Assembly (NCBI GenBank): GCA_947502835.1
Contig: CANNBJ010000002.1
Location: 475,396-539,395 of the forward strand
Length of the DNA stretch: 64,000 nucleotides
From: Bdellovibrionales bacterium
Lineage (GTDB): Bacteria > Bdellovibrionota > UBA1018 > CAIMNF01
Direction of reading: 5' to 3'
Positions within the stretch are counted from its first letter, which is position 1. Every line of letters begins with the position of its first letter. The notes under the pieces are model-generated. The model did no database searches. It was not told the DNA's origin and worked only from the letters and a program-made list of their open reading frames with translations. Positions 1 through 64,000 of the stretch are shown here, piece after piece. Position numbers and translations under genes: made by a program.

Positions 1-1457
1 GCCGGAGTGTAGGCGTTTCCGTTTGCGTCCTTGATTTGCCGGAATGCAGTCGCATATACGATCGGCTTGAAGGTGGAACCCGCTTGTCGTTTCATGTTGA
101 GCACGCGATTGAATGTGCTCTGGGAGTAGCTTCTTCCCCCGATGAGGGTTCTGATCTCGCCCGAGCTCTGATCGACCGCTGCAATCGCCCCCTGGAGCTC
201 GAATTGGCCTTTGATGCCGAGTTTGGTCTCAATGGCTTCGAGTCCCCGCTGGAGGGAGTCTTGTGCGATCTGGTTCATTCCGAGATCGAGTGTGGTGTAC
301 ACTTGAAACCCGAGTTCAGGGATCTCGGACTCCTCGAATCGATCCTGAAGGAGGCGAACGAGTTCGGCCTTCACGTAGTCAACAAAATAGGGGGCACGGT
401 TGCCTGCTTGGGGCGCCTGCGCGAGACGGATCGGATGGGCAAGGGCCCTCTTGAATTCGAGTTCGGTGATCTTGCCTGTTTCCAGCATCCGCTCAAGCAC
501 ATATCGTTGCCGGATCACCGCGCGTTCATAGTGTTTGTAGGGCGAATAGAATGCGGGACCCTTGATCAGGCCCACGAGCAATGCGATTTCGCCGGAATTG
601 AGATCGGTTACCTTTTTTCCGAAGAAGTATTTGGCACCTTCGGCAAAACCGCGCACCTCATAGGCTCCGATCTGTCCGAGGAAGACTTCATTGAGATAGC
701 GCTCGAAGATCTGTTGCTTTGAGTACTTGAATTCGAGGACGGGTGCCAGGAAGAGCTCGTTGATCTTCATGAAGAGATTCCGGTTTCTTCGCTCCATGAG
801 ATTCTTCACGAGCTGTTGGGTGATCGTGCTCCCTCCCTGGGAAAAGGAGAGCGTCTTCAGGTTCACAAAGATCGCGCGCAGGAAACCGCGCGGATCGATC
901 CCGAAATGGTCATAAAACCGGTTATCCTCGGCAGCCATGACGGCATCCGGAATGGTTTTTGGAAACTCCCCGAATTTCAGGACCTCGCGGATTTGCGACT
1001 TCTCCGAGCTCAAGGTGGCGACGAACTCGGGTTCGAGATAGAGATCGTTGATCTCCTTTCCGTCCGACTCGATGCTTGCAAGGCGCGAGTCCGGAGACGG
1101 GCCTTCGAAACGAAGTGTGACCGGTTTGTCTTTCAAAGAGTGCGTGGGGTGATCAGGGGGCAGGAGGTATTCAGGGTATTCCGGGGAGTGGAGGGTGAAG
1201 GAAACCTCGGTTTCGGTTTGCTTTGTGGAATATCCCAAGGCTTTCAGTTTCTGCTCCACCGTGCCACGGGCGAGGGGGGCGGCAATCCGGCTTACGTTTG
1301 AGTAGATCCGGGTGGGGATGAATTCGGTCGGGGTTTCAAAGGCGGATTCGACCTGCTGGAGGAGATAGAAAAAAAATGCAAGAAAGACCATGCCGATTGC
1401 TCCAAGGATCCACAAAATGGTCCTGCGATTTTTGGCCAATTTCTGAATCAATTTCAT
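1..1457 (-). CDS. Class A penicillin-binding protein (GT51 transglycosylase + transpeptidase); 3' end runs off the window
   Basis: Own translation of the minus strand from ATG (complement of 1455-1457): MKLIQKLAKNRRTILWILGAIGMVFLAFF (TM anchor) ... AAEDNRFYDHFGIDPRG ... QGGSTITQQLVKN (GT51 motifs) ... RQAGSTFKPIVYA (SxxK). It is absent from the ORF track because it has no stop in the window. Plus-strand ORFs 36..722 and 816..1301 are its antisense shadows. Confidence 0.85.
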   Translation of the reverse strand, partial: MKLIQKLAKNRRTILWILGAIGMVFLAFFFYLLQQVESAFETPTEFIPTRIYSNVSRIAAPLARGTVEQKLKALGYSTKQTETEVSFTLHSPEYPEYLLPPDHPTHSLKDKPVTLRFEGPSPDSRLASIESDGKEINDLYLEPEFVATLSSEKSQIREVLKFGEFPKTIPDAVMAAEDNRFYDHFGIDPRGFLRAIFVNLKTLSFSQGGSTITQQLVKNLMERRNRNLFMKINELFLAPVLEFKYSKQQIFERYLNEVFLGQIGAYEVRGFAEGAKYFFGKKVTDLNSGEIALLVGLIKGPAFYSPYKHYERAVIRQRYVLERMLETGKITELEFKRALAHPIRLAQAPQAGNRAPYFVDYVKAELVRLLQDRFEESEIPELGFQVYTTLDLGMNQIAQDSLQRGLEAIETKLGIKGQFELQGAIAAVDQSSGEIRTLIGGRSYSQSTFNRVLNMKRQAGSTFKPIVYATAFRQIKDANGNAYTP

Positions 1458-1522
1458 TCTTTACCCTTGACTCCGTCCTTGCGCGCCCCGTATTTTCGTT
1501 CTCCAATAAGGAGAATCCACCC

Positions 1523-2956
1523 ATGCCAGTTCAACACCACGTGATGCGTCTATGGTTTGCGAGCGTCCTCACTGTAGGATTTCTTTCGCCGGTAGCGCAA
1601 GCATTAGATTTCGATTGGCAAGGTCAGTTTCGTGCCGAAACAAACACGATTTTCGGATACTCCAATGCGCCCGACGGGGTGGATACCGGGTATGCTGTTC
1701 CTCTCAAGGCAGACACTCCTGCAAACTTCCAGAACCTCTTTTTGAGCCTGAAACCCAGGATCCTCGTCAATGACAACGTGAGCATTCACGGGGATCTATG
1801 GTTCAATGCTCCGGACACCGGCCTTTTTGGCTCGAATGCCCCTTCTTCACCCACTTACTCCAATACGTCGACCGGGAATGGATTGATTTCCGCGCGCGCC
1901 TTTTTCACTGAGGTTGCCACCGATTTCGGAACCTTCCGGATTGGTCGGATGCCTTTGCAATATGGACTCGGATTGATCTGGAACTCGGACTCGGACCGCA
2001 GAAGCCGATTGCCTTCCTTTGGTGATGCAATGACTCTGGTCACGAAACTCGGGGCGTTCAAGGTCTCTCCGATCTTTGTGAAATACCAGCAGCAGCAGCA
2101 GCAACCCGGAGCTCCTGGAGTCACAAATCCCGCCCTGAACTCTGGAATCACCGATTATGCCCTGTCCTTGGCTTATGCCAATGAAGATGAGCAGTTGGAT
2201 GTGGGGCTTTTGTTTTTGAGAAGGCTTGCCGGATCAAACTCCGGAGTCGTGGATCCACTGAGCGGTCCTACAGCGGGCACAGCTGGATATGGCTATAATA
2301 TTTGGGATTTCTACGCAAAAAAGAAAAGCGGGATGTTCACCGTGGAGGCGGAAGTTCCAATTGCAAGTGGTCTGGTTGCCTCAAAATCATTCAGCACGGT
2401 CGCGGCGGCGGTCAAGGCAAGGGCCGACTTTTCCGAGAATTGGAACCTGAAGGTGAATGCCGGAACCGCAAGCGGGCAGGCGAGCGGCACCCAAGACACG
2501 TTCACCGCATTCTCCTTTCATCCGGACTACAGGCCGGGACTGTTGATGTTCAATTACAATTACCGGAACATCGCGAATGGTTCAGGATCCTTTTTCAACA
2601 ATCCGGTCACAAACGCGCGCTTCTTGTCGGTTTCGGGGCAGTACGCCAGCGGCAAGTTCTCACACGAGCTGCTTGGCTTGTTCGGGATGGCTGATCAAAC
2701 CGCCACGGGCACTGGCAATTACTTCAATTCCCTTACTGGAAATTATCAAACAGATCTCAGTGGATCTGCTCAGGAGAAGGGACTCGGTTTTGAGTTGGAT
2801 TACTCTCTTGGATATGACTGGGATGAATTCACCCGCTTTGGAATTGATACGGGACTCTTCTTTCCAGGTGCCTTTTACAAGTTCAGTGCCACGTCCACTC
2901 CAAACGATGTGAAGACCGTGTTTGGAGCCCAGTTCGGAATGACCGTGAAGTTTTAG
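1523..2956 (+). CDS. Putative outer-membrane beta-barrel protein (signal peptide, C-terminal Phe)
   Basis: ATG at 1523 is preceded by AAGGAG. N-terminus MPVQHHVMRLWFASVLTVGFLSPVAQA is signal-like. The protein is rich in alternating G/S/T/N/Y residues and ends ...GAQFGMTVKF. It contains a Q6 run. Confidence 0.6.
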   Translation: MPVQHHVMRLWFASVLTVGFLSPVAQALDFDWQGQFRAETNTIFGYSNAPDGVDTGYAVPLKADTPANFQNLFLSLKPRILVNDNVSIHGDLWFNAPDTGLFGSNAPSSPTYSNTSTGNGLISARAFFTEVATDFGTFRIGRMPLQYGLGLIWNSDSDRRSRLPSFGDAMTLVTKLGAFKVSPIFVKYQQQQQQPGAPGVTNPALNSGITDYALSLAYANEDEQLDVGLLFLRRLAGSNSGVVDPLSGPTAGTAGYGYNIWDFYAKKKSGMFTVEAEVPIASGLVASKSFSTVAAAVKARADFSENWNLKVNAGTASGQASGTQDTFTAFSFHPDYRPGLLMFNYNYRNIANGSGSFFNNPVTNARFLSVSGQYASGKFSHELLGLFGMADQTATGTGNYFNSLTGNYQTDLSGSAQEKGLGFELDYSLGYDWDEFTRFGIDTGLFFPGAFYKFSATSTPNDVKTVFGAQFGMTVKF

Positions 2957-2980
2957 AAAGAGGAACCCGCGAAGCCCCGA

Positions 2981-3979
2981 TCAGAGCCAACCATTCACCT
3001 TGTACCAGGCAACGGTCTGGGGAACACCGGTTTCAAGGGTGTATTTCGGTTTGAAGGTCAGCTGATCGAAGGCTTTCTGTGAAGAGCAGATCCAGTAATC
3101 TGAAATGAGTTCGTTCAGCTTGTCCCGATTGAGAGGAAGACTGCGATTCAGGAGTTTGCCTGCAATCGTTCCTCCGGATGCGAGAAGGGAGACCAGCGTG
3201 TCCGGAATCTTCACCCGGATGGGCTTCACTTTCAATTCGCTTGAGATGAGGGCCATGATCCGCTCGAATGTGTAGATCTGTCCGTCGCTCACGTTGAATC
3301 GCTCGCCACGCGAGAAGATTCCCGCGTCTGCGGACAGGGAGTTGATCAGCACTTGGATCAGATCATCCACGTGAATCGCACTGTAGTATTTGTGTCCGGT
3401 GGGAGTGCGCGAGGGGAGAACCGGAAGCCAATTCTTTTGAATGGATTTGAAAAACAGATACACGTTCCTGTCTCGGGGGCCGTACACCATGGGTGGACGG
3501 ATCACGATGAAGGGCAGCTGGCCTTTGAGTTCGTCAAGGTACAGCTCGCCCCGAAGTTTGCTCTCTCCGTACATGGAAACCGGATAATCCGGATCCTGTT
3601 CGAGCTTGGGGGCGAGACCAACGCTGGGACCGCTTGCGGCAAGTGAGGAGACGTAGATGAAGCGACTCACACTGCCCGACGAGGCTGCGGCTGACGCAAG
3701 GTTTTTCGTGCCCTCCGCGTTGAACTTGAAGTACTCTTGGCGATTGCGGGCTGCGGTGAGTCCTGCAAGATGAAAAACGACATCCATGTTTTTGCAGGCC
3801 CGCTTCAGGGAATCGGAGTCAAGGATGTCGCCCGTGATCCGTGTGAAGGGCACACCTTTCAGATGGGCTGCGGACGCGCTTGGGCGCATCAGGGCGCAAA
3901 CATCATGTCCTTTCTCGGCGAGTGCAGAGACCAAGCCGCTTCCGATAAATCCACTTGCTCCAGATACCAGGATTCTCAT
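2981..3979 (-). CDS. NAD-dependent epimerase/dehydratase family protein (SDR)
   Basis: The internal start gives MRILVSGASGFIGSGLVSAL (GxxGxxG Rossmann motif) and an SMYGESK-type YxxxK catalytic region. The longer ORF to 4063 would overlap the divergent neighbour. Confidence 0.8.
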   Translation of the reverse strand: MRILVSGASGFIGSGLVSALAEKGHDVCALMRPSASAAHLKGVPFTRITGDILDSDSLKRACKNMDVVFHLAGLTAARNRQEYFKFNAEGTKNLASAAASSGSVSRFIYVSSLAASGPSVGLAPKLEQDPDYPVSMYGESKLRGELYLDELKGQLPFIVIRPPMVYGPRDRNVYLFFKSIQKNWLPVLPSRTPTGHKYYSAIHVDDLIQVLINSLSADAGIFSRGERFNVSDGQIYTFERIMALISSELKVKPIRVKIPDTLVSLLASGGTIAGKLLNRSLPLNRDKLNELISDYWICSSQKAFDQLTFKPKYTLETGVPQTVAWYKVNGWL

Positions 3980-4009
3980 AAGCTCCGGTATACCATGCAA
4001 TCCGGTAAA

Positions 4010-4786
4010 ATGCGCGTCACTGTTTTGGGCTGCGGCACCTCGACCGGCGTCCCGTTGATTCACTGTTCTTGCAAAGTGTGTCGATCGAGGAATCCGAAAA
4101 ACAAACGACTTCGAGCTTCGATCTGGGTTGAGGTGGACGGCCTCAGTTTACTCGTGGATGTCTCGCCCGACTTCAGACAGCAGGCGCTTCGAGCACGGAT
4201 TCCGGCAATCGATGCGATCCTCCTCACGCATCCTCATGCCGATCATATTGGCGGGCTCGACGAGATCCGGAGTTACAACTACATCCAGAACAAAGTCATT
4301 CCGGCCTACGGGCACGAATGGAGTCTGCGTGAATTGCCGGCTCGGTTCCCGTATCTTTTTTCCGGAGAAAAACCGGAGGGCGGCGGCATCGCAAAGATTG
4401 AGCTTCGTCCCTTCGGACTCCGGGATTCCGGATTTGAACTTGGTGGAGTGAAGGTCATTCCGATCGAGCTCGATCACGGATCGCAAAAAGTCGCCGGATT
4501 CCGGGTTGGCAATTTTGCGTACCTCACCGATTGCAATTCCATCCCGGAGGAGTCCTTTCAGCGTCTCGAGGGTCTTTCGGTTTTGTTGTTGGATTGTTTG
4601 CGCCTGGATCGGCATGCCACGCATTTGAATCTGGAGGCGGCCATCAATTACTCTCATAGAATCGGAGCCAAGCGCACCTATTTCACCCACCTCGGGCATG
4701 ATTTCGACTACGTTGCGGCTTCACGGAAGCTGCCGGAAAAGCATGGTTTGGCCTATGATGGCCAAGTCATTCATGTTAGAAGATGA
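4010..4786 (+). CDS. MBL-fold metallo-hydrolase (PhnP-like)
   Basis: MRVTVLGCGTSTGVP..., an HPHADHIGG (HxHxDH) motif and a CxC...C cluster near the N-terminus. The upstream part of ORF 3737..4786 is antisense to the epimerase gene. Confidence 0.8.
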   Translation: MRVTVLGCGTSTGVPLIHCSCKVCRSRNPKNKRLRASIWVEVDGLSLLVDVSPDFRQQALRARIPAIDAILLTHPHADHIGGLDEIRSYNYIQNKVIPAYGHEWSLRELPARFPYLFSGEKPEGGGIAKIELRPFGLRDSGFELGGVKVIPIELDHGSQKVAGFRVGNFAYLTDCNSIPEESFQRLEGLSVLLLDCLRLDRHATHLNLEAAINYSHRIGAKRTYFTHLGHDFDYVAASRKLPEKHGLAYDGQVIHVRR

Positions 4787-4811
4787 GGCTCAAAAGTTCA
4801 AAGGAGTCTCT

Positions 4812-5918
4812 ATGATCGTAGGCGTTCCAAAGGAAATCAAAAACAAGGAAAATCGCGTATCCATGGTGGTCGCGGGAGTGAGGGCACTCACCCAGGCCGG
4901 CCACAAGGTTCTGGTGCAGGCAAGTGCCGGCTTGGGTGCCGGGATTACCGATCAGGAGTACGCGGCCGCCGGAGCGACGATCATCGAAACTGCGAAAGAT
5001 GTTTTCGCCAAAGCCGACATGATTGTGAAGGTGAAAGAGCCGCTCCCTGAAGAGTACGATCTCCTTCGGGAAGGCCAGATTCTTTACACCTACTTGCATC
5101 TTGCGGCAGACGAGCGTCTCACAAAGGCGCTTCTCGACCGGAAGATCGTCGGAATCGCCTACGAAACCATTCAGCCAGCGGACATGTCTCTTCCCCTGCT
5201 TGCGCCGATGAGTGCGGTCGCGGGTCGCATGGCGACCCAGATCGGTGCCACTTATCTGCAAAAAGATCACGGTGGGAAAGGGATGCTGCTCGGTGGGGTT
5301 ACCGGAGTTGCCCGTGCCAATGTCACCATTCTCGGTGGCGGGGTCGTCGGCGTGAATGCCGCCAAGATGGCCGTGGGTCTGGGCGCCAAAGTGACCATTC
5401 TTGATGTGAATGTGGATCGTTTGGAGTATCTGAACGACATTTTTGGAAATTCGATCCACACGCTCTATTCGAACAACGAACAGATCGAAAGATCCGTGAT
5501 CGAGTCGGATCTTGTGATCAGCGCGATCCTTGTGCCGGGCGCGAAGGCTCCGAAGCTCGTGACCCGTCAAATGGTGTCCCGAATGCAGCCGGGTGGCGTG
5601 ATCATCGATGTGGCGGTGGATCAGGGCGGGGCGGTCGAAACCTGCCGGCCCACCTCGCACGAGCATCCAACCTATACGGTGGATAACATCATCCACTATG
5701 CGGTTCCGAACATGCCGGGCGCTGTTCCCCGCACTTCGACCTATGCGCTGACGAATGTGACCCTGAAGTACGCGCTCATGCTCGCCAATCTCGGTTGGAA
5801 AGAGGCCGTCTCCAAGGATCCGGCCCTCTACAAGGGTGTGAATCTTTCCCACGGCAAGCTCACTTATCGTGCTGTGGCTGAGGATCTGGGGTTGCCTTAC
5901 GAAGCCCTCAAGATCTAA
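4812..5918 (+). CDS. ald: Alanine dehydrogenase
   Basis: [16 protein letters not shown]..., and [28 protein letters not shown] (NAD-binding GxGxxG). Length is ~368 aa. AAGGAG lies upstream of the ATG at 4812. Confidence 0.9.
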
Positions 5919-5930
5919 ACTGTTCTTGAG

Positions 5931-6422
5931 ATGAAAAAAATCGGCCTGATTCTGGGACTCGTCAACACGGTTGCGATTGCAGGCGTGCTCGGCCTCTTTG
6001 TCTATACCAAGCTCATTTTCAAGCGACCCGCGATTACCGAGCAGAAGGAAAGGGTTCGGATTGAGACCGCAGAGTCATCCGCCCCCTCCCATGACAAGAC
6101 ACAGCGGGTCTTGATGCCACTGGACCCGATCACGGTGAATCTCGATGCCTATCAGGGCGCGGATGGAAAGCCGAAGACCCACTACGCTTCCGTGAGTTTG
6201 TCTCTTGAGCTCCGGAGTGAGGCGGATCGGAAGAAGGTGGAAGAGGCGAAGCCCGCGATCCTGGATCATGTGATTCAGAATTTAAGCAAACGGAAGTTTC
6301 AGGATTTGAATCAAGTGCAGGGACGCTATGTGTTCAAGTCCCAGGTCATTGATGATACGAATGAATACCTGAAAGCCCCGATCGTGACAGAAGTGTATTT
6401 GTTCGATCTTTTGCTTCAGTAG
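5931..6422 (+). CDS. fliL: Flagellar basal-body-associated protein FliL-like
   Basis: Single N-terminal TM segment, then LDPITVNL ... YASVSLSLELRS, the pattern typical of the FliL family. Size is ~160 aa. Confidence 0.6.
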   Translation: MKKIGLILGLVNTVAIAGVLGLFVYTKLIFKRPAITEQKERVRIETAESSAPSHDKTQRVLMPLDPITVNLDAYQGADGKPKTHYASVSLSLELRSEADRKKVEEAKPAILDHVIQNLSKRKFQDLNQVQGRYVFKSQVIDDTNEYLKAPIVTEVYLFDLLLQ

Positions 6423-6439
6423 AGCGGCTTCAGGCCTGA

Positions 6440-6778
6440 TTACATCTCGACTTTTGCCTCAAAAACCGCACCGGGATCGATTTGAAGAGAGGTTGTTTTC
6501 ACCGATCCCGCCAATTTTCCAAGCGGTGTGATCCAGACTCTTCCGCTTGCCTCGATGTGGCCCTTGAGAAAGCCGTCGATGATGATTCGATCACACAGAA
6601 TCCGGCCTTCCACCAGAGAGCCCGACTTCAGAATGAGCAGGCTGCCGGGATTTCCGTGAATCTCACCCTTGATTTTGCCATAGAGATGCAGCTCGTTTGC
6701 GACCGAAAGGTTCCCCTCGATGGTGATGTCCGATCCGATCACAGTGAGCTCGCTTGCCTGAAGGGATTTATTTTCCAT
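6440..6778 (-). CDS. Bactofilin (polymer-forming cytoskeletal protein)
   Basis: 112 aa with repetitive beta-helix-type segments (VIGSDITIEGNLSV...LHLYGKIKGEIHG...GSLVEGRILCDRIIIDGFLKGHIEASGRVWI), typical of the bactofilin/DUF583 fold. Confidence 0.8.
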   Translation of the reverse strand: MENKSLQASELTVIGSDITIEGNLSVANELHLYGKIKGEIHGNPGSLLILKSGSLVEGRILCDRIIIDGFLKGHIEASGRVWITPLGKLAGSVKTTSLQIDPGAVFEAKVEM

Positions 6779-7544
6779 ACTTGTAGGTCTGAACCTTGAT
6801 GAGTTTGTTGTTCAGGTCAAAAGCAAACACCTGGATTTCCCTCAGTTGCTCGTTGGTTTCAAAGGGTCCGAATCGTGCTTTCAGGACCCGAAACCGCGCC
6901 ACCGAGAAATACTCGCCCCGGTTTGCATCGAAAAGGGCGGACCCGCTCGCCGTATTGAGCACACCGTCGGGGTGAGCAAAGAGTCGATCGTTTGAGCGGC
7001 CCAAGGCAACCAGGTGTCCTTGTTGGCTTCCCTTGCCGGGGTCGCGGTACATCACATTCAGGGTGAAGTTGGCGTACTTTCCCTGCCATTCTACGCGGGC
7101 ATCCTCGAGGCGGATGCTGGGATCGGTGCCCGCCGGTGGAACCGTAATTTGCTCGGCAAGGCCATTCCAGACGCCATCCCGCCCCTCAACAGGGACTCCG
7201 GGGGCTGGCGATGGTCTTGTGTCGGTCGCCTTCGGGTCGGTCGGGGTTGATCCGCTGGATCCCGCAATCACGGGAGGTGCGTTTGAGGTCTTTTTCTCAA
7301 GCGCGATTTTCAAGTTCTGAACTTCATTTTCAAGCTCGGCAACCAGTTCGGGCCTCGCGGATCGTTCAGAGTAAAACTCCCGAACCGCATAAATCGTTGA
7401 GACGAGAGCCAGGGTCAGGAGAGCCCAAGCCATCCACGAAGCGCGATGGATCCAGTGTACGGGCACCTTGAAGGTTCTGGGGTTCAGATTCTCATGATGC
7501 ACCTGAACGGTCAGGATTTTGTCGTTGTTTTCCGCCTTCAACAT
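6768..7544 (-). CDS. Hypothetical membrane-anchored protein, overlaps the bactofilin gene start
   Basis: The start chosen at MLKAENND is preceded by GAGGGGG. There is one TM segment (WMAWALLTLALVSTIYAV), a short coiled segment, a Pro/Ser/Thr linker and a C-terminal globular part. I recognise no family. Confidence 0.55.
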   Translation of the reverse strand: MLKAENNDKILTVQVHHENLNPRTFKVPVHWIHRASWMAWALLTLALVSTIYAVREFYSERSARPELVAELENEVQNLKIALEKKTSNAPPVIAGSSGSTPTDPKATDTRPSPAPGVPVEGRDGVWNGLAEQITVPPAGTDPSIRLEDARVEWQGKYANFTLNVMYRDPGKGSQQGHLVALGRSNDRLFAHPDGVLNTASGSALFDANRGEYFSVARFRVLKARFGPFETNEQLREIQVFAFDLNNKLIKVQTYKYGK

Positions 7545-7622
7545 CCCCCTCACCCTAGCATTCAGGAGGTTGCAGGGCAAACGCCTTAAAGCTTTTCAAG
7601 GGGGTTTCCGAAAGGAGAGAGG

Positions 7623-9089
7623 ATGAAGATTCTATTTTTGGATTCTCACAAGGATGTTCTCGGAAACTGGGTCGAGCCGCTCCGGGCCGGTGGCTGGGGA
7701 GTGGTTCTTGCTCGAACGGTGGACGAGGCCACAAAACTGATGGTTCTCCACGGCGACGGGGTCGAGGCGATCGTAACCCACGAAAGTCTTGTGGCCTTCG
7801 CGGAAAAGGCGAACAAGCCCTTTTTGGTCCTTACGGAATCCTGGACAGAGAGAGAGATCCTCAAGCATCAGAACTCAACCCACAGCGCAAAGGGGTATCT
7901 TCCCTACGCCGGATCCTTGGAGCGGGTCCGTGGTTTCTGGGCAGATGTGTCCGGCAGTTCGGAAAAAGTCCTTCAAACCGGAAAGGACGGAATCACTCGC
8001 ACCGGAGTGAAACTGGTGGAGGCAACCCAATTTCTGACCCGTCCAGAACCTTCCCGGGCATTTTCGACTTCCTCCGTGTCATTGCGGGCACCTTCCAAGA
8101 CCATGAGCGGTCGCTCCACAAGCACCGCGATCCGGTCGATCCAAGCCATGTCGTCTTCCCTGGCCCCAAGTTCCGAGGAGGTCCAAGAAGTGCAGGAGGT
8201 TCCTGTTTCCGAGGGATCGGCCGCGCGAGATTTTGAAACGGTGGAAGCGACCCGTGTTGAGCCCATTGTGCGCAATGTGGAGCCTCAGCAAGATGACTTT
8301 GATCAATCCACCCGCATGATTGATCGTACTGCGGCAACTTCCGCTTTGAGGATTTCCTCCGCGGAAGAAAACAGGGAGCCCTCGGGTTTCGAATCGCCGC
8401 TCGAGTCGGTTCGCAGGGAAGTGGATTCCTATTTTTCCACGCGCGCGCCCGAGCCGCGTCCCGCGCTGAAGTTGGTGGCCGAGGCGAATCCGGATGTTGA
8501 GGCCCTTCGCAACTACCTGGCAATGCGTGAACAGGATGTTGCCGTGTTGAGCGGACAGATCCGGTCTTCCAAGGAGCGCATCTCCCAAATGGAAGGTGAA
8601 CTCAAAATGGAAAAGGCCCGGAATTCCGAGCTTCAAGAGCTTCTGAGCAAGGCGGAGCAAACCATCAAGGGGTATGATCTCGAGAAGCGGGTCGAGATGG
8701 AAGTGGTCGAGAAGCAGGTGGATGACCTGGATCGACAATTGAGGGAGCGGACAGAAAAAGCGCGAGTGATCGAAACCAAGCTCAGGCTCATGAATGAGGA
8801 AGTTCTGAAGGTCAAGGACCGGGTTCGTGTGGACATCCGGAGAATCCGCGTCCGCGAGAAGGAGCTTGAGGGGCAGCTTGAAATCCTGAAAAAGGATTCC
8901 GCGGCCCTGCTTCAGGCCCGGGATGAGAAGATCCTCGAACTCAAGAGGAGGGTTGATCTTCTGGAGTTCAACATGGAGCTTGCCCAGGAGCAGGTGGAGA
9001 AAGAGCGACGATCCACCGATGAGCTCAGATCCAAACTCCGGGATGCCGCGGATGCAATGAAGCAGGCCAACGGCTACTTGGAGCAGTAG
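7623..9089 (+). CDS. Pseudo-receiver domain / coiled-coil protein (FrzS-like architecture)
   Basis: The N-terminal ~120 aa look like a CheY-type receiver (MKILFLDSHKDVL...EAIVTHESL...) with the expected phospho-acceptor Asp position not conserved. A low-complexity S/T/P/E linker follows. The C-terminal ~200 aa are heptad-rich E/K/R/L coiled coil. Confidence 0.6.
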   Translation: MKILFLDSHKDVLGNWVEPLRAGGWGVVLARTVDEATKLMVLHGDGVEAIVTHESLVAFAEKANKPFLVLTESWTEREILKHQNSTHSAKGYLPYAGSLERVRGFWADVSGSSEKVLQTGKDGITRTGVKLVEATQFLTRPEPSRAFSTSSVSLRAPSKTMSGRSTSTAIRSIQAMSSSLAPSSEEVQEVQEVPVSEGSAARDFETVEATRVEPIVRNVEPQQDDFDQSTRMIDRTAATSALRISSAEENREPSGFESPLESVRREVDSYFSTRAPEPRPALKLVAEANPDVEALRNYLAMREQDVAVLSGQIRSSKERISQMEGELKMEKARNSELQELLSKAEQTIKGYDLEKRVEMEVVEKQVDDLDRQLRERTEKARVIETKLRLMNEEVLKVKDRVRVDIRRIRVREKELEGQLEILKKDSAALLQARDEKILELKRRVDLLEFNMELAQEQVEKERRSTDELRSKLRDAADAMKQANGYLEQ

Positions 9090-9182
9090 GCCTGAAAGAG
9101 CTGTTTTTTCGACCGAAATAATTGAACTTTCGAGCATTATTCTCTGGCCGAAATCGCATAAAAACCGATAGGATCAAGCCCC

Positions 9183-9935
9183 ATGATGGTGGTGGCAGTG
9201 ATTCCCGCTCGTTATGGTTCGACCCGGTTGCCGGCGAAGCCCTTGGCCGATATTTGTGGCAAGCCCATGATTCAGTGGGTCTACGAGAAAACAAGACAAT
9301 CCAAATTGTGTTCCAGGGTTTGCGTTGCCACGGATGATGAACGGGTGGCAGCGGCGGTAAGATCGTTTGGCGGGGAAGTGGTGATGACTTCCACCGAAAT
9401 CCAAAGCGGTACCGACCGTATGGCTGCCGTTGCCGGAATGATACCGGGGGATGTGTTTGTGAATGTTCAGGGAGATGAGCCCCTGATTGATGGGGCATCG
9501 ATTGATTTTGCGATTCGCCCTGTGCTTGAAGGGAAGTTTGATCTCACATCCCTTCGGGTCCCGGTAAAATCCGTTGAGGATCTGAAGAATCGAAATGTCG
9601 TGAAGGTGATCGTCGACGATTCGAATCGTGCCCTTTACTTTTCGCGCTATCCGATTCCCTATTCCCGGGTTGAGCCTGAGACGGCAAAGGCTCCCTTCCT
9701 TTGTTCCCAGCATGTCGGGATTTATGTGTATCGCAAGGAGACCCTACTCAGGATGAGTTCACTTCCGGTAACGGAGCTCGAGCGCGCGGAGAGTTTGGAG
9801 CAACTTCGTGCGATGAAAGCAGGGATTCCAATCGGAGTATTTGAGGCAAATTTTGATTCGGTGGGTGTGGATACTCCCGAAGATCTTGAAAAAGTTCGTT
9901 CCCTGATCGGAGGAAAGCAGCATGGCAAAGCCTAA
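9183..9935 (+). CDS. kdsB: 3-deoxy-manno-octulosonate cytidylyltransferase
   Basis: [30 protein letters not shown] and [10 protein letters not shown] motifs; ~250 aa. Confidence 0.9.
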
Positions 9936-11559
9936 GAAGTATATTTTCGTGACCGGAGGAGTTCTCTCGAGCATCGGGAAAGGAATATGTGCGGCTTCTC
10001 TCGGGATGCTGCTTGAGCAGCGGGGAATCAAGGTGACCATGCTCAAGATGGATCCGTATCTCAATGTCGATCCGGGAACGATGAGCCCCTTCCAGCACGG
10101 AGAAGTGTTTGTGCTGGATGATGGAACCGAGACGGATCTCGATCTCGGGCATTATCAGCGTTTTGTCCATGGCGCCAAATTCAGCAGGAAGAACAGCTTC
10201 ACTGCAGGTCGGGTCTACGATGCCGTCATCAAAAAAGAACGTGCCGGCGGGTATCTCGGAAAGACGGTGCAGGTGATTCCACACGTCACCGACCAGATCA
10301 AGGAAAACATCCAGGCTGCGATGGAGGATGCGGATCTTGGAATCATCGAGGTGGGGGGAACTGTTGGGGATATCGAGGGGCTTCCCTTTCTTGAAGCCAT
10401 CCGCCAGATCAAGCATGAAGAGGGAGCTTCCAACGTTTTGTTTGCACACCTTACGCTTGTTCCGTACATTCCGACAGCGGGAGAACTGAAAACCAAGCCC
10501 ACCCAGCACAGTGTCAAGGAGCTTCGGGAAATTGGAATCCAGCCTGACATTTTGATTTGCAGGACGGATCGCGTACTCGAGAAGGGAATCAAGGAGAAGA
10601 TCGGATTGTTTTGCAACGTTCCCGGCGACTGTGTTTTCAGTGCGCAGGATGCCGAGAGTATTTATGATGTTCCGCTTCTGCTTTCAGAAGAGGGTCTCGA
10701 TGACAAGGTGGTCGAGAAACTCGGAATTTGGACCGGACGGCCTGATCTCTCCAAATGGAAGAAAATGGTGAAGACCCTTCATCATCCTGATCATGAGGTG
10801 AAAATTGGAATCGTGGGCAAGTACACGGACTGGCGCGATACCTACAAGTCCATTTCGGAGTCGCTTGTGCATGGAGGGGTTGCGAATCACGCCAAGGTTA
10901 CTCCGGTTTACATTGACAGTGAGATGCTCGAGAAAGGCGATCTTTCTGCACTTCCCGAAGTTTCAGGGATTCTTGTTCCGGGTGGATTCGGCGAGCGCGG
11001 GATCGAAGGCAAGATCAAGGCAATTGAATACGCACGAACCAGGAAGATCCCGTTTTTCGGGATTTGTCTCGGAATGCAACTTGCGACGATAGAATACGCA
11101 CGACACGTGTGCGGGTTGACCGATGCGAATTCGGCTGAATTCAAGCCGGAAAATCATCAAAATGTGATTGATCTGATGGACTCCCAAAAAGGTGTGAAGG
11201 ATCTTGGTGGTACGATGAGGCTTGGGGCGTATCCATGCCGTGTAAAGCAGGAGAATAAAGGGAAGCCAACGCACGCCTTTGCCGCCTACCAAAAGGAGAT
11301 GATTTCCGAGCGTCATCGCCATCGCTTTGAAGTTTCAAACGCCTTTCGCGGACGACTCGAGGAAGGCGGGCTTGTGGTGAGTGGACTCAATGTCAATCCC
11401 AAGACCTCTGAAGAGTTGGTCGAGATGGTGGAGCTTCCGGATCATCCGTGGTTTCTCGGGTGCCAGTTCCATCCGGAACTTCTCAGCCGTCCTCTTGAGC
11501 CGCATCCGCTGTTTGTCGGCTTTATCAAGGCTTCACTCAAGGCAAAGGGGAAATCCTGA
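9922..11559 (+). CDS. pyrG: CTP synthase
   Basis: [18 protein letters not shown]-terminus and a GICLGMQ glutamine amidotransferase catalytic Cys; 545 aa. Confidence 0.95.
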
Positions 11560-12419
11560 TGTTGCACGCCACCGTCCCTCCGATGACCCTGATTGCCGGC
11601 CCCTGCGTGATTGAAGATGAAGGTTTGGTGATGGAGATTGCAACCGAGCTCAAGCGGCAGCTTCATGGCCTTCCGCTCCAGTTGTTCTTCAAAGCCTCTT
11701 TTGACAAAGCAAATCGTTCCTCGATCGACGGGTTCCGCGGGCCCGGGATGAAGGAAGGTCTCAAGATCCTGACCAAGGTGAAGGAGCGCACGGGGCTCCC
11801 GCTCCTGACCGACATTCACACCCCGGATCAGGCCGAAGAGGTTGCCAAGCACATTGATTTTCTCCAGATTCCAGCTTTTCTCTGCCGTCAAACGGACTTG
11901 ATCGTGTCCGTCACGGAAGCCGCGATCAAATGGAATCGAAAAGTGAACATCAAGAAGGGGCAGTTTCTCGCTCCATGGGATGCAAAAAACATCGTCGATA
12001 AGGTCAGGGCAGTGGAGGCGAGTCATTCTTCGAAAAAAGTGGATCTTCACCTTACAGAGAGGGGAGTGACCTTTGGCTACAATACTCTTGTGGTGGATAT
12101 GACCTCGTTTCAAACAATGTCCAAATTCGGTGTGCCCACCATCTACGATGCCACCCATTCCATCCAGAGTCCGGGCGGTGGTCCGGGCGGGAAATCCACA
12201 GGAGGAAAGCGCGAAAACCTCGAAGTACTCGCGCGGGCCGCGTTTGCAGCCGGAGCGGATGGGTTGTTCATGGAATGTCACCCCAGACCGTCCATGGCAA
12301 AGAGCGATGGACCGAATGCATTTTACCTTGAGCATGTGGGCGCTTTTGTTCAGCAGATTCTCGAGTTCCGAAGGCTCGCAAAAACCCTGCCGAAACTTCT
12401 CCCGGAGGCTCAGGGATGA
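11559..12419 (+). CDS. kdsA: 3-deoxy-8-phosphooctulonate (KDO8P) synthase
   Basis: LIAGPCVIEDE..., FKASFDKANRSS, IYDATHSIQ motifs. The start overlaps the pyrG stop. Confidence 0.9.
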   Translation: MLHATVPPMTLIAGPCVIEDEGLVMEIATELKRQLHGLPLQLFFKASFDKANRSSIDGFRGPGMKEGLKILTKVKERTGLPLLTDIHTPDQAEEVAKHIDFLQIPAFLCRQTDLIVSVTEAAIKWNRKVNIKKGQFLAPWDAKNIVDKVRAVEASHSSKKVDLHLTERGVTFGYNTLVVDMTSFQTMSKFGVPTIYDATHSIQSPGGGPGGKSTGGKRENLEVLARAAFAAGADGLFMECHPRPSMAKSDGPNAFYLEHVGAFVQQILEFRRLAKTLPKLLPEAQG

Positions 12420-12940
12420 AGCTGCATCTTTCCGAGTCTGAATTTGATGCACGCTTGAAGCGCATCAAGCTGCTTCTACTGGATGTGGACGGGATTCTCA
12501 CCAATGGCACCCTTTTTTATGTGGAAGGTCAGGGCTGGACGCGCACGTACAACATCTACGATGGATACGGGATCAAAACGATTCAGCGTTCCGGGATCAA
12601 GGTCGGCATCATCAGTGGTGGAAATTCAACGGAACTGAAAGAGCGGATCAAGATGCTTGGAATCCAGCATGCTGTTCTCGGAAGTGAGGACAAGCTCTCC
12701 TCCATGAAACAGATTCTGGCGGAGACCGGGCTCAATCCGGAGGATGCGTGCTTTATGGGGGATGAGTGGTTTGACATTCCGGCGCTCAAGGCTGTGGGCC
12801 TTGCGATCACTGTGCCCGAGGCCATGCCGGAAGTGCATGAGGTGGTTCATGCGGTCACGAAACGTTCCGGTGGTCATGGTGCGGTTCGTGAAGTGATTGA
12901 TCGGATCAGGCATGCTCAGAATCTAAGTTTGCCGACGTGA
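12416..12940 (+). CDS. kdsC: KDO 8-phosphate phosphatase (HAD family)
   Basis: LLLLDVDGILTNG (DxD HAD motif I), 174 aa, sits after kdsA with an overlapping start. Confidence 0.8.
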   Translation: MKLHLSESEFDARLKRIKLLLLDVDGILTNGTLFYVEGQGWTRTYNIYDGYGIKTIQRSGIKVGIISGGNSTELKERIKMLGIQHAVLGSEDKLSSMKQILAETGLNPEDACFMGDEWFDIPALKAVGLAITVPEAMPEVHEVVHAVTKRSGGHGAVREVIDRIRHAQNLSLPT

Positions 12941-13806
12941 AAACGAGAAATCTGTTTCCTGCATTATTGGTTCTTGCCGCATGCGGTTCGGGACAAGGAT
13001 GTGTTCCAAAATTCACTGACCTGAAAAAGAAGTATCCCCATGTGATCTATCACGGGCGAAAGCTCCCGAGCGAAGTTGTACTCAAGGAAAATCCTCCGCC
13101 CTTCTGGGCTCCGATCTCTTCGATTCCGAAGCGAGTCAAGGGTGCGATACTCGTTTCGGAGGACTGGGCCTTCTTCCAGCATGGAGGCTATGATGAAAAG
13201 CAGATTCAAGAGGCGATCAAGGAGAGCATCGAAGCAGGTAAACTTACCCGCGGTGCAAGCACGATTACCCAACAGGTGGTGAGGAACCTGTACCTGTCCA
13301 AAGAGAAGAGCATTGGAAGGAAGGTTCATGAACTTTGGCTCTCGACCAAGATCGAGAAGGTCATTGGGAAGCAAAAAATCCTCGAGATTTATTTCAACAT
13401 CGCAGAGATGGGCGACGGGATTTTCGGAATCGGGCAGGCCTCGCGCAGGTACTTTCAGAAGTCCCCCTCCGAGCTTCGCCCAAAGGAAGCGGCCTTTTTG
13501 GCAATGCTTCTTCCTTCTCCCAAGCGTTACTCGGTGTCCTTCACAAGGAAAGAGCTGAGCGGCTATGCTCGGAGGACGATTCGTTCGATCCTGAACAAAA
13601 TGGTGATGGCGCATTATTTGACGCCTGAAGAGAGAGATGCAGAATGGGCCACCCCGTTGGCGTTTGAAACGAAGATCGATGTTTCGATTCCTCCCGAATC
13701 GGGCCCTGACGAAGAAGGTTCTGAGGAAGAGGGTGCCGAGGGCGAATCCTCAAAGCCCGCTCTTGAACCAAGTCCCTCGCCAAACCAGAGTTTGCAGTCT
13801 TCCTGA
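12937..13806 (+). CDS. Monofunctional peptidoglycan transglycosylase (GT51), lipoprotein-like signal
   Basis: LLVLAACGSG lipobox-like signal; ILVSEDWAFFQHGGYD and RGASTITQQVVRNLYL GT51 motifs. No transpeptidase domain. Acidic, Pro-rich tail. Confidence 0.8.
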   Translation: MKTRNLFPALLVLAACGSGQGCVPKFTDLKKKYPHVIYHGRKLPSEVVLKENPPPFWAPISSIPKRVKGAILVSEDWAFFQHGGYDEKQIQEAIKESIEAGKLTRGASTITQQVVRNLYLSKEKSIGRKVHELWLSTKIEKVIGKQKILEIYFNIAEMGDGIFGIGQASRRYFQKSPSELRPKEAAFLAMLLPSPKRYSVSFTRKELSGYARRTIRSILNKMVMAHYLTPEERDAEWATPLAFETKIDVSIPPESGPDEEGSEEEGAEGESSKPALEPSPSPNQSLQSS

Positions 13807-13826
13807 TTTTTTGCAACACTGATGAA

Positions 13827-15113
13827 ATGAGACAAGGCCTCGAAATGGCTGTCAAAAAGTACACATCGGCCCGTCGACTCAAGCGTTCTGCATTTCTGCT
13901 CGGGGTCGTGTTGCTTGTTTTTGTCGGGGGTTGGTCGATCGGCTATCTGGGCTCGAAATCCGGATGGTCCCTCTCTAATGTCTTTGCGCCCGCACAGCTG
14001 ACGAAATCGGAACTGCGTGAATTGATCCGCGGGGTTCGTTCAAACGAGCTGTATGAGTTCAAGCGAAACGAAGTGTCTTTCCCCGGTTATGAAGAGCCAG
14101 TGGTTCTTGACTATGCCTTTGATCCCGCGATTCAGTCCCTCTCCGAGGATCTGCTCGCCCAATACAAGCCGGATCTCGGTGTGATGGTTGCGATGGATGC
14201 CTCGACCGGACGCGTGCTTGCCATGGCTGGGATCAATCGCGCTTTTGAAATCGAGGGCAATCCCGCACTCGAGTATACGTTTCCCTCGGCATCAGTGTTC
14301 AAGGTGGTGACCGCCGCGGCTGCTCTTGAAGAAAGAAAAGCGAATCCCGCAACACTCATCTCCTACGCGGGCCGGAACCATACTTTGTACAAGTATCAGG
14401 TTCTCAAGGAGCGGGTGAGCGGCTGGATCCGTCAGATCTCGTTCAAGGAGGCCTTTGCCAAATCCATCAACACCGTGTTTGGAAGGCTTGCGGTTTTCGA
14501 ACTCGGAAAAGAGCCGATCCGGCTGTTTTCCAACCGGTTCGGATACGGTGAGGAAATCCAGTCTGATTTTCCGGTCGTCATGTCGAAGGCGGCAAACCCT
14601 GCGAATGAATATCAGCTTGCGGAAATGGCCTCCGGCTACACGCAGGACAATGTGATGAGCGCAATTCATGGAGCCATGATTGCTGCGGCTGTAGCGAATG
14701 ATGGAATCATGATGCAGCCCTATTTCATGAATGCGGCCTATTTGAAGTCGGGAAAAACGGTGTATCGCTCCGAGCCTGCAATTCAAAGCAAGGTGATGAG
14801 CCTGGAAACGGCACGGGAGCTTCGGTCGATGATGCGGGAGACGGTAGCCCGGGGGACTTCACGCAAAGCCTTTCATGGATTCTTCCGAGGAAAGTTCAGC
14901 GAGCTTGAGGTGGGAGGAAAAACCGGTCACCTTACAGATCGCAATCATCGCGGACGAATTGATTGGTTTGTGGGGTTTGCCCAGGCCCATGGGCGAAAAA
15001 TTGCGGTTTCGGTTCTGACCATGCACAAGAAATACTGGACGGTGAAGTCCTCGTATCTTGCCAGGCGGGCGTTTGAGACCGCGTTCAGCCAGAAGAAGGT
15101 TGTTCGGAATTAA
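13827..15113 (+). CDS. Penicillin-binding transpeptidase-domain protein
   Basis: N-terminal TM anchor, SASVFKVVTAAAALE (SxxK) and GGKTGHLTD (KTG). Confidence 0.8.
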   Translation: MRQGLEMAVKKYTSARRLKRSAFLLGVVLLVFVGGWSIGYLGSKSGWSLSNVFAPAQLTKSELRELIRGVRSNELYEFKRNEVSFPGYEEPVVLDYAFDPAIQSLSEDLLAQYKPDLGVMVAMDASTGRVLAMAGINRAFEIEGNPALEYTFPSASVFKVVTAAAALEERKANPATLISYAGRNHTLYKYQVLKERVSGWIRQISFKEAFAKSINTVFGRLAVFELGKEPIRLFSNRFGYGEEIQSDFPVVMSKAANPANEYQLAEMASGYTQDNVMSAIHGAMIAAAVANDGIMMQPYFMNAAYLKSGKTVYRSEPAIQSKVMSLETARELRSMMRETVARGTSRKAFHGFFRGKFSELEVGGKTGHLTDRNHRGRIDWFVGFAQAHGRKIAVSVLTMHKKYWTVKSSYLARRAFETAFSQKKVVRN

Positions 15114-15161
15114 ATCGGGATTGGTTCTTTACGCGCCCAAAATCATTGTGTAATTCACTTA

Positions 15162-16736
15162 GTGAAAGCACGCACTATGCAAAAAATTTTGAAAATCCTG
15201 CGTCTGGAAACGCTCTCCGAGCTTTGTCTGATCTTACTCAGCTTCGTTCTATTTATGGCGAAATCCTGGGAGAATTCCATTCATAGCGTTGATTCGGCAT
15301 TGCATGCCCGATTGGCTCTTGAGGTGACCAAGAATGGATGGGTGCCCGCTTTGCCGATGCCCTCGTATGGTGCTCTCGATCCCAGACCTTTTTTCAATGA
15401 CCAGCCGTTCACCCTGTTTTATTTTGTCGGCCAATGGATGCGGCTTTTGGGTCCAGATGCATGGTCCGCACGATTCATTCCTGGTCTTTTCGGGGTTGCA
15501 ACAATCTACCTGCTTCTCTTGATTGGAAGAAAGTATTTTGGCAGGGCTGTTGGTTTCGGGGCTGCATTGATTCTCATGCTAACGCCGATGTTTCTCCAAG
15601 CATCAGCTCGATTTCAACTTGATCCCAGCATGACCTTCTTTATTTTGCTTTCCTTCTTTTTTTGGTTGAAGCGAAATGATTCAGGGACGGTGGCGAGCGT
15701 CGTAGGTGCGGTACTCTTTAAGGCGCCGACGGGTCTTCTGGTTCTCCCTGCTGGGTTTTTGTGTGATTTACTCCGCTCAAGGGGGTTCACTCTCTCTTCG
15801 ATCCGTCGGGTCTTAACGATTTCTTTCTTCTCGATCTTGTTCATTTTACTGTTTTGGTGGATGGTCAATCGAATCGCGGGACAAGATCTTTTTTTGGACT
15901 ATTTTCAGCGGCAGGTTTGGGGGACTTCGGTAAATGGCCGGTTTGAAGACCGCCAGTATGATTCGTTGTTCTTCTTCAAGGTTTTTGTTCGGCAGCTTTG
16001 GCTTTGGATTTTGATTCTGTTGTTCGGGCTCGGGTACCGACTATTCAAGCGGGATTTGAGTTTTTCCCTGGAGGAATTCAGAAGCGAGCCATTTTATCTT
16101 TCATGCGCCATGACTGTGGTCCTTGTGTTGGTGGTGTCTGCGGTTCGGTTTCAGGCAGTAAATTATTTCATGCCTGCCTTTCCGTTTATAGCTCTGATCC
16201 TTGCTCTTTTGATTCAGAATGTGATCTCGCGATTTTGGGTGTGGATGGAGAATTTCGTCGTCCATGCGACTCCCATCACCATGTTTGCCCTATTGATTTT
16301 TCCAGTAACCCTCGGTCCTGAAATGATGCCTGCCTTTCGTCATTTTGCCCCGTTCATCCAGACTGCAGGAGATTGCTCAGACTCAGTCATGTTCATCGAT
16401 GGAAATTTGTATGGCGGGAAGAATACTTATTTTTGCCAGATCGCCTTCTATACGGGAAGAAAGGTGCTTCCAAGCTCTTGTGATCAGGCGTTGGAATTGA
16501 TTCATGAAAGGAAACCAGCATGGATCCTGCTCTCGGGGAACGATCAAGTGAATTGCTTGAAGAATCAAGAGCTCTCCGAATATGTGACCCGAATTCAATT
16601 TGGATCCCAGTATTTATGGGGGATTTATCCCGTTGGTAGATCCCAATTTGATTTGACGCCTCTGCTCAGGCAGCTCGAGCCCCCCTTGGATTGTAAGCCA
16701 AAAGAATTGAGAGACAGTCCTTGGCTGAGGCTCTAG
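15162..16736 (+). CDS. ArnT/PMT-type (GT39/GT83-like) integral-membrane glycosyltransferase
   Basis: ~12 predicted TM segments. The N-terminal region (...DSALHARLALEV...PFFNDQPFTLFYFVGQWM...) resembles the lipid-carrier-dependent ArnT/dolichyl-phosphate-mannose transferase family. The start could be the internal MQKIL. Confidence 0.6.
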   Translation: MKARTMQKILKILRLETLSELCLILLSFVLFMAKSWENSIHSVDSALHARLALEVTKNGWVPALPMPSYGALDPRPFFNDQPFTLFYFVGQWMRLLGPDAWSARFIPGLFGVATIYLLLLIGRKYFGRAVGFGAALILMLTPMFLQASARFQLDPSMTFFILLSFFFWLKRNDSGTVASVVGAVLFKAPTGLLVLPAGFLCDLLRSRGFTLSSIRRVLTISFFSILFILLFWWMVNRIAGQDLFLDYFQRQVWGTSVNGRFEDRQYDSLFFFKVFVRQLWLWILILLFGLGYRLFKRDLSFSLEEFRSEPFYLSCAMTVVLVLVVSAVRFQAVNYFMPAFPFIALILALLIQNVISRFWVWMENFVVHATPITMFALLIFPVTLGPEMMPAFRHFAPFIQTAGDCSDSVMFIDGNLYGGKNTYFCQIAFYTGRKVLPSSCDQALELIHERKPAWILLSGNDQVNCLKNQELSEYVTRIQFGSQYLWGIYPVGRSQFDLTPLLRQLEPPLDCKPKELRDSPWLRL

Positions 16737-16783
16737 AGGAATAAATTGACGGGTTCGGTTTCGTGCAGGAGGGGCCCCGCCAG

Positions 16784-16812
16784 TTGAAATCCATACAAAA
16801 AAGTAGTATTAT
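16784..16812 (+). promoter_or_regulatory. Sigma70-like promoter upstream of iscS
   Basis: TTGAAA (16784-16789), 17 bp spacer, TATTAT (16807-16812), ~18 bp upstream of the iscS ATG. Confidence 0.45.
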
Positions 16813-16829
16813 ATTGCCGAAGGATTTCC

Positions 16830-18032
16830 ATGATTTATCTGGACGGACATTCCACCACTCCTCTTGATCCGCTCGTGTTCGAAGCGATGAAGCCCTATTT
16901 CCTTGAGCGCTTCGGAAATGCGTCGCACGGGTTGCATCGGTTCAACTGGGAGGCCGAGGCTGCGGTGAATCGAGCGCGCGAGCAGGTGGCTGGATTTTTG
17001 GGTGCGAATGCCAAGGAGATCATCCTCACAGGTGGGGCAACCGAAGCAAATCACCTTGCGATCCTTGGATCGGCCAAGGCCCTCCGAACCTCCGGTCGGA
17101 TGCGGATCTTGTCCCTGGAGATCGAGCATGCCTCCGTGCTCGGTGCCCTCGAATTGATGCGAGAGCAGGGATTCTCGATTGAATGGGTGGCTACCCATCC
17201 GAACGGGAGAGTGGACCTCGCGGATCTCAAATCAAAGCTCCGGAGTGATGTGGGCCTTGTCTCCATTGCGCTTGCCAACCATGAGGTCGGGACGATTCAG
17301 GATCTTGGTCTGATTTCAAGGCTTGTGCATGAGGCCGGAGCGTGGATGCACACCGATGCGGTGCAGGCGGCGGGAAAGATTTCGTTCAGTGTGGATTCGA
17401 TGGGCGCGGACCTCTTGACCATCAGCGGCCACAAGATTCATGGCCCGAAGGGCGCAGGAGCGCTGTATGTGCGCAGAAAGAATCCAAGGGTGGAGATCGC
17501 ACCGATTCAGCGTGGCGGCGGTCAGGAGCGGGGGCTTAGGCCGGGAAGTCCCAATACGCCAGCACTCGTGGGTCTCGGAGTTGCCTGTGAGTTATCAGAC
17601 AGCTTGATGAAAACCGAAGTCCCCCGTCTGCGGGAGCTGAGAGATTCCCTTTGGAACCTGCTTGAGCACGCGCTTCCCTGCATTCGCAGGAATGGTTCAA
17701 CGGAGCATGCTCTTCCTCACAATTTGAATGTTTCAGTGGAGGGAGTCGATGGTGCGGCTCTTTTCGGGCGATTGAAGCGGGTTGCGGTTTCGAATGCCTC
17801 TGCCTGTTTGAATGGGACTCAGGATTATTCCCAGGTTCTGACTGTTCTCGGTGTCGAAAAGGGACTTGCCCGTGCGACTCTTCGGTTCGGACTCGGGCGT
17901 TTCACCACAAGGGAAGAGATCCTTGCCGCAGCCGAGGAAATCATCTTGGTGGTGAATGATCTTCGTAGAATGGAAAAAGAGTTTGCGGCCCAAACGGGCA
18001 CGGTTTATGGAAATGGCGGGTGCACATCATGA
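16830..18032 (+). CDS. iscS: Cysteine desulfurase (IscS/NifS class)
   Basis: IYLDGHSTTPLDP, GGATEANHLAI, ISGHKIHGPKGAGALYVR (PLP-Lys) and a SNASAC active-site Cys loop. Confidence 0.9.
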   Translation: MIYLDGHSTTPLDPLVFEAMKPYFLERFGNASHGLHRFNWEAEAAVNRAREQVAGFLGANAKEIILTGGATEANHLAILGSAKALRTSGRMRILSLEIEHASVLGALELMREQGFSIEWVATHPNGRVDLADLKSKLRSDVGLVSIALANHEVGTIQDLGLISRLVHEAGAWMHTDAVQAAGKISFSVDSMGADLLTISGHKIHGPKGAGALYVRRKNPRVEIAPIQRGGGQERGLRPGSPNTPALVGLGVACELSDSLMKTEVPRLRELRDSLWNLLEHALPCIRRNGSTEHALPHNLNVSVEGVDGAALFGRLKRVAVSNASACLNGTQDYSQVLTVLGVEKGLARATLRFGLGRFTTREEILAAAEEIILVVNDLRRMEKEFAAQTGTVYGNGGCTS

Positions 18033-18358
18033 TTACTATGACCAATAATGCAATTCAGGAAATCAAGCGGATCCAAACCGCGGATCCATCCCATCAGGGA
18101 TCACATCTGCGGGTCCAGGTGATCGGAGGAGGCTGTTCCGGAATGAGTTACAAGCTTGATTTCGAAACCGCGGCCACTACGGAAATGGACAAGATCTTTG
18201 AGCAAGAGGGTGTGCGGCTTGTGATCGACAAGAAATCCTTCATTTACTTGACCGGAACCGAGCTGGACTTTTCCGGTGGACTGAACGGGAAGGGTTTTGT
18301 ATTCAGTAACCCGAACGCCAAGCGGACCTGCGGTTGTGGTTCGAGTTTCTCCACATAG
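18029..18358 (+). CDS. Iron-sulfur cluster insertion protein (IscA/ErpA, HesB family)
   Basis: GGGCSGMSYKL ... CGCGSSF C-terminal signature. ATGA overlap with the iscS stop (the ORF track starts at GTG 18020). Confidence 0.85.
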   Translation: MITMTNNAIQEIKRIQTADPSHQGSHLRVQVIGGGCSGMSYKLDFETAATTEMDKIFEQEGVRLVIDKKSFIYLTGTELDFSGGLNGKGFVFSNPNAKRTCGCGSSFST

Positions 18359-18367
18359 GATTTTTCA

Positions 18368-18661
18368 ATGCCAAAAGTAAAATTTCTCCCGTCCGGAATC
18401 GAGGCAGATGCCAAAGAGGGTGAGACCCTCTTGGATCTGGCCCTTGCCCATGATGTTTCCATCCAGCATGCATGTGGCGGATTTTGTGCCTGCACAACAT
18501 GCCATTGCGAAATCCTCGAGGGTTTTGAAAACCTCGAAAAACCGGATGGAGACGAGCTCGAACGTCTCGAAGTGCTTGAGGCCAGGACCGGGCATTCCCG
18601 ACTCGCGTGTCAGTCAAAAATCAAGGGCGACCTCACCGTGAGGGTAGTGAACTTCGATTGA
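18368..18661 (+). CDS. fdx: 2Fe-2S ferredoxin (adrenodoxin/Fdx type)
   Basis: ACGGFCACTTCHC cluster-binding motif and a later C in RLACQ; 97 aa; sits after iscS-iscA. Confidence 0.85.
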   Translation: MPKVKFLPSGIEADAKEGETLLDLALAHDVSIQHACGGFCACTTCHCEILEGFENLEKPDGDELERLEVLEARTGHSRLACQSKIKGDLTVRVVNFD

Positions 18662-18671
18662 ATCTCTTCTG

Positions 18672-18737
18672 ACTGGCATCTTTGAGTGGGCATGGCCTTC
18701 GCAAATCTAAACGCCATGCCCGATCAAAGATGCCAGT
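18672..18737. terminator. Long hairpin between convergent fdx and serpin genes (probable bidirectional terminator)
   Basis: ACTGGCATCTTTGAGTGGGCATGGC (18672-18696) pairs with GCCATGCCCGATCAAAGATGCCAGT (18713-18737). Arms are 25 nt with 2 central mismatches and a 16 nt loop. Confidence 0.55.
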
Positions 18738-18748
18738 GAGAGGTTCCT

Positions 18749-19963
18749 TCACTCTGGTGAGTGGATTCTGCCCATGAAGTAGATCTCATGGCTCTCGCGA
18801 TTGGCGAGCAGGAACAGAAACGGCTGGTCACAGTGGAAGGGCGTGTTCGCTTTCATAGTGAAGCTTGTGGTTTCCATCGTGAGAGCCGTGGCAGCGGCCG
18901 CAGTGGTCCCCTCCTCGTCGACATCGATGGATACAGCTTGAATGACATCGCCCAGGCTGAACTCCAGGCCTGGATTCAGCGATTTCCATTCCCCCGGAGT
19001 GAACAACTTCCCGTACCCTGCAAGAGAGAGGTCGTTCTTGAGGGAGGTCTTTTCATTGACCTTGAACTTAGGAAGAACCAGTTCCACCCGTTCGTCTTTC
19101 ATTTTTGCGAGTGTATCATCCACAAGAGTGGCATCGATCCTGGCTTCCACGCTCTTCAGATCGAAGTCTTTCTTTGGAAGAACCAGAACCATCGCGAGCG
19201 GTGAGTCCTTATAGGGGAGTTCGAGCCATTTTGAAATCTCGTTCTCATGGTATTTGAATGAATGAACCTGTCGCATCATCATGGGGGAGGAGCTTTCGGA
19301 TGGAGAGCTGCGGAAGGTTCCGTTCGCCGTTTCATTCTTCCGGAAGGGGGAAGTCCAGCTCCCCTTGAAGTACAAGGTGTTTACGGCCAGAAACGGCACT
19401 TTCGGATCGAGAGTTTCCAGAAGAACGGGAATCCTCCCCTCGGTCCGGGACTTCACCCATTGGTTCATTTCCTTCAGGTCGAGGGTATGGACTTCTGCGG
19501 AGAGAGCATGCAGGGACTCAAGGAATTCCGGTCTCAGATTTTTTTTCTCTTTCAGCCAGATGGAGTTTGCGATCAGGAGACGTGATGGGGAGTCCTTTGC
19601 CGAGCCGAGGCGTTTGGCAAGATCCCGCTCACCTTTGAAACGATCGGATTCCTTGGTCGTGAATCCGAAGCCTGTTTCCAAGGCGAGCCGGGCCTGCTCT
19701 CCGGCCATGGGATAGACCATCTCGAGCGCCATCTTCAGGCTCAGGGGCGAAAGGGCGAGGTTTCTTGGTTGGCCCGAATGCATTTTCATGATCTGAAAGG
19801 GAGCCTCGCCCTTTGAGATCCGGACCGGGGCCGGGTAATCGGAGCCCTTGATGGTGCCACTCGATGCAATCGGGGCTTCGGCTTCCTCAACCGGAGAGGC
19901 CTCCTCTTTGCGTGTGCAAGAAAGGAGAGAGAGCAGGATGAGCAGGGAGATCAGGGTTTTCAT
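18749..19963 (-). CDS. Serpin-family protein, probable lipoprotein
   Basis: MKTLISLLILLSLLSC lipobox; serpin hinge EEGTTAAAATA; C-terminal FHCDQPFLFLLANRESHEIYFMGRIHSP serpin signature. Confidence 0.85.
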   Translation of the reverse strand: MKTLISLLILLSLLSCTRKEEASPVEEAEAPIASSGTIKGSDYPAPVRISKGEAPFQIMKMHSGQPRNLALSPLSLKMALEMVYPMAGEQARLALETGFGFTTKESDRFKGERDLAKRLGSAKDSPSRLLIANSIWLKEKKNLRPEFLESLHALSAEVHTLDLKEMNQWVKSRTEGRIPVLLETLDPKVPFLAVNTLYFKGSWTSPFRKNETANGTFRSSPSESSSPMMMRQVHSFKYHENEISKWLELPYKDSPLAMVLVLPKKDFDLKSVEARIDATLVDDTLAKMKDERVELVLPKFKVNEKTSLKNDLSLAGYGKLFTPGEWKSLNPGLEFSLGDVIQAVSIDVDEEGTTAAAATALTMETTSFTMKANTPFHCDQPFLFLLANRESHEIYFMGRIHSPE

Positions 19964-19983
19964 GGGTTCTTTTGTAGCACGGA

Positions 19984-20823
19984 TCAAGGGTTTGTGTGAG
20001 ATCCAACCTGCGACTTCGGATCCAGAATATCCCGGAGCGAATCACCCAGGAAATGAAACCCGAGCATGGTGAGGAAGAGGGCAAGTCCCGGAAAAATCAT
20101 GAGGTGTGGGTAGCTCAGCATGCCCCGGAACCCTTCATTGGCCAGTGTTCCCCAGCTTGCATAGGGGGGTTGAAGTCCAAGACCAATGAAGGAGAGGAAA
20201 CTTTCGGTCAGGATGTTGTTTGGAATCTGGAAGGTAAGGGAAACAATCATGGGTCCCATCAGGTTCGGAAGAATGTGCTGAAAGAGAATCCGCACCGGAG
20301 TCAGCCCGATCGCGCGCCCCGCCTCAACGTAGGGAAGTTCGCGTGCCTGAAGAACCAAGGCCCGGACGAGACGGGCCTGGGTCACCCAAGTGGTCATTCC
20401 GATCGAAATGAAGATCCCGAAGAAGCCCCGCCCGAAGAGCAAGGAGAGGAGAATCGCAAGGAGAAGCATCGGAAAGATATAAAAAATGTCGACCACGGCC
20501 ATGATCATCCGGTCCGTTCGCCCGCCGAAAAATCCCGCAAGCGCTCCTGTCAGGGTGCCAAGGATGAGGGAAAATCCCGCGGTACAGAATCCGACGGCAA
20601 GGGAAACGCGCGCACCGAAAAGAACCCTGCTGAACAGATCGCGTCCGAGGACATCTGTTCCCATCAGGAAGCCGGGTGCGGGTGCAGCCAGATTGGGCCC
20701 GACGCCGACCTCGTCGTAGGGAAAGGGCGCGATCATCGAAGCGAGGAGCGCCATGAGGCAAAGGGTTCCGAGGAGAATCGCACTTCCCACAAAGCGCTTG
20801 TCGGAGAGGTAGCGATTCCTCAT
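19984..20823 (-). CDS. Peptide/nickel-type ABC transporter permease (OppC/DppC-like)
   Basis: Six TM segments and an EAGRAIGLTPVRILFQHILPN EAA-loop motif. Confidence 0.85.
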   Translation of the reverse strand: MRNRYLSDKRFVGSAILLGTLCLMALLASMIAPFPYDEVGVGPNLAAPAPGFLMGTDVLGRDLFSRVLFGARVSLAVGFCTAGFSLILGTLTGALAGFFGGRTDRMIMAVVDIFYIFPMLLLAILLSLLFGRGFFGIFISIGMTTWVTQARLVRALVLQARELPYVEAGRAIGLTPVRILFQHILPNLMGPMIVSLTFQIPNNILTESFLSFIGLGLQPPYASWGTLANEGFRGMLSYPHLMIFPGLALFLTMLGFHFLGDSLRDILDPKSQVGSHTNP

Positions 20824-21746
20824 CCCTCACGCTCCACGCGAATCCTGGGATCGATCAATCCGTAGGTCAGATCCACCACAAGATTGCAAAGAATGAGGAC
20901 CGAGCCAAAGACAAGGGTCATTCCCATGACCAGTGGATAGTCGCGATCGATCACGGAGGTCACAAAATGGGTGCCGAGTCCGGGGATCTGGAAGATGGTT
21001 TCCACCACATACGAGCCCGTGATCAGGGAGGCCGTGATGGGACCAAGAAGGGTCACCACCGGAATCAGGGAATTCCGGAGAGCATGTTTGAAGAGGACGC
21101 GCGCCTCGCTCAGGCCTTTGCTGTGTGCCGTGCGGATGTAATCCGCGTGAAGAACTTCGAGGAGGCTGGTTCGTGTCATTCGCGCGATGATGGCCAGTGG
21201 ACGGAAGGAGAGGGTGAGGACGGGGAGGATCATCGATTTCCGGTCTTCCCAGAGTGCGGGAGGCAGCCAGCCAAGAGTGCTTGAAAAGAGAAGAACGAGC
21301 AAAGTTGCGATCAGGAATGTGGGGAGTGTGATCCCGGAAACCGCAACAAACATGGCCGAGAAGTCGAGCCATGTGCCGCGTTTCCAGGCGGAGAGCACTC
21401 CCAGGAGAACTCCCGCCACCACAGAGATCAGAAGCGCCCAGCCTCCGAGAATCAGGGAGGGAGGAAGCGCATCCGAGATGATGTCACGGACGGGAGTGCC
21501 GATGTAGTGAAACGAATCCCGGAGATCGCCGCGGGCGAGGTCACGACACCACTCCAAAAACTGCACTGGAAGAGGACGGTCCAGTCCGTATTTTGCATCG
21601 ATATTGGCCTTCACCTCGGCGGGCCAAACTTTCTCTCCGTCGAAGGGTCCGCCCGGGGCGAGACGCAACAGGAAAAAAGTTGCAACGATCAGGAATGCGA
21701 GTGTGGCTGAGGCCTGAAGGAGGCGTTTCATCAGAAACGAAATCAT
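20820..21746 (-). CDS. Peptide/nickel-type ABC transporter permease (OppB/DppB-like)
   Basis: MISFLMKRLLQASATLAFLIVATFFLLRLAPGGP N-terminus and DYIRTAHSKGLSEARVLFKHALRNSLIP EAA loop. Confidence 0.85.
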   Translation of the reverse strand: MISFLMKRLLQASATLAFLIVATFFLLRLAPGGPFDGEKVWPAEVKANIDAKYGLDRPLPVQFLEWCRDLARGDLRDSFHYIGTPVRDIISDALPPSLILGGWALLISVVAGVLLGVLSAWKRGTWLDFSAMFVAVSGITLPTFLIATLLVLLFSSTLGWLPPALWEDRKSMILPVLTLSFRPLAIIARMTRTSLLEVLHADYIRTAHSKGLSEARVLFKHALRNSLIPVVTLLGPITASLITGSYVVETIFQIPGLGTHFVTSVIDRDYPLVMGMTLVFGSVLILCNLVVDLTYGLIDPRIRVEREG

Positions 21747-22663
21747 CAGGGCCCGTCCTCATCTTCTTCGTGAACGGAGGAGTCGAAATCCGGATTCAGC
21801 ATCGGCGACTTCGGATAACGAACCCAGCCGCCGCCCGCAGGAAAATTCCGGGGAGGGGCGACGCACTCATTGCGGTCGTAAAGGAGCACGGTATAGGCGC
21901 TGATGAACGCATCGAAGGCGTTGATGTTCTGGGTGATCTTTTTCATGTCACGGTCATAGATGAAGATGTCCAGGGTTTCGCTCATCCGGGAGAGAATCGC
22001 TTCGCGGGCGTGCACACCCTCCTCGAGTTGGCGGTAGCGCGAAATGGTCCTGTGGGAAAGCTTCAAAAACGGCATCAAAAGCGCGATGGTGAGTTTTGGA
22101 AGAACTTCGTGCTTTTCGTATTTTCCGAGATGGAACTTCAGGAAATGCATTCGTCCGGTAAGAGGCGCCTTGTTGCCTCCGAGGGTCTCATCGATCTCAA
22201 ACCGGGCCTTTGCGGGCAGCTTGGGGAGCACTTCGTTTTTCAACCACAGCTCGACGGGGCGCTGGGTGTACGGGGTAAAGAATTCCTTCATTCTTGCGTT
22301 GCGCTTGGAGGTGCTTTTCTTGTTTTTTGTCCCGGAAGGGGACCGGGATGTCCTCATCCAGCGGACCTCGGGAACGGTACAGGCTTCGGGAAGCGGACAT
22401 GTCTTGCGTGTACAGGAAATGCACGGAGGGAGAGTGAGAGGGACATTGATCCCCATCTTGAGATCCGGATGCTCATCCGCATGTTCCGTGATGGTCTGGA
22501 TCAGGACCTCATCCGAGCTGTGGCCTTCGTCTGCGCCGATCCCCGAGTGGACGTCGAGCACGAAGATTTTCCTCTCCTTGGGATAGTATTCCAAAACCGC
22601 AATCGTGGTTTTTGCGTTCTTTGCGCCGGATAAATCCAATCCCAAGTATCGTTTCTGATTCAT
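21746..22663 (-). CDS. Hypothetical protein, possibly DUF429/RNase H-fold-like
   Basis: N-terminus YLGLDLSGAKNAKTTIAVL and C-terminal NAFDAFISAYTVLL resemble the termini of DUF429-type proteins. A Cys cluster (PPCISCTRKTCPLPEAC) is present. The assignment is weak. Start and stop overlap both neighbours. Confidence 0.35.
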   Translation of the reverse strand: MNQKRYLGLDLSGAKNAKTTIAVLEYYPKERKIFVLDVHSGIGADEGHSSDEVLIQTITEHADEHPDLKMGINVPLTLPPCISCTRKTCPLPEACTVPEVRWMRTSRSPSGTKNKKSTSKRNARMKEFFTPYTQRPVELWLKNEVLPKLPAKARFEIDETLGGNKAPLTGRMHFLKFHLGKYEKHEVLPKLTIALLMPFLKLSHRTISRYRQLEEGVHAREAILSRMSETLDIFIYDRDMKKITQNINAFDAFISAYTVLLYDRNECVAPPRNFPAGGGWVRYPKSPMLNPDFDSSVHEEDEDGP

Positions 22664-23739
22664 GTCCTGACCGTAAGTCCGTGAGGCACCGCCTCAAAGG
22701 GAAGGTGGCGGATTTCACTTGATTTCAGGACTGCCGCCTTTACGGCCTCGCGGATTTCCGGGTTTTTGTCAGGCAGGATGATGAAAAAACATCCGCCCCC
22801 TCCCGCGCCGCACACCTTGAAGGCAAGGTCGGTCACCTCGCGCGCACGACGATAGGCTTCATCCATTTCAGGGGTGCTGATGCCGGGGGCGAGGGTCTTC
22901 CGGGTCTCCCACTCTTCCCGGATGGCGGCGACCGCGGTTTTGAAATCCTGCTTGAGAAGGGCAGTCTCGAGCTTTGCGGTTGCTGCAACGATGGCCTTGA
23001 ACTTCTGCTCGATCGAAGCATCCCGATCAATCAAGCCCTTGAAGAGCTGCCAGTTGTTGATTCCGGAGTTGCGGGATTTTCCGGAATAGAAAAGCAGGGT
23101 GCGGGCTTCGATTTCCTTCAGGGTCTCGACCGGCATCGCCGATCGGGAGTTCTTCGCAATCTCCCAGCTCAGGGTCTGAAGTCCCCCGAAGGCGGCTCCA
23201 TAGTAATCCTGAAGTCCCGCCGGACCATACAAAACCTGGCTTTCGACATCCCGGGTGAGTGAGATCAGGAATTCCCCGTCACGCTCGAGATCAAGCGGCG
23301 TGCGTGGATTGGTCCACTTCCAAAGAGCGCCAATGATCGAGATGCTGAGGGCCGAAGAGCCGCCGAGTCCGGCACCGGCCGGGCTTTTGGCCTCGGTCTT
23401 CATGTGCAGGGAGAGTGCGCGGGGGTTCGAGTGGAGTTTTGCGAAATAGCGCAAAAGTCGAACGGGAAGCACAAGCTCCGGAATCGCAGTCGTGCGCGAG
23501 TCCAGGATTTCCTCCCAGGTAAAGGTATGGGATTTCTTGAGATCAATCGACTCGAGGATCACCATGGGGGTGCCGGAGGGTTCCGACACGAGTGTGGTTT
23601 TCGCAAAGAGGTTGATTCCGCAGTTGATCGTTTTCGGCGAATCGAGCAGAAGATACAGAGGCCAGATGTCCACCGTTCCACCTGCAAGGTCGATTCGTAC
23701 GGGGGCCACCGATTCAATCGTCATTTTTTCAGTGCTCAT
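22660..23739 (-). CDS. GHMP-family sugar/small-molecule kinase
   Basis: APVRIDLAGGTVDIWPLY and SPAGAGLGGSSALSISIIGAL (GHMP ATP-binding motif). The substrate is not inferable. Confidence 0.75.
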   Translation of the reverse strand: MSTEKMTIESVAPVRIDLAGGTVDIWPLYLLLDSPKTINCGINLFAKTTLVSEPSGTPMVILESIDLKKSHTFTWEEILDSRTTAIPELVLPVRLLRYFAKLHSNPRALSLHMKTEAKSPAGAGLGGSSALSISIIGALWKWTNPRTPLDLERDGEFLISLTRDVESQVLYGPAGLQDYYGAAFGGLQTLSWEIAKNSRSAMPVETLKEIEARTLLFYSGKSRNSGINNWQLFKGLIDRDASIEQKFKAIVAATAKLETALLKQDFKTAVAAIREEWETRKTLAPGISTPEMDEAYRRAREVTDLAFKVCGAGGGGCFFIILPDKNPEIREAVKAAVLKSSEIRHLPFEAVPHGLTVRT

Positions 23740-23742
23740 GTC

Positions 23743-24303
23743 TCATCCCTCAAGAACGCCGATGTAGGGCAGGGCGCGGTATTTCTCGGCATAATCAAGA
23801 CCGTAGCCTACCACAAATTTCTTCGGGATCTTGAATCCGACATGGTCGATCCTGAGATCCTTGACCCGAAGGGCCTCAGGCTTAAACAGCAGGGCTGCTG
23901 TGCGAATCGAAGCAGGCTTTTTTGCGTTAAGGTAATCGAGCATGTAGCTCAGGGTAAGGCCAGTGTCGACGATGTCTTCGACGATCAGCACATGTTTTCC
24001 ATTCAAGGGTTGATGCAGATCGAGAGTGACTTTCACTTCTCCGGTCGACTCGGTGTGATTTCCATAGCTCGACACTCCCAGAAACTCGCACGTCACATCC
24101 ATCTTGAGATTCCGGATCAGGTCCGCGAAAAAAATCACGCTCCCCTTGAGGGTGCAGATGACGGTGATTTCCTGATCTCCGTAGGCTTGCCGGATTTCGC
24201 TTGCAAGTTCCCGCACGCGGGATTGAATCGTTTCCTCGCTCAGGAATACAGGGGGTTCGGAAAATTTCACTGCGGAACTGGATTGGGATTTTGATTCAGA
24301 CAT
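23743..24303 (-). CDS. hpt: Hypoxanthine(-guanine) phosphoribosyltransferase
   Basis: HVLIVEDIVDTGLTLSYM PRPP-binding motif and VVGYGLDYAEKYRALPYIGVL. Confidence 0.9.
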   Translation of the reverse strand: MSESKSQSSSAVKFSEPPVFLSEETIQSRVRELASEIRQAYGDQEITVICTLKGSVIFFADLIRNLKMDVTCEFLGVSSYGNHTESTGEVKVTLDLHQPLNGKHVLIVEDIVDTGLTLSYMLDYLNAKKPASIRTAALLFKPEALRVKDLRIDHVGFKIPKKFVVGYGLDYAEKYRALPYIGVLEG

Positions 24304-25114
24304 AAGCGTTGTTCATGATTTCCCCGAAGCCGCCGCCCCCGGGTACGATGTATTGGTTTTCGTTCAAGCCCTTTTCCCGGTCCCAGTGGGTGCCTGGAAT
24401 GGTTTCGAGGATCGCGGGCTCGGAAAGACCTCGGTCAAGGCGGATTGCATAAATTTCAAGTTCGGGGCACGCACGGGTCACTTTTTTCAGATACTCGGGG
24501 GTGACAATGCAGTGGAGCGCGATCCAGCGTTTTGCTGACCCGTACTTGCGATACAGCTCGAGCGTCTCAACCACGGTGGCTCCGGTCGCACCCATGGGGT
24601 CGGGGATCAGAACGTAGGCACCGTCCACGGGCCCACCAATCTTGTGTCCGGAGACCAGGCTGCCCGTCACATGGTGGGACGAATCCGTTTGACGGGCGAT
24701 GCTGATGTGGTCCTGGCGCACTTGTGCCGGATCGAGAAGGTAGTTCAGGGTCTGATAGCAGATCATCGAGGGCAGGGTGCCTGCACGTGCAAGATTCACA
24801 CTGATCGCCCGGGTTTCCGGGGCAAGGGCCTGATGTTCGAATTCGCCTTCCGGATGCTCCGTGCTCATGCGCGAACGGGTGGTGCAGGTTTCTTGTGGAA
24901 ATTCACGATTGATCACGGTTCGAACCAGCGATGTGTAGATCTGGCTTACGAGTTCGTTGATGAGAGGCTGAGTAGTCACAGCAGAGCAGAGCCGCGCAAG
25001 CTGAGTAGTCAGAAAGGGATCCGAAAGCAGGTGAACGCGCGGACCGTAGCGATGATCTTGTTCCGAAAGCGTGTAGGGGAGCTTCTGATGTGCGGAATCC
25101 CTATGCGGTTTCAT
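24296..25114 (-). CDS. Uracil phosphoribosyltransferase family protein (long form)
   Basis: LIPDPMGATGATV PRPP loop and C-terminal YIVPGGGGFGEIMNNAY, the equivalent of the UPRT YIVPGLGDAGDR motif. Confidence 0.7.
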   Translation of the reverse strand: MKPHRDSAHQKLPYTLSEQDHRYGPRVHLLSDPFLTTQLARLCSAVTTQPLINELVSQIYTSLVRTVINREFPQETCTTRSRMSTEHPEGEFEHQALAPETRAISVNLARAGTLPSMICYQTLNYLLDPAQVRQDHISIARQTDSSHHVTGSLVSGHKIGGPVDGAYVLIPDPMGATGATVVETLELYRKYGSAKRWIALHCIVTPEYLKKVTRACPELEIYAIRLDRGLSEPAILETIPGTHWDREKGLNENQYIVPGGGGFGEIMNNAYV

Positions 25115-25760
25115 TCTTTTCGGGATTTTTTTGGATCAGTTTTGACTTCGGGAAAAGCCCGGTTTGGAACGAGGTGATCGTATTGGGCTCATGGCAAAAC
25201 CGGCAGCGGGCTTCGTAATAATCATGAGCCCCGACCAGCACTTGCTCCTCCGTGGTTGCGCCACTCGGTTCCGCTTCGCCCACCAGGCGTTGGGACCGGG
25301 TGGCAGGTTCGCCGCACACCATGCAGACCGCGGAAAGTTTTGTCACATGCTCTGCGATTGCCAGAAGCTTTGGCATGGGTCCGAAGGGCTGGCCCCGGAA
25401 GTCCATGTCGAGTCCGGCACAGATCACGCGAGTTCCACGGTAGGCAAGCTTCTGTGCAACGTCCACGAGGGTTTCATCAAAGAACTGGGATTCATCAATC
25501 CCAACCACGCGGGTGTTGTCTTCGACCTTCTCGAGAATTTCGAGAGCGGACGTCACGGGAGTCGAAGCGATCTTATTGGCATCGTGGCTTTGCACATGAT
25601 CGACACTGTAGCGTTGATCAATGACGGGCTTGAAGACCTGGATCTTTTGCTTGGCGTACTGGGCGCGTTTCAATCGCCGCATGAGTTCCTCGGTCTTGCC
25701 GCTGAACATGCTCCCGCACACCACTTCCACCTGTCCGTTCTGCAAATTCCCCATCGCCAT
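25101..25760 (-). CDS. tdk: Thymidine kinase
   Basis: GSMFSGKTEELMRR P-loop and a C-terminal Zn ribbon, CMVCGEPA...CRFCH. Confidence 0.9.
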   Translation of the reverse strand: MAMGNLQNGQVEVVCGSMFSGKTEELMRRLKRAQYAKQKIQVFKPVIDQRYSVDHVQSHDANKIASTPVTSALEILEKVEDNTRVVGIDESQFFDETLVDVAQKLAYRGTRVICAGLDMDFRGQPFGPMPKLLAIAEHVTKLSAVCMVCGEPATRSQRLVGEAEPSGATTEEQVLVGAHDYYEARCRFCHEPNTITSFQTGLFPKSKLIQKNPEKNETA

Positions 25761-25813
25761 AGGTCCCTAGGGGTATCGAACTTCGGGCCTGTTCGTCAAC
25801 TGGCGGATCCTGA

Positions 25814-26016
25814 ACAAACTGGTCCCTTTGAGTGGGCACGGACATCAATGGACTCACTAGAAGCTGTTTGGAATGATTGAATTTTGGTCTCCGAGCCGCG
25901 TCCTGCGGCCTCGCTTTTGTCAATCCTGACTCGCGAGAGTCGACCAAAACTCAATCATTCCAAACAGCTCCCGGCTAATCCACTTAGGTCTGTGCCCACT
26001 CAAAGGGGCCAGTTTG
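25814..26016. repeat. Nested palindromic (MITE-like) element R1
   Basis: The outer arms ACAAACTGGTCCCTTTGAGTGGGCAC (25814-) and GTGCCCACTCAAAGGGGCCAGTTTGT (-26016) pair. The inner 27-nt arms 25863-25889 / 25942-25968 have 1 mismatch. The 52-nt core at 25890-25941 is shared in reverse complement with 27715-27766. Confidence 0.85.
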
Positions 26017-26153
26017 TGATCTCTTGCATGCAGACAGGCAGCCTAAGGGTGCAGTGGGAGTAATCTTCATTGAAAGCAGTTTTTCTCAAGTATCTGTAAT
26101 TGTTGCTGTTTAATTTATTTCACCTATTTAAATACACATATTATAATGAGTCA

Positions 26154-26654
26154 GTGGAGATCGATCTTAAGCGCCTAAGAGGTACATTTCGGTTAACCCA
26201 GGTTGAACTCGCTCATGAGAGCGGTGTCAGCCTGCCCACCATTCAAAAAATCGAATCAGGACAAGGAAATCCCACGATCGAGATTCTGGAAAAGATCCTC
26301 TCTGCACTCGGTCTTCGGGTTCAGCTAAAATGTGAGGAATTCAATGTGGGTCGGGCCATTTCCCTCGGGGTGCCGCTGACGGGCAAAAGGGATCCCGGAG
26401 CCCCTCCGTCGAAAGAGGCGCTCAGGATCGAATCACGGAAGTGGATCCACCAAGTGTTGGGGGGGCAGCTACGCGAGCGGGATGAAGCCGCAATCTGGGC
26501 CGTATTTCTCGCGCTGAAAATTCACTTTCCCAAAGTATATTCGGAGTTCATTGCCTCCCGCGAGGTGGAAGATGCATTGAAAGAAAAATCGAGAGAGGGA
26601 AAAATCATCAAGCTCTATCGAATTGCTCTTGCTGAAGTGAGTCAGTACCTGTGA
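26154..26654 (+). CDS. XRE-family HTH protein with uncharacterised C-terminal domain
   Basis: LKRLRGTFRLTQVELAHESGVSLPTIQKIESGQGNPTIEILEKILSALGL is a classic XRE/Cro HTH. A GTG at 26154 gives a normal N-terminus; the ORF track starts at TTG 26100. The stop overlaps the next gene's start (GTGA). Confidence 0.75.
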   Translation: MEIDLKRLRGTFRLTQVELAHESGVSLPTIQKIESGQGNPTIEILEKILSALGLRVQLKCEEFNVGRAISLGVPLTGKRDPGAPPSKEALRIESRKWIHQVLGGQLRERDEAAIWAVFLALKIHFPKVYSEFIASREVEDALKEKSREGKIIKLYRIALAEVSQYL

Positions 26655-27178
26655 ATCCAAGGACATTGAAAAAATTCATTGAAATCGCCTCCGACCGCCT
26701 GACTGGAGAGTGGGTTGTGATCGGAGGAACGGTGCTTCCCATTCTTGGAGTCGAGTATCGAGTCACACTTGATATTGACCTCATCAGGATTCGTGAAAAA
26801 GAGGGCAATTCAGATTCATTGATCTTGATGGAGATTGCCGAACAAATCGGTTTGCCAATTGAAGCAGTGAATCAGGCCGGGGCTTATTTTTTTTCCAAGG
26901 TGGAAAATGCGAACGATCATCTCGTCATTCTGAGGAAAGGGAGCAAGTGCACCATCTACCGACCGGACGTTTGGTTATATATTGCGCTGAAGTTGGGTCG
27001 GTTTACGGAAACTGATCTTGAGGATTGTTTGCTCATGATCAAGCATCTGGATGAAGAGTTTCAGTCTCAAAAAGCGGGCATCATTCAATTGATTCAAGGA
27101 AAGATCAAAGCCTCCAAATCCGGAAGCGATCAGTGGCTGAACCGTGTACATGAGCTCCTAAAAAGATGCCAGAAGTAG
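26651..27178 (+). CDS. Hypothetical protein, possible minimal nucleotidyltransferase fold (AbiEii/MNT-like)
   Basis: WVVIGGTVLPILG ... VTLDIDLI resembles the GG[ST]...DxD pattern of Pol-beta-superfamily NTases. It is translationally coupled to the HTH gene. The assignment is tentative. Confidence 0.4.
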   Translation: MNPRTLKKFIEIASDRLTGEWVVIGGTVLPILGVEYRVTLDIDLIRIREKEGNSDSLILMEIAEQIGLPIEAVNQAGAYFFSKVENANDHLVILRKGSKCTIYRPDVWLYIALKLGRFTETDLEDCLLMIKHLDEEFQSQKAGIIQLIQGKIKASKSGSDQWLNRVHELLKRCQK

Positions 27179-27205
27179 GCTTTAAAGAAATTTAGTGAAA
27201 AACCC

Positions 27206-27631
27206 ATGAATCCTACAAAACCCCATAGTTCCAAGGTCCGAAAACCCACTCCTTTTGAATTCGTCTTGGATGAATTGTCCGCCCTGGACCTTCACACCCG
27301 TCCGATGTTCGGCTGCACTGCGGTTTATATTGGAAGCAAGATCGTACTTGTTCTTCGAAAGAAGGCGAATACGGATCAGGATACAGGGATCTGGGTGTGC
27401 ATTCCCGACGAGCATGTTGCCGTGATGAAAGAGCGCTTTGGAATGTTACGGGGAGTGAGCTTCTTTGAAGATCCGGACTCCGCGTGGCAGGTTTTGCATG
27501 AAACCGATCCTGCATTCGAAGAGACGGCGCTTCAGTTTTGCTCCATGATCAAAAAAGGGACCCCGCTGATTGGCAGGGTCCCGAAGCAAAAAAAGACAAG
27601 GGTGAAGCGGAGAATAAAAGCAATCAAATAG
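27206..27631 (+). CDS. Hypothetical protein, possible TfoX N-terminal-like domain
   Basis: RPMFGCTAVYIGSKIVLVLRKK resembles the MFGG.G.Y..G..FA core of TfoX_N-type domains. Basic C-terminal tail (KQKKTRVKRRIKAIK). Confidence 0.35.
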   Translation: MNPTKPHSSKVRKPTPFEFVLDELSALDLHTRPMFGCTAVYIGSKIVLVLRKKANTDQDTGIWVCIPDEHVAVMKERFGMLRGVSFFEDPDSAWQVLHETDPAFEETALQFCSMIKKGTPLIGRVPKQKKTRVKRRIKAIK

Positions 27632-27651
27632 CAGTCATATGCTACAAATTC

Positions 27652-27834
27652 GCCCTAAGTTTGGATAGGGGTCCAAGGTATATGGGAAGTCCTCAGAGTC
27701 AGATGAATTTGGCCGACTCTCGCGAGTCAGGACAGACGACAGCGAGGCCGCAGGATGCGGCTCGGAGGCCAAATTCATCTGACTCTGAGGACCATGCCCT
27801 GTTTCCCTTGAAGCTCCATACACAACCTTAGGGC
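27652..27834. repeat. Nested palindromic (MITE-like) element R2, inverted relative to R1
   Basis: Perfect 24-nt arms: CCTCAGAGTCAGATGAATTTGGCC (27691-27714) / GGCCAAATTCATCTGACTCTGAGG (27767-27790). The 52-nt core at 27715-27766 is the reverse complement of the R1 core apart from a central 9-nt patch and 1 further substitution. CTAAGTTT occurs at both outer borders (27656-27663, 27834-27841). Confidence 0.85.
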
Positions 27835-27843
27835 TAAGTTTAC

Positions 27844-28440
27844 TCAGTCCTTGATCTTGATGCTGAGAATCTTCACATCCTGATTCGGGCGATCCATTTC
27901 GTTGCGGGCTACCTTGGAGATCTTGTTCACCACGTCCATTCCTTCCGTCACTTCGCCGAAAATCGTGTGGCGTCCGTTGAGATGGGGAGTCGGAGCAACG
28001 GTGATGAAAAACTGGGACCCATTGGTGTTCGGGCCGGAGTTCGCCATCGCAAGGATTCCTGGTTTTGCAAAACTGTCGAGCGGGCCCACTTCATCCTGAA
28101 ACTGGTAGCCCGGGCCTCCGATTCCCTGTCCGAGCGGATCTCCACCCTGAATCATGAAATCCGGAATGACCCGATGAAAGATGGTGCCCGTGTAAAGGGA
28201 TTTGCCTTTCATCGTCTTGCTCGACTTCGGGTCGGTCCATTCTTTTTTACCGCTGGCAAGGCCTGTGAAGTTATCAACCGTAATGGGTGCCTTGTCCTTG
28301 AAAAGGGTGACGGTGATTTTCCCCATCGAGGTGGTGATGATCGCACTCGGGTTCTTCGCAGGTTTTGCGGAAGTCGCTTTTTCTGCAAACACAGGGTTGG
28401 AGAACAGAGCTAATGTCAAAGCAAGAAGTTGAGTTTTCAT
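27844..28440 (-). CDS. Peptidyl-prolyl cis-trans isomerase (cyclophilin type), secreted
   Basis: Signal peptide MKTQLLALTLALFSNPVFA; FHRVIPDFMIQGGDP and MANSGPNTNGSQFFIT cyclophilin motifs. Confidence 0.9.
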   Translation of the reverse strand: MKTQLLALTLALFSNPVFAEKATSAKPAKNPSAIITTSMGKITVTLFKDKAPITVDNFTGLASGKKEWTDPKSSKTMKGKSLYTGTIFHRVIPDFMIQGGDPLGQGIGGPGYQFQDEVGPLDSFAKPGILAMANSGPNTNGSQFFITVAPTPHLNGRHTIFGEVTEGMDVVNKISKVARNEMDRPNQDVKILSIKIKD

Positions 28441-28483
28441 GAACCCGACTCTAGATCAGCCGGGTTCGCGGATCAACAGGGAT

Positions 28484-29971
28484 TCATGCCTTTTTTGGCG
28501 GTTCCAGGCGCGGAAACAGCACCGGAGGATCCGAGAGGGTGTAGGTCTTCGGTGCAAGATCGAGGGTACCCGGTTTCATTCCGACAGAGGCGAGGGCCTT
28601 CGAGCCGGTCTCCGGCAAAAACGCAGCCAGAACTTGTGACACCACATCAATTCCGTAAAGCCCGTTGTACATGACCTCGATGAATTTTTTGCGGGATTCG
28701 GGATCCTCGTCCTTCAGACTCCAGGGGGCTTGGTCATTGATGTATCCGTTCACGCGATTCACTTCGGACCAGAGCCGGTCAAGCGCGCGATGATGTTCAC
28801 GCTTTTCCATATGCTCGTTCATTTCTTGGATGAAGGAGGAGAAATCAAATGCGATCGGCAGCCCCGCAGAGGGGATCGAATCGCCGATTCGCTTGCGGGC
28901 GAGCTTCACGACCCGCATGAGCAGATTTCCATAATCATTTCCGAGCTCCGACTGGTGGCGCTTCAGCAGGTCCTCGAGGACAAACGCACCATTGCTGTTC
29001 GAAGGGATCGCACGCAAGATGTAGTAGCGCATGGAATCGAGGGGCACCTTTGCCAGAACATCGAGTGGGTCGACTCCGTTGCCCAGGCTCTTCGACATTT
29101 TCCGGCCGTCGGCCGCGAGGACCATTCCGTGCACATAAATTTGCTTGGGAAGCGGAAGCCCCGCTGCGTGAAGCATGATCGGCCAGATCACCGCGTGGAA
29201 CCAGAGGATGTCCCGCCCGATCACGTGGGTGTCATTGGGCCAATTCCCTCCCGGTGCGGATGCCGTGTAGTAGTTGATGAGGGCGTCGAACCATGTGTAG
29301 ATCACGAATTCGGGCCTGCCCGGTACGGGAATCCCCCAGCCTTTCGCAGGACGGGTGATCGAAAGATCGCGCATGGGTTCACTCTCCAGGCGTGAAAGGA
29401 TTTCTTTTCTCGAGAGGTCCGGGTTCACGAATCCGGGATTTGCCTGGATGTGTTCGATGATCCATTTCTGGTACTGCCCGGTCTTGAGAAAAAAGCCCTT
29501 TTCAAGCACCTTGTCGAGGGGCTTGTAGTGCGCAGGACACTTGCCGTCCGGTGCTTGCAGATCGGTGTAATAGGCTTCGCAGTTGCCACAATAGAGACCC
29601 TCGTACTCGCCAAAATAAATGTCGCCCTTGTCTTCAAGGATCTTCCAGATCTTGTGGGTCGCCTCTTGGTGACGTGGCTCGCTCGTGCGGATGAATTCAT
29701 CATAGGAAATATTGAGCTTCGAGCAGAACTCGCGGAAGAGGGCCACATTCTGGTCCACGAAATCGCGTGTCGGAAGGCCCGCGCCCTCGGCACTTTTCAC
29801 GAGGTTCTGTCCGTTCTCGTCAGTGCCGGTCAGGAAGTACACCTCATGACCATTCAAGCGATACCAGCGGGCATAGGAGTCGGTGACGATCTTTTCGTAG
29901 GCATGCCCCATGTGGGGGGCTCCGTTCGGATAGTCGATTGCGGTGGTAATGGAAAATCGCGTTTTGGTCAT
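28484..29971 (-). CDS. metG: Methionine--tRNA ligase (short form)
   Basis: PNGAPHMGHAYE (HIGH-type) and KMSKSLGN (KMSKS) motifs, plus a CGNCEAYY...CP Zn knuckle. Confidence 0.9.
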   Translation of the reverse strand: MTKTRFSITTAIDYPNGAPHMGHAYEKIVTDSYARWYRLNGHEVYFLTGTDENGQNLVKSAEGAGLPTRDFVDQNVALFREFCSKLNISYDEFIRTSEPRHQEATHKIWKILEDKGDIYFGEYEGLYCGNCEAYYTDLQAPDGKCPAHYKPLDKVLEKGFFLKTGQYQKWIIEHIQANPGFVNPDLSRKEILSRLESEPMRDLSITRPAKGWGIPVPGRPEFVIYTWFDALINYYTASAPGGNWPNDTHVIGRDILWFHAVIWPIMLHAAGLPLPKQIYVHGMVLAADGRKMSKSLGNGVDPLDVLAKVPLDSMRYYILRAIPSNSNGAFVLEDLLKRHQSELGNDYGNLLMRVVKLARKRIGDSIPSAGLPIAFDFSSFIQEMNEHMEKREHHRALDRLWSEVNRVNGYINDQAPWSLKDEDPESRKKFIEVMYNGLYGIDVVSQVLAAFLPETGSKALASVGMKPGTLDLAPKTYTLSDPPVLFPRLEPPKKA

Positions 29972-29991
29972 AGGGGCTTACCCTATCAGAA

Positions 29992-30693
29992 TCAGCCGGC
30001 GCGGAAAAGGGCCGCAAAACCAAGACCCAAAACCCCTAAAACGCAGCCAAAGGCGATCATGATGAGAATCCAAGGAAGGAACACGATGCCCCCCGCCCTG
30101 AAATAGGAGATCCGGTATCGGATGCCGATCCCGATGATCAGAATGGCAATGTGGTAAATCCAACCGATTGCAGCACCCAGATTGAGCGGAAGAAACCCGA
30201 GAATCGCTGCGACAAGAGAGGGGGCTGACGAAACGGCCAACAGGCGGATGAAGAGCGAAAGATCGACCGGGTCGCGACCACTGTGTGGATCCTTTGGGAT
30301 CAGAATCAGCCCGCCAAGATACAGGACGAGGCCCGAGACGCAGAAACTTGCGACGGCTTGGAAGGGGGTCACGATGAGAGCCCCGATTTCAAGGGCAAAC
30401 GGGGACGAAACCGGAGAAGCTGCGGTACCGGCCTGGTTCCAGATCGACTCGGGGACGTCCTTGAAGAGCGGCAGGTTCGAGAAGCTCTCCTGGATCCGTT
30501 TCACGCTGTCCAGCAGGGTTTCATGCTTCACGACCCGGGTCAGCCATTCAAGAATCGCGGCAAGCCACTTTACCAGGATGCCGAAGGCCAACGCCTGCGC
30601 AAAACCGATGGAAGGGAGACGTTCTTTGTAGAAGCGCGTCGGCTCGGTCAGAACATGAACCAGATCCTTGAAAAACGATCGAAGAAAATCCAT
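29992..30693 (-). CDS. Yip1-domain-like integral membrane protein
   Basis: Five hydrophobic segments and an N-terminus (FFKDLVHVLTEPTRFYKE) as in Yip1/DUF1282-type proteins. The family call is tentative. Confidence 0.45.
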   Translation of the reverse strand: MDFLRSFFKDLVHVLTEPTRFYKERLPSIGFAQALAFGILVKWLAAILEWLTRVVKHETLLDSVKRIQESFSNLPLFKDVPESIWNQAGTAASPVSSPFALEIGALIVTPFQAVASFCVSGLVLYLGGLILIPKDPHSGRDPVDLSLFIRLLAVSSAPSLVAAILGFLPLNLGAAIGWIYHIAILIIGIGIRYRISYFRAGGIVFLPWILIMIAFGCVLGVLGLGFAALFRAG

Positions 30694-32097
30694 TCACTTA
30701 GCTTTCCATGAATCGGCTTTCAGGGGAAACGCATTCTTCAGGACATCCGAGAGAAGAAATGCCTCGTTGATCCCGGAAAGAAGGTCGCGCGCATGGAGTT
30801 TTCCGGAGGATTCGTACACGAGGTAGGAGAATTTTCCCGGACTCTTCTCGTCGCCAAAGGAGAGGGTGAGGGAGTCTCCGGATTTCCGGGGGGCCGGAGT
30901 CTTGATTTCCGGATTGTGTTCACTTGCCATTTGATCAATCAGTCCCTGGATCTTCGAGGGGTCAAGCTTCATTCCGGAGTCCTTTTGAATCCACTTTCCC
31001 CCCTCGTAAGCAAATTCGGCAGGAGCAGGATGCGCGGATCCCTTCAGCTGCACACGGGTAATCAGAACCTTTTCGCCCTGGGTGAGGAGGAGATTCCTTC
31101 GCAGTTCATCCCGTTTTTTGTTGATCTGAACCATGAGGTTGCTCTCCACCTCATAAACGAGTTTCAAGTCCGGCGACCTCAGGAAGAATCGCTTGGCCTT
31201 TTCGAGGATCTCGAAACGAACGGGGGCGCCTTTTTTCAAGTGAAGGTCATACCGGAGCATGGACTTCGCGCCCTTCCAATCCGCATCCGCAGGGAATTCT
31301 TTCGCCCGGGCCTGGGCGACCGAGGAGAGCAGGGTTCCGACACGGTCCTGATCGGCCGCCATGCCGTTGATCTCCCAGATTCCGTTGGTGAGTTTCCCTT
31401 CCAGTTTTCCGGATGGGATTTTCGCCGTGAAGGAATCCACTTCCATTCGATCAAATCCGAAAATGGTCTTGTCCCGAAAATGGGTCAAGCCCTTGTCGAA
31501 CAGATTCGAGCGGTAAAAATTCGCGACGAGGAAAATCGTATCCGTGGTGATCTTGCCATCCACCGCCGAGGCCACGAAGACCTTGTCCCCGATGGGATGA
31601 TCTTCCCCGAACCAGGCGGTAACCTTCTTGCCGTTTTCGAGGGTAAGCTCCACGAACGAGGTATTGAGATGGGTCCGTTTCGGATCGCTGAGCCCGTACT
31701 CATCGAGGATTGAATTTCGCTTCTCTTCGGTTTCATCCACAAGGCTTACGGTTTCGGCGGCACTCATTCCGGAAACATTGTTGAGATAGTCACGGATGTT
31801 GTCTCCGTCCCCTTTCAGGGTTTCCGGATAGGTGATCGTCCAGTCCGCAGTGGATCCCACCTTACAGGTTTTTTTTGCCAGGCTCTCGCATTTGCCCTCG
31901 ATCACGCCCTTGGCCGATTTGATTCTGAATGCGGCGATTTGGTCGGTTTCCGCCGCAAAAGCCAGGGGTTTCTTGGTTTGGGCATCGGCACGTTCCTTCT
32001 TCGGCTTGTGCGAGAACTGGAGCCAGTACGTGAAGGATCCAAGCACGAACACGGTTCCGGAGAGGATGAGGGCGGGCTTCCAATCGGGCTTCTTCAT
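30694..32097 (-). CDS. DUF4340-like protein (accessory to GldG-type ABC-2 systems)
   Basis: N-terminal TM anchor followed by repeated beta-rich modules. Its position immediately downstream of the GldG-like gene is the usual context for DUF4340. Confidence 0.5.
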   Translation of the reverse strand: MKKPDWKPALILSGTVFVLGSFTYWLQFSHKPKKERADAQTKKPLAFAAETDQIAAFRIKSAKGVIEGKCESLAKKTCKVGSTADWTITYPETLKGDGDNIRDYLNNVSGMSAAETVSLVDETEEKRNSILDEYGLSDPKRTHLNTSFVELTLENGKKVTAWFGEDHPIGDKVFVASAVDGKITTDTIFLVANFYRSNLFDKGLTHFRDKTIFGFDRMEVDSFTAKIPSGKLEGKLTNGIWEINGMAADQDRVGTLLSSVAQARAKEFPADADWKGAKSMLRYDLHLKKGAPVRFEILEKAKRFFLRSPDLKLVYEVESNLMVQINKKRDELRRNLLLTQGEKVLITRVQLKGSAHPAPAEFAYEGGKWIQKDSGMKLDPSKIQGLIDQMASEHNPEIKTPAPRKSGDSLTLSFGDEKSPGKFSYLVYESSGKLHARDLLSGINEAFLLSDVLKNAFPLKADSWKAK

Positions 32098-32110
32098 GGC
32101 GGCGTCCTCC

Positions 32111-33496
32111 TCAGAGTTTCTTCCTGCGGACCCAGATGACGATTCCGAATACGGCGATCAGGATCGGAATCAGAATCACGCAGGAGAGGAAGATGGCGAT
32201 GCTCTGATTCTGCGAGAGTTCCAGCGTCGATCCTTCGTCCTCTTTGGCGCGGATCGAAATCATGTTCTCATCCTCCACCACCCAGCTCACGGCATTCAGG
32301 AATAGGTCCACGTTGGCACCGAAGCGCGAGAACTGGTTGTTCGGAAACTGTCCCGATCCAAACACCACGAGCCGGGTTTCACGGGTTGATTTCGAGTCCT
32401 TCCGTTTTCCGTTCACCTGGATTGCGGTGGTGAGGGGACCTGCAGGATCAGTGGCATCCTTCTTCGCAGAACCCTTGGCGAGTGCGGCGAAGTCGGTTTC
32501 TCCGAAGGCGTTTGGAGTGGTCTTGGCCACCCAATTTGTTTTCAAGCCCTCGGGAGCCGGGTTCCCAAGTTCAAGCGGGCGGGAAAAGGGAAAATAGGCC
32601 TGTCCCTGGAAGTCCTTGCCAAGAGCGGTCTCCTTGTTGAAGGTGGCAATGATCGGTACGGTTGCATCCACTCCAATCATCTTCGAAACCGGATCGACGA
32701 TGAGGGCGGACTTCGTCGAAACCCCATAGCTCTCGAGAATTGCCTTCAGTTCCTTGTTCTGGTCCTGACCATTCAGGGTGGCATCGATTCCGACCACCAT
32801 GCGGCCGCCTTCCGAGAGGTAGGTTTCGATGAGCTTCACTTCGTTCGGGAAGAGGGCCTTGTTGGCACCCATCATCACCACGGCCGAGCATTCGGCCGGA
32901 ATCTTCTCTTGTTGGCTCAAGGTGAGTTCGCGAATCACGTACGACTGGTCCTCGAGTCCCTTCTTGGAAGCCGAGAGTCCCGTTGCGGTATTGTCGGAAA
33001 AGGATGCTTCTCCGTGCCCGATCACAGGACAGATCGTGAGTTTTCCGTCTTTGGTGAGCTTGATCAGCTCATTGGTGACCTTTTCCTCGGTGATCTCCTC
33101 GATGCGGGAGGTTTTGCCCTGGTAGGTGAGCACCAAGGTGTCCATTTTCTTGATGCCTGCCGCTTTGGCGCGAGTGGGTTCCTTGTTCGGGTCAACCGTC
33201 TGGTATTTGAATAGGGTTGAGGCCTTCTTATAGTTCTCGAAAATCGGGCGGAATTTTTCGCGTGATCCGAAATCCCCGTAGAGGGTGGCCTCCACCGGTT
33301 CCTTCAATCCCTGCATGAGCTTCGTGGTCTGATCCGAGAACGTATGAAGCTTGTTGCGGGTCAAATCAAACCGTTTCGGATACTGCTTCCCGAGGAAGTT
33401 CAGGAGTCCGACGATCGAGACGACCACGAGGACGATGAAAACGGAGTTCACTCCGAATGAAATCTTGCGGCTTTTTTGTTCTTGATTCGCATTCAT
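32111..33496 (-). CDS. GldG-family ABC-2 transporter auxiliary protein
   Basis: N- and C-terminal TM anchors and a large periplasmic domain (KRFDLTRNKLHTFSDQT...). It lies adjacent to the ABC-2 permease and ATPase. Confidence 0.7.
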   Translation of the reverse strand: MNANQEQKSRKISFGVNSVFIVLVVVSIVGLLNFLGKQYPKRFDLTRNKLHTFSDQTTKLMQGLKEPVEATLYGDFGSREKFRPIFENYKKASTLFKYQTVDPNKEPTRAKAAGIKKMDTLVLTYQGKTSRIEEITEEKVTNELIKLTKDGKLTICPVIGHGEASFSDNTATGLSASKKGLEDQSYVIRELTLSQQEKIPAECSAVVMMGANKALFPNEVKLIETYLSEGGRMVVGIDATLNGQDQNKELKAILESYGVSTKSALIVDPVSKMIGVDATVPIIATFNKETALGKDFQGQAYFPFSRPLELGNPAPEGLKTNWVAKTTPNAFGETDFAALAKGSAKKDATDPAGPLTTAIQVNGKRKDSKSTRETRLVVFGSGQFPNNQFSRFGANVDLFLNAVSWVVEDENMISIRAKEDEGSTLELSQNQSIAIFLSCVILIPILIAVFGIVIWVRRKKL

Positions 33497-33500
33497 GGTT

Positions 33501-34277
33501 TTATCTCCAACGATAAGAGTCCAGGACCCGGTGGGTGAAGAAGAGTCCGAGACCGACGAATGACAGGTAAAAAATCACATCGCTCGTATCAATGATTCCT
33601 TGGCTGAAATTGTTGTAGTGCTGGATCAGCGAGAGGTAATCGAGGAAGTCGCTCCAAACCGGCCCCGCCGACTGGGAAGCCCAATTGATGAGCCACAAGA
33701 AAAGTCCGGCCGCAAAGGTGAGAGCGCCCGCAACGATCTGATTCTCGGTCATCGACGAGAACAGCACTCCTGTGGCGATGTAACAGCTCGTGAGCAGGAA
33801 GGTTCCAAGATTGCTTGAAACCAGAGCGCCCACGTCCGGGTTGCCATAGAGGACAAGAACCACGGGATAGACCGCAGTCAGGGCCAGCATGGTGACGACC
33901 AGAAGCAAGGCTGACAGGAACTTGCCCACGATGATCTCGGAAAGACGCATCGGGGAGGTCATGAGCAGCTGCAGGGTCTGGAGCTTCCGTTCTTCCGCAA
34001 AAAGACGCATGGTGATGAATGGCACGATGAACAGGAAGATCACGTTCATGTTCCCGTACAAGGGGCGGATGATTCCTTCAGTGAGGCTCGCTCCCTTGCC
34101 CATTCCGAACTGCTTGTACTGGATGGATTGCACGGCGAAGTGCTGGAGATTGAAGAAAAACATCCAGCCCATCAGCGCGAGGAACCCCGCGATCACGATG
34201 TAGGCGATCGGGGAGGTGAAGTAGCTCTTGAAATCGCGGGACGCGACCGCCCACATTTTCTTGAAACTGAATCTCAT
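33501..34277 (-). CDS. ABC-2 type transporter permease (GldF-like)
   Basis: Six TM segments and FKSYFTSPIAYIVIAGF, an N-terminus typical of ABC-2 permeases. Confidence 0.75.
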   Translation of the reverse strand: MRFSFKKMWAVASRDFKSYFTSPIAYIVIAGFLALMGWMFFFNLQHFAVQSIQYKQFGMGKGASLTEGIIRPLYGNMNVIFLFIVPFITMRLFAEERKLQTLQLLMTSPMRLSEIIVGKFLSALLLVVTMLALTAVYPVVLVLYGNPDVGALVSSNLGTFLLTSCYIATGVLFSSMTENQIVAGALTFAAGLFLWLINWASQSAGPVWSDFLDYLSLIQHYNNFSQGIIDTSDVIFYLSFVGLGLFFTHRVLDSYRWR

Positions 34278-35203
34278 GTGTTGTTCTCCTGTGTGGTGAG
34301 TTGCAAAAACACGTCCTCAAGGCTGAGCTTCTCGGAGGTGAACTCGAGCACACCCATCCTGCTTGCGACTGCAGCCTCAATGATCCGGTCACGGATTTCA
34401 CCTTGCTCGGGCAGGATCTCAATCGAGAGCGTGCCGCCCTCGGCGGTGACAGCCTTCACTCCACCCACCGATTTGAGTGCGGTGATGCCGTTCTCGGAGG
34501 GGTTCTTCACATTCAGCGTGTAAAGCAAGCCCTGCCGCATGCGAGTGGTCAGGCGCTCAATCGTATCCTGGGCCACGATCCGGCCTTTGTTGATCACGAT
34601 GATTCGCTGGCAGGTGGCGGTAACCTCGGGAAGGATGTGGGAGCTCAGGATCACAGTGTGTTGGCCTGCAAGGCTCTTGATCAGTTCCCGGATCTCGATG
34701 ATCTGAACCGGGTCGAGACCTACGGTCGGCTCATCGAGGATCAGGACCTTCGGATCGTGCACGAGGGCCTGGGCAAGGCCCACCCTTTGACGGAACCCTT
34801 TGGACAGGTTGCCGATGATCCGGTTCTTCACTTGGGTGAGACCTGTGCGCTGAAGGGCGGAGTCCACGGCGGATTTGAGTTTTGCTTTCGGCACATCATG
34901 GATCCGGGCCGCAAACTTCAGGTACTCCTCGACCACCATCTCAAGATAGACGGGGGGATTCTCGGGGAGATAGCCCACGCTTCGTTTCACTTCGAGCGGG
35001 GATTCAAACACGTCAAAGCCGTTCACTTTCACGGTACCGGCACTTGCCGGCATAAAGCCGGTCAGGATTTTCATGGTGGTGGATTTTCCGGCGCCATTGG
35101 GTCCCAGAAATCCGACAACCTCTCCTGAGTTCACGGTAAAGCTCAAGTCGTTCACGGCAGTCCTCGGGCCGTAGAATTTGGTGAGACCGGATACGTCGAT
35201 CAT
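34274..35203 (-). CDS. ABC transporter ATP-binding protein (ABC-2/GldA-like)
   Basis: GPNGAGKST Walker A, LSKGFRQRVGLAQAL signature and LILDEPTVGLD Walker B. Confidence 0.9.
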   Translation of the reverse strand: MIDVSGLTKFYGPRTAVNDLSFTVNSGEVVGFLGPNGAGKSTTMKILTGFMPASAGTVKVNGFDVFESPLEVKRSVGYLPENPPVYLEMVVEEYLKFAARIHDVPKAKLKSAVDSALQRTGLTQVKNRIIGNLSKGFRQRVGLAQALVHDPKVLILDEPTVGLDPVQIIEIRELIKSLAGQHTVILSSHILPEVTATCQRIIVINKGRIVAQDTIERLTTRMRQGLLYTLNVKNPSENGITALKSVGGVKAVTAEGGTLSIEILPEQGEIRDRIIEAAVASRMGVLEFTSEKLSLEDVFLQLTTQENNT

Positions 35204-35328
35204 GGTCGGTTTCCTCCTGATGAAAAATTTTTACGCACTAGAATGATCGCGTTCCGGAAAATGTCAAGATCCTTGCGATCGAGGCTCTTTCATGTCACCT
35301 TTACGCCAAGAAAAAAAGGGGTAGGTCT

Positions 35329-37044
35329 ATGAAACTGAAAATCGTTTTTTTGGCGACTGCTTTTCTCGGTCTTTCAGCGGGTGCGGCTCCGAAATCCGCT
35401 GCCGTCTTTTCAAGCAAATCCGGAGATGCCTACCGGAAGCTCCCCGATGCCAGAAAGGCCGGCACCCTGTTTCTCACCATGCTTGGAAATCCCAAGGTTT
35501 TGGTTCCCCTTCTTGCCGATGATGTTCCCTCCCGGAACACGGTGGATTATCTCTTCGCCCAGTTGATGCGGCGGGATGCCGAGACGGGCGAGTATTTTCC
35601 GATGATCGCCGAGAAGGTGGAGGTTTCCAAAGACCGGAAACTCTACACCTTCACGATCCGGAAAGAGGCGACATGGGAGGATTCCACGCCCATTACCGCC
35701 GAGGACGCTGAATTCACCTTCCAGACGCTGATGAACCCGAAGGTGGAGGCCGCCTCCCTTCGTTCGTATTTCGAGGGGATGAAGTTCGAGAAGCTCGATA
35801 TTCAAAGCTTTCGGTTTTCGGTAGAGAAACCAAACGTGAATACCTTGGCCTCGATCCTCGACGACTTTCTGATCATTCAGAAAAAACAATTCGCCCAGGT
35901 CCCGGACTTCAACAAGGCAAAGGGTGTGATGGAACCCGTGACAAGCGGCCCGTATCGGCTGAAGTCATTCGCCCGTGATCAAAAAGTCGAACTCGAGCTG
36001 AAAAAAGACTGGTGGGGTTTCAAGATCCCTGAATTCAAGAACATGTTCAATTTTGATTCGGTGATGCTCAGGATCATCTCGGATCCGGCGCTTGCCTACG
36101 AGAAATTCCTGAAGGGCGACATCGACATCCTCGAGATGAACGCCGAGACCTTCGGCAACAAAGTAAAAGGCGTGGACCGCGACAAGTTCGGAGCCGATGC
36201 TGAAGCAAAGCAGAACGTGTGGGCCAAGCACTTCATGACCGATGCTCCTGCGCCCTGGACCTACATTGGATGGAACAACAAGCGTCCCGTCTTTTCGAGC
36301 AAAAAGACGCGCCAAGCGCTTGCCCACCTGATCCCCTATGATGACATCCTGACCAAGGTCTATCACGGGGAGGGTGTGCGCGCTGTTTCCCCGTTCGGGT
36401 CACGAACTCCGAATGCGGCTCCCGATCAGGCAGCAAAGGCTTTTCCTTTCGATCCAAAGAAGGCCCTTCAACTCTTGAAGGAAGATGGATGGGCGGATCT
36501 TGACCATTCGGGAGTCCTGTCCCGGATGATCGATGGCAAGATGGTGAAGTTCGAGTTCACCATTCGCTACAACTCCGAGAATCCGATGCGCTCAAAGATT
36601 GCGCAGATGGTGAAGGAGCAGTTCCGGAAGGCAGGAGTCATGGTGAACATTCAGGCGCTCGAGTTCAATGCTTTGCTCGATCGTGTGGACAATCGTGATT
36701 TCGACGCCGTCGTGTTGGCTTGGGGCAAGGGGATGCTTCACTCCGATTCAAAGCAGATCTGGCACTCCAAATCTGCTGAAAACAAAGGCTCCAACTATGT
36801 TTCGTATTCCAATCCGGAGGTGGATCGCCTGATTGAACAGGCCACGACGGAGATGGACGGGGCAAAGCACTTCAAGCTGAATCAAAAAATCGGAAGCCTG
36901 ATTTACGATGACCAGCCCTATGCTTTCATCGCCGAGGTCCCGGGATTCATGGCGGGTCTCAGGCGCGAGAAGATCAAGGCAAAGAAATGGGTCATGAAGT
37001 ACGATGACACCGCACCGACCTGGATCTACTCGAGTGCGCCCTGA
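35329..37044 (+). CDS. ABC transporter substrate-binding protein, family 5 (YejA/OppA-like)
   Basis: Signal peptide, 571 aa, followed by YejB/YejE-like permeases. Typical family-5 SBP composition. Confidence 0.75.
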   Translation: MKLKIVFLATAFLGLSAGAAPKSAAVFSSKSGDAYRKLPDARKAGTLFLTMLGNPKVLVPLLADDVPSRNTVDYLFAQLMRRDAETGEYFPMIAEKVEVSKDRKLYTFTIRKEATWEDSTPITAEDAEFTFQTLMNPKVEAASLRSYFEGMKFEKLDIQSFRFSVEKPNVNTLASILDDFLIIQKKQFAQVPDFNKAKGVMEPVTSGPYRLKSFARDQKVELELKKDWWGFKIPEFKNMFNFDSVMLRIISDPALAYEKFLKGDIDILEMNAETFGNKVKGVDRDKFGADAEAKQNVWAKHFMTDAPAPWTYIGWNNKRPVFSSKKTRQALAHLIPYDDILTKVYHGEGVRAVSPFGSRTPNAAPDQAAKAFPFDPKKALQLLKEDGWADLDHSGVLSRMIDGKMVKFEFTIRYNSENPMRSKIAQMVKEQFRKAGVMVNIQALEFNALLDRVDNRDFDAVVLAWGKGMLHSDSKQIWHSKSAENKGSNYVSYSNPEVDRLIEQATTEMDGAKHFKLNQKIGSLIYDDQPYAFIAEVPGFMAGLRREKIKAKKWVMKYDDTAPTWIYSSAP

Positions 37045-37053
37045 GGAGCTTCC

Positions 37054-38088
37054 ATGATCCGCTACATTCTCCGCAGACTGCTCACCATGATTCCCATGTT
37101 TCTGCTGATGACCGCAGTGTATTTCTGGGTGCAGAATTCGCTCCCCGGGGGCCCTGTACAGGAGGCTCTTGCAAGGATTCAATTCGGAGGAGGCGAGGGA
37201 AGCGGACGAACGATGTCGGTCGAGGACATTGCAAAACTGCGTGCGGAGCTCGAGGTCCAATACGGACTCGACAAGCCCGTGCCGGTCCGTTACTGGAATT
37301 GGCTGAAGAAGATCACGGTGCTTGATTTCGGGGACTCGACCGCCACCCGGGAGCCCGCGATGAAAACGATTCTGGAGCGTGTTCCCGTTTCGCTCGGGTT
37401 TGGCATCCCGGGGTTTTTTCTTACCTACGTGGTCTGTATCTTTCTCGGACTCCTGAAGGGACTCCGAGATGGCACAAAGTTCGATACCGCAAGCTCGGTG
37501 ATTCTTTTCATCGCCTACAGCATTCCTGCGCTGGTGGTTTCAGTTGTATTGCTCATGGTGTTTTGCACGGACCGGTTTCTTCCGGGGGGGGCGATCTTTC
37601 CTCTGGGGGGTGCGCGGAGTGATCAGTGGGATACCTTCACGTTCGCCCAAAAATGTGCGGACTACGCAAAGCACATGTTTCTGCCGGTGGCCTCTTCGCT
37701 TCTCGGGGGATTCACCTTCCTGACGCTTCTCATGAAGAATTCACTTCTCGATGTTCTGAACAGCGATTTCATCCGGACCGCGCGCGCCAAGGGTCTCTCC
37801 GAGGGACGGGTGATCCTGAAGCATGCCCTTCGGAATGCAATTCTGCCACTCATGGTGGGCTTGGGCGGGTTTCTCTCCGCTTTTGTCGCGGGTTCGATTG
37901 TGATCGAGTCCGTATTCGGCCTTCCCGGCATGGGGAAGCTCATGATCGAGGCGCTCAATTCGCGGGACTACAATGTTCTCATGGGAGTTGCGGTCATCCA
38001 GTCGGGGGTGGTCATGTTCGGTCAGCTTTTGAGTGACATGGCGTATGTGATCGTGGATCCGAGAATCGATTTCGGGGGGAAGGGGTGA
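37054..38088 (+). CDS. ABC transporter permease (YejB-like)
   Basis: MIRYILRRLLTMIPMFLLMT N-terminus and DFIRTARAKGLSEGRVILKHALRNAILP EAA loop. Confidence 0.85.
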   Translation: MIRYILRRLLTMIPMFLLMTAVYFWVQNSLPGGPVQEALARIQFGGGEGSGRTMSVEDIAKLRAELEVQYGLDKPVPVRYWNWLKKITVLDFGDSTATREPAMKTILERVPVSLGFGIPGFFLTYVVCIFLGLLKGLRDGTKFDTASSVILFIAYSIPALVVSVVLLMVFCTDRFLPGGAIFPLGGARSDQWDTFTFAQKCADYAKHMFLPVASSLLGGFTFLTLLMKNSLLDVLNSDFIRTARAKGLSEGRVILKHALRNAILPLMVGLGGFLSAFVAGSIVIESVFGLPGMGKLMIEALNSRDYNVLMGVAVIQSGVVMFGQLLSDMAYVIVDPRIDFGGKG

Positions 38089-38089
38089 G

Positions 38090-39133
38090 ATGAAGGTGTC
38101 CACGGGCAGCGGTGTTTGGTCACGGATATCGCCTCTCACGCTTCGGCGCTGGAAGTCTTTTTTTCGCCAAAAACGGGCCTGGTTCGGGCTCTCGGGCTTT
38201 CTCCTCGTGTTCTGCTTTTCGATGACAGCCGAGATCTGGTCAAACAGCAAGCCCTTGCTTCTGAAGCGCGAGGGTGTCTGGTACTTCCCCGCGTTGAAAC
38301 AGTACACGGCCGAGACGTTCGGGATTACCGACAGTTTCGTGGTGGACTATCGGGAACTTGTGAAGGCCGAGAGCGGATCCGGCAAGGTCTCGTACGCGCT
38401 TTTTCCGCTGAATCCTTGGGATCCCTTTGAGCAGACCTCGGATGTGATGACAGGCCCGTCAAGCTCGCACTGGCTTGGAACGGATTCACTCGGGCGGGAC
38501 GTGGCCGCGCGATTGATGTACGGCCTAAGGGTTTCTCTCTCCTATGGCATTCTCTTTTGGCTGGCTTGTTTCTTCATCGGGATCATTGTGGGAAGCGTTC
38601 AAGGATACTTTGCAGGGCGCCTTGATTTCTTCACGGAGCGGGTGAAGGAGCTGATCGAGATTTTGCCCTTTCTTTCCGTTGTGATCCTGATCAATGGTCT
38701 CATGAAGTCCGATTCGTTCTGGGTGACTCTCATGGTGGTGGTGCTGCTTTCGTGGGTCGGAATCGCATCCCAGCTTCGTGCCCAGGTGCTCTCCATCCGG
38801 AACCGGGAGTATTGCGAGGCTGCGCGTGCGGCCGGAGCCCGAAATGCGAGAATCATCTTCACTCATGTGCTCCCGAATGCGCTCACTCCGATTCTGACCC
38901 TCACGCCCTTCACGATTTCCGGGGGAATCACAACACTTGCCGTGCTTGATTATCTGGGATTCGGATTGTCTCCGCCCACCCCGTCGTTGGGAGAGTTGCT
39001 CTCGCAGGGGCGGGCATACATTCAAAATGCACCTTGGCTACTCATTGCCCCCACGGTCTCGCTTTCATGGCTACTCATCTCGATCAATCTGGTGGGCGAG
39101 GCCCTGAGACAAGCCTTCGATCCGCGGCGGTGA
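38090..39133 (+). CDS. ABC transporter permease (YejE-like)
   Basis: LRRWKSFFRQKRAWFGLSGF N-terminus, HWLGTDSLGRDV and EYCEAARAAGARNARIIFTHVLPN EAA loop. Confidence 0.85.
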   Translation: MKVSTGSGVWSRISPLTLRRWKSFFRQKRAWFGLSGFLLVFCFSMTAEIWSNSKPLLLKREGVWYFPALKQYTAETFGITDSFVVDYRELVKAESGSGKVSYALFPLNPWDPFEQTSDVMTGPSSSHWLGTDSLGRDVAARLMYGLRVSLSYGILFWLACFFIGIIVGSVQGYFAGRLDFFTERVKELIEILPFLSVVILINGLMKSDSFWVTLMVVVLLSWVGIASQLRAQVLSIRNREYCEAARAAGARNARIIFTHVLPNALTPILTLTPFTISGGITTLAVLDYLGFGLSPPTPSLGELLSQGRAYIQNAPWLLIAPTVSLSWLLISINLVGEALRQAFDPRR

Positions 39134-39245
39134 GGGGTATCGGGGACGACCATTCCCGTGCCGTTCCTGAACATGAAAAGCGAAAGGGATCTTGTTGGCA
39201 AGTCCAAGGCCCAGGTGATATCCCCTCCTCAGGATTGGAAGAGTC

Positions 39246-40226
39246 ATGGGATCTCGTTTTTTTTCGCCCTTTCGTTCTTACGTAGCCGTTGTTGCCACAT
39301 TGTTCTTGGCGTTCACCCTTCAGCCCCCGGCACAGGCCGATCAGGCGGAGGACGGCAAGATCGCGGTTGTCATCGATCAGGCCATTTCCCGCGCGGGGGC
39401 CAGGGTCGGAGTCGGATCACCCCTGACCCTGCGTCTGCCTCGCATTGAATCCTCGCATTCGGGACTTTTTTTGGGTCAGATGGTCGGGGTGGACGGGAAG
39501 TTCGATCAGATGATCCTTCTCGACTCCGATCTGCAGAGAGTTTTTTTTGCGGATCGCTCCCGGGTCGAGATCAACAGGAACTCCCTTCAGAAAATTCTTC
39601 GTCCCTATCCGCAGGTAGACGGTACGTGCACGGGCTACGCCCTCCATCATTTGTTTGCGCAGATGGGGGTGACGAGGGTTGCTGGAAATGAGCAACTTGC
39701 CGAAACCTTTTCGACCGAGGCCCGGCGAACCCAGTTTTTGGTTCGGGCAATCAATGACTATTACCTTGCAACCCAGCATCGAAATTCCATCCTCGGAATC
39801 ATGAAGGGGTATGCACGGGAGTTCGGTCTTCGGTGCGAGAAGGAGATCTTTAGCGATTCCATCGCGGCGATTCACTATGTGACGGAAAAAACGTCCCGTG
39901 GAATTCCGGTGCTCATTTCCTACTTCATCGGGCCCGATATGGTGAATGGTCCCTACACACTGCAGGATTTCTCAAGCTTTACCGGTTCAAACGGTTCACG
40001 ATCTTTATTGGATGGCCGGCTTTGGGTTCCTCGAAAGATCGGGGAACGCCAAAGCGGGGGGCATAGCGTCGTTGCGGTGGCGACATTCGAGTGGCGCGGC
40101 AGGAGTGAGTTCCTCATGCTTGATTCGGACTGGTCCGAGCCAAGGGTCTGGGATGCGAGCTCTATTCTCTCAGGAAAGGTTGATTTCAAGAACCTCGAGT
40201 TTTACTCTTGTGAGAACGAAAGATGA
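39246..40226 (+). CDS. Secreted hypothetical protein, possible papain-like Cys/His peptidase fold
   Basis: Signal peptide (VAVVATLFLAFTLQPPAQA). Candidate Cys (VDGTCTGYALHH) and His (SGGHSVVAVA) contexts resemble papain-like catalytic residues. The function is inference only. Confidence 0.3.
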   Translation: MGSRFFSPFRSYVAVVATLFLAFTLQPPAQADQAEDGKIAVVIDQAISRAGARVGVGSPLTLRLPRIESSHSGLFLGQMVGVDGKFDQMILLDSDLQRVFFADRSRVEINRNSLQKILRPYPQVDGTCTGYALHHLFAQMGVTRVAGNEQLAETFSTEARRTQFLVRAINDYYLATQHRNSILGIMKGYAREFGLRCEKEIFSDSIAAIHYVTEKTSRGIPVLISYFIGPDMVNGPYTLQDFSSFTGSNGSRSLLDGRLWVPRKIGERQSGGHSVVAVATFEWRGRSEFLMLDSDWSEPRVWDASSILSGKVDFKNLEFYSCENER

Positions 40227-40975
40227 ATCCTGATATGCTTCCCCCCGAGTTTGGTCCCGGATGCCCTTGGTATGAGGCCTTTGAAAAGTATGGCGCACCC
40301 AATGTGAAGTGGTGTGAGCGAAGGGTGTGCGAGGTGCTCAACGAACCCTCGAATGCCTGGTCCAATCTTGCATATCTCGTGGTTGCATTGTTCGTGTTGA
40401 GAATGGCCCTGGATTTGCGGAAATCCAGGCAATCGACCCGTTCCGCCATACTTTTTTCCGCCGTGATTTTTGTCATGGGGGCATTTTCATTCGCGTTTCA
40501 TGCGAGCAACAACTTCCTCACCCAGATCTTCGACTTCATCGGCATGTACCTGTTCGTATTTTTAATTCTGGTTATGAACCTCGTGCGGTTGGGCTGGATC
40601 CAAAACATGCTCGTATTCTGGCACCTGGCTTTGGTGGGGCTTGGAACCGCAACCCTTTTCTGGATGCGCAGCCAGGGGCTTCCGTATCAATTCATCATTG
40701 TTGGCGCCGCAATTCTGATCATCGTTACAGAGATCCTGGCCAAGAGAAGAACAAAGATCGCCATGGGGCGCGACTTTTATCTCGCGATGTCGTTTTTTGC
40801 AGCGGGCGCCGTCTGTTCTGCTCTGGATGCAACTCGAACCATCTGCGTACCCGAGAGCTTGATCCAGGGGCATGCAATCTGGCATTTCCTCTCGGCGCTC
40901 GGCGCCTATTTTTCGGCGCGGTACTACATCGCGCGCACCGATGGTTCCCTCAAAGCAGCGTTCATTTCCACTTGA
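40223..40975 (+). CDS. Ceramidase-family (alkaline ceramidase-like) 7-TM protein
   Basis: VKWCERRVCEVLNEPSNAWSNLAYL matches the WCE...EP.N..SN N-terminal signature. Later FAFHASNN and GHAIWHFLSA His motifs are present, with seven hydrophobic segments. Confidence 0.65.
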   Translation: MNPDMLPPEFGPGCPWYEAFEKYGAPNVKWCERRVCEVLNEPSNAWSNLAYLVVALFVLRMALDLRKSRQSTRSAILFSAVIFVMGAFSFAFHASNNFLTQIFDFIGMYLFVFLILVMNLVRLGWIQNMLVFWHLALVGLGTATLFWMRSQGLPYQFIIVGAAILIIVTEILAKRRTKIAMGRDFYLAMSFFAAGAVCSALDATRTICVPESLIQGHAIWHFLSALGAYFSARYYIARTDGSLKAAFIST

Positions 40976-40976
40976 T

Positions 40977-42968
40977 TCAGCGGGTATCCAGGAGCAGTTT
41001 TTTGCCCATTTTGCTTCGGGGTGCTTCCACAATGCTGCGTGGACCGGATTTTCTTGGTGCATCAAACCGTTTGCCGGCTCCAGTGCGGGATGCTTCATCC
41101 CGTGAACCTTTAGTTGAAGCCTGACGTTTTTCCCGCTCGTATTCCCGCAGGATTTCGCGGTGACCCGGCTTTTGGGGCTGAAGGAGCGCTTGTTGGATTT
41201 TTCGATCCTTCCACTCTTTTGCCACGAAGAGCGGCTTCATGCTCATGGGATTGAGCCCCGTCCAGTACATCGCCGTCGCAAGGGTCATCGGAGTGGGAAT
41301 GAAGGCCTGAACCTGCTGGAGGTTCCATCCTTTTTCTTTCAGGTAGTCGTACACCTTTTCCATTTTTTCGTGGGTGGTGCCCGGAAAGCCCGAGATGAAG
41401 TAAGGCACGACATACTGTTCCTTGCCTGCTTCCTCCGACACTTCCTTGAAGTAGCTCACGAACTCATCGAAATTCTTAAGCCCCGGCTTCTTCATCAGAT
41501 GCAGGACTTCGTCATCGAGATGCTCGGGCGCGACCTTGAGGTGACCGCCGACGTGGTTTGAAATCAGCTCGCGCAAATACTCCTGCCCGGCTTTCTGATC
41601 TGAAAGCGCAAGGTCATACCGAAGGCCTGAGGCGATGTGGATCTTTCGAATGCCCGGAATTTTCCGGGCCTTTCGCAGCATTTCCACCTGCGGAGTGTGA
41701 TCATGCTGAAGTTGGGGGCATACCTTGGGATGGACGCACGAGAGCTTCCGGCATTTGCTCTGGATCTCGGGGCTTTTGCAACTGGTGCGGAACATGTTGG
41801 CGGTAGGTCCGCCGATATCGGACACGATGCCTTTGAAGCCCGGAACCTTGGTAAGTCCTTCGACTTCCTTAAGCACGCTGTCGCTTGAGCGCGACTGAAC
41901 GATCCGACCTTGGTGCAGGGTGATCGCACAAAACGAGCATCCGCCATAGCAGCCGCGAACCGAGTTCACCGAGAAGCGGATCATGTCAGCTGCGGGAATG
42001 CGATGTTTGTATACGGGATGCTGTTCCTTGGTGAAGGGCATCTCGTATACCGCATCCATTTGCTCGGTCGAAAGGGGCAGTGCCGGTGGATTGATGACCA
42101 CGGCTTTTGAGCCGTGATACTGGATCAAGCGTTTCCCGTTGTAGGGAGAGGCTTCGTATTCAATGAAGTAAGCGGCTTTTGCGAATTTTCTCTTGTCGTC
42201 GCGCACTTCCTCAAAGCTTGGAATCGTGAGGCGACCTTCAAGAGTTCGCGCGTGGTCCTTGCTCGTGAGAAATGCGATTCCTCGCTGGGTCTTGATGGTG
42301 TCAAGTGCGCGGGTCGTTGCTTCGTGGGAAAGTGTGACCGGCCCGCCGATTTCCTTTTCTGCTTCCTTGAATGCCTCGACCATCATTTCGGTGGTGCGTT
42401 CTCCCATTCCAAAAACAAGGAAGTCGGCTTTCAGCTCGGAGAGGACCGAGGGACGCACCCGGTTTTGCCAATAGTCGTAGTGAGCAAGGCGTCTCAGCGA
42501 GGCTTCGACTCCGCCGACCACGATCGGAGTATCGGGAAAGGCCTTCCGCGCAAGTTCGGAGTAAACAATGGAGGCGTAGTCCGGGCGCTTTCCGCCCACG
42601 CCACCTTCGGAGTACATGTCGTCGGTGCGTTTCTTTTTGTTGGCCGTGTAGTTGTTGATCATCGAATCGACGGTGCCGCTTGAGACGCCGACGAAGAGTC
42701 GTGGCCGACCCATCTTCAAAAATTCGGTGTGGTCCTTCCACTTGGGTTGCGAGATGATTCCGACGCGAAGCCCGAGTTTTTCAAGCCAGCGGCCGAGGCA
42801 GGGAATTCCAAAGGTCGGGTGATCGACATAGGCGTCTCCCGAAACGAGCAGCACATCGAGCTCGTCCCAGCCGCGCCACTCCATCTCCTGGCGATTGGTG
42901 GGAAGGAAGCGTTTCACGGCCTCGCGGTAGACAATTTCATTGGTGATGGGGGTGGTTTTCGCCTGCAT
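40977..42968 (-). CDS. ygiQ: YgiQ-family radical SAM protein
   Basis: From the internal start, MQAKTTPI...: WDELDVLLVSGDAYVDHPTFGIP, and CYGGCSFCAI (CxxxCxxC radical SAM). Basic C-terminal tail. The upstream extension of ORF 40977..43316 is unlikely to be coding. Confidence 0.85.
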   Translation of the reverse strand: MQAKTTPITNEIVYREAVKRFLPTNRQEMEWRGWDELDVLLVSGDAYVDHPTFGIPCLGRWLEKLGLRVGIISQPKWKDHTEFLKMGRPRLFVGVSSGTVDSMINNYTANKKKRTDDMYSEGGVGGKRPDYASIVYSELARKAFPDTPIVVGGVEASLRRLAHYDYWQNRVRPSVLSELKADFLVFGMGERTTEMMVEAFKEAEKEIGGPVTLSHEATTRALDTIKTQRGIAFLTSKDHARTLEGRLTIPSFEEVRDDKRKFAKAAYFIEYEASPYNGKRLIQYHGSKAVVINPPALPLSTEQMDAVYEMPFTKEQHPVYKHRIPAADMIRFSVNSVRGCYGGCSFCAITLHQGRIVQSRSSDSVLKEVEGLTKVPGFKGIVSDIGGPTANMFRTSCKSPEIQSKCRKLSCVHPKVCPQLQHDHTPQVEMLRKARKIPGIRKIHIASGLRYDLALSDQKAGQEYLRELISNHVGGHLKVAPEHLDDEVLHLMKKPGLKNFDEFVSYFKEVSEEAGKEQYVVPYFISGFPGTTHEKMEKVYDYLKEKGWNLQQVQAFIPTPMTLATAMYWTGLNPMSMKPLFVAKEWKDRKIQQALLQPQKPGHREILREYEREKRQASTKGSRDEASRTGAGKRFDAPRKSGPRSIVEAPRSKMGKKLLLDTR

Positions 42969-43097
42969 GGTTGACGGATTGTATCGGATATGCAAAGGTT
43001 TGGCAAGAACTCCCTCGAGAGAAGGCCGAGTAAACTTATTGAATTTACTGTTTTTTTGGCCGCAAAAGTCTATTTCCCCCTGAAGGAAGAATGTTTC

Positions 43098-43712
43098 ATG
43101 AATCGGATCGTGCTGCTCTTCACACTGCTCTCTTTTCTTTCGTCCCAGATGGCTCTCGCCGACCGAGTTGCCCTTCCTGACCGCGTTGCATCTCCGACGG
43201 TTTCCTCTCATGACCTGCGTGCTGCGACTTCGGAGCTGATTCGAGTCGCTGAAACCGCTCTCGCTGCAATCGATGATCAAATCGCACGCGGCCAGACTCA
43301 ATTTGAGGTCACGCAAGAACGGATTCTTGAGACCATGGGAATTTCAAAAAGTGAGGAAGAGGCACTGCTTGCAAGCAATGAAACCTTTTTCAGGATCAAG
43401 AAAAGATCTGTTGAAAGGGCCTTGGTAAAGGCCAGTTTCTTGAGGAATGGAATTGTGCGGGCTCTTGGTGAAGTGAGATCTTTGGAACATTCTCAGGTCC
43501 AGGCTCAAATGCCGCGCGCCTTGAACCGGCTTTTGACATTTGTGATTGTGGCGGGGTCCACGCTCGCCGGAGTGGTTTACCTTCAGCCCTGGGTGATTGC
43601 CACAATTCCCGGTGTGCTTGCCTTAGGGCCGATTTATGTGGCTGGAGTGATCGGTTTTGCCGGCGGTTGCATTTTGGGCGCGATCTTCCAGACTGTATTC
43701 CAAACGGAGTGA
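43098..43712 (+). CDS. Hypothetical secreted/membrane protein
   Basis: Signal peptide MNRIVLLFTLLSFLSSQMALA, a helical middle and two C-terminal TM segments. I recognise no family. Confidence 0.5.
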   Translation: MNRIVLLFTLLSFLSSQMALADRVALPDRVASPTVSSHDLRAATSELIRVAETALAAIDDQIARGQTQFEVTQERILETMGISKSEEEALLASNETFFRIKKRSVERALVKASFLRNGIVRALGEVRSLEHSQVQAQMPRALNRLLTFVIVAGSTLAGVVYLQPWVIATIPGVLALGPIYVAGVIGFAGGCILGAIFQTVFQTE

Positions 43713-43721
43713 TTGCGATCT

Positions 43722-43917
43722 GAACTGCCCCCGAAGAATGGACCTGATTTAAAAGGGTGCCGCACTAAGTGTCCGTTATAAATACGGTTTTTCATGGTTC
43801 ACAGGATCAAAGGTCGGCTGCCTCGATTTTTGAGGAGAGTCCAAGCCAAAAGCGTTCAAATGTACCGGCGCTCGCCCTTCTCTTGGGGGCCTCAGGTCCA
43901 TTCTTCGGGGGCAGTTC
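43722..43917. mobile_element. MITE-like element M1 with IS1-type TIRs
   Basis: GAACTGCCCCCGAAGAATGGACCTGA (left) and TCAGGTCCATTCTTCGGGGGCAGTTC (right) are inverted repeats matching the IS ends at 52153/53149. Length is 196 bp. Confidence 0.8.
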
Positions 43918-44355
43918 CTAGCGGCCACCCAGCTCAAGGATCTTATTGAACAAAATCTCTGGATTCTTTTGATGCCCGAGAACTTCTTTGAGTGATTCCA
44001 GGGCCTTCAAGCCATTCTGGAGTCGTTGGTCATTGAGTTTCACGAGCGAACGCTTGAGGTCACCGGCGTCCTTGGATCCGCTCGGTTTGTAGAGAACCGC
44101 CTTCAAAAGTTGAACCTTCTGCTCCCGGATCTTCGCTTGAATTTCATCATTCTGGACCGTGAGAGTTTCGATGATGGAGATCAGCTTTTTTTGGGTATCA
44201 GAACTGATGGCCTTATCGGCCATCACCACTTCCTTGAGTTGTTTTTCGAGTTCCGCGTCGGCGTAGGCAGGCGAGGTTCCGAGCAGGGAAATCGCGATCA
44301 AGCATGCTTTGGTTCGGGCGAATGGCTTCAATAATCCGAAGGAAATCGTTTTCAT
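43918..44355 (-). CDS. Periplasmic helical protein (possibly Spy/CpxP-like)
   Basis: Signal peptide ending AYA and a helical, K/E/Q/L-rich ~120 aa mature part. The family call is weak. Its stop codon abuts the M1 right end. Confidence 0.4.
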   Translation of the reverse strand: MKTISFGLLKPFARTKACLIAISLLGTSPAYADAELEKQLKEVVMADKAISSDTQKKLISIIETLTVQNDEIQAKIREQKVQLLKAVLYKPSGSKDAGDLKRSLVKLNDQRLQNGLKALESLKEVLGHQKNPEILFNKILELGGR

Positions 44356-44644
44356 GGCCGGATCATACCTGAAATTCGATCAGATCGCGCTTTTTTCCAT
44401 CGCACAGGATGAGGTCACAGGGGAGGGGTGCCGGTTTCGAATCTATATCCTCTATGGATAATCAATACTTACTCACACGGTGGCCCGGGATTTTGCAGCT
44501 GAAAACCACCGTTCGCTCGAGAAATCACAAGGACCATGCGATCCAAAGGTGGTTTTTCAATGAACTCCGCGCCTAAAACCGGAGACGGATGTCCTTGAGT
44601 AAAGTGTGGACTGGCCCGAAAAAAGGGGGCAGTTTAAGGGAGCC

Positions 44645-45784
44645 ATGAAAAATCGAAACATTCGCGATCTCCTCTCCAGGATTGAAACCCGCATTCCTCC
44701 AAAGGCGTCCGAGGATTGGGATCAGGTGGGTCTGATTGTCGGGAACGCAAACCAAAGCTTGCGAGGAGCTGTGGTCGGTGTGGACCTGACCGAGGCACTC
44801 TTGAAAAAGGCCGAAACAACCCGCTCGAATCTGATCGTGATTCATCATCCTCCTCTGTTTCCAAAAGGCCGTGGAATCAATCGTTTGGTTCTCGGGTCGG
44901 GAACGGACCTTCCCACGCTTTTGTTGAAAGCATTTCAAAAAGGAATCTGCGTGTATGTCGCGCACACCAATTTCGATCGGTGCGCGCTCGATGCAATGGC
45001 AAATCTTGCGAAGGATCTGGGAGCAATCCCGCACGCCCGTGTTTGGGAAGAGCCCGAAGAGGGAAAGACGCTTCTCAAGAAGCTTGTGACTTACATCCCG
45101 GTCGATCATTTTGAGGCGGTCCGGGATGCCCTGTATATGGTCGGGTGCGGTCATATTGGAAATTATGATTGCTGTGGATTCGGAATCCCTGGATTCGGAA
45201 ATTTCAGGCCGCTCAAGGGGGCGTCTCCTTTTCTTGGAAAAGTCGGTGAGATGGAAGAGGTGGAAGAAGTTCGACTCGAAACCTTGATCGTTTCCGGAAT
45301 GGAGGAAGTTGCGATCCGAACTCTCAAGGAGGTGCATCCGTACGAGGAGGTCGCCTACGATCTGTACCCTGTGGAGCAGAATCCCGTGATGAAAGGAATG
45401 GTTTGGGGAATGGGGTACGGTTTCGTTGCGGACCTTGCAAAACCCGTATCTTTCGAGTCTTTCGCGAAGAGGGTCAAGAAAGTATTCAAGGTGGATCGCT
45501 TCCTTGCGAATCAAATCACCCCGAAGCAGGTCAAGCGAATCGCGTTCACACCCGGAAAGGGTTCGTCCTTTTTGAAATCGGTGGGCGCCCACGGAGTCGA
45601 TGTGTTCATTACAGGTGAAGTGGGATACCACGGGTCGCTTGATGCTGCTCGAAGGGCACTCAATGTCATCGAGCTCGGGCATCGCGAGAGTGAGCATTAT
45701 TTCCTGAAGACCTTTGAGAGCTGGTTCAAGGAGTGGAAACTTCCCGTTCAAATGCTTGATGAGCGCACGCAGCGGATCCTTTAA
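44645..45784 (+). CDS. Nif3-family dinuclear metal-centre protein (long form with inserted domain)
   Basis: EDWDQVGLIVGN, LIVIHHPPLF, YVAHTNFD and a C-terminal ELGHRESE motif. The opposite-strand ORF 44573..45751 is a shadow. Confidence 0.85.
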   Translation: MKNRNIRDLLSRIETRIPPKASEDWDQVGLIVGNANQSLRGAVVGVDLTEALLKKAETTRSNLIVIHHPPLFPKGRGINRLVLGSGTDLPTLLLKAFQKGICVYVAHTNFDRCALDAMANLAKDLGAIPHARVWEEPEEGKTLLKKLVTYIPVDHFEAVRDALYMVGCGHIGNYDCCGFGIPGFGNFRPLKGASPFLGKVGEMEEVEEVRLETLIVSGMEEVAIRTLKEVHPYEEVAYDLYPVEQNPVMKGMVWGMGYGFVADLAKPVSFESFAKRVKKVFKVDRFLANQITPKQVKRIAFTPGKGSSFLKSVGAHGVDVFITGEVGYHGSLDAARRALNVIELGHRESEHYFLKTFESWFKEWKLPVQMLDERTQRIL

Positions 45785-45788
45785 TTCA

Positions 45789-46679
45789 ATGTTTCATCCG
45801 AGAAATCGCCATCAAGGTCACTACGATTTCGAAGCATTGAAGCGCAGCAGTCCAGACCTATCCCTCTATGTTGCAAATAACATTCATGGGAATCTTTCGA
45901 TTGACTTCACAAATCCAAAGGCTGTGAAAGCGCTCAATCGAGCTCTTTTAGAGGCGTATTACGGAGTCCGGAACTGGGAGTTTCCTGAAGGGTTTCTCTG
46001 CCCTCCGATTCCGGGTCGCGCAGATTACATTCACCATGTGGCTGACCTTCTCGCCGGCGAGAACTCAGGAGAGATCCCCCGCGGAGCCGCTGTGCGGGGT
46101 CTTGACATCGGAGTCGGGGCCAACGGGATCTATCCCATTCTTGGATATTTCGAGTATGGATGGAGTTTTGTCGGGGCCGAGATCAATCCCGAAGCCATTC
46201 GGGCTGTCTCGGCGATTCTTGATTCAAATCCCGCTCTTCGTGAAAATGTGCAAATACGCCGGCAAACAGCTGAGAAGAATATCTTTCACGGAATCATCCA
46301 GTCCGATGAATTCTTCGACTTCTCAGTGTGTAATCCTCCGTTCCATTCTTCCTCCGAGGAGGCGCAGGCGGGCACCCGAAGAAAGTGGAAGAATCTTGGG
46401 AAGCCTGTTGGAAAGAGGCATGAGAAGCAGCTTGCGAACTTTGGAGGACAGGCCCCGGAGCTCTGGTGTGAGGGGGGAGAGATTGCGTTTTTGAAGCAAA
46501 TGATCCTTGAGAGCGGGGATTGCAAATCCCGGTGCCGATGGTTCACCTCGCTGGTTTCGAAGTCCCGTTCCCTCGAGGTTCTTGAGCCCCTGCTCAAACG
46601 CATTGGGGCCCGGGCGGTCCGGGTACTGGAAATGACACAGGGCCAGAAAAAGAGCAGGGTGTTGGCCTGGACCTTTTGA
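45789..46679 (+). CDS. rlmF: 23S rRNA (adenine1618-N6)-methyltransferase
   Basis: MFHPRNRHQGHYDF N-terminus, GLDIGVGANGIYPILG SAM-binding motif and the CNPPFH catalytic motif. Confidence 0.85.
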   Translation: MFHPRNRHQGHYDFEALKRSSPDLSLYVANNIHGNLSIDFTNPKAVKALNRALLEAYYGVRNWEFPEGFLCPPIPGRADYIHHVADLLAGENSGEIPRGAAVRGLDIGVGANGIYPILGYFEYGWSFVGAEINPEAIRAVSAILDSNPALRENVQIRRQTAEKNIFHGIIQSDEFFDFSVCNPPFHSSSEEAQAGTRRKWKNLGKPVGKRHEKQLANFGGQAPELWCEGGEIAFLKQMILESGDCKSRCRWFTSLVSKSRSLEVLEPLLKRIGARAVRVLEMTQGQKKSRVLAWTF

Positions 46680-46871
46680 AGTGCCCCCGAAGATTGGACC
46701 TGGCTGAGAAAGGATTCAACGAAAAGCCCGATGTCAGGGATGGTTTTGTTTGGCCTTGCTCCAAGGCTCCGGCTGCGCGATTTTTTGATCCTGCGATCCT
46801 ATAAAAACCGCATAATTACAATTGGTTGCATTTCCAAATGGCACTTCCAGGTCCAACCTTCGGGGGCACTT
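46680..46871. mobile_element. MITE-like element M2 with IS1-type TIRs
   Basis: AGTGCCCCCGAAGATTGGACCTGG (left) / CCAGGTCCAACCTTCGGGGGCACT (right). It fills the whole gap between the rlmF stop (46677-46679) and the histidine kinase stop (46870-46872). Confidence 0.8.
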
Positions 46872-49554
46872 AGGGGGCCTGAATCATGGCCCAGCATTCC
46901 CTCGGAAACAGCATGGAAACCGTGGTCCCGACATCCAGCATGGAGTCCACCTCAAGACGCGCACCCAGGCTGGTGAGAAACTCACGGGCAGCCCAGAGGC
47001 CAAGCCCGGACCCCTCAGCCTTTCCCCTGGTGAATCCGCGCACTCCCATGTGCTTCAGATCCTCTTCGGAAATGCCTTTCCCTTGGTCCATCACGGAGAG
47101 AATCAGGGATTGATCCTCCGCAAGTCGGACGCTGACCACGATCGCGGATTTGGCGGGAGATGCCTCGATGGCATTGTTCAGTAGATTCGAGATCACCCGG
47201 GCGAAGGTTTCTTTCTTCGCGAACAAACCAAGAGACTCCAGGGATTGATCAAAATCCAGATGGATCGGATTCCGCTTTGAGTGTTCAAGGATTTTCTCAG
47301 AAATCAGTGAATCGAGCGCTGACTTCACAGTCATCATCGAATCCAATGGAATTGCCGCCTTCGAGGCAGGACTCGCACATGTCCCAGAGACGGAATCTTT
47401 CAATCGGGGAGATGGATCAAGAGATGGTGGAATCGCCCTCAAGTCTTTTGCGATCTCTGAAATCCTCTCAACCGATTCGATGAGTGCACGCTTCTCCTCT
47501 GCCGAGACGCCCTCCACTCCGGGCAGGATTGCCCGAAGAACAAATAACGGCGATCGAATGTCGTGTTCCACCTGTTCTGCGGCGCGGATGCGTGAAATCT
47601 GGGCCTCGTGAATCTTCCTGATTTCAAGCAGATCGTCGAGATCACGTTTGAAGGAGGCCAGGTTCGAAGAGAGATTTTCCTCGGTCCTGTGGATGTCCGT
47701 GTTTCTGTTGATCGAATTCAGAATGAGTCCGAGCTGGCTCGACATGGCTCGGGAGAAACGAATGGATGCATACAGGGTTGTCAAGGCGGAGATCAGAAGC
47801 AGGAAGAAAATGATCCCCACTCTTTGTGCAAGTCCCATCCAGAGACTGGAGTGATCAAATGAGAGTTCAAACCAGCGATCCCTTGGGTTGGAAAGGAACT
47901 CTTTTCGGCGGGAAGTTCGGACCTCGGTGTTTCGTCCGGGGGGGCAGGAATGAAACACCCTTCCTCCATCGCTGAATGAGGCACACTTGATGGAGGGATG
48001 ACTTGAGAGGGCGCTGGAAAAATTCTTGAATTCGAACCCGTCTTTTGTTGCGGCTGGATTCTGGAGTGTTTTCCTGATTACGGTGACGATCGCGTCTTCA
48101 CGGCGGTTTGCTTCAAGTCCCGCTTTCACAATGGAATAGATCAACTCGGTACAAAACACCGACAGGAAAACGAAGAGGACCACCCGGCTGACCGCTTGGG
48201 CAATGAGGGATTCGATTGGTTTTGAGGAGGGTTCCTCAAGCGCATGCAAAAGAGCGATCGTAACAGAAGCGATGGTAAAGAGGCAAAAGAGCAGAGGCAG
48301 GGCTGCGCGATGCAGGCCTCCAGCGTCGACACATAACGAAATCAGCCCTAAAAACAGGTGACCGGCCGCTTTTGGGTTTTTCAAAAGGCCGGCGAACTCT
48401 GCCTTTGTTCGTTCCGGAGTTACCGAAATCCGTTTTCCGGTGAATGATCGAAGTGAGGAGTCGAGGGAGTTCCTTTGTTTTCGATTGGCTGGTGCAGGCC
48501 CGGAGATCAGCAGCCCCTCTGAAATAATGCTGGTAAGCAGGGTTGCCACGAGAAGTGTTCCGAACTGCAAAAGAATGCTGTTGTTTCCAAAGGAGAACAC
48601 ACAAACCGAACCTGCGGATAATGCGAAAAGACTCCCGATCCCGAAGGAGAAGCCAGTAGCTGACTCGACTTTCATTAGGCGAAAGAAGAGGACTTCGCGC
48701 AGCAGTTTTCGCAGGAGGATGAATCCCACACTGAAGAAGGGCACTGCAAACGCGAAGAACCTCGGAGAAGGTTCAAGTGTGGCAAAGACCCTGAAAATTT
48801 CGCCGGTGAGATGATTGCTTGATAAGAGTCCCAATGAAACCAGGAGTGTCACCAACCAGAAGTTCCGCTTCCTGCCGGAGGAGGGTTCTTCTTGTCCTTC
48901 GGATTCCTCCCGGCTTTTGTCACTCTTTTCGAAAAACCGGAGGAGAAAGTACTGCGCCAGACTGCAACACAGTGACAGCAGAATCCAAGAAATCCAGAGG
49001 CCGCGCATTGAGCTGTGAGACAAGTCCCGGTGAGCGCTTATGGCCGAATCGGTTCCGAAAAGTCCGGCGGAATGAAAGATCCTTGATGAAAAAGCGGCTG
49101 TACATCCGGCCAGCAGAAACCCGTAAAATCCCGAATGGATGCGGGGAGGAGCCTTGAATGCAAGTGGGGTGATGATTTCACTGAGGCCGCGGATCAAAAG
49201 GTGGATTGCGATGGCGAAAGTGAAATTACCTTCCGAGAATCCCGGGTGAAAGGCGATCGGGACTGTCACGAAAATGCTGATTAGATGGCTGATGTCATCG
49301 TTCAGGTCTCGATGTCGCTTGAAAGGAGTGATGATGCGGAGGATTCCTTTTGCGATGCTGTTTCCATGCCTTTTGTTATCGTGTCTCATGCGATTTTGTT
49401 TTCCGGCTTTTTGGTGAAAGTGTTCATTGGACGAGGTAAGAAGAGTGCACTCGAATCCCTGTCCCTTTGCCTGAAGCCGCACAGGGAGTGGTATCGTCTT
49501 TTGATCTGATCGTTTGTAGAGGGCGGGCTGAACCTTCGAGGAATTCAGCTGCAA
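46870..49554 (-). CDS. Sensor histidine kinase with large polytopic N-terminal membrane region
   Basis: The C-terminal part has an H-box (EQVEHDIRSPLFVL), an N-box (ISNLLNNAIEA) and G-boxes (DQGKGI, GSGLGLWAAREF). The N-terminal ~500 aa contain many hydrophobic segments. The start codon is uncertain. Confidence 0.8.
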   Translation of the reverse strand: MQLNSSKVQPALYKRSDQKTIPLPVRLQAKGQGFECTLLTSSNEHFHQKAGKQNRMRHDNKRHGNSIAKGILRIITPFKRHRDLNDDISHLISIFVTVPIAFHPGFSEGNFTFAIAIHLLIRGLSEIITPLAFKAPPRIHSGFYGFLLAGCTAAFSSRIFHSAGLFGTDSAISAHRDLSHSSMRGLWISWILLSLCCSLAQYFLLRFFEKSDKSREESEGQEEPSSGRKRNFWLVTLLVSLGLLSSNHLTGEIFRVFATLEPSPRFFAFAVPFFSVGFILLRKLLREVLFFRLMKVESATGFSFGIGSLFALSAGSVCVFSFGNNSILLQFGTLLVATLLTSIISEGLLISGPAPANRKQRNSLDSSLRSFTGKRISVTPERTKAEFAGLLKNPKAAGHLFLGLISLCVDAGGLHRAALPLLFCLFTIASVTIALLHALEEPSSKPIESLIAQAVSRVVLFVFLSVFCTELIYSIVKAGLEANRREDAIVTVIRKTLQNPAATKDGFEFKNFSSALSSHPSIKCASFSDGGRVFHSCPPGRNTEVRTSRRKEFLSNPRDRWFELSFDHSSLWMGLAQRVGIIFFLLLISALTTLYASIRFSRAMSSQLGLILNSINRNTDIHRTEENLSSNLASFKRDLDDLLEIRKIHEAQISRIRAAEQVEHDIRSPLFVLRAILPGVEGVSAEEKRALIESVERISEIAKDLRAIPPSLDPSPRLKDSVSGTCASPASKAAIPLDSMMTVKSALDSLISEKILEHSKRNPIHLDFDQSLESLGLFAKKETFARVISNLLNNAIEASPAKSAIVVSVRLAEDQSLILSVMDQGKGISEEDLKHMGVRGFTRGKAEGSGLGLWAAREFLTSLGARLEVDSMLDVGTTVSMLFPRECWAMIQAP

Positions 49555-50073
49555 TTTTTCGATTGGAAATCAGTCGGGCGTGGCGCGAGTGTCGCTGGAG
49601 TCGTTGCTCCTCTCAATGAAAGTAAAACCTCTTGGGCGCCCGCTGAGGAAGGGCGGGGAGAGCTTGAGAGATGGCTTGCCTGAGACTTGCGGTTTTATGA
49701 GCGGAAGCGGATTTGAGCAGTTGATGTTACGTTTGGGTACTTCGGATCTTTTTTTGTGAGTTGGATTCATTGTACAGCCTTTGATCGGAGCGCGAGCGTA
49801 TCAGTATTTTAAATGGGTACAATTTAATAATTCTAATGATCTCCCGGTCCGCGAGGCCGGGTTGGATCAGTCGGAATTCAGAATTGCAGGGACACGATTC
49901 ACCTTTCCTTGCATATTTTTATGGGCAGTTTCGAGTAAGCACCTGAAAGAATTTTGGTTTTTTGCCACGGTTTCAGACTTTCGCATCCCAATGATGCGGT
50001 TCTGGATTTGTCCAGTGTGACACCGGCTCGATGAGTTGACTGATTTTATCAATAATGCAACACTCTGCGTCAA

Positions 50074-50835
50074 ATGTGGTTGGGTCTATTCCTTTTTCAA
50101 CTCTTGGGTGTGGAGTCCCGTATAGTTTCAGGGTGTCACGGTTCGCCTATTGAATCGATGCCTCCAGAAGCGCGCGTTTTGGAGGAGATTCCATCACGAA
50201 GGGGATTTCTGTATCTCCATCGAATTCGGAAGAGAACTCCCACAATGGAGGAAAAGGGGGTGCACCTCAAGTACTGGAAGGCGGTTCTGAAGGCCGCGTT
50301 CCGCGAACACCTTGAGCGGGATCCAACCCCTGCAGAATTTGAGTTCCAAGAGGAGCGCCTGTTGGTTCTGGTCACTGAGCTCGTGAAGCATACCGAATAT
50401 GATGGAGACGGGAATTTCCTGCCACTTCCCTCCCAATCGAGTGACCATAAACTAGTTCGGATTTCAGGGTTCGATGTGATCAATTTGAGAAAGGGAGCGC
50501 TCGAGAATGAGGAGTTTTTCCGATCCAGGTTTCTATGTGTCGAAGGATACTGTTTTGTTCCCGATCTCTTTCATCTCAGGTCTGAATGGGGGACTGTTGA
50601 AAAGGATTTTCTTTTCCTGAGGTCCGATCGAAAGCCTGAAGGGAGGCGTAAAGCGGGATCAGTGAAGTGTCCCACTTTCAAGGATCGGACACGGAAATCT
50701 GTTGGTTTCACCGTGGAGTATCCGAAGAAACGCCATGAGAAAATCAGACTTCACTACCTTTCTGGCACCAGGGAGATGAAGGTCATTCGGACCAGGATTT
50801 TGGATCAGGTTCACTTTCGGTTTTCTGAGGACTGA
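50074..50835 (+). CDS. Hypothetical protein (orphan); start possibly at ATG 50245
   Basis: Long ORF in an AT-richer region. No motifs I can recognise. The downstream two thirds have protein-like composition (MEEKGVHLKYWKAVLKAAFREHLERD...). Confidence 0.4.
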   Translation: MWLGLFLFQLLGVESRIVSGCHGSPIESMPPEARVLEEIPSRRGFLYLHRIRKRTPTMEEKGVHLKYWKAVLKAAFREHLERDPTPAEFEFQEERLLVLVTELVKHTEYDGDGNFLPLPSQSSDHKLVRISGFDVINLRKGALENEEFFRSRFLCVEGYCFVPDLFHLRSEWGTVEKDFLFLRSDRKPEGRRKAGSVKCPTFKDRTRKSVGFTVEYPKKRHEKIRLHYLSGTREMKVIRTRILDQVHFRFSED

Positions 50836-50842
50836 ACTTTGT

Positions 50843-51036
50843 AACTGCTCCCGAAGATTGGACCTCGTCGGGTTCAAAACCGGTCCGAGGTTGCTTTTTT
50901 CCCGGGTTTTTAAACTAGCTTTTTGTGATTTTTCACAACAGCCGTGCTTCCTGAGGATGTCTGCCTGAAAAGGCTTATGGTTACGGGCTGTTATTGAAAA
51001 ACTCGTCTCCTTCAGGTCCAATCTTCCGGGGCACTT
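50843..51036. mobile_element. MITE-like element M3 with IS1-type TIRs
   Basis: AACTGCTCCCGAAGATTGGACCTCG (left) / TTCAGGTCCAATCTTCCGGGGCACTT (right). The right end overlaps the mnmA stop codon (51035-51037). Confidence 0.8.
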
Positions 51037-52126
51037 AGAAAATAACCCCGCCCCCAAGACAGACCTCATCCTGATAAAAAACCACGTATTGCCCGGGCGT
51101 TACTGCGCGTTGTGGAACGGTGAAATCGACGCGTACCGACTGATCCTCCAAAACGGTCACCATGCACTCCTGATCTGCCTGTCGGTATCGAGTCTTCGCG
51201 GTACAGCGGAAGGATTCTTCGGGTGGCTGACCTGAAAACCAATTCAGTTCCCGTGCTGACAAAGAGCTTCGATAAAGCTCCGGATGATCGGTGCCCCGGA
51301 CCACGATGAGTTCATTTCGTTCGATATCCTTTGCCACGACAAACCAAGGTTCGCCCTCCCCTCCCAATCCAAGGCCTTTGCGTTGGCCCAGGGTATAGAA
51401 AGCGACTCCGTCGTGTTTGCCGACAAAATCGCCTTCAATGGTACGGATGTTCCCGGGCTTTGCTTGAACGTATTGGCTGAGAAAGGATTTGAATTTGCGT
51501 TCTCCAATAAAACAGATCCCGGTGCTGTCTTTTTTGGTGCTCGTAGCAAGGTTGTGTTTTTTTGCGATTTCCCTCACCTCGGTCTTGGGAAGATGGCCAA
51601 TGGGGAAGAGGACTCGATCGAATACATTCCCCTTTACTGCTGTTAGAAAGTAGGTTTGATCCTTGAGCGGATCGTTTCCGCGAAGGAGCTCCATCTTGGA
51701 TCCATTCTGGGCAGGAGTGGACCGATCGCGCACTTGGGCGTAGTGACCAGTGGCGAGGAAGTCACAGCCAAACTCCAGAGCTTTCTTTAAAAAGAGATCA
51801 AACTTGATCTCCCGATTGCACAGTACGTCGGGATTCGGGGTGTAGCCTGCCTGGTACTGTCGCAGGAACTCACTGAAAACATGATTTCTGTACTCCTCAA
51901 TAAATTCAATGGAGTAGCAGGGGATGCCGAGCGAGGAGCTGACCTTCTGAACATCTTCGTAATCACGGGTCGCGGAACAGTTGCCGTCCTCGTCCGTTTC
52001 GTCCCAGTTCTTCATGAAAAGGCCAATCACATCATAGCCTTGTTCTTTAAGTAAAACGGCAGCTACGGAGGAATCAACACCCCCCGACATTCCCAGAATG
52101 ACTCTCTTGCCATGGCCGTTTTGCAT
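51035..52126 (-). CDS. mnmA: tRNA 2-thiouridine(34) synthase
   Basis: VILGMSGGVDSSVAAVLLKEQGYDV PP-loop, ATGHYA and KDQTYFL motifs. Confidence 0.9.
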   Translation of the reverse strand: MQNGHGKRVILGMSGGVDSSVAAVLLKEQGYDVIGLFMKNWDETDEDGNCSATRDYEDVQKVSSSLGIPCYSIEFIEEYRNHVFSEFLRQYQAGYTPNPDVLCNREIKFDLFLKKALEFGCDFLATGHYAQVRDRSTPAQNGSKMELLRGNDPLKDQTYFLTAVKGNVFDRVLFPIGHLPKTEVREIAKKHNLATSTKKDSTGICFIGERKFKSFLSQYVQAKPGNIRTIEGDFVGKHDGVAFYTLGQRKGLGLGGEGEPWFVVAKDIERNELIVVRGTDHPELYRSSLSARELNWFSGQPPEESFRCTAKTRYRQADQECMVTVLEDQSVRVDFTVPQRAVTPGQYVVFYQDEVCLGGGVIF

Positions 52127-52152
52127 GAAGGTTTCTTACCACAAATTGCTCG

Positions 52153-53149
52153 AACTGCCCCCAAAGATTGGACCTAATTCTCCACACAGTGACCTAATGC
52201 GCCTTATTCTGGCCTGATTCCTGAAATTCCCAGGGCATGAAATTGAAATGCCCGAATCTTAGCCATGATTTATCAGGTCCCGTTGCCTTTATTCCCCATC
52301 CCATCGTCCGGAAAGGCTACTACAGTCGCAAATCCGACAGTCGTAGGCTCCAGCGATTTCTGTGCAAGACCTGCGGCATCCGGTTCTCTCGCAGTACATT
52401 TAGCAACCGTTACTATCAAAAGGTCCGTCGGATCAATGAGCCGCTTCGCAGGCTTTTCGTGTCCGGGGTTTCCCAGAATCGCGCGGCCCGCATTCTTCGG
52501 GTGAGTCCGAATACAATTGCGAGACGATTTCTGTTTTTGGCGGAAGAAGCAAAGCGTTCACAAAAGAATTTCATTGCGGCGATTCCCAAACGTACCATTT
52601 CGAGCCTTCAGTTTGATGATCTCGAAACAAGCATTCACACCAAGTGCAAGCCCGTGAGTGTATGTCTTGCAGTTGAGTCAAAGACACGAAAAATACTGGG
52701 ATTTCAAGTGAATCAAATGCCGGCAAAGGGAAGGTTGGCGCTGGTTGCGCGAAAAAAATACGGACCACGCAGGGATGAGCGCTCACGCGGATGGAATCTG
52801 CTGCTGAAAGGGATGGGGCTTCTTGCAACAGAGGAGGTTCACATCACATCGGACGAGAACCCGCACTATCCGAAGTGGGTGAAAAGGCATCTTCCGAGTG
52901 CACGCCACACTCGGATCCCGGGTGGACGGGGTGCGATTACGGGGCAGGGAGAGCTGCGGGACAAGCGGTTTGATCCTATGTTTGCATTGAACCATACGTG
53001 CGCCATGCTTCGGGCGAATGTCAATCGGCTATTTCGAAAGACTTGGTGTACGAGCAAAAAAGTGGAGCGGCTTTGGGATCACATCGCGCTCTACGTGGAT
53101 TACCACAACCGTGAATTGACTTTGTCAGGTCCAATCTTCGGGGGCAGTT
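52153..53149 (+). mobile_element. IS1-family insertion sequence (single fused transposase ORF)
   Basis: TIRs are AACTGCCCCCAAAGATTGGACCT (52153-) and AGGTCCAATCTTCGGGGGCAGTT (-53149). The element is 997 bp and carries the transposase ORF. I saw no clear target-site duplication. Confidence 0.8.
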
Positions 53150-53229
53150 GTATCAGGACACGACAGTTTGAAGAGCACCCGATTCAATCGCATCGCACAA
53201 ACTCAGGCAGTGTTCGAGCATCACATTGA
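52237..53229 (+). CDS. IS1-family transposase (InsA-like Zn finger/HTH fused to InsB-like DDE domain)
   Basis: RKGYYSRKSDSRRLQRFLCKTCGIRFS parallels IS1 InsA ([21 protein letters not shown]). NHTCAMLRANVNRLFRKTWCTSKKVERLWDHIALYVDYHN parallels the IS1 InsB C-terminal motif. Candidate acidic residues sit in DDLETS and TSDENPHY. The ORF reads through the right TIR and ends 80 bp outside the element. Confidence 0.8.
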   Translation: MKLKCPNLSHDLSGPVAFIPHPIVRKGYYSRKSDSRRLQRFLCKTCGIRFSRSTFSNRYYQKVRRINEPLRRLFVSGVSQNRAARILRVSPNTIARRFLFLAEEAKRSQKNFIAAIPKRTISSLQFDDLETSIHTKCKPVSVCLAVESKTRKILGFQVNQMPAKGRLALVARKKYGPRRDERSRGWNLLLKGMGLLATEEVHITSDENPHYPKWVKRHLPSARHTRIPGGRGAITGQGELRDKRFDPMFALNHTCAMLRANVNRLFRKTWCTSKKVERLWDHIALYVDYHNRELTLSGPIFGGSCIRTRQFEEHPIQSHRTNSGSVRASH

Positions 53230-54367
53230 TCTGTGCCCGGTCGCCTCCCTGGAGTTTCTGGCTCAGTTCGAATTGACTTTGCATTGTGCGGAGAACGGAG
53301 CTCATCCTGTATTCGAGGCTCGCCTCATTTTTGATTCGCGCATCGGACGCAAGTCCACTCAATTGCTGGGAGATCTTTTCGGAGTTGATGACGATGTCCT
53401 CGATTCTACGCTCGTGGCTGAGTTGGGTGGATTTGAGGCGAATGAGAATCTCCTCAAACTCCTTCAGCCAACGAGCATAGTCGAGTTGTTGTGTTCCAGC
53501 CGAATGTGTGGTTGCGGAGGGAACGGTTGATTGACTCTGGTTTGAAAACTTTTGGAAGAGGCCGGGATTCAGGCGTGTTGCTCCGACTCCAAGGATGAAG
53601 CCGAAGAAAACCACCCCGAAGACCCACGGAAAGCTGTTGCTTCCCCCATTTCCTGATCCGAAGAAATCCCGTTTGATGGAGTCCCGCGATTGCACGGTGT
53701 CCTTCATTGCCTTCATGCTCTCATCGACCGCTGCCCATGCAGCGCCAGTTGAGAGGGAGTTGGAGGGAGCGGGTGAAATCTTCTTTGCGATCGGTTCGAA
53801 CTTCTTGTCGAGAATTCCCCGTTTTGCGATGGCGCGAGCCTGGGGAAACTGACGCGCTTTTCTCAGGGTCATGATTTCCTGCACTGTCACCAGGTATTGG
53901 CTGAATTCGGCTTCCACTCCCCATTGTCTGGGCAGGGGACTTTTCTTGATGGCTTCAAGTTGTTCCAAAAGTGATGCATTCAGTTCGGCCGCGAAAAGGT
54001 CCTTTGGAACCTCATTCACCGGCACTGGCGCAATGCTGGATGGATCCAGGGCCATGGCCCTCCAGAGATTTGACTGGAACCTGACGATTTCGGGCCATTG
54101 GAGATTGTTTTCGGCGGTCGCAGAATCCTTGGAGGACTGGATCGCCCGTTCAAGTTCAGAGAAGGCTTCTTGAAGACCTGCCGGGGGAGCTTCGTGTGAC
54201 ATTGGAGTCTTGGTTTCGCCGCCTTGGTTGCGGGACTCTGAATTCGTGTGGGATTCACCAAAGGCGACACGCGATTCAGACCCGAGGCTCCGCGAAGCGG
54301 TTCCGGCAATTACGATTGCTGCGATGACGATCCATCCGTTGATCTTCATTTGGAAGTCCCTTTCCAT
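53153..54367 (-). CDS. Hypothetical membrane protein
   Basis: N-terminal signal/TM segment, a central TM segment (FPWVFGVVFFGFILGVGA) and helical N- and C-terminal halves. No recognisable family. Confidence 0.5.
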   Translation of the reverse strand: MERDFQMKINGWIVIAAIVIAGTASRSLGSESRVAFGESHTNSESRNQGGETKTPMSHEAPPAGLQEAFSELERAIQSSKDSATAENNLQWPEIVRFQSNLWRAMALDPSSIAPVPVNEVPKDLFAAELNASLLEQLEAIKKSPLPRQWGVEAEFSQYLVTVQEIMTLRKARQFPQARAIAKRGILDKKFEPIAKKISPAPSNSLSTGAAWAAVDESMKAMKDTVQSRDSIKRDFFGSGNGGSNSFPWVFGVVFFGFILGVGATRLNPGLFQKFSNQSQSTVPSATTHSAGTQQLDYARWLKEFEEILIRLKSTQLSHERRIEDIVINSEKISQQLSGLASDARIKNEASLEYRMSSVLRTMQSQFELSQKLQGGDRAQINVMLEHCLSLCDAIESGALQTVVS

Positions 54368-54373
54368 GAATTC

Positions 54374-55597
54374 CTATCGACCGACGATGCGATCCTCTGA
54401 ATGGGAATTGTTTGCCGGCACGGTGCGAACATTCGCAGCCCAGAACACCACTCCGAGCACCAAGAGGGAGTAGGCAAGAAATGCCGGTTTGTTTTGAAAT
54501 ACGGGAGTGTTCACCGATTCTCCGCAGGAGTGGATCTCCTTGATCCGTGATGCTTCGGAGGGATAGAGATTTCCGGATAAAATGCGCAGAACCCGGTTTG
54601 ATGTCCGAATCTTTCCGCAGGAGAGCTTTTCGATCGCAGTCACCAGTGCATCACTGCTTGCGCCCATTCGGACTGCGAGCAAATCAGCCTCGTGTTCCTG
54701 TTTTGTGATCACCTTTGACAGAAAGAATGCTTGGGAAAAGACACTTCCGAAGATCGAAACGGCGATCAGGGGCAGGTTTTTTGGAAAAAGAAAGGCGACC
54801 GGAACCGAGATCCAGAATGCACAGAGAGTCATCAGGAAAACAGAGGAGAAGATTCGCTTGGAGCCGTGATGGTTTTGAGCATGCGCGGCTTCGTGGAATG
54901 CAACAGCCAGAATTTCCTGATGGTTCAACTCACGGATCAAGGGAAGTGTGATGAAGAGGGTTTGCCCCATGAAACCTGCGGCAAGGGGGGATCCGGTGAT
55001 GAAGGCGTTCTTCACCTCCGATTCAGGATCGTCAATCAGGAAGACTCCGGAGAGGGGAATTCCTTCCTCTTTGAATTTCGCCTCGATTTCCAGCCTGAGA
55101 GGGGAATCCGCGAGGGGAGAACATGCATGTTGCATTCGTACGAACAGGGGTGTGAAAAACGGGATCGCAAAGGGCAGAAGCAAGATCGAGAGGTGGAACT
55201 TCGAAAAAAGAAGACACAATCCTGCGCCCACGACGAGTCTGCTGCCGTTCCTCCGGAGGGACGCCAGATGGGTTGCTCGTGTGTGTTCCGGGGTGGGGCG
55301 TACTCTGCGATTCATTTCGGTCTGATATCGACCCGCGAATTGGTACAGGAAAGAAAACGAGATGATCGCAGCAAAGAGCAGAACCATCGCGGAATTCTGG
55401 GAGTTCCGATTGAAGAGAAATCCTCCCGCAAAGAGAATTCCGAAGATCAGCATCGAGAGGCGGGTGGTTTTGTTTTGAACGGTTTCCGCGAGAATCGGCC
55501 GTGTGCGATCGAGCCAATTCTTGAAGTAAAATGGCACTCCCGTGATTCCGGCAATGCAGGTCCAGACTGCGATATGGTTTGAGCTCGGGTTTAACAT
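54374..55597 (-). CDS. M48-family (HtpX/Ste24-like) membrane zinc metallopeptidase
   Basis: AVAFHEAAHAQNHH (HExxH) lies in a polytopic membrane protein, with a later EHEAD segment. Confidence 0.7.
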   Translation of the reverse strand: MLNPSSNHIAVWTCIAGITGVPFYFKNWLDRTRPILAETVQNKTTRLSMLIFGILFAGGFLFNRNSQNSAMVLLFAAIISFSFLYQFAGRYQTEMNRRVRPTPEHTRATHLASLRRNGSRLVVGAGLCLLFSKFHLSILLLPFAIPFFTPLFVRMQHACSPLADSPLRLEIEAKFKEEGIPLSGVFLIDDPESEVKNAFITGSPLAAGFMGQTLFITLPLIRELNHQEILAVAFHEAAHAQNHHGSKRIFSSVFLMTLCAFWISVPVAFLFPKNLPLIAVSIFGSVFSQAFFLSKVITKQEHEADLLAVRMGASSDALVTAIEKLSCGKIRTSNRVLRILSGNLYPSEASRIKEIHSCGESVNTPVFQNKPAFLAYSLLVLGVVFWAANVRTVPANNSHSEDRIVGR

Positions 55598-55682
55598 CCT
55601 TGTCCTCCCGAGGATCAGTTCGGCTGAATTGAGGATTCAATGAAGAGGCAGATTTAGCCGGGTTCCAGGGGGAGGCCGGGTG

Positions 55683-55705
55683 AAGTGCCCCCGAAGAGTG
55701 GTCCC
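55683..55705. repeat. Solo/degenerate copy of the IS1-type TIR
   Basis: AAGTGCCCCCGAAGAGTGGTCCC matches the left-end TIR consensus. No partner right end lies between it and the next gene. Confidence 0.6.
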
Positions 55706-55820
55706 GGAGTCGAGGGTGCGGTCTATATGTGCTGGTAATGATGACGTTTTTCTTGGCGATTGCCTCGCAATCCCGGAATGTTTGGTTTTGCGCGCCGGCA
55801 TAAGTTCAAGGTGAGAGAGG

Positions 55821-56627
55821 CTAGCGAAGACTTTCGATTTCCCCGAGTTCCCGGGAGAGTTGCTCCACGGCCGAGCTTTCCAGTTCGATGGCGCGATCCA
55901 ATCGATCCAAATCGCTCTGCAGGGTTCGGAGTTCGCCTCCCCGGTCTGCATGCGAGCCTTCAAGGCGCGCAATGGCTTTTTTTTGTGCCTTGATTTTTGC
56001 GTTGATGCTGCTTTTTGAGATGTGTTCCCCGGAGGGGTGGGAGTGGGCCTCCAGAAATGCCTTTTGCTCCGCTTGAACCCGTTTTAATTCCTCCCGAAGT
56101 TCGCTCAGGAGGACGGTGTCTTGCATGCGGGGTGACTCATTTGGTGATGTTTCGCGCAGTTTCCGGGGTTTTCCCTTCGGCCGTAAATCATGGATTTGTG
56201 CTTCAAGAGTTCGAAGGCGATCCTTGATCTTTGTGTAGACGGGGTCAATGTTGAGATCCTGTCTTGATTCCTTGAGAGCTACTTTTTGCTCTTGAAGTGA
56301 AGCGAGCTCTGAGCGCATTCCAGAGAGCATGTGTTCGCGCTCGTTCGGATCCTGCGACTCCGCAGCGCGAATCCTTTCTCGCAGCTGATCCCTCTGTGAT
56401 TTTAGACGCGTCAATTGCTCCTTGCGGTGTTCAATGCGGGACCTGATGGAATTGATTCTTGGACCCGGGTCCGACGGGGTGGGGGATGATGCCGGCTGCA
56501 TGGCCGAGGGGGTGCTTTCGGCCTTGCTTGACTCGACGCGCTGTTCCGGTTGGCCTGAGAGCTGGTGGTTTCGATAGGCCAAGAACGCGGCGAGGATCAG
56601 GAGTGCTGGGAGGAGGACCTTGGTCAT
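55821..56627 (-). CDS. Membrane-anchored coiled-coil protein (hypothetical)
   Basis: N-terminal TM segment (VLLPALLILAAFLAY), a P/S-rich linker, then ~200 aa of heptad-rich R/E/L/Q sequence. Confidence 0.5.
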   Translation of the reverse strand: MTKVLLPALLILAAFLAYRNHQLSGQPEQRVESSKAESTPSAMQPASSPTPSDPGPRINSIRSRIEHRKEQLTRLKSQRDQLRERIRAAESQDPNEREHMLSGMRSELASLQEQKVALKESRQDLNIDPVYTKIKDRLRTLEAQIHDLRPKGKPRKLRETSPNESPRMQDTVLLSELREELKRVQAEQKAFLEAHSHPSGEHISKSSINAKIKAQKKAIARLEGSHADRGGELRTLQSDLDRLDRAIELESSAVEQLSRELGEIESLR

Positions 56628-56646
56628 GGCTAGATTTTAACACACC

Positions 56647-56842
56647 AACTGCCCCCGAAGATTGGACCTGGTGAGGGGGCAAGTCTGCTTGAAAAGAGAT
56701 TGTGGGAGGGCATTTTGGAGGAGGTATTTGGCATCGAATCCTGGCAGCCCGTTGATCACCTCAAGTGTGTGGAAAAATGCTCTTGATTTCATTAGCTTAA
56801 AGAGTATCTGCCGTTCCTTGGGACCATTCTTCGGGGGCAGTT
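56647..56842. mobile_element. MITE-like element M4 with IS1-type TIRs
   Basis: AACTGCCCCCGAAGATTGGACCTGG (left) / GGGACCATTCTTCGGGGGCAGTT (right); 196 bp. It lies in the divergent region between 55821..56627 (-) and trxC (+). Confidence 0.8.
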
Positions 56843-56891
56843 TGCATTGACAGCGCCCCCTTTGCCCCCATCCTCTACTCAGGAGTTCACG

Positions 56892-57338
56892 ATGGAAACC
56901 TACGCACCTTGTTCCAAATGCAATCGACTGAATCGGATCCCCTTGAATGCGGATCCTCGGGGTGGAGGCTCAAGGCCCGAACCTGTATGTGGTGCCTGCA
57001 AGATTCCGCTTCCCGTCCACGGGGCGGTGGTCGAGGTGAGTGCGGAGGGGCTCGAGAGGCTCATCGCGAAGAGTCCCGTTCCTGTGGTGGTGGATTTTTG
57101 GGCGCCCTGGTGCGGGCCTTGTCGGATGTTTGCACCGACCTATTCATCCGTTGCGGGAGAGTTTTCGGGAAGATATGTTTTCGCCAAAGTCGACACCGAG
57201 GCGAATCCCGCTGCGGGGGATCGTCACCGGATCAGGAGCATTCCGACTCTTGCGATTTTCAAAAACGGTGGCGAGGCTCAAAGGCAAAGTGGCGCGATGG
57301 ATGCGAATGGACTCAAACAATGGCTGGGACTAAGGTAG
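56892..57338 (+). CDS. trxC: Thioredoxin 2-type (N-terminal Zn-finger) thioredoxin
   Basis: METYAPCSKCNRLNR...CGACKIPL (two CxxC pairs), then the WAPWCGPCRMFAP active site. AGGAG lies before the ATG at 56892. Confidence 0.85.
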   Translation: METYAPCSKCNRLNRIPLNADPRGGGSRPEPVCGACKIPLPVHGAVVEVSAEGLERLIAKSPVPVVVDFWAPWCGPCRMFAPTYSSVAGEFSGRYVFAKVDTEANPAAGDRHRIRSIPTLAIFKNGGEAQRQSGAMDANGLKQWLGLR

Positions 57339-57655
57339 AAAAACTGAAACGAGATCTTGCTGATCGAGGCTGTACGCCCTTTCAAATCGAGGTCCTGCTC
57401 GAGACTGCGCGAATTCCGCGCGGCGAGACCCGCAGCTATTCTGAAATTGCCCGCGCCATAGGGAGGCCAAAAGCCACTCGTGCAGTGGGCTCGGCACTCA
57501 GGCGCAATCCCTTTCCGGGAGAACGTGTGCCCTGTCATAGGGTGATTCATAAAAGCGGCGCGATCGAAGGCTTCATGGGGTCGCTTGATCCGGATTCTAA
57601 AGAAAACAAGAAGAAGCGGCGGTTGCTGGCACAGGAAGTTAAGAGCCCGGGCTAG
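57320..57655 (+). CDS. MGMT-family DNA-binding/alkyltransferase domain protein (short)
   Basis: TPFQIEVLLETARIPRGETRSYSEIARAIGRPKATRAVGSALRRNP...VPCHRVI (PCHR active-site motif). Only the C-terminal ~111 aa of ORF 56909..57655 are credible. It overlaps the trxC 3' end by 19 nt. Confidence 0.7.
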   Translation: MAGTKVEKLKRDLADRGCTPFQIEVLLETARIPRGETRSYSEIARAIGRPKATRAVGSALRRNPFPGERVPCHRVIHKSGAIEGFMGSLDPDSKENKKKRRLLAQEVKSPG

Positions 57656-57668
57656 GAGATATACAGAG

Positions 57669-57697
57669 TTGACAAAGTGTTCGGCATACCGTACAAT
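57669..57697 (+). promoter_or_regulatory. Consensus sigma70 promoter for the TA operon
   Basis: TTGACA (57669-57674), 17 bp spacer, TACAAT (57692-57697). A GTG start lies at 57707. Confidence 0.6.
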
Positions 57698-57706
57698 CTA
57701 ATAGGC

Positions 57707-58003
57707 GTGAAATATCGGCTGATCAAATCCAGCGAATACATCATTTGGTATGAAATGCAGAGCCGGAAGACTCAGGCGATCATTGACGCTCGATTTGACC
57801 GGATTCAACTGGATGCTCACTTCGGCTTTATCAATCAGTTCGAAGGGTTGATTGAATTGAAGTGGACTTCAGGGATGAGAATTTACACTTTTATCCACGA
57901 TCGAACTCTGGTTGTGGCTTTGAGCGGAGGAAATAAAAATGGCCAAGACAAAGACATTAAGAAAGCAAAAAAAATCAGAGAGGCTTTTCTTCGTGGAACA
58001 TAA
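57707..58003 (+). CDS. RelE/ParE-superfamily toxin (addiction module killer protein, HigB-like)
   Basis: ...AIIDARFDRIQLDAHFGFINQFEGLIELKWTSGMRIYTFIHDRTLVVALSGGNKNGQDKDIKKAKKI follows the addiction-module-killer family pattern. The upstream part of ORF 57677.. lies inside the promoter. Confidence 0.7.
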   Translation: MKYRLIKSSEYIIWYEMQSRKTQAIIDARFDRIQLDAHFGFINQFEGLIELKWTSGMRIYTFIHDRTLVVALSGGNKNGQDKDIKKAKKIREAFLRGT

Positions 58004-58253
58004 ACCATCCTCCAGTAAAGGGCTTTCAGATAAGAAGTTGGTTCGAGAGATTTTGATTGATGCTTTGACGAATAACGACATGGATACTTTTCAGGATGTT
58101 CTCGTGGGGTACATTCGAACTTCATCCAAAGTCGAACTTTCCAGGAAAACCAATTTAGGGCGTACTACGCTTTATGATTTGATTGATCCGGAAAAGCCAT
58201 TCAATCCGACTCTGGATACCATCGGGAAAATTTTCGAGGAATTGGCAGCCTGA
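57939..58253 (+). CDS. HigA-family antitoxin (addiction module antidote protein, HTH)
   Basis: LSRKTNLGRTTLYDLIDPEKPFNPTLDTIGKIFEEL HTH region. GGAGGA lies 7 nt upstream of the ATG at 57939. An alternative GTG at 57993 would reduce the overlap with the toxin gene. Confidence 0.7.
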   Translation: MAKTKTLRKQKKSERLFFVEHKPSSSKGLSDKKLVREILIDALTNNDMDTFQDVLVGYIRTSSKVELSRKTNLGRTTLYDLIDPEKPFNPTLDTIGKIFEELAA

Positions 58254-58259
58254 AGCAAA

Positions 58260-59282
58260 TCACCCCCGCGCAATGCGCTCATCAAGGCGTGAGGTGATCT
58301 CGCGTACGGCATGATCAAAGCCGTTTTTCAGTGCAACGCCTGCCTCAAACTTGTGGCCGCCGCCGCCGAGTGCCATGGCAATCTCGTTCACCACGACCTT
58401 GCCTTTTGATTTGATCGAGACGCGGGTGGATACGCCGTCGTCCTCTTCGCGGAACATGCACACGACTTCCGCATTTCTCAGCACAAGGAGCATGTTCAGA
58501 AACGACATCGTGTCATCGGCCGAGGCCTGAAATTGCCGCCTGAGTTCAAGGCGCATTTCCATCCATGCGAGCTTTCCATTTGCGGAAACCCTTGTGTTCT
58601 GAAGAAGGGTACCGAGCAGCTGGATGTGCGAGAGTTCCTTGGTGCTGTAGATCTGCTGATAGATCTCGTCCGGACTCACCCCGAGCTCGATCATGTGGGC
58701 TGCGATCTGGTGGCAGGTGGGAGTCGTGCGCGAATATCGAAAACTATTGGTGTCAGTCATCACCGACACATAAAGACCGATTGCCATGTCGCGATTGATT
58801 TCGGTGAGACTCAAATCAATGAAAAGCTCGTACAAAAGCTCTCCAATCGAGCTTGATTCGTCATCCGACACAAGCATCGCATGCGGCGGGTAGGGAGTGA
58901 TTTCCTTTGCGCTCAAGAGATCCGGGTGATGATCCAGAAACACGATTTTCTTTGCACGATCCTTGAGTGCATCCCAGGTTTTTCCAAGCCTGCGCGGATC
59001 GTTCGTGTCGACGATGACCCAGAGATCAAACTCATCCCAAGTCTCGGATGGTGCGGGAGCCTTCAGAAAGTCGGAGTTCGGATCAAGAAAACGATACCGT
59101 GCCGGGATCGGATCCGGATTGTGAACCCGCACCTCTTTACCCGAGCATTTCAGATAGTGATAGAGCGCGGTCTCGGCACCCAAACCGTCACCATCCGGTT
59201 GCACGTGAGTGGAAACCACGATTCGATTTGCGCGGGCGATCCATTCTTTGAATTTTGCAAACTCCGGATTGTTTTCGCTCAA
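58260..59282 (-). CDS. nrnA: DHH-family phosphoesterase (NrnA-like oligoribonuclease / pAp phosphatase)
   Basis: VVSTHVQPDGDGLGAE, FLDHHPD (DHH) and the C-terminal GGGHKFEAG (DHHA1) motif. Confidence 0.85.
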   Translation of the reverse strand: MSENNPEFAKFKEWIARANRIVVSTHVQPDGDGLGAETALYHYLKCSGKEVRVHNPDPIPARYRFLDPNSDFLKAPAPSETWDEFDLWVIVDTNDPRRLGKTWDALKDRAKKIVFLDHHPDLLSAKEITPYPPHAMLVSDDESSSIGELLYELFIDLSLTEINRDMAIGLYVSVMTDTNSFRYSRTTPTCHQIAAHMIELGVSPDEIYQQIYSTKELSHIQLLGTLLQNTRVSANGKLAWMEMRLELRRQFQASADDTMSFLNMLLVLRNAEVVCMFREEDDGVSTRVSIKSKGKVVVNEIAMALGGGGHKFEAGVALKNGFDHAVREITSRLDERIARG

Positions 59283-59316
59283 GGTTCACCTCGGATGTGC
59301 CGAACTTTAACTCAGC

Positions 59317-59670
59317 ATGGCTTCTGAGAATATGACAAAAAAGATCGACCCTTTATACACCATTTTCGAGCAACACCTCTTCAATTTTCAAGATCCGAAT
59401 GCCGATCGGGGCACCTTCGTGGAGGGGATCGTCAAGGAATACATCGCGCACCTTCGGAGCGTGGGTCTGTCGGTTCCGATGGAATGGCAGGAGCACATTT
59501 TCGAAGAATTGTTCTTTCAAGTGAACTCAATGCTCGTTAAGAAGATATACGGATGTCACACGATCGACGAATACACCGCCAAAGCGACGACGGCGCAGAA
59601 GCAGCGGGCGAAGGCTCAATACAAAAAGTTCCAGAGCGCAACCCGGAAGCCGAAGAAGGAAGCCGCCTAA
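59317..59670 (+). CDS. Hypothetical small protein with basic C-terminus
   Basis: 117-aa ORF with protein-like composition. No recognisable motif. Confidence 0.4.
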   Translation: MASENMTKKIDPLYTIFEQHLFNFQDPNADRGTFVEGIVKEYIAHLRSVGLSVPMEWQEHIFEELFFQVNSMLVKKIYGCHTIDEYTAKATTAQKQRAKAQYKKFQSATRKPKKEAA

Positions 59671-60821
59671 GCCCTGCTCCCCTGAAGGTCGCACTCGTCC
59701 ATGACTGGTTGAATGGAATGCGTGGAGGCGAGATCGTATTTGAGGCGCTTTTGGACCTCTATCCGGATGCCGATGTCTTCACCCTGATCCATGAGCCGCG
59801 CAAGCTCTCGTCTTCTTTGCAAAAGAAGCTCGCGAGAACCCGGGTTCACGCATCTTTTTTGAATGTTCTGAAGTTCACCCGCTCGCGCTACCGGCAGTTG
59901 CTTCCGATTCTGCCTTTTGCGATCCGGTCCTTTGATTTGTACCCCTATGATTTGATTGTTTCATCCTCTCATTGCGTGGCAAAGGGGGTACGGAAGCATC
60001 CGGAGGCGGTTCATGTCAGCTACCTTCACGCTCCGATGCGCTATATGTGGGATCGGTTTCAGGATTATTTCGGGAAGGGGCGGATTCATCCTCTGTTTCG
60101 ATGGATCGCACTTTTGGTAAGGCCCTTTTTGCAAGCATGGGATCGCAGGACTGCGGCTAAGGACCGGGTAGATGTGCTTTTAGCCAATAGTAATTTCATC
60201 GGGGAGCAGATTCGTCGCTGTTATTGTCGCGAGGCGCGTACGATTTATCCCTTTGCGAGGCTTGATCGCTTTAAGCGGGAGCGACGGCCCGGGAGCTTTT
60301 ACCTGATGGTCGGAGCCTTTGCGCCCTACAAGAGGACCGATCTTGCGATCGAGGCCTTTGCGCGCCTTGGGCTTCCGCTCAAAATCGTCGGTTCAGGGCA
60401 GGATGAGGAGCGTCTTCGGGATCTTCGGGATTCGTTGAGGGCGAGAAACGTGGAATTCATCAGGAATGCCAGCAATGACGAAATCGAGCGTCTGTATTCC
60501 GAGTGCAAGGCCTTTATCTTTCCGGGGGTGGAGGATTTCGGCATTACGCCGCTTGAGGCGATGGCCTCGGGCGCACCGGTGATTGCCTTTGGTGAGGGTG
60601 GGGCCTGCGAGACGGTCACGCCTGAGACGGGGATTTTGTTTTCTGCGCAGACGGTCGAGAGTCTTTGCAATGCGGTGATGGACCTTGAGAGCGGGAGGCG
60701 GCATTTTTTTGAGAACTCCTGCCGCGCGCGTGCCGCATTCTTTACGGAATCGCGCTTCAAGGAAGAGATTCAGAGTGCGGTCCGGGATGCGCAAAAACTC
60801 ATTGCATCAGCACCTTTTTGA
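59553..60821 (+). CDS. GT4-type glycosyltransferase (start codon unresolved)
   Basis: The family-typical sequence begins at KVALVHDWLNGMRGGE (~59685). A C-terminal EDFGITPLEAMASGAPVIAF (E-x7-E type) motif is present. The only canonical in-frame start upstream is ATG 59553, which overlaps the previous ORF by 118 nt. A CTG at 59682 would give MKVALVHDW. Confidence 0.75.
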   Translation: MSHDRRIHRQSDDGAEAAGEGSIQKVPERNPEAEEGSRLSPAPLKVALVHDWLNGMRGGEIVFEALLDLYPDADVFTLIHEPRKLSSSLQKKLARTRVHASFLNVLKFTRSRYRQLLPILPFAIRSFDLYPYDLIVSSSHCVAKGVRKHPEAVHVSYLHAPMRYMWDRFQDYFGKGRIHPLFRWIALLVRPFLQAWDRRTAAKDRVDVLLANSNFIGEQIRRCYCREARTIYPFARLDRFKRERRPGSFYLMVGAFAPYKRTDLAIEAFARLGLPLKIVGSGQDEERLRDLRDSLRARNVEFIRNASNDEIERLYSECKAFIFPGVEDFGITPLEAMASGAPVIAFGEGGACETVTPETGILFSAQTVESLCNAVMDLESGRRHFFENSCRARAAFFTESRFKEEIQSAVRDAQKLIASAPF

Positions 60822-61193
60822 ACACGATGAATTCAGGTTTTTTGAATCCTGCTTAGAAAACATTTTAAAATAACGCTCGAAGTAAACGCGTCGTGTATAT
60901 TGACTTCATTGCAAGTTTGAGTGAATTGATTTTTCAAAAACTTTGAAAATTTTTTTCATAAAATGCGTAATTTGCCTCAAAAAATGGGTTTTTTTAAAAA
61001 ATGCGAGTGGCATCCGGGCATGATTCCGCACTAATGTGCTTGGGCTTTTGCGTCATAAAAATCACTTTTTTGCGCGTGAGGATAATTGACATTGGTCGGC
61101 ACTTTCTTCACCCTGAAGGTACAGACAAATAACCCGTGAGGTTCTCAATGGTGAGTTCCTCCAACCACAACAACGAAAAGGAGTGTTTTGGTC

Positions 61194-62363
61194 ATGAAAA
61201 ATTACCTTACACTAGTATTGGCTCTCTCAGTTGTATCGTCTCCCGCATTCGCGTCACGTGCTCGTCTCGAGTCACTCGGCGAAGGCAAAAACGGATCATA
61301 CTACATCGATGATTCACGTAACATGTTCCTGAACCCAGCATCGATCGTTCGCTACAAAAAGAAGATGATGCTCGAGCTTGGTAACAACACAAACTCAGCA
61401 GTTGACTTCACAAATATCCTGGCGGGTGATCCTGTGACTTCAGGTCCGGATACAGCAGTACTTTCCCGTCCACAAGGCGGTTTCACCAACACTTTTGGTG
61501 ATTTCACCTATGCTCTTTACCTGAACAACACTTCTGATCGCGCGATCAATACTCTCGGAACAGTACTTGCTCCAACTGACGCAATTGAATTCGCTCTTGC
61601 AGGCGAAGGATCTGTAAATTGGGGTGTGAGCGTTCTTCACGGTGGAAACCGTGCGGGTGATGCTTCTTCTCGCTACTGGGCGGCTCGTTTCGGTGTAGAG
61701 AAGGATGCAATCGCACTCTTCGGAACTGTAGGAATCGACAGCAAAGCTAACAACGCTGCCGCTCCTGTGTCTGCTCTTGTTGCCGGTACCAATGAAGTAA
61801 AAGGCAACACCAGCCTTGACCTCGGTGCAACTTACAAGATGGACGAAATGACCGTCTTCGGTAAGTTCTTGACCACAAAGGCTACTTGGTCTGGAGCAGC
61901 TGGAACTACCAACGAAGGCAAGACCACCGCTTTCGGAATCGGTGCCGGATGGAAAAAGGAAATGACCAAGTCCACCAACATGTTTGTTCGCGTGGAAGCA
62001 GATTCTGCCAAGTCAGAGAACACTGCAGCTACCCTCGCTGCCTTCAATTCAAGCTTCTGGAATGTTCCAGTAGTGCTTGCTGCTGAAACTCAAGCAATGA
62101 GCTGGCTTGCGATCCGTGGATCAATTGCTCACTCACTCCTCGGTCAGAATCTTTTGACCCGGGATGACCTTGCGAATCAGACCACTGTTTCTGCTGGTAT
62201 CGGGATGACCTTCGGTGATCTCGTGATCGACGGAATGGTTGCTTCTAGTGGTCTCGTCAACACTAACGACAACATCGGCTTCGGTTCTGGCGTGAACTCC
62301 GGTTCTACCTTCGGTTTCGGCGACAGCATGATCAGCCGTATCGGTCTTACCTACAACTTCTAA
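61194..62363 (+). CDS. Major outer-membrane porin-like beta-barrel protein
   Basis: AAAAGGAG RBS, signal peptide MKNYLTLVLALSVVSSPAFA, a G/S/T/N/A-rich alternating pattern and a C-terminal ...RIGLTYNF. Codon choice is visibly different from neighbouring genes (GGT/GCT/TCT/ACT/CGT-rich). Confidence 0.7.
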   Translation: MKNYLTLVLALSVVSSPAFASRARLESLGEGKNGSYYIDDSRNMFLNPASIVRYKKKMMLELGNNTNSAVDFTNILAGDPVTSGPDTAVLSRPQGGFTNTFGDFTYALYLNNTSDRAINTLGTVLAPTDAIEFALAGEGSVNWGVSVLHGGNRAGDASSRYWAARFGVEKDAIALFGTVGIDSKANNAAAPVSALVAGTNEVKGNTSLDLGATYKMDEMTVFGKFLTTKATWSGAAGTTNEGKTTAFGIGAGWKKEMTKSTNMFVRVEADSAKSENTAATLAAFNSSFWNVPVVLAAETQAMSWLAIRGSIAHSLLGQNLLTRDDLANQTTVSAGIGMTFGDLVIDGMVASSGLVNTNDNIGFGSGVNSGSTFGFGDSMISRIGLTYNF

Positions 62364-62400
62364 TTCGATCTTGAATTAGAGGCGTAAGCCAAAAAATGTG

Positions 62401-62430
62401 AACCCCCGGGAAGGCGACTTCTCGGGGGTT
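62401..62430 (+). terminator. Rho-independent terminator after the porin gene
   Basis: AACCCCCGGGAAG-GCGA-CTTCTCGGGGGTT stem-loop (1 mismatch) followed by TTCGTTTTGG. Confidence 0.7.
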
Positions 62431-62451
62431 TTCGTTTTGGTAAAACCAAAA

Positions 62452-62640
62452 CACCTTCATTCGCCTACCAATAGCCTGAATCGCTTATGCGCAGACATCT
62501 CCCTTTGGATGAGATGCTTCCTCCTCGAACCTCCTGTTCTTTTCGCTCTCGCCATCGTGGCTCGCTCAAAAAGTCGGAACCATCTCATCCAAAGGGAGCG
62601 AGCGCGCATCCGGGAGTCGGATGGTAAGCGAATGAAGGTG
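62452..62640. repeat. Nested palindromic element R3 (MITE-like or structured RNA)
   Basis: Outer arms are CACCTTCATTCGCCTACC (62452-) / GGTAAGCGAATGAAGGTG (-62640), with 1 mismatch. Inner arms CTCCCTTTGGATGAGATG (62499-62516) / CATCTCATCCAAAGGGAG (62581-62598) are perfect. Length is 189 bp. Confidence 0.75.
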
Positions 62641-62737
62641 CTTCATTCCAGGGTCACAGGGGAGTACGAGATTCGCGAAAACCCATAGTCTTGGATTCTG
62701 CCGCAAGCTACCTTGGGGGTCAGGGAGCGGGACCTGT

Positions 62738-63778
62738 TTATCCCGGACTCAGGCGAACAAGATCATAGGATCTCGAGCTCTTCCGCCACACTTCCACGAC
62801 CGCGGGGCCCTTCCAGATCTCGGCAAGTTGCTCGGGCGAATGGACCCACTCGCCGTTGATCGAGACCACCACATCACCCACCTGCAGCCGATCCCGAAGG
62901 TAGCCGCAGCCCTCACAGCTCCGGGTCACAAGTGCCCCCTCGATCTCGGAGGGAATGTAGTGCATGATCCGCTCGCGCGGGCCGATCCGGCTCACGGCCA
63001 CTTCTCCCACCACAACGCTCGACTCGGCGGAAACCGTCTTCAGTTCCTTGAGTGCATCCGGCGAGATCGAATCAAGCCGCACAATCAAGGTCAGTCTCTC
63101 GCCAAAACGCCTGAGCTTCACCGGAACCTCATGACCCACAGGAAACGACTCGAACAATCCCCTCTCGGTCGGCGCCCGCCCGTCCACAGTCTCGATGATG
63201 TCGCCCGCATGCAAACCCGCAAGATCCGCAGGACCCCCTCGCGTGACGTGGGTGATGACCACATCCGTCTGCGAGGCCTGGAGCTGACCTGCCACACCGG
63301 AGTCGATATAATTGCTGAAATTTGCGCAAAACCGGCAAGGCATCTTAAAGAGCAACCGCGCTTCTTCTTTGGCCTGAAGCTTCTGAAGGGACGCGGTCTC
63401 AAAGCGTTTCAGCTTTGATTCAAGATCGGCGATCCGCTCCTTCAGCACGATGTTCTCGATGCCCGCTTGTACCTTTTCCACATCGATTTTTTCGGCGTCC
63501 TCTGTCTTGGAATCCTGTGAGGTGAGCCGGGGCGGGTCTTCTTCCTGAAAGGTCTCTTTCAAATCCTGCATCCGGCCTGCATCCGCATAGAGCATGACAA
63601 AGAATCCAAACAAGAGGGTCATGAGATCCGCATAGGACACAAGCCAGAGCTCCCCGTGCTCGGGCCCCGCATGAGGCTCGTCCTCATGCATGGAAAGGTC
63701 CGAAAGAATCCGCCGCGTAAGCGAGGATTCCGGGAATGAGTCGGGGCGGAGAGGGATGGTTCTTGCACCTCCGCTCAT
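62738..63778 (-). CDS. MotB-like stator protein with coiled coil and two PDZ-like domains instead of an OmpA-like domain
   Basis: WLVSYADLMTLLFGFFVMLYA is the MotB/ExbD-type TM segment with the conserved Asp. GLHAGDIIETVDGR and LQVGDVVVSINGEWV are PDZ-type motifs. No OmpA-like NRRVE-type motif is visible. ATGA overlap with the upstream motA-like gene. Confidence 0.65.
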   Translation of the reverse strand: MSGGARTIPLRPDSFPESSLTRRILSDLSMHEDEPHAGPEHGELWLVSYADLMTLLFGFFVMLYADAGRMQDLKETFQEEDPPRLTSQDSKTEDAEKIDVEKVQAGIENIVLKERIADLESKLKRFETASLQKLQAKEEARLLFKMPCRFCANFSNYIDSGVAGQLQASQTDVVITHVTRGGPADLAGLHAGDIIETVDGRAPTERGLFESFPVGHEVPVKLRRFGERLTLIVRLDSISPDALKELKTVSAESSVVVGEVAVSRIGPRERIMHYIPSEIEGALVTRSCEGCGYLRDRLQVGDVVVSINGEWVHSPEQLAEIWKGPAVVEVWRKSSRSYDLVRLSPG

Positions 63779-64000
63779 GAAACGCTCCGCTGATGGATTG
63801 CGGTCTCCTTGGCAGGAGTTGGAAATTGCTCCTCAAAGTGGTTGTGAACGTCCTTTCGTTCACTCAGGCGCAGGAAGCTCACAAGTTTTTCCCGGAGCAC
63901 CACAGGATCCTCGCGCCGATGGATCAGGATCAGTCCGTGCACCATGAGATTCCGAAGCTCCACATCTTCCATCCCGAGCCGGTTCGCATAATCAGAGAGG
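63775..64000 (-). CDS. MotA/TolQ/ExbB-family proton-channel protein, C-terminal fragment (5' end outside window)
   Basis: Own translation: the reading frame is open to the window edge (...LSDYANRLGMEDVELRNLMVHGLILIHRREDPVVLREKLVSFL...), which resembles MotA C-terminal regions. It is translationally coupled to the motB-like gene. Confidence 0.55.
   Translation of the reverse strand, partial: LSDYANRLGMEDVELRNLMVHGLILIHRREDPVVLREKLVSFLRLSERKDVHNHFEEQFPTPAKETAIHQRSVS

What the first reader, a model, noticed from the sequence alone, without database searches (positions are those of the whole stretch)
25814..27834. AT-richer three-gene cassette bracketed by two inverted copies of a structured repeat
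Between the core genes tdk and ppiase lie three plus-strand genes: an XRE-HTH protein, a coupled nucleotidyltransferase-like protein and a TfoX-N-like protein. The neighbouring genes on both sides are on the minus strand. The base composition of the cassette looks AT-richer than the surroundings. It is flanked on each side by a ~185-200 bp nested palindrome (R1 25814-26016, R2 27652-27834) in opposite orientation. The layout resembles MITE-flanked mobilisation units or a cassette with structured recombination sites. No transposase or integrase is present in the cassette. This is my best candidate in the window for an undescribed accessory module.
Basis: partly seen in the sequence, partly recalled or inferred. 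Interest (0 to 1): 0.7.

Follow-up and report, generated by a model that had tools for sequence, protein, structure and literature searches.

The report
Toxin–antitoxin-like pair flanked by hairpin repeats
A lineage-specific block in a Bdellovibrio-like genome holds a probable toxin–antitoxin pair (an HTH repressor and a small AbiEii-like nucleotidyltransferase) plus an unrelated small gene, and the two hairpin repeats beside it are separate insertions of a dispersed repeat family, not the borders of a mobile cassette.

Summary
Three plus-strand genes lie between minus-strand tdk and a cyclophilin gene. Their GC is 0.47 against 0.53 for the window. R1 and R2 are ~200-nt hairpins in opposite orientation.

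The mobile-cassette reading does not hold.
- R1 and R2 share only a ~56-66-nt core; their arms differ.
- Relatives that carry the genes have R2 but no R1. One relative has lost the third gene and half of R2.
- Family members lie in unrelated intergenic spots, including the metG-tdk spacer of a relative that lacks the cassette.
- More distant relatives have metG next to tdk, so the cyclophilin gene is part of the variable block.

The functional unit is two genes. An XRE-HTH protein (166 aa) with a conserved C-terminal domain is translationally coupled to a 175-aa DUF6036 nucleotidyltransferase. The enzyme carries counterparts of the four AbiEii/MenT motifs (the fourth lacks its basic residue). 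The pair recurs in four unrelated contexts without the third gene or the repeats. The most likely function is an AbiE/MenAT-like toxin–antitoxin or abortive-infection module; this is inferred, not shown.

The third gene is a stand-alone protein with a weak YdhG/TfoX-N-like fold.

The repeat family has an invariant three-way-junction core and strongly covarying stems. It has no Rfam match and is the most unusual by-product.

The parts
25101..25760 (-). tdk (thymidine kinase), conserved flank
   Evidence: Pfam TK, E 2e-54. Syntenic with upp-like and hpt genes in all Bdellovibrionota relatives.
25761..25805 (-). tdk upstream region with a -35-like TTGACG (25794-25799). Retained in all relatives; the variable DNA begins just beyond it.
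   Evidence: Alignment of tdk upstream regions of 7 genomes.
25814..26017 (-). R1: full-length hairpin repeat with its core on the minus strand. Present in the window lineage; absent from L002 and L108-110; L111 has a short remnant.
26119..26147 (+). Promoter-like site TTCACC-17-TATAAT for the HTH-NTase operon. The 10-bp palindrome TATTTAAATA lies in the spacer and is a candidate operator. The -10 box ends 6 nt before the start codon, so the mRNA is probably leaderless.
   Evidence: Promoter scan, 10 of 12 matches. The stretch is conserved in L002, L108 and L111. The operator role is inferred.
26154..26654 (+). XRE-family HTH protein (166 aa) with a conserved ~100-aa C-terminal domain; candidate antitoxin and autorepressor.
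   Evidence: Pfam HTH_3, E 1.6e-13. NCBIfam antitoxin-type HTH subfamilies score below their cut-offs. The C-terminal domain is conserved in partners of distant NTase homologues.
26651..27178 (+). 175-aa DUF6036 nucleotidyltransferase, AbiEii/MenT-like; candidate toxin or effector. Its GTG start overlaps the HTH stop codon (GTGA).
   Evidence: Pfam DUF6036 at 24.2 bits against a cut-off of 23.6. Weak AbiEii hits in Pfam and PADLOC. Invariant G25 G26, R37 T39 D41 (D43), K114 R117, D122 D125. AF2 pLDDT 92.9. Junction sequence.
27206..27631 (+). 141-aa protein of a widespread stand-alone family with a weak YdhG/DUF1801/TfoX-N-like fold. Not part of the conserved pair.
   Evidence: Deleted in L112.
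27652..27834 (+). R2: full-length hairpin repeat with its core on the plus strand, between the convergent third gene and the cyclophilin gene. Orthologous copies in L002 and L108-110; half deleted in L112.
27844..28440 (-). Secreted cyclophilin-type PPIase. It belongs to the lineage-specific block, not to the conserved flank.
   Evidence: Pfam Pro_isomerase, E 7e-50. Absent between metG and tdk in L003-L013.
28484..29971 (-). metG, the conserved flank on the other side of the variable block.
   Evidence: Directly adjacent to tdk (~90-96 nt) in L003-L006.
62495..62602 (-). Divergent ('type B') member of the same repeat superfamily elsewhere in the window.
   Evidence: Covariance model, 41.6 bits, E ~3e-8, with matching core architecture.
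18671..18739 (.). 68-nt mini hairpin made of the family's terminal motif only, with no core.

Best explanation
The block. The segment between metG and tdk is a ~2.7-kb block specific to one Bdellovibrionales-like clade. It has been inherited vertically within that clade.

The functional unit is a two-gene operon. An XRE-type HTH protein with its own conserved C-terminal domain is followed, with a 4-nt start/stop overlap, by a 175-aa DUF6036 nucleotidyltransferase. The enzyme carries the catalytic signature of AbiEii/MenT toxins.

Proposed mechanism (inferred).
- The HTH protein binds the palindrome in its own promoter and keeps the operon low.
- Its C-terminal domain holds the enzyme inactive.
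- When the HTH protein is lost or titrated, for example on phage infection or stress, the enzyme transfers nucleotides to a cellular target and stops growth. By analogy with MenT the target would be tRNA 3' ends.

The third gene is an unrelated stand-alone gene.

R1 and R2 are two separate insertions of a dispersed ~200-nt hairpin repeat. Each has a conserved three-way-junction core inside a long stem whose sequence differs from copy to copy. They sit in intergenic DNA like MITE/REP-type elements and play no part in moving the genes.
For: Shown.
- The pair recurs in the same order, overlapping by 4 nt or separated by 7 nt, in four unrelated contexts without the third gene or the repeats.
- The C-terminal domain of the HTH partner is conserved across pairs at 32-34% identity.
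- The NTase family has invariant GG, then 14 residues, then DxD, with R37 three residues before D41. K114..R117 and D122xxD125 are also invariant. These correspond to AbiEii motifs I-IV as defined in PMC3985639, except that the basic residue before motif IV is missing.
- The profile aligns this motif region to AbiGII 9hlo and to NTase-like 5uvd.
- There are weak AbiEii hits in Pfam and PADLOC.
- A promoter with a palindrome is conserved among relatives.
- R1 is absent in L002, L108 and L111, which carry the genes.
- R2 and the third gene are deleted in L112 while the pair persists.
- Repeat copies occur in other contexts.
- metG and tdk are adjacent in L003-L006, and the same spacer in L007 holds only a divergent repeat copy.
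- Homologues of the third gene stand alone elsewhere.

Inferred: toxicity, neutralisation, autorepression and the tRNA target.
Against: - No experiment or published study covers DUF6036.
- The Pfam AbiEii score is below its gathering cut-off (16.2 against 22.5 bits).
- Foldseek of a confident model found no NTase in the PDB or BFVD.
- The partner is an XRE HTH, not an AbiEi/COG5340 winged helix.
- The pair has stayed at one locus through the divergence of a clade (NTase down to 64% identity). This fits a domesticated regulator as well as an addiction module.
- The third gene lies 27 nt downstream on the same strand and may be co-transcribed in this clade.
- L111 has a short remnant of the repeat termini at the R1 site. 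R1 may therefore be old and lost elsewhere, so an ancestral two-repeat state cannot be fully excluded.
Confidence: 0.6

Rival explanations
1. A composite mobile unit. R1 and R2 act as MITE-like ends or structured recombination sites that a trans-acting enzyme uses to move the three genes together.
For: - Two family members in inverted orientation bracket the three genes.
- MITE-flanked mobilisation units and bcr5-flanked gene clusters are known precedents (PMC3184786).
- The block has lower GC.
- L111 carries a terminal-motif remnant at the R1 site.
Against: - R1 and R2 have different arms and cores that differ at about 11% of positions, so they are not a matched pair.
- Relatives with the genes lack R1.
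- The unit was never seen elsewhere: the other eight family copies flank unrelated genes, and other HTH-NTase pairs lack repeats.
- The variable block includes the cyclophilin gene, which lies outside the bracket.
- No flanking direct repeats were recognisable.
- No transposase lies nearby.
Confidence: 0.06
2. The HTH-NTase pair is not a toxin–antitoxin or defence module. It is a regulator plus an enzyme with a housekeeping or resistance role, for example nucleotidylation of a small molecule or of a protein. Alternatively, the NTase is the protective partner, as in MNT-HEPN systems.
For: - The pair is stably inherited at one locus in the clade.
- The DUF6036 family is small: 349 representatives at 50% identity among 1.84 billion.
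- Its function is unknown.
- There is no significant PADLOC hit (best E 0.0016) and no PHROG hit.
Against: - The signature with R in motif II plus K..R and DxxD is specific to AbiEii/DUF1814-type toxins rather than to antibiotic NTases or MNT antitoxins.
- The HTH-first, overlapping bicistron scattered among unrelated contexts is the typical TA pattern.
- No HEPN partner or Rx4-6H motif is present.
Confidence: 0.25
3. R1 and R2 are functional structured RNAs or DNA structures. They could act as terminators or insulators, as RNase III or RNA-binding-protein sites, or as small RNAs, and would control tdk, the cassette and the cyclophilin gene. On this view they are not selfish repeats.
For: - The 56-nt core is invariant.
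- 40 of 63 stem pairs show changes on both sides. 88.7% of cells are paired, against 33-48% in slid controls, and 0 of 500 shuffles reach this.
- Orthologous R2 copies of the window and L108 differ by three compensatory A-T to G-C changes and no disruptive one.
- The R2 core is ~97% identical between the window and L002, while its flanks are far more diverged.
- The small core helices covary between type A and type B copies.
- Most copies lie at gene 3' ends or just upstream of promoters.
- Both core hairpin loops carry AGGA.
Against: - G.U and A.C mismatches in the stems are equal (47:47). Folding energies favour neither strand consistently, so nothing points to a strand-specific RNA.
- Arms of close inverted repeats can be homogenised by template switching without selection (established knowledge).
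- The L002 copy has a decayed arm, and L112 has lost half of R2.
- No U-tract follows the stems.
- There is no Rfam family.
- Orientation relative to neighbouring genes is mixed.
Confidence: 0.2
4. An integron-like or Xer (dif-module)-like cassette whose folded ends are recombination sites of the attC or pdif type.
For: The ends are imperfect palindromes whose structure is conserved more than their sequence, as in attC sites.
Against: - There is no integrase or Xer gene in the region.
- By eye, the ends show no RYYYAAC/GTTRRRY boxes.
- The most conserved part is the apex, whereas in attC the apex is the variable part.
- The sites are inverted rather than direct.
- Copies occur singly in ordinary intergenic DNA.
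Confidence: 0.02

Closest known systems
AbiE (AbiEi/AbiEii) and MenAT type IV toxin–antitoxin / abortive-infection systems (DUF1814 NTase toxins; PMC3985639, PMC7450476, PMC10435456)
   Same: - A transcription-factor gene comes first and overlaps an NTase gene by 4 nt.
- The NTase has GG, a long spacer, then DxD, with an arginine in motif II, a K..R motif and a DxxD motif.
- The promoter carries an inverted repeat suited to autorepression.
- The pair is scattered among unrelated genomic contexts.
   Different: - The NTase is about 60% of the size (175 aa against ~290 aa).
- It falls in Pfam DUF6036, not DUF1814/AbiEii, where it scores below the cut-off.
- The partner has an XRE-type HTH and an unrelated C-terminal domain, not the COG5340/AbiEi winged helix.
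- Toxicity, GTP binding and a tRNA target are untested.
MNT-HEPN (type VII) modules
   Same: A small 'minimal' Pol-beta-fold NTase in a two-gene module.
   Different: - No HEPN partner or Rx4-6H motif is present.
- The gene order and the HTH partner differ.
- In those systems the NTase is the antitoxin.
Bacterial MITEs and structured intergenic repeats (Correia/nemis, Chunjie, Nezha, bcr1 of the Bacillus cereus group, ERIC, REP/BIME; review PMC3184786)
   Same: - About 200 nt, non-coding and intergenic.
- The whole element folds into a very stable hairpin (-100 to -150 kcal/mol).
- Presence or absence differs between close relatives.
- Compensatory changes keep the fold, as reported for bcr1.
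- Decayed and truncated copies exist.
   Different: - The most conserved part is an asymmetric ~56-nt apical three-way junction.
- The 26-31-bp stem next to it is different in every copy.
- No target-site duplication was recognised.
- No parent IS or transposase was recognised.
- Copy number is low: three or four per 64 kb here, and five exact-core hits in the JGI metagenome collection.
MITE-flanked mobilisation units (IMU-integron; bcr5-flanked clusters; PMC3184786)
   Same: Two copies of a structured repeat on either side of a small gene set.
   Different: - The copies are not a matched pair.
- The unit is not found elsewhere.
- Relatives have the genes with one copy or half a copy.
- No target duplication surrounds the unit.
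YdhG/DUF1801, VP1028/TfoX-N and YjbR-like small alpha/beta proteins (PDB 2oc6, 2od0, 2fki)
   Same: The third protein's confident model (pLDDT 90) is nearest to these folds. Twenty-four of 36 family members give weak TfoX_N hits.
   Different: - The similarity is weak: Foldseek E 0.04, TM ~0.4, and Pfam scores far below the cut-off.
- There is no TfoX C-terminal domain.
- The function is unknown.

Membership tests
DUF6036 (Pfam PF19502) nucleotidyltransferases | Score at or above the Pfam gathering cut-off | tested here: met
   24.2 bits against a cut-off of 23.6, E 3.3e-5. Most listed homologues carry precomputed PF19502.
AbiEii / MenT (DUF1814, PF08843) NTase toxins | Pfam PF08843 match above the gathering cut-off | tested here: not met
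   16.2 bits against a cut-off of 22.5. PADLOC AbiEii E 0.0016 and 0.012, on the N-terminal motif region only.
AbiEii / MenT (DUF1814, PF08843) NTase toxins | Motifs I-IV: hG[GS]-x15-DhD with Arg in motif II, a Lys/Arg motif III and a +DxxD motif IV (PMC3985639) | tested here: inconclusive
   G25 G26, then 14 residues, then D41-I-D43; R37; K114..R117; D122xxD125. All are invariant or nearly so in 40 homologues, compared with the definitions read. Differences: the spacing is 14 rather than 15, the residue before D122 is not basic, and the protein is much shorter.
AbiEii / MenT (DUF1814, PF08843) NTase toxins | Growth inhibition by the NTase, relieved by the upstream gene; nucleotide transfer to tRNA or GTP binding | not testable with these tools
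   Needs expression and biochemistry.
AbiE-type operon | Antitoxin is a COG5340/AbiEi winged-helix protein | tested here: not met
   The partner matches XRE-type HTH_3/HTH_31 only. No AbiEi family was hit.
AbiE-type operon | Bicistronic, regulator first, overlapping or tightly spaced genes, found in varied contexts | tested here: met
   GTGA or ATGA overlaps in the window, L085 and L111; a 7-nt gap in L082. Four unrelated contexts besides the tdk locus.
MNT-HEPN type VII TA | Adjacent HEPN-domain partner with an Rx4-6H motif | tested here: not met
   Neither neighbour matches a HEPN family for the whole protein; the only hit is a 12-bit, E 0.26 match of the third protein. The conserved R109 and H124 of the HTH protein are 14 residues apart.
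MITE | Short, non-coding, with terminal inverted repeats, folding into a long hairpin | tested here: met
   183-204 nt. Inverted arms run the whole length. A shared terminal motif (~ACTGCCCCNAAGAATGGGTATGG and its inverse) occurs in 5 of 8 copies.
MITE | Multiple dispersed copies with filled and empty sites among relatives | tested here: met
   Two full copies, one divergent copy and one mini copy in the window. Five further loci in metagenomes. R1 is filled in the window and empty in L002 and L108. L007 is filled and L003-L006 are empty.
MITE | Target-site duplication at the ends | tested here: inconclusive
   No consistent flanking direct repeat was seen. The empty sites are too diverged to place the junctions exactly.
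MITE | A parent IS or transposase sharing the terminal repeats | not tested
   None lies next to any copy.
MITE-flanked composite unit (IMU-like) | The same element at both ends, the unit found at more than one site, and a duplication flanking the unit | tested here: not met
   The arms of R1 and R2 are unrelated. Relatives have one copy or half a copy. No second site was found.
Integron attC site | R''/R' boxes (RYYYAAC...GTTRRRY), a variable apex, an integrase nearby, direct orientation | tested here: not met
   No boxes were seen at the ends on reading the alignment. The apex is the conserved part. No integrase is present. The copies are inverted.
Any Rfam RNA family | Covariance-model hit at the gathering score | tested here: not met
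   There were no hits in the whole window. With E up to 10, only generic hairpin look-alikes appeared (miRNA precursors, 20-27 bits against cut-offs of 73-100).
TfoX_N (PF04993) / DUF1801 | Pfam match above the cut-off, or clear fold identity | tested here: inconclusive
   13.2 bits against a cut-off of 30.1. Twenty-four of 36 relatives give weak hits, best E 0.011. Foldseek best hits are 2oc6 and 2od0, E 0.04, probability 0.82-0.85, TM ~0.4.

The most novel reading that the evidence does not exclude
The hairpin repeats (R1, R2 and their relatives) could be a previously undescribed class of structured nucleic-acid element in Bdellovibrionota. The element has an invariant ~56-nt three-way junction with two small AGGA-loop hairpins. 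This junction sits on a long helix that must pair but is free in sequence. It would be read in single-stranded DNA or RNA form by a dedicated trans-acting protein, such as a hairpin-recognising transposase or an RNA-binding regulator. On this reading the elements are not an ordinary decaying MITE.
Probability: 0.2. Interest if true: 0.65.

Novelty: new variant of a known kind. Interest (0 to 1): 0.4.

Why it matters
The gene pair. If the pair behaves as proposed, it adds a compact, half-size branch with an XRE-type partner to the AbiE/MenAT nucleotidyltransferase toxins. It would also give the orphan Pfam family DUF6036 a testable function. A 175-aa enzyme with all the catalytic motifs would be a convenient minimal model for how these toxins pick and modify their targets.

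The repeat family. It is a clean natural case of a long helix maintained by paired changes around an invariant junction. It could reveal either a new mobile-element mechanism or a new regulatory RNA in predatory bacteria.

Scanning practice. The case shows that two structured repeats on either side of a gene set need not define a mobile unit. Comparing filled and empty sites in relatives settled the question.

Tried and rejected
- Rfam at gathering scores and at E up to 10 gave no family; there were only miRNA-like hairpin look-alikes.
- No tRNA or tmRNA genes are present that could serve as integration targets.
- Hammerhead or another small ribozyme was considered because of the three-way junction and a CUGACGA...GAAA string. 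It was rejected: the string is not conserved between copies and Rfam's ribozyme models did not hit.
- attC or dif-type sites were rejected (see the membership table).
- A viral-contig scan with a relaxed core pattern gave 15 chance matches, none confirmed by the covariance model. There is no sign of a phage link.
- Foldseek of the confident NTase model against the PDB and BFVD gave only meaningless helical matches. The NTase assignment therefore rests on sequence motifs and profile matches.
- PHROGs gave nothing for the NTase or the third protein.
- A homologue search with the C-terminal domain of the HTH protein returned only 4 close relatives, limited by word-index sensitivity.
- A full-text search for DUF6036 returned nothing, and a search for palindromic intergenic repeats in Bdellovibrio returned nothing relevant.
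- Strand bias as a test for an RNA was neutral: G.U against A.C is 47:47, and the folding energies of the two strands show no consistent difference.
- A search for target-site duplications was inconclusive.
- The contig of the P0006 relative could not be read (no DNA returned). Its repeat content is inferred only from gap lengths.
Full report
1. What is there

The window has 53.3% GC. Its tdk protein is 95% identical to that of a Bdellovibrionales MAG (REEB465, locus L002). It is 73-84% identical to those of other Bdellovibrionota/Oligoflexia MAGs.

The layout:
- hpt, a upp-like gene and tdk (25101-25760) on the minus strand
- R1 (25814-26017)
- three plus-strand genes
- R2 (27652-27834)
- a secreted cyclophilin gene (27844-28440) and metG on the minus strand

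The segment 26018-27651 has GC 0.471. Windows of the same size across the 64 kb average 0.532 with sd 0.022. This makes it one of the three lowest stretches; the other two are glycosyltransferase genes.

Both repeats fold far better than shuffled sequence, with z-scores of -9 to -12.

Three corrections apply.
- The HTH gene starts at GTG 26154 (166 aa), where relatives have ATG.
- R1 and R2 share only a central ~56-66 nt, at 89% identity, and their arms are unrelated in sequence.
- The cyclophilin gene is not a fixed neighbour at this locus (see section 2).

2. Is it a cassette bounded by the repeats?

I fetched the tdk locus from related genomes and mapped the window's proteins onto them.

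In five MAGs (L003-L007), metG is followed directly by tdk: the spacer is about 90-96 nt in L003-L006, and ~220 nt in L007, where it holds only the repeat copy noted in section 5. L008, L009, L012 and L013 carry other lineage-specific genes in that gap. The variable block is therefore the cyclophilin gene plus the three genes. It reaches beyond R2.

Within the window's own clade, the same genes sit at the same place: L002, L108-110, L111 and L112 (tdk 91-95% identical where it lies on the contig). NTase identity there falls to 64%. The block has been inherited vertically for some time.

R1 is missing in those relatives.
- The tdk-HTH spacer is 175-180 nt in L002, L108 and L111, against 393 nt in the window.
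- The alignment shows a ~210-nt indel that matches R1.
- The covariance model finds no copy there.
- L111 has a ~65-nt remnant at that spot that resembles the element's termini. R1 may therefore be old and lost elsewhere, or the site may be hit repeatedly.

R2 is orthologous in L002 and L108-110.

L112 (NTase 90% identical) shows a clean 560-bp deletion equal to window 27214-27773. It removes the third gene together with the left arm and core of R2. HTH-NTase stays intact next to the cyclophilin gene.

None of this fits a unit that needs both repeats.

3. The conserved unit is two genes

The NTase has 63 homologues in the word-indexed search. A profile search of 1.84 billion cluster representatives finds only 349. 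The family is small and unnamed.

Contexts of distant members all show an upstream ~166-185-aa XRE-HTH gene that overlaps or abuts the NTase gene. These are P0011, P0038 (inside a dTDP-sugar/LPS cluster) and P0023 (beside glycolysis genes). None has the third gene. The covariance model finds no repeat in L082-L085.

The HTH partners are 32-34% identical over their full length to the window's protein. This includes a C-terminal domain with invariant residues. The two proteins have travelled together.

In the window, the NTase GTG start overlaps the HTH stop codon (GTGA).

A promoter-like TTCACC-17-TATAAT lies at 26119-26147 and ends 6 nt before the start codon. It contains the palindrome TATTTAAATA. 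The stretch is conserved in relatives while the rest of the spacer is not.

4. What the proteins are

The HTH protein.
- It matches HTH_3 at E 1.6e-13.
- Below their cut-offs, it matches antitoxin-type HTH subfamilies and defence-associated HTH models in PADLOC.

The NTase.
- It passes the DUF6036 cut-off narrowly, at 24.2 against 23.6 bits.
- It gives weak AbiEii hits.
- Across 40 homologues the invariant residues are G25 G26, R37 T39 D41 (D43), E71, K114, R117, D122 and D125.
- Dy et al. (PMC3985639, read) define AbiEii/DUF1814 by four features: hG[GS]-x15-DhD, an arginine in motif II, a Lys/Arg motif III and a +DxxD motif IV. Mutating any of these abolished toxicity.
- The present family has counterparts of all four, with a spacing of 14 and no basic residue before motif IV.
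- The profile aligns the GG...R.T.D.D stretch to AbiGII (9hlo) and to an NTase-like protein (5uvd).
- The AlphaFold model is confident (pLDDT 92.9). Its strand-GG-helix and strand-DxD arrangement is the one expected for the Pol-beta fold.
- Foldseek nevertheless returned nothing useful.

On this basis I propose that the pair works like AbiE/MenAT. The upstream regulator would repress the operon and keep the NTase inactive. The NTase would arrest growth by nucleotidylating a target; for MenT that target is tRNA acceptor ends (PMC7450476, PMC10435456). This is inference. The pair is not a member of the AbiE family as defined, because the Pfam cut-off and the AbiEi-type partner are not met.

The third protein.
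- It belongs to a broad family with 196 hits.
- Its members stand alone in unrelated contexts.
- Its confident model is nearest, weakly, to YdhG/DUF1801, VP1028 and YjbR.
- Twenty-four of 36 relatives give sub-threshold TfoX_N hits.

5. The repeats

One exact-pattern scan of the JGI metagenome collection with the shared core found five more copies. All lie in different contexts: two upstream of flagellin genes, and others beside a glycosyltransferase, a lipocalin and an AAA ATPase gene.

Aligning eight copies shows the following.
- A 56-nt core is essentially invariant.
- It is closed by a 26-31-bp stem that is nearly perfect in each copy but different in sequence in every copy.
- In five copies there is an outer stem with a shared terminal motif.

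RNAalifold predicts a three-way junction. Forty of 63 pairs change on both sides. 88.7% of cells are paired, against 33-48% when partners are slid. No shuffle out of 500 reaches the observed values.

A covariance model built from these copies finds more divergent members.
- Window 62495-62602.
- L090 3915-4029.
- L007 5839-5946, which lies in the metG-tdk spacer of a relative without the cassette.
- In these, the small core helices covary (GUC/GAC to GCC/GGC to GGC/GCC; GCCGC/GCGGC to GAAC/GUUC) around conserved unpaired bases.

A 68-nt mini hairpin at 18671-18739 consists of the terminal motif alone.

Orthologous R2 copies of the window and L108 differ by three A-T to G-C double changes and one wobble, with no disruptive change. 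The L002 copy has a decayed arm.

There is no Rfam match, no member in viral contigs, no adjacent transposase and no recognisable target duplication.

G.U and A.C mismatches are equal at 47:47, and neither strand folds consistently better. Nothing therefore points to a strand-specific RNA. Arms of close inverted repeats can also be kept alike by template switching, so covariation here is not proof of selection.

The family is best filed with MITE/REP-type structured intergenic repeats. In bcr1 of Bacillus, compensatory changes are also reported (PMC3184786). The unusual feature here is that the apex is conserved and the stem is free.

6. Verdict

- The accessory, lower-GC nature of the block is real.
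- The interpretation as a repeat-bounded mobile cassette is not supported.
- The functional unit is a two-gene, AbiE/MenAT-like HTH-NTase module of the uncharacterised DUF6036 family. I rate it a new variant of a known kind, with function inferred.
- The repeats are independent members of a dispersed hairpin family. They deserve a separate look.
- Interest is moderate.

Noticed in passing
window 62495-62602 (-): A divergent 'type B' member of the hairpin-repeat superfamily lies between convergent genes (an unnamed 391-aa ORF and a MotB/PDZ gene). It has the same three-way-junction layout, with covarying small helices.
   Followed up: partly
window 18671-18739: A 68-nt hairpin made only of the repeat family's terminal motif lies between a ferredoxin gene and a bacterial serpin gene (18749-19987). 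It looks like a core-less mini version of the element.
   Followed up: partly
L007 5839-5946: A relative without the cassette or the cyclophilin gene carries a divergent family member in the metG-tdk spacer. That spacer is only ~90 nt in L003-L006. The spot just upstream of the tdk promoter seems to be hit repeatedly.
   Followed up: partly
L111 about 4760-4825: A ~65-nt remnant resembling the element's two termini sits at the place where the window has R1.
   Followed up: partly
L112 1074-1178 (= window 27214-27773 missing): A clean 560-bp deletion removes the third gene and the left arm and core of R2, while HTH-NTase is kept. The junction lies at ATGAATCC / TTCA..TGACTC.
   Followed up: yes
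L089 1-45 and 262-300; L001 position 1: The end of metagenome contig L089 is the reverse complement of the other flank of its repeat copy. This is probably an assembly fold-back at a palindrome. That flank also resembles part of a type B core, so the copy may be nested in another element. The Logan contig L001 starts in the middle of R1, an assembly break at the repeat.
   Followed up: partly
L086 195-308 and L090 1695-1808: Two of the five metagenomic copies sit upstream of flagellin genes; in L086 a TAAAGTT motif follows the copy. Both small hairpins of the core carry AGGA in their loops, which resembles CsrA-type binding sites. This is untested and may be coincidence.
   Followed up: no
window 27557-27582 (-): A terminator-like hairpin with a T-run lies on the minus strand inside the 3' end of the third gene. 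It could end a cyclophilin transcript that reads through R2. The number of such sites in the region is no more than chance.
   Followed up: no
window 15162-16736 and 59553-60821: The other two low-GC stretches of the window are glycosyltransferase genes (PMT_2-type and GT1). They probably belong to surface-polysaccharide loci.
   Followed up: partly
window 25761-25805: tdk keeps a conserved promoter-like stretch (TTGAC[GA] about 35-40 nt before the start codon) in all relatives. The variable DNA begins just upstream of it. In genomes where tdk directly follows metG, tdk may still be transcribed on its own.
   Followed up: partly

Follow-up and report, generated by a model that had tools for sequence, protein, structure and literature searches.

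Short elements of fixed length with shared ends and divergent interiors beside an IS1-like insertion sequence in a Bdellovibrionales genome

The elements and their ends

The window analyzed in this work, a 64,000-nt stretch of a Bdellovibrionales genome, contains four elements of 193 to 196 bp, termed M1 to M4, one truncated copy, and a 997-bp insertion sequence (IS), all of which have the 24-nt inverted ends AA[C/G]TGCCCCCGAAGATTGGACCT in common. M1 is a 194-bp MITE (positions 43723 to 43916, with ends at 43723 to 43746 and 43893 to 43916 and the centre GGCTGCC at 43816 to 43822) that lies in the gap between convergent genes. The neighbors of M2 (193 bp; 46679 to 46871; centre GGCTGCG at 46771 to 46777) are also convergent, and the AAGTG tips of this MITE adjoin or provide both of their stop codons. 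The right tip of M3 (194 bp; 50843 to 51036; centre CAGCC at 50939 to 50943) is the site of the MnmA stop codon, and M4 (196 bp; 56647 to 56842; centre GGCAGCC at 56743 to 56749) is flanked by divergent genes. All four are non-coding and contain only chance ORFs, an Rfam search of them gave no match, and the folding energies of their interiors are ordinary.

A search with the 20-nt core TGCCCCCGAAGATTGGACCT, allowing up to 3 mismatches, returned 11 matches in the window, all within 43.7 to 56.8 kb. Dinucleotide shuffles gave 0 matches, meaning that none is expected by chance. No further copies were found in the remainder of the window or in the 10 kb past its right edge. The matches pair convergently at M1, M2, M3, M4, and the IS, and the MITE ends differ from those of the IS at 0 to 3 of 20 positions. 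This bears out the first-pass annotation, which had noted inverted termini of about 24 nt on the four elements and the IS and whose element coordinates agree with ours to within 1 to 2 nt. The narrow length band that it described is equally real and recurs in related genomes: two elements at locus L128, R1 and R2, measure 195 bp each, and the M3 ortholog at L154 measures 193 bp, giving a mean length of 194.3 bp (standard deviation, 1.1; n = 7, with M1 to M4 included).

The insertion sequence and its transposase

The IS (52153 to 53149, + strand) is the putative autonomous partner of the four elements. Its transposase ORF (52237 to 53229, + strand) encodes 330 amino acids and, having lost its usual stop codon, runs on beyond the right IS end into flanking DNA. 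The protein was matched over residues 35 to 164 by the NCBIfam IS1 model NF033558 with an E value of 3.7e-11 and 43 bits, which is below the cut-off of 100; the same model matched all 16 transposase homologs tested, in each case below the cut-off, and a Pfam search of the transposase gave no match. In total, 4378 homologs were found. An alignment revealed a helix-turn-helix-like segment (SGVSQ.RAA..L) as well as invariant cysteines (C5, C43, and C46), which belong to an N-terminal Cys4 motif, and invariant acidic residues (D127/D128, D206, and E239), and the enzyme is predicted to be of the DDE type. No structure or solved relative confirming the predicted fold was found.

Judged by its sequence, the transposase appears to be a distant member of the IS1 family, with which the element also shares an overall size of about 1 kb and ends of about 24 bp. 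It differs from that family in its score far below the cut-off, the absence of a Pfam match, and a stop codon located at or beyond the end of the IS. In classical IS1, a -1 frameshift links two ORFs, the tips read GGT..., and the target duplication measures 8 to 9 bp, and subgroups with a single ORF are known within the IS1 family. The single ORF without a frameshift, the AACTGCCCCC tips, and the fact that no duplication was seen consequently argue against classical IS1 but not against the wider family. The label "IS1-type" used in the first-pass annotation is therefore supported by the distant transposase similarity and not by the end sequence itself. The ends consist of the conserved family tip AACTGCCCCC, followed by inner bases that are specific to each lineage, and the MITE ends match those of their own resident IS, namely, TTGGACCT in the window and TTGC[G/A]CCT in L128.

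Insertion history among relatives

Orthologous loci were searched for empty sites, as had been put forward as a check. The sites of M1, M2, M3, and the IS are empty in the syntenic locus L153, where the two genes flanking the M2 site overlap by 4 nt, and these elements are thus insertions. At L150, the M1 and IS sites are empty, and the genes that would mark the sites of M2 and M3 are missing. A strain with 98.5% identity (L123) also has M2, and a metagenome scan for further copies led to a single allelic locus. M3 and the IS occupy the same sites in a closer relative, L154, and the location of the IS differs in more distant relatives. Exact-match look-ups of the transposase returned the same neighborhood in every sample of the relatives whose loci were compared.

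L128 carries a second, tandem copy that is missing from L129 and L130. The two MITEs are arranged head to tail, 13 bp apart, with an 11-bp direct repeat on either side of the tandem copy; a 208-bp tandem duplication explains this repeat equally well. No target-site duplication is visible at M1 to M4 or the IS, which leaves a hallmark of DDE transposition unconfirmed. For old insertions this absence is uninformative, since M3 and the IS, at least, predate the saturation of neutral sites and a duplication would have decayed.

Interiors and the central motif

The interiors had been reported to show no convincing similarity when aligned by eye. This holds for most pairs, whose local alignments are at background level, but not for the set as a whole. 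Among the six independent ~194-bp copies compared, which come from two genomes (M1 to M4, and R1 and R2 of L128), the set-wise similarity exceeded that of all three controls: z was 7.1 against mononucleotide shuffles (0/200), 5.7 against random segments of the window with matched G+C content (0/300), and 4.1 against intergenic-like segments (0/300). In addition, a central block of 70 nt is common to M1 and the reverse complement of M2, in register and with ~65% identity (z about 8 to 9). The interiors are thus remotely homologous, and the main reason why they look unrelated is that they have decayed by drift close to saturation. As had been noted at first, they do not resemble the subterminal DNA of the IS (z -1.7 to 2.7 when both orientations were compared with the subterminal 70 nt of three ISs), and no matches to them were found elsewhere in 74 kb of the 666-kb contig or in related loci.

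All six independent copies, including the two from the related genome, possess the motif GGCWG/CWGCC within 1 nt of their exact centre. GGCWG was the sole such pattern at any position, and 0/150 shuffles reached a count of 6. The motif is mutated to CGGCC in the M3 copy of L154 and is lacking in Q1, a 171-bp relative in L124. The sequences flanking the centre resemble inner ends that point inward (sum-of-two z 3.9, 0/1000), although the clear relic amounts to 5 to 7 nt with weak flanks. The element may tentatively be traced to a head-to-tail dimer of a ~97-bp unit; within each element, no similarity is left between one half and the other, and this origin consequently rests on the central junction.

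In-place conservation at the M3 site

The orthologous pair formed by M3 in the window and in L154 permits the fate of a copy to be followed in place. Its ends are identical at 44/48 positions (92%), whereas 74/145 interior positions (51%) are identical, with one 1-nt gap. The fourfold-degenerate sites flanking M3 show an identity similar to that of the interior, 0.44 to 0.48, and the contrast between ends and interior is significant (Fisher p 1.4e-7). For this one orthologous pair, the alignment indicates that the ends were conserved while the interior evolved neutrally. Selection for mobility alone fails to explain how the ends of a fixed copy lasted through synonymous saturation. Both orthologs also carry the M3-specific end variant GCTCCC, an argument against their having been overwritten repeatedly from the IS.

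The IS ORF has remained intact in both lineages (330 aa, 86% amino acid identity). Identity at fourfold sites rises from 0.48 in the left flank to 0.69 in the IS and 0.86 in the right flank. This uneven divergence indicates that recombination, and not strict vertical descent, shaped the locus.

Interpretation and alternatives

M1 to M4 are likely to be old type II MITEs that were moved in trans by the IS transposase and in which the interior drifts under constraint on the ends, their spacing, and the centre. All four would derive from a single ~194-bp ancestor and would have been inserted in this lineage after its split from the relatives with empty sites, M3 and the IS, at least, before the L154 lineage split off. 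The ends would have been held as sites of binding and cleavage by the transposase of the 997-bp IS and their spacing by the need to join two ends across a stiff ~146-bp loop, and the interior would drift neutrally to near saturation. The small site at the exact centre would also have been held and looks like the decayed junction of two inward-facing ends. The sample behind this explanation comprises the six independent ~194-bp copies from two genomes and the one orthologous pair. Of the possibilities raised in the first-pass annotation, very old divergence under a length constraint is hence supported, both by the remote homology and by the M3 orthologs, with their saturated interior, single 1-nt indel, and retained ends.

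A less probable alternative is a long-lived and mostly vertical partnership that resembles REPIN-RAYT but is based on a DDE (IS1-like) transposase, the sites being under selection either for a benefit to the host or against the harm done by broken copies. It would fit the retention of M3 ends and length around a neutral interior, the intact IS at the same site in two lineages, the GCTCCC variant of both M3 orthologs, and the constant neighborhood of the transposase gene in every sample, and the REPIN-RAYT system shows that such persistence exists (10.1101/2021.07.10.451892). On the other hand, there is a single orthologous pair, the uneven fourfold divergence speaks for recombination, and the IS is found at other sites in more distant relatives. 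There is some, albeit small, likelihood that a resident IS1-like transposase and a few three-site elements, composed of a left end, a central end-like site, and a right end at fixed spacing, have persisted side by side over very long periods as a DDE counterpart of REPIN-RAYT, with sites selected in place and the intervening DNA free to vary. If so, the ~194-bp units would be protein-DNA architectural modules rather than decaying parasites.

It is improbable that the elements are cis elements exapted by the host, in which the 24-bp arms would pair over a distance, as RNA or DNA, into a stem that the host keeps irrespective of mobility, for instance as an RNase III site or bidirectional terminator between convergent genes. 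M1 to M3 do fill gaps between convergent genes, the ends of the M3 pair are kept in place, and the terminal stem (-40 kcal/mol) is the sole consensus structure. However, M4 lies between divergent genes, terminator-like or promoter-like sites are not in excess, and a stem needs neither a fixed loop length nor a central motif. Moreover, the differences between arms, among orthologs as well as paralogs, are uncompensated mismatches, with no compensatory pair seen within the lineage, and what is kept is the primary sequence that is identical to the IS ends. The conserved ends are therefore better explained by a putative protein-binding site than by a stem of RNA or DNA alone. The earlier suggestion of a structural requirement at fixed spacing accordingly stands as far as the retention of ends and spacing is concerned, but less so for a plain stem.

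Slightly less probable still is that M3 was inserted twice at one hot spot, in the window lineage and in that of L154, so that its conserved ends merely reflect recent mobility. Three of the four copies lie where convergent genes end, which may point to a target preference, but the left junction falls on the identical nucleotide in both lineages, both share the private variant GCTCCC, and their interiors can be aligned in register (z 7.3), more closely than M3 with any paralog. The proposal that each end pair captured its own, unrelated DNA, at a length set by a ruler-like mechanism, is very improbable and unsupported for the ~194-bp elements: the background-level alignment of most interior pairs, the dissimilarity to the IS, and a relocated gene between a lone end and M4 would suit it, but it is contradicted by the set-wise similarity against three null models, the in-register M1/M2 block, the central motif at the same position in 6/6 copies, the lack of interior matches in 74 kb of genome or related loci, and the M3 orthologs, which became equally dissimilar by drift in place.

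Relation to known systems and relevance

Prokaryotic type II MITEs, in which similarity to the IS is confined to the terminal inverted repeats, are an established category (PMC10969869). The first-pass annotation had contrasted the elements with MITEs that arise by internal deletion; the sharing of ends only with the IS is thus not unusual, whereas the divergence within the family still looks so. M1 to M4 resemble type II MITEs in being shorter than 500 bp, non-coding, and intergenic, in having the ends of a co-resident IS around an interior unlike it, and in their empty sites. They differ from usual MITE families, whose copies are recognizably alike inside, in that they are mutually saturated and yet keep their length to 1 to 2 bp, their ends, and a central pentamer, with no visible target duplication. 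Plant MITEs of the Stowaway and Tourist types also show end-only kinship to autonomous elements (Tc1/mariner or PIF), fall into narrow length classes, and are cross-mobilized; unlike the elements described here, they are eukaryotic and form homogeneous subfamilies of high copy number with TA/TAA target duplications.

Junctions of abutted ends (IRR-IRL) occur in IS circles and tandem IS dimers, as for IS30, IS911, and IS1 circles. The centre of the elements resembles such a right-end/left-end junction in a worn state, and the fresh head-to-tail pair in L128 resembles a tandem dimer. The central junction is a hypothesis on origin and no demonstrated intermediate, being based on a motif of 5 to 7 nt between dissimilar halves.

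RAYTs are HUH tyrosine (Y1) transposases that act on single-stranded hairpins of ~100 bp (PMC3116915; 10.1101/2021.07.10.451892). The window does not contain REPIN-RAYT proper, in which REP sequences surround the gene of a HUH (Y1) RAYT, as the associated protein is IS1-like. The similarities comprise two inverted conserved arms around a spacer, the non-autonomous nature of the elements, the resident transposase gene, and signs of long persistence; the differences are the DDE/IS1-like enzyme, a spacer of ~146 bp that is free to vary, and persistence that is seen at one site only.

From an uncultured Bdellovibrionales-like lineage, this study adds an undescribed IS1-like clade along with its MITEs. 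Homologs of the clade number in the thousands in metagenomes, and Pfam has no model for it. The elements are also a clean natural case in which the constrained parts of a MITE (its ends, their spacing, and the central site) can be told from the free ones. If the in-place conservation is general, it bears on the long vertical persistence of non-autonomous elements outside REPIN-RAYT and on what lets very short transposons pair their ends. In practical terms, repeat finders based on similarity would miss such families, whereas searches for ends and spacing would find them.

A lone end near M4

An additional left-type end (AAGTGCCCCCGAAGAGTGGTCCC), absent from the first-pass annotation, was detected at 55683. 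With the ~113 nt that follow it (55683 to 55820, + strand), this end probably represents a truncated MITE located at the breakpoint of a rearrangement; no right end was found for it. Between the lone end and M4 lies a 268-aa gene that has been relocated, which makes it probable that end-mediated rearrangement happens at a larger scale. The lone end and the right end of M4 have the GGTCCC variant in common, and the lone-end segment shows a weak similarity to reversed M3 (z 3.7).

Inventory of the elements and their shared ends

The short elements described here and the IS among them constitute a previously undescribed pair, in which a type II MITE is accompanied by an IS1-like partner. The 20-nt core TGCCCCCGAAGATTGGACCT was found 11 times in the window at up to three mismatches and not once in dinucleotide shuffles, and the inverted ends that the first-pass annotation had assigned to four short elements and the IS are therefore real. 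Ten of these matches form five convergent pairs, corresponding, when borders are set by the tips AA[C/G]TG...C[A/G... ]TT, to M1 (43723-43916, 194 bp), M2 (46679-46871, 193 bp), M3 (50843-51036, 194 bp), M4 (56647-56842, 196 bp), and the IS (52153-53149, 997 bp). The eleventh, absent from the earlier list, is a left-type end at 55683 that stands alone. Since no similar ends were detected elsewhere in the window (51 kb) or within the 10 kb past its right edge, all copies lie in a 13-kb stretch that surrounds the IS. On the minus strand at 44625-44634, just upstream of the start of a NIF3-family gene, there is an isolated exact AACTGCCCCC tip; it has neither inner end sequence nor a partner and could be due to chance (about 0.1 expected) or be a remnant.

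The stop codons of convergent neighbouring genes are provided by the MITE tips or directly adjoin them (46677-46679, 46870-46872, and 51035-51037), either as TGA|AGTGCC or as the TAA in TAAGTGCC. The MnmA protein encoded in the window is 5-9 aa shorter than in relatives, and in L154, a closer relative in which M3 and the IS occupy the same positions as in the window, the mnmA frame runs nine codons into the right end of M3 (at 622-646) and terminates in …LSAPEDWT*.

The IS and its transposase

The sole ORF of the IS (52237-53229) encodes a transposase of 330 aa that has no Pfam match. Its residues 35-164 match the NCBIfam IS1-family model with an E value of 3.7e-11 and 43 bits, below the cut-off of 100, and the same model was matched by all 16 diverse transposase homologs that were aligned. 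The family is large, with 4378 matches; most are unnamed proteins from metagenomes, some are found in Bdellovibrionales MAGs, and the typical length is about 304 aa. The MnmA near the IS shares 85% identity with its counterpart in a Bdellovibrionales MAG. The alignment is characterized by invariant N-terminal cysteines, an HTH-like segment, and invariant acidic residues, and no solved structure has a sequence relationship to the transposase. The IS tips AACTGCCCCC are kept across relatives, whereas the inner half of the end differs by lineage. The earlier label "IS1-type" thus fits the enzyme, a distant relative by its profile match, but not the end sequence.

The transposase ORF contains no stop codon within the IS (right end 53149). 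In this family the right-end tip encodes the C-terminal ...GGS, and the stop codon is usually located at or just past the junction of IS and flank; in the window and in L154 the flank contributes a further 26 aa to the ORF, which here runs antisense to the 3' end of a gene of 404 aa (53153-54367).

Elements in related genomes

The related genome sampled by contigs L128-L131 possesses its own IS, with a transposase 70% identical to that of the window, and two elements, R1 and R2, of 195 bp each. Their ends match the IS of that genome, with inner ends of …GATTGC[G/A]CCT as opposed to …GATTGGACCT in the window, and their interiors are again dissimilar in appearance. The ends of the MITEs hence track the resident IS of each genome, and the class of about 194 bp recurs. 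Contig L128 contains two R2 copies with identical interiors in tandem, 13 bp apart (3094-3496); L129 (3067-3261) and L130 (3094-3288) contain a single copy. Each tandem copy is preceded by the 11-bp direct repeat GGCATCTTACC, and the tip is the consensus CAGTT in the first copy and CAGCT in the second. This arrangement reflects either re-insertion beside an old copy or a 208-bp tandem duplication.

Another relative is Q1, an element of 171 bp with TCCCCCCGAAGAATGGG ends (L124, 5063-5233), which lacks the central GGCWG motif described below and carries at its positions 34-55 a second, direct copy of its own left end (z 4.5). Long contigs that carry more distantly related transposases (L126, L132-L141, and L143-L149) had an IS and no MITE within 10 kb. 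A scan of genome contigs with a 14-base pattern gave chance matches only. A metagenome scan with the 20-mer core returned as its sole match the M2 locus of a strain 98.5% identical to the window, and two scans of viral contigs for paired cores 131-190 nt apart found none.

Insertion history

The comparison of orthologous loci that had been proposed in the first-pass annotation revealed empty sites. Gene order is conserved in L150 and L153, two relatives whose MnmA is 83-85% identical. In L153, the two genes at the M2 site share a 4-nt overlap and those at the M3 site are separated by a single nucleotide; 18 nt lie between the genes at the M1 site, and the IS site corresponds to a spacer of 41 nt. 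M1 and the IS are also absent from L150, which is uninformative for M2 and M3 because it lacks the genes that define these sites. No end-like sequence is present at the empty M1, M2, M3, and IS sites of L153 or at the empty M1 and IS sites of L150. M1, M2, M3, and the IS are insertions. None of the copies shows a visible target duplication, which is uninformative given the age implied by the divergence of M3 between the window and L154.

Two near-identical strains (L122 and L123, 98.5-99.2% identical to the window) carry every element within their coverage. In L122, 99.2% identical overall, M3 (2663-2856 versus window 50843-51036) and its immediate flanks differ by about 10% with no indel. Over the 9.5 kb aligned, differences occur in patches, among them a second cluster at 56400-56600 with a 3-nt indel. 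This pattern looks like recombination tracts, a simpler explanation than hypermutation of M3.

Interiors and the central motif

When compared with the subterminal 70 nt of the IS, the interiors gave z scores of -1.7 to 2.7. They are thus not deletion derivatives of the IS, and the elements belong to the type II MITEs, a recognised category (PMC10969869) of short non-coding elements that resemble their autonomous IS only in the terminal inverted repeats. The interiors had been described as unrelated; this holds with respect to the IS but not among the copies. M1 matches the reverse complement of M2 in register along a 70-nt block with about 65% identity, and several other pairs reach global z scores of 3-6. 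For the six independent elements (M1-M4, R1, and R2), each in its best orientation, the sum of all pairwise global scores was 7.1 sd over mononucleotide shuffles (0/200), 5.7 sd over random window segments matched for G+C (0/300), and 4.1 sd over intergenic-like segments (0/300, from a small pool).

Furthermore, GGCWG or its complement is located within 1 nt of the exact centre in all six (M1, GGCTGCC; M2, GGCTGCG; M3, CAGCC; M4, GGCAGCC; R1, GGCAGCT; R2, GGCAGAT). An unbiased 5-mer scan over all positions, including 5-mers with one two-fold degenerate position, identified it as the only pattern shared by the six copies, a number that none of 150 shuffled sets reached. The interiors are old, saturated homologs; the capture of different DNA that had been considered earlier is not supported, and no source in other host DNA was found in the sequence examined. 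They are not palindromic, which argues against foldback elements, and a structured RNA was also rejected, as there was no Rfam match, no consensus secondary structure beyond the terminal stem, and no unusual folding energy (MFE z -1.7 to +1.2). Promoters and terminators are not enriched in the elements.

The centre itself has end-like features. The 22 nt on either side of the motif resemble an inward-pointing inner end more than do other interior windows, with z scores, anchoring bases excluded, of 2.9 for the best of two (3/1000) and 3.9 for the sum of two (0/1000). The clearest case is R2, …CCTTCGGCAG-ATTA-CGAAGATTGGA…, of which the right part contains the window-type end TTGGA and not the TTGC now present in its genome, as would fit a relic no longer co-evolving with the transposase. 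The centre could be a worn junction of right and left ends, in which case the 194-bp unit would derive from two units of about 97 bp joined head to tail. That head-to-tail arrangements do arise is shown by the fresh tandem pair R2-R3 of L128. No internal full-length copy of an end is individually significant. The two halves of each element show no residual similarity to each other, so that a dimer origin is tentative and rather less probable than not.

The orthologous M3 pair

L154 represents the same locus in a lineage 82% identical in DNA. Identity at fourfold-degenerate codon sites is uneven, with values of 0.44 for the gene upstream of M3, 0.48 for mnmA, 0.69 for the transposase, and 0.86 for the right flank; the locus (window 50390-53478) is therefore a recombination mosaic with M3 in its old part, which suggests that lineages have exchanged the segment with the IS by homologous recombination. 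The 24-nt ends of the two M3 copies are identical at 23/24 and 21/24 positions, as compared to 74/145 (51%) in the interior (Fisher p = 1.4e-7), which contains a single 1-nt gap; the copies measure 194 bp in the window and 193 bp in L154. With assumed indel-to-substitution ratios of 1:10 to 1:20, one indel against about 115 inferred substitutions has a probability of about 0.0001-0.02. Both orthologs share a private left-end variant, GCTCCC, which favours descent over repeated overwriting from the IS. By this one comparison, a copy kept in place long enough loses all obvious interior similarity while retaining its ends and length, which explains the puzzling combination noted in the first-pass annotation. 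Ends, spacing, and central motif stand out as strictly conserved in the material compared, namely six independent copies from two genomes together with one orthologous pair, and at the orthologous site this conservation has held in place.

Possible mechanism

The elements are insertions of remote common descent, have the ends of a co-resident IS in lineage-matched form, and are constrained in ends, spacing, and centre. The IS1-like transposase most likely binds the 24-nt ends and mobilises the elements in trans. In so short an element the ends would have to be brought together with about 146 bp of stiff looped DNA between them, which would place length and helical phase under selection, and the central end-like site could help in bending or bridging.

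Selection for mobility alone does not account for why a copy that is fixed at a single site has kept its ends. A long-term association like that of REPINs and RAYTs (10.1101/2021.07.10.451892; PMC3116915) may keep the ends, or they may be kept because one-ended copies are harmful. Exaptation by the host as an RNA or DNA stem is disfavoured, since M4 lies between divergent genes and the arm changes in M3 are uncompensated, which indicates conservation of sequence, as for a protein site, and not of mere base pairing. Parallel insertion of M3 at a hot spot is disfavoured because the left junction is identical in the two lineages and both carry the private variant.

Neighbouring genes

In L150 (2244-4381) and L153 (600-2154), a stretch of 0.3-0.95 kb in which no gene is called comes after a reverse-transcriptase gene (RVT_1); no counterpart was seen in the window region examined. 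A lone end-like sequence is located at L150 4350-4364. The window segment bounded by the lone end at 55683 and by M4 carries on the minus strand a gene for a 268-aa protein with a signal peptide and a coiled coil (55821-56627). Its homologs, 31-37% identical, are found in L150 (4382-5215) and L153 (2155-2976) on the opposite side of a thioredoxin-MGMT gene pair. The lone end and the right end of M4 have the variant GGTCCC in common, and together these features suggest that 55683-56842 either arose through a rearrangement mediated by the ends or forms a composite unit of 1.16 kb.
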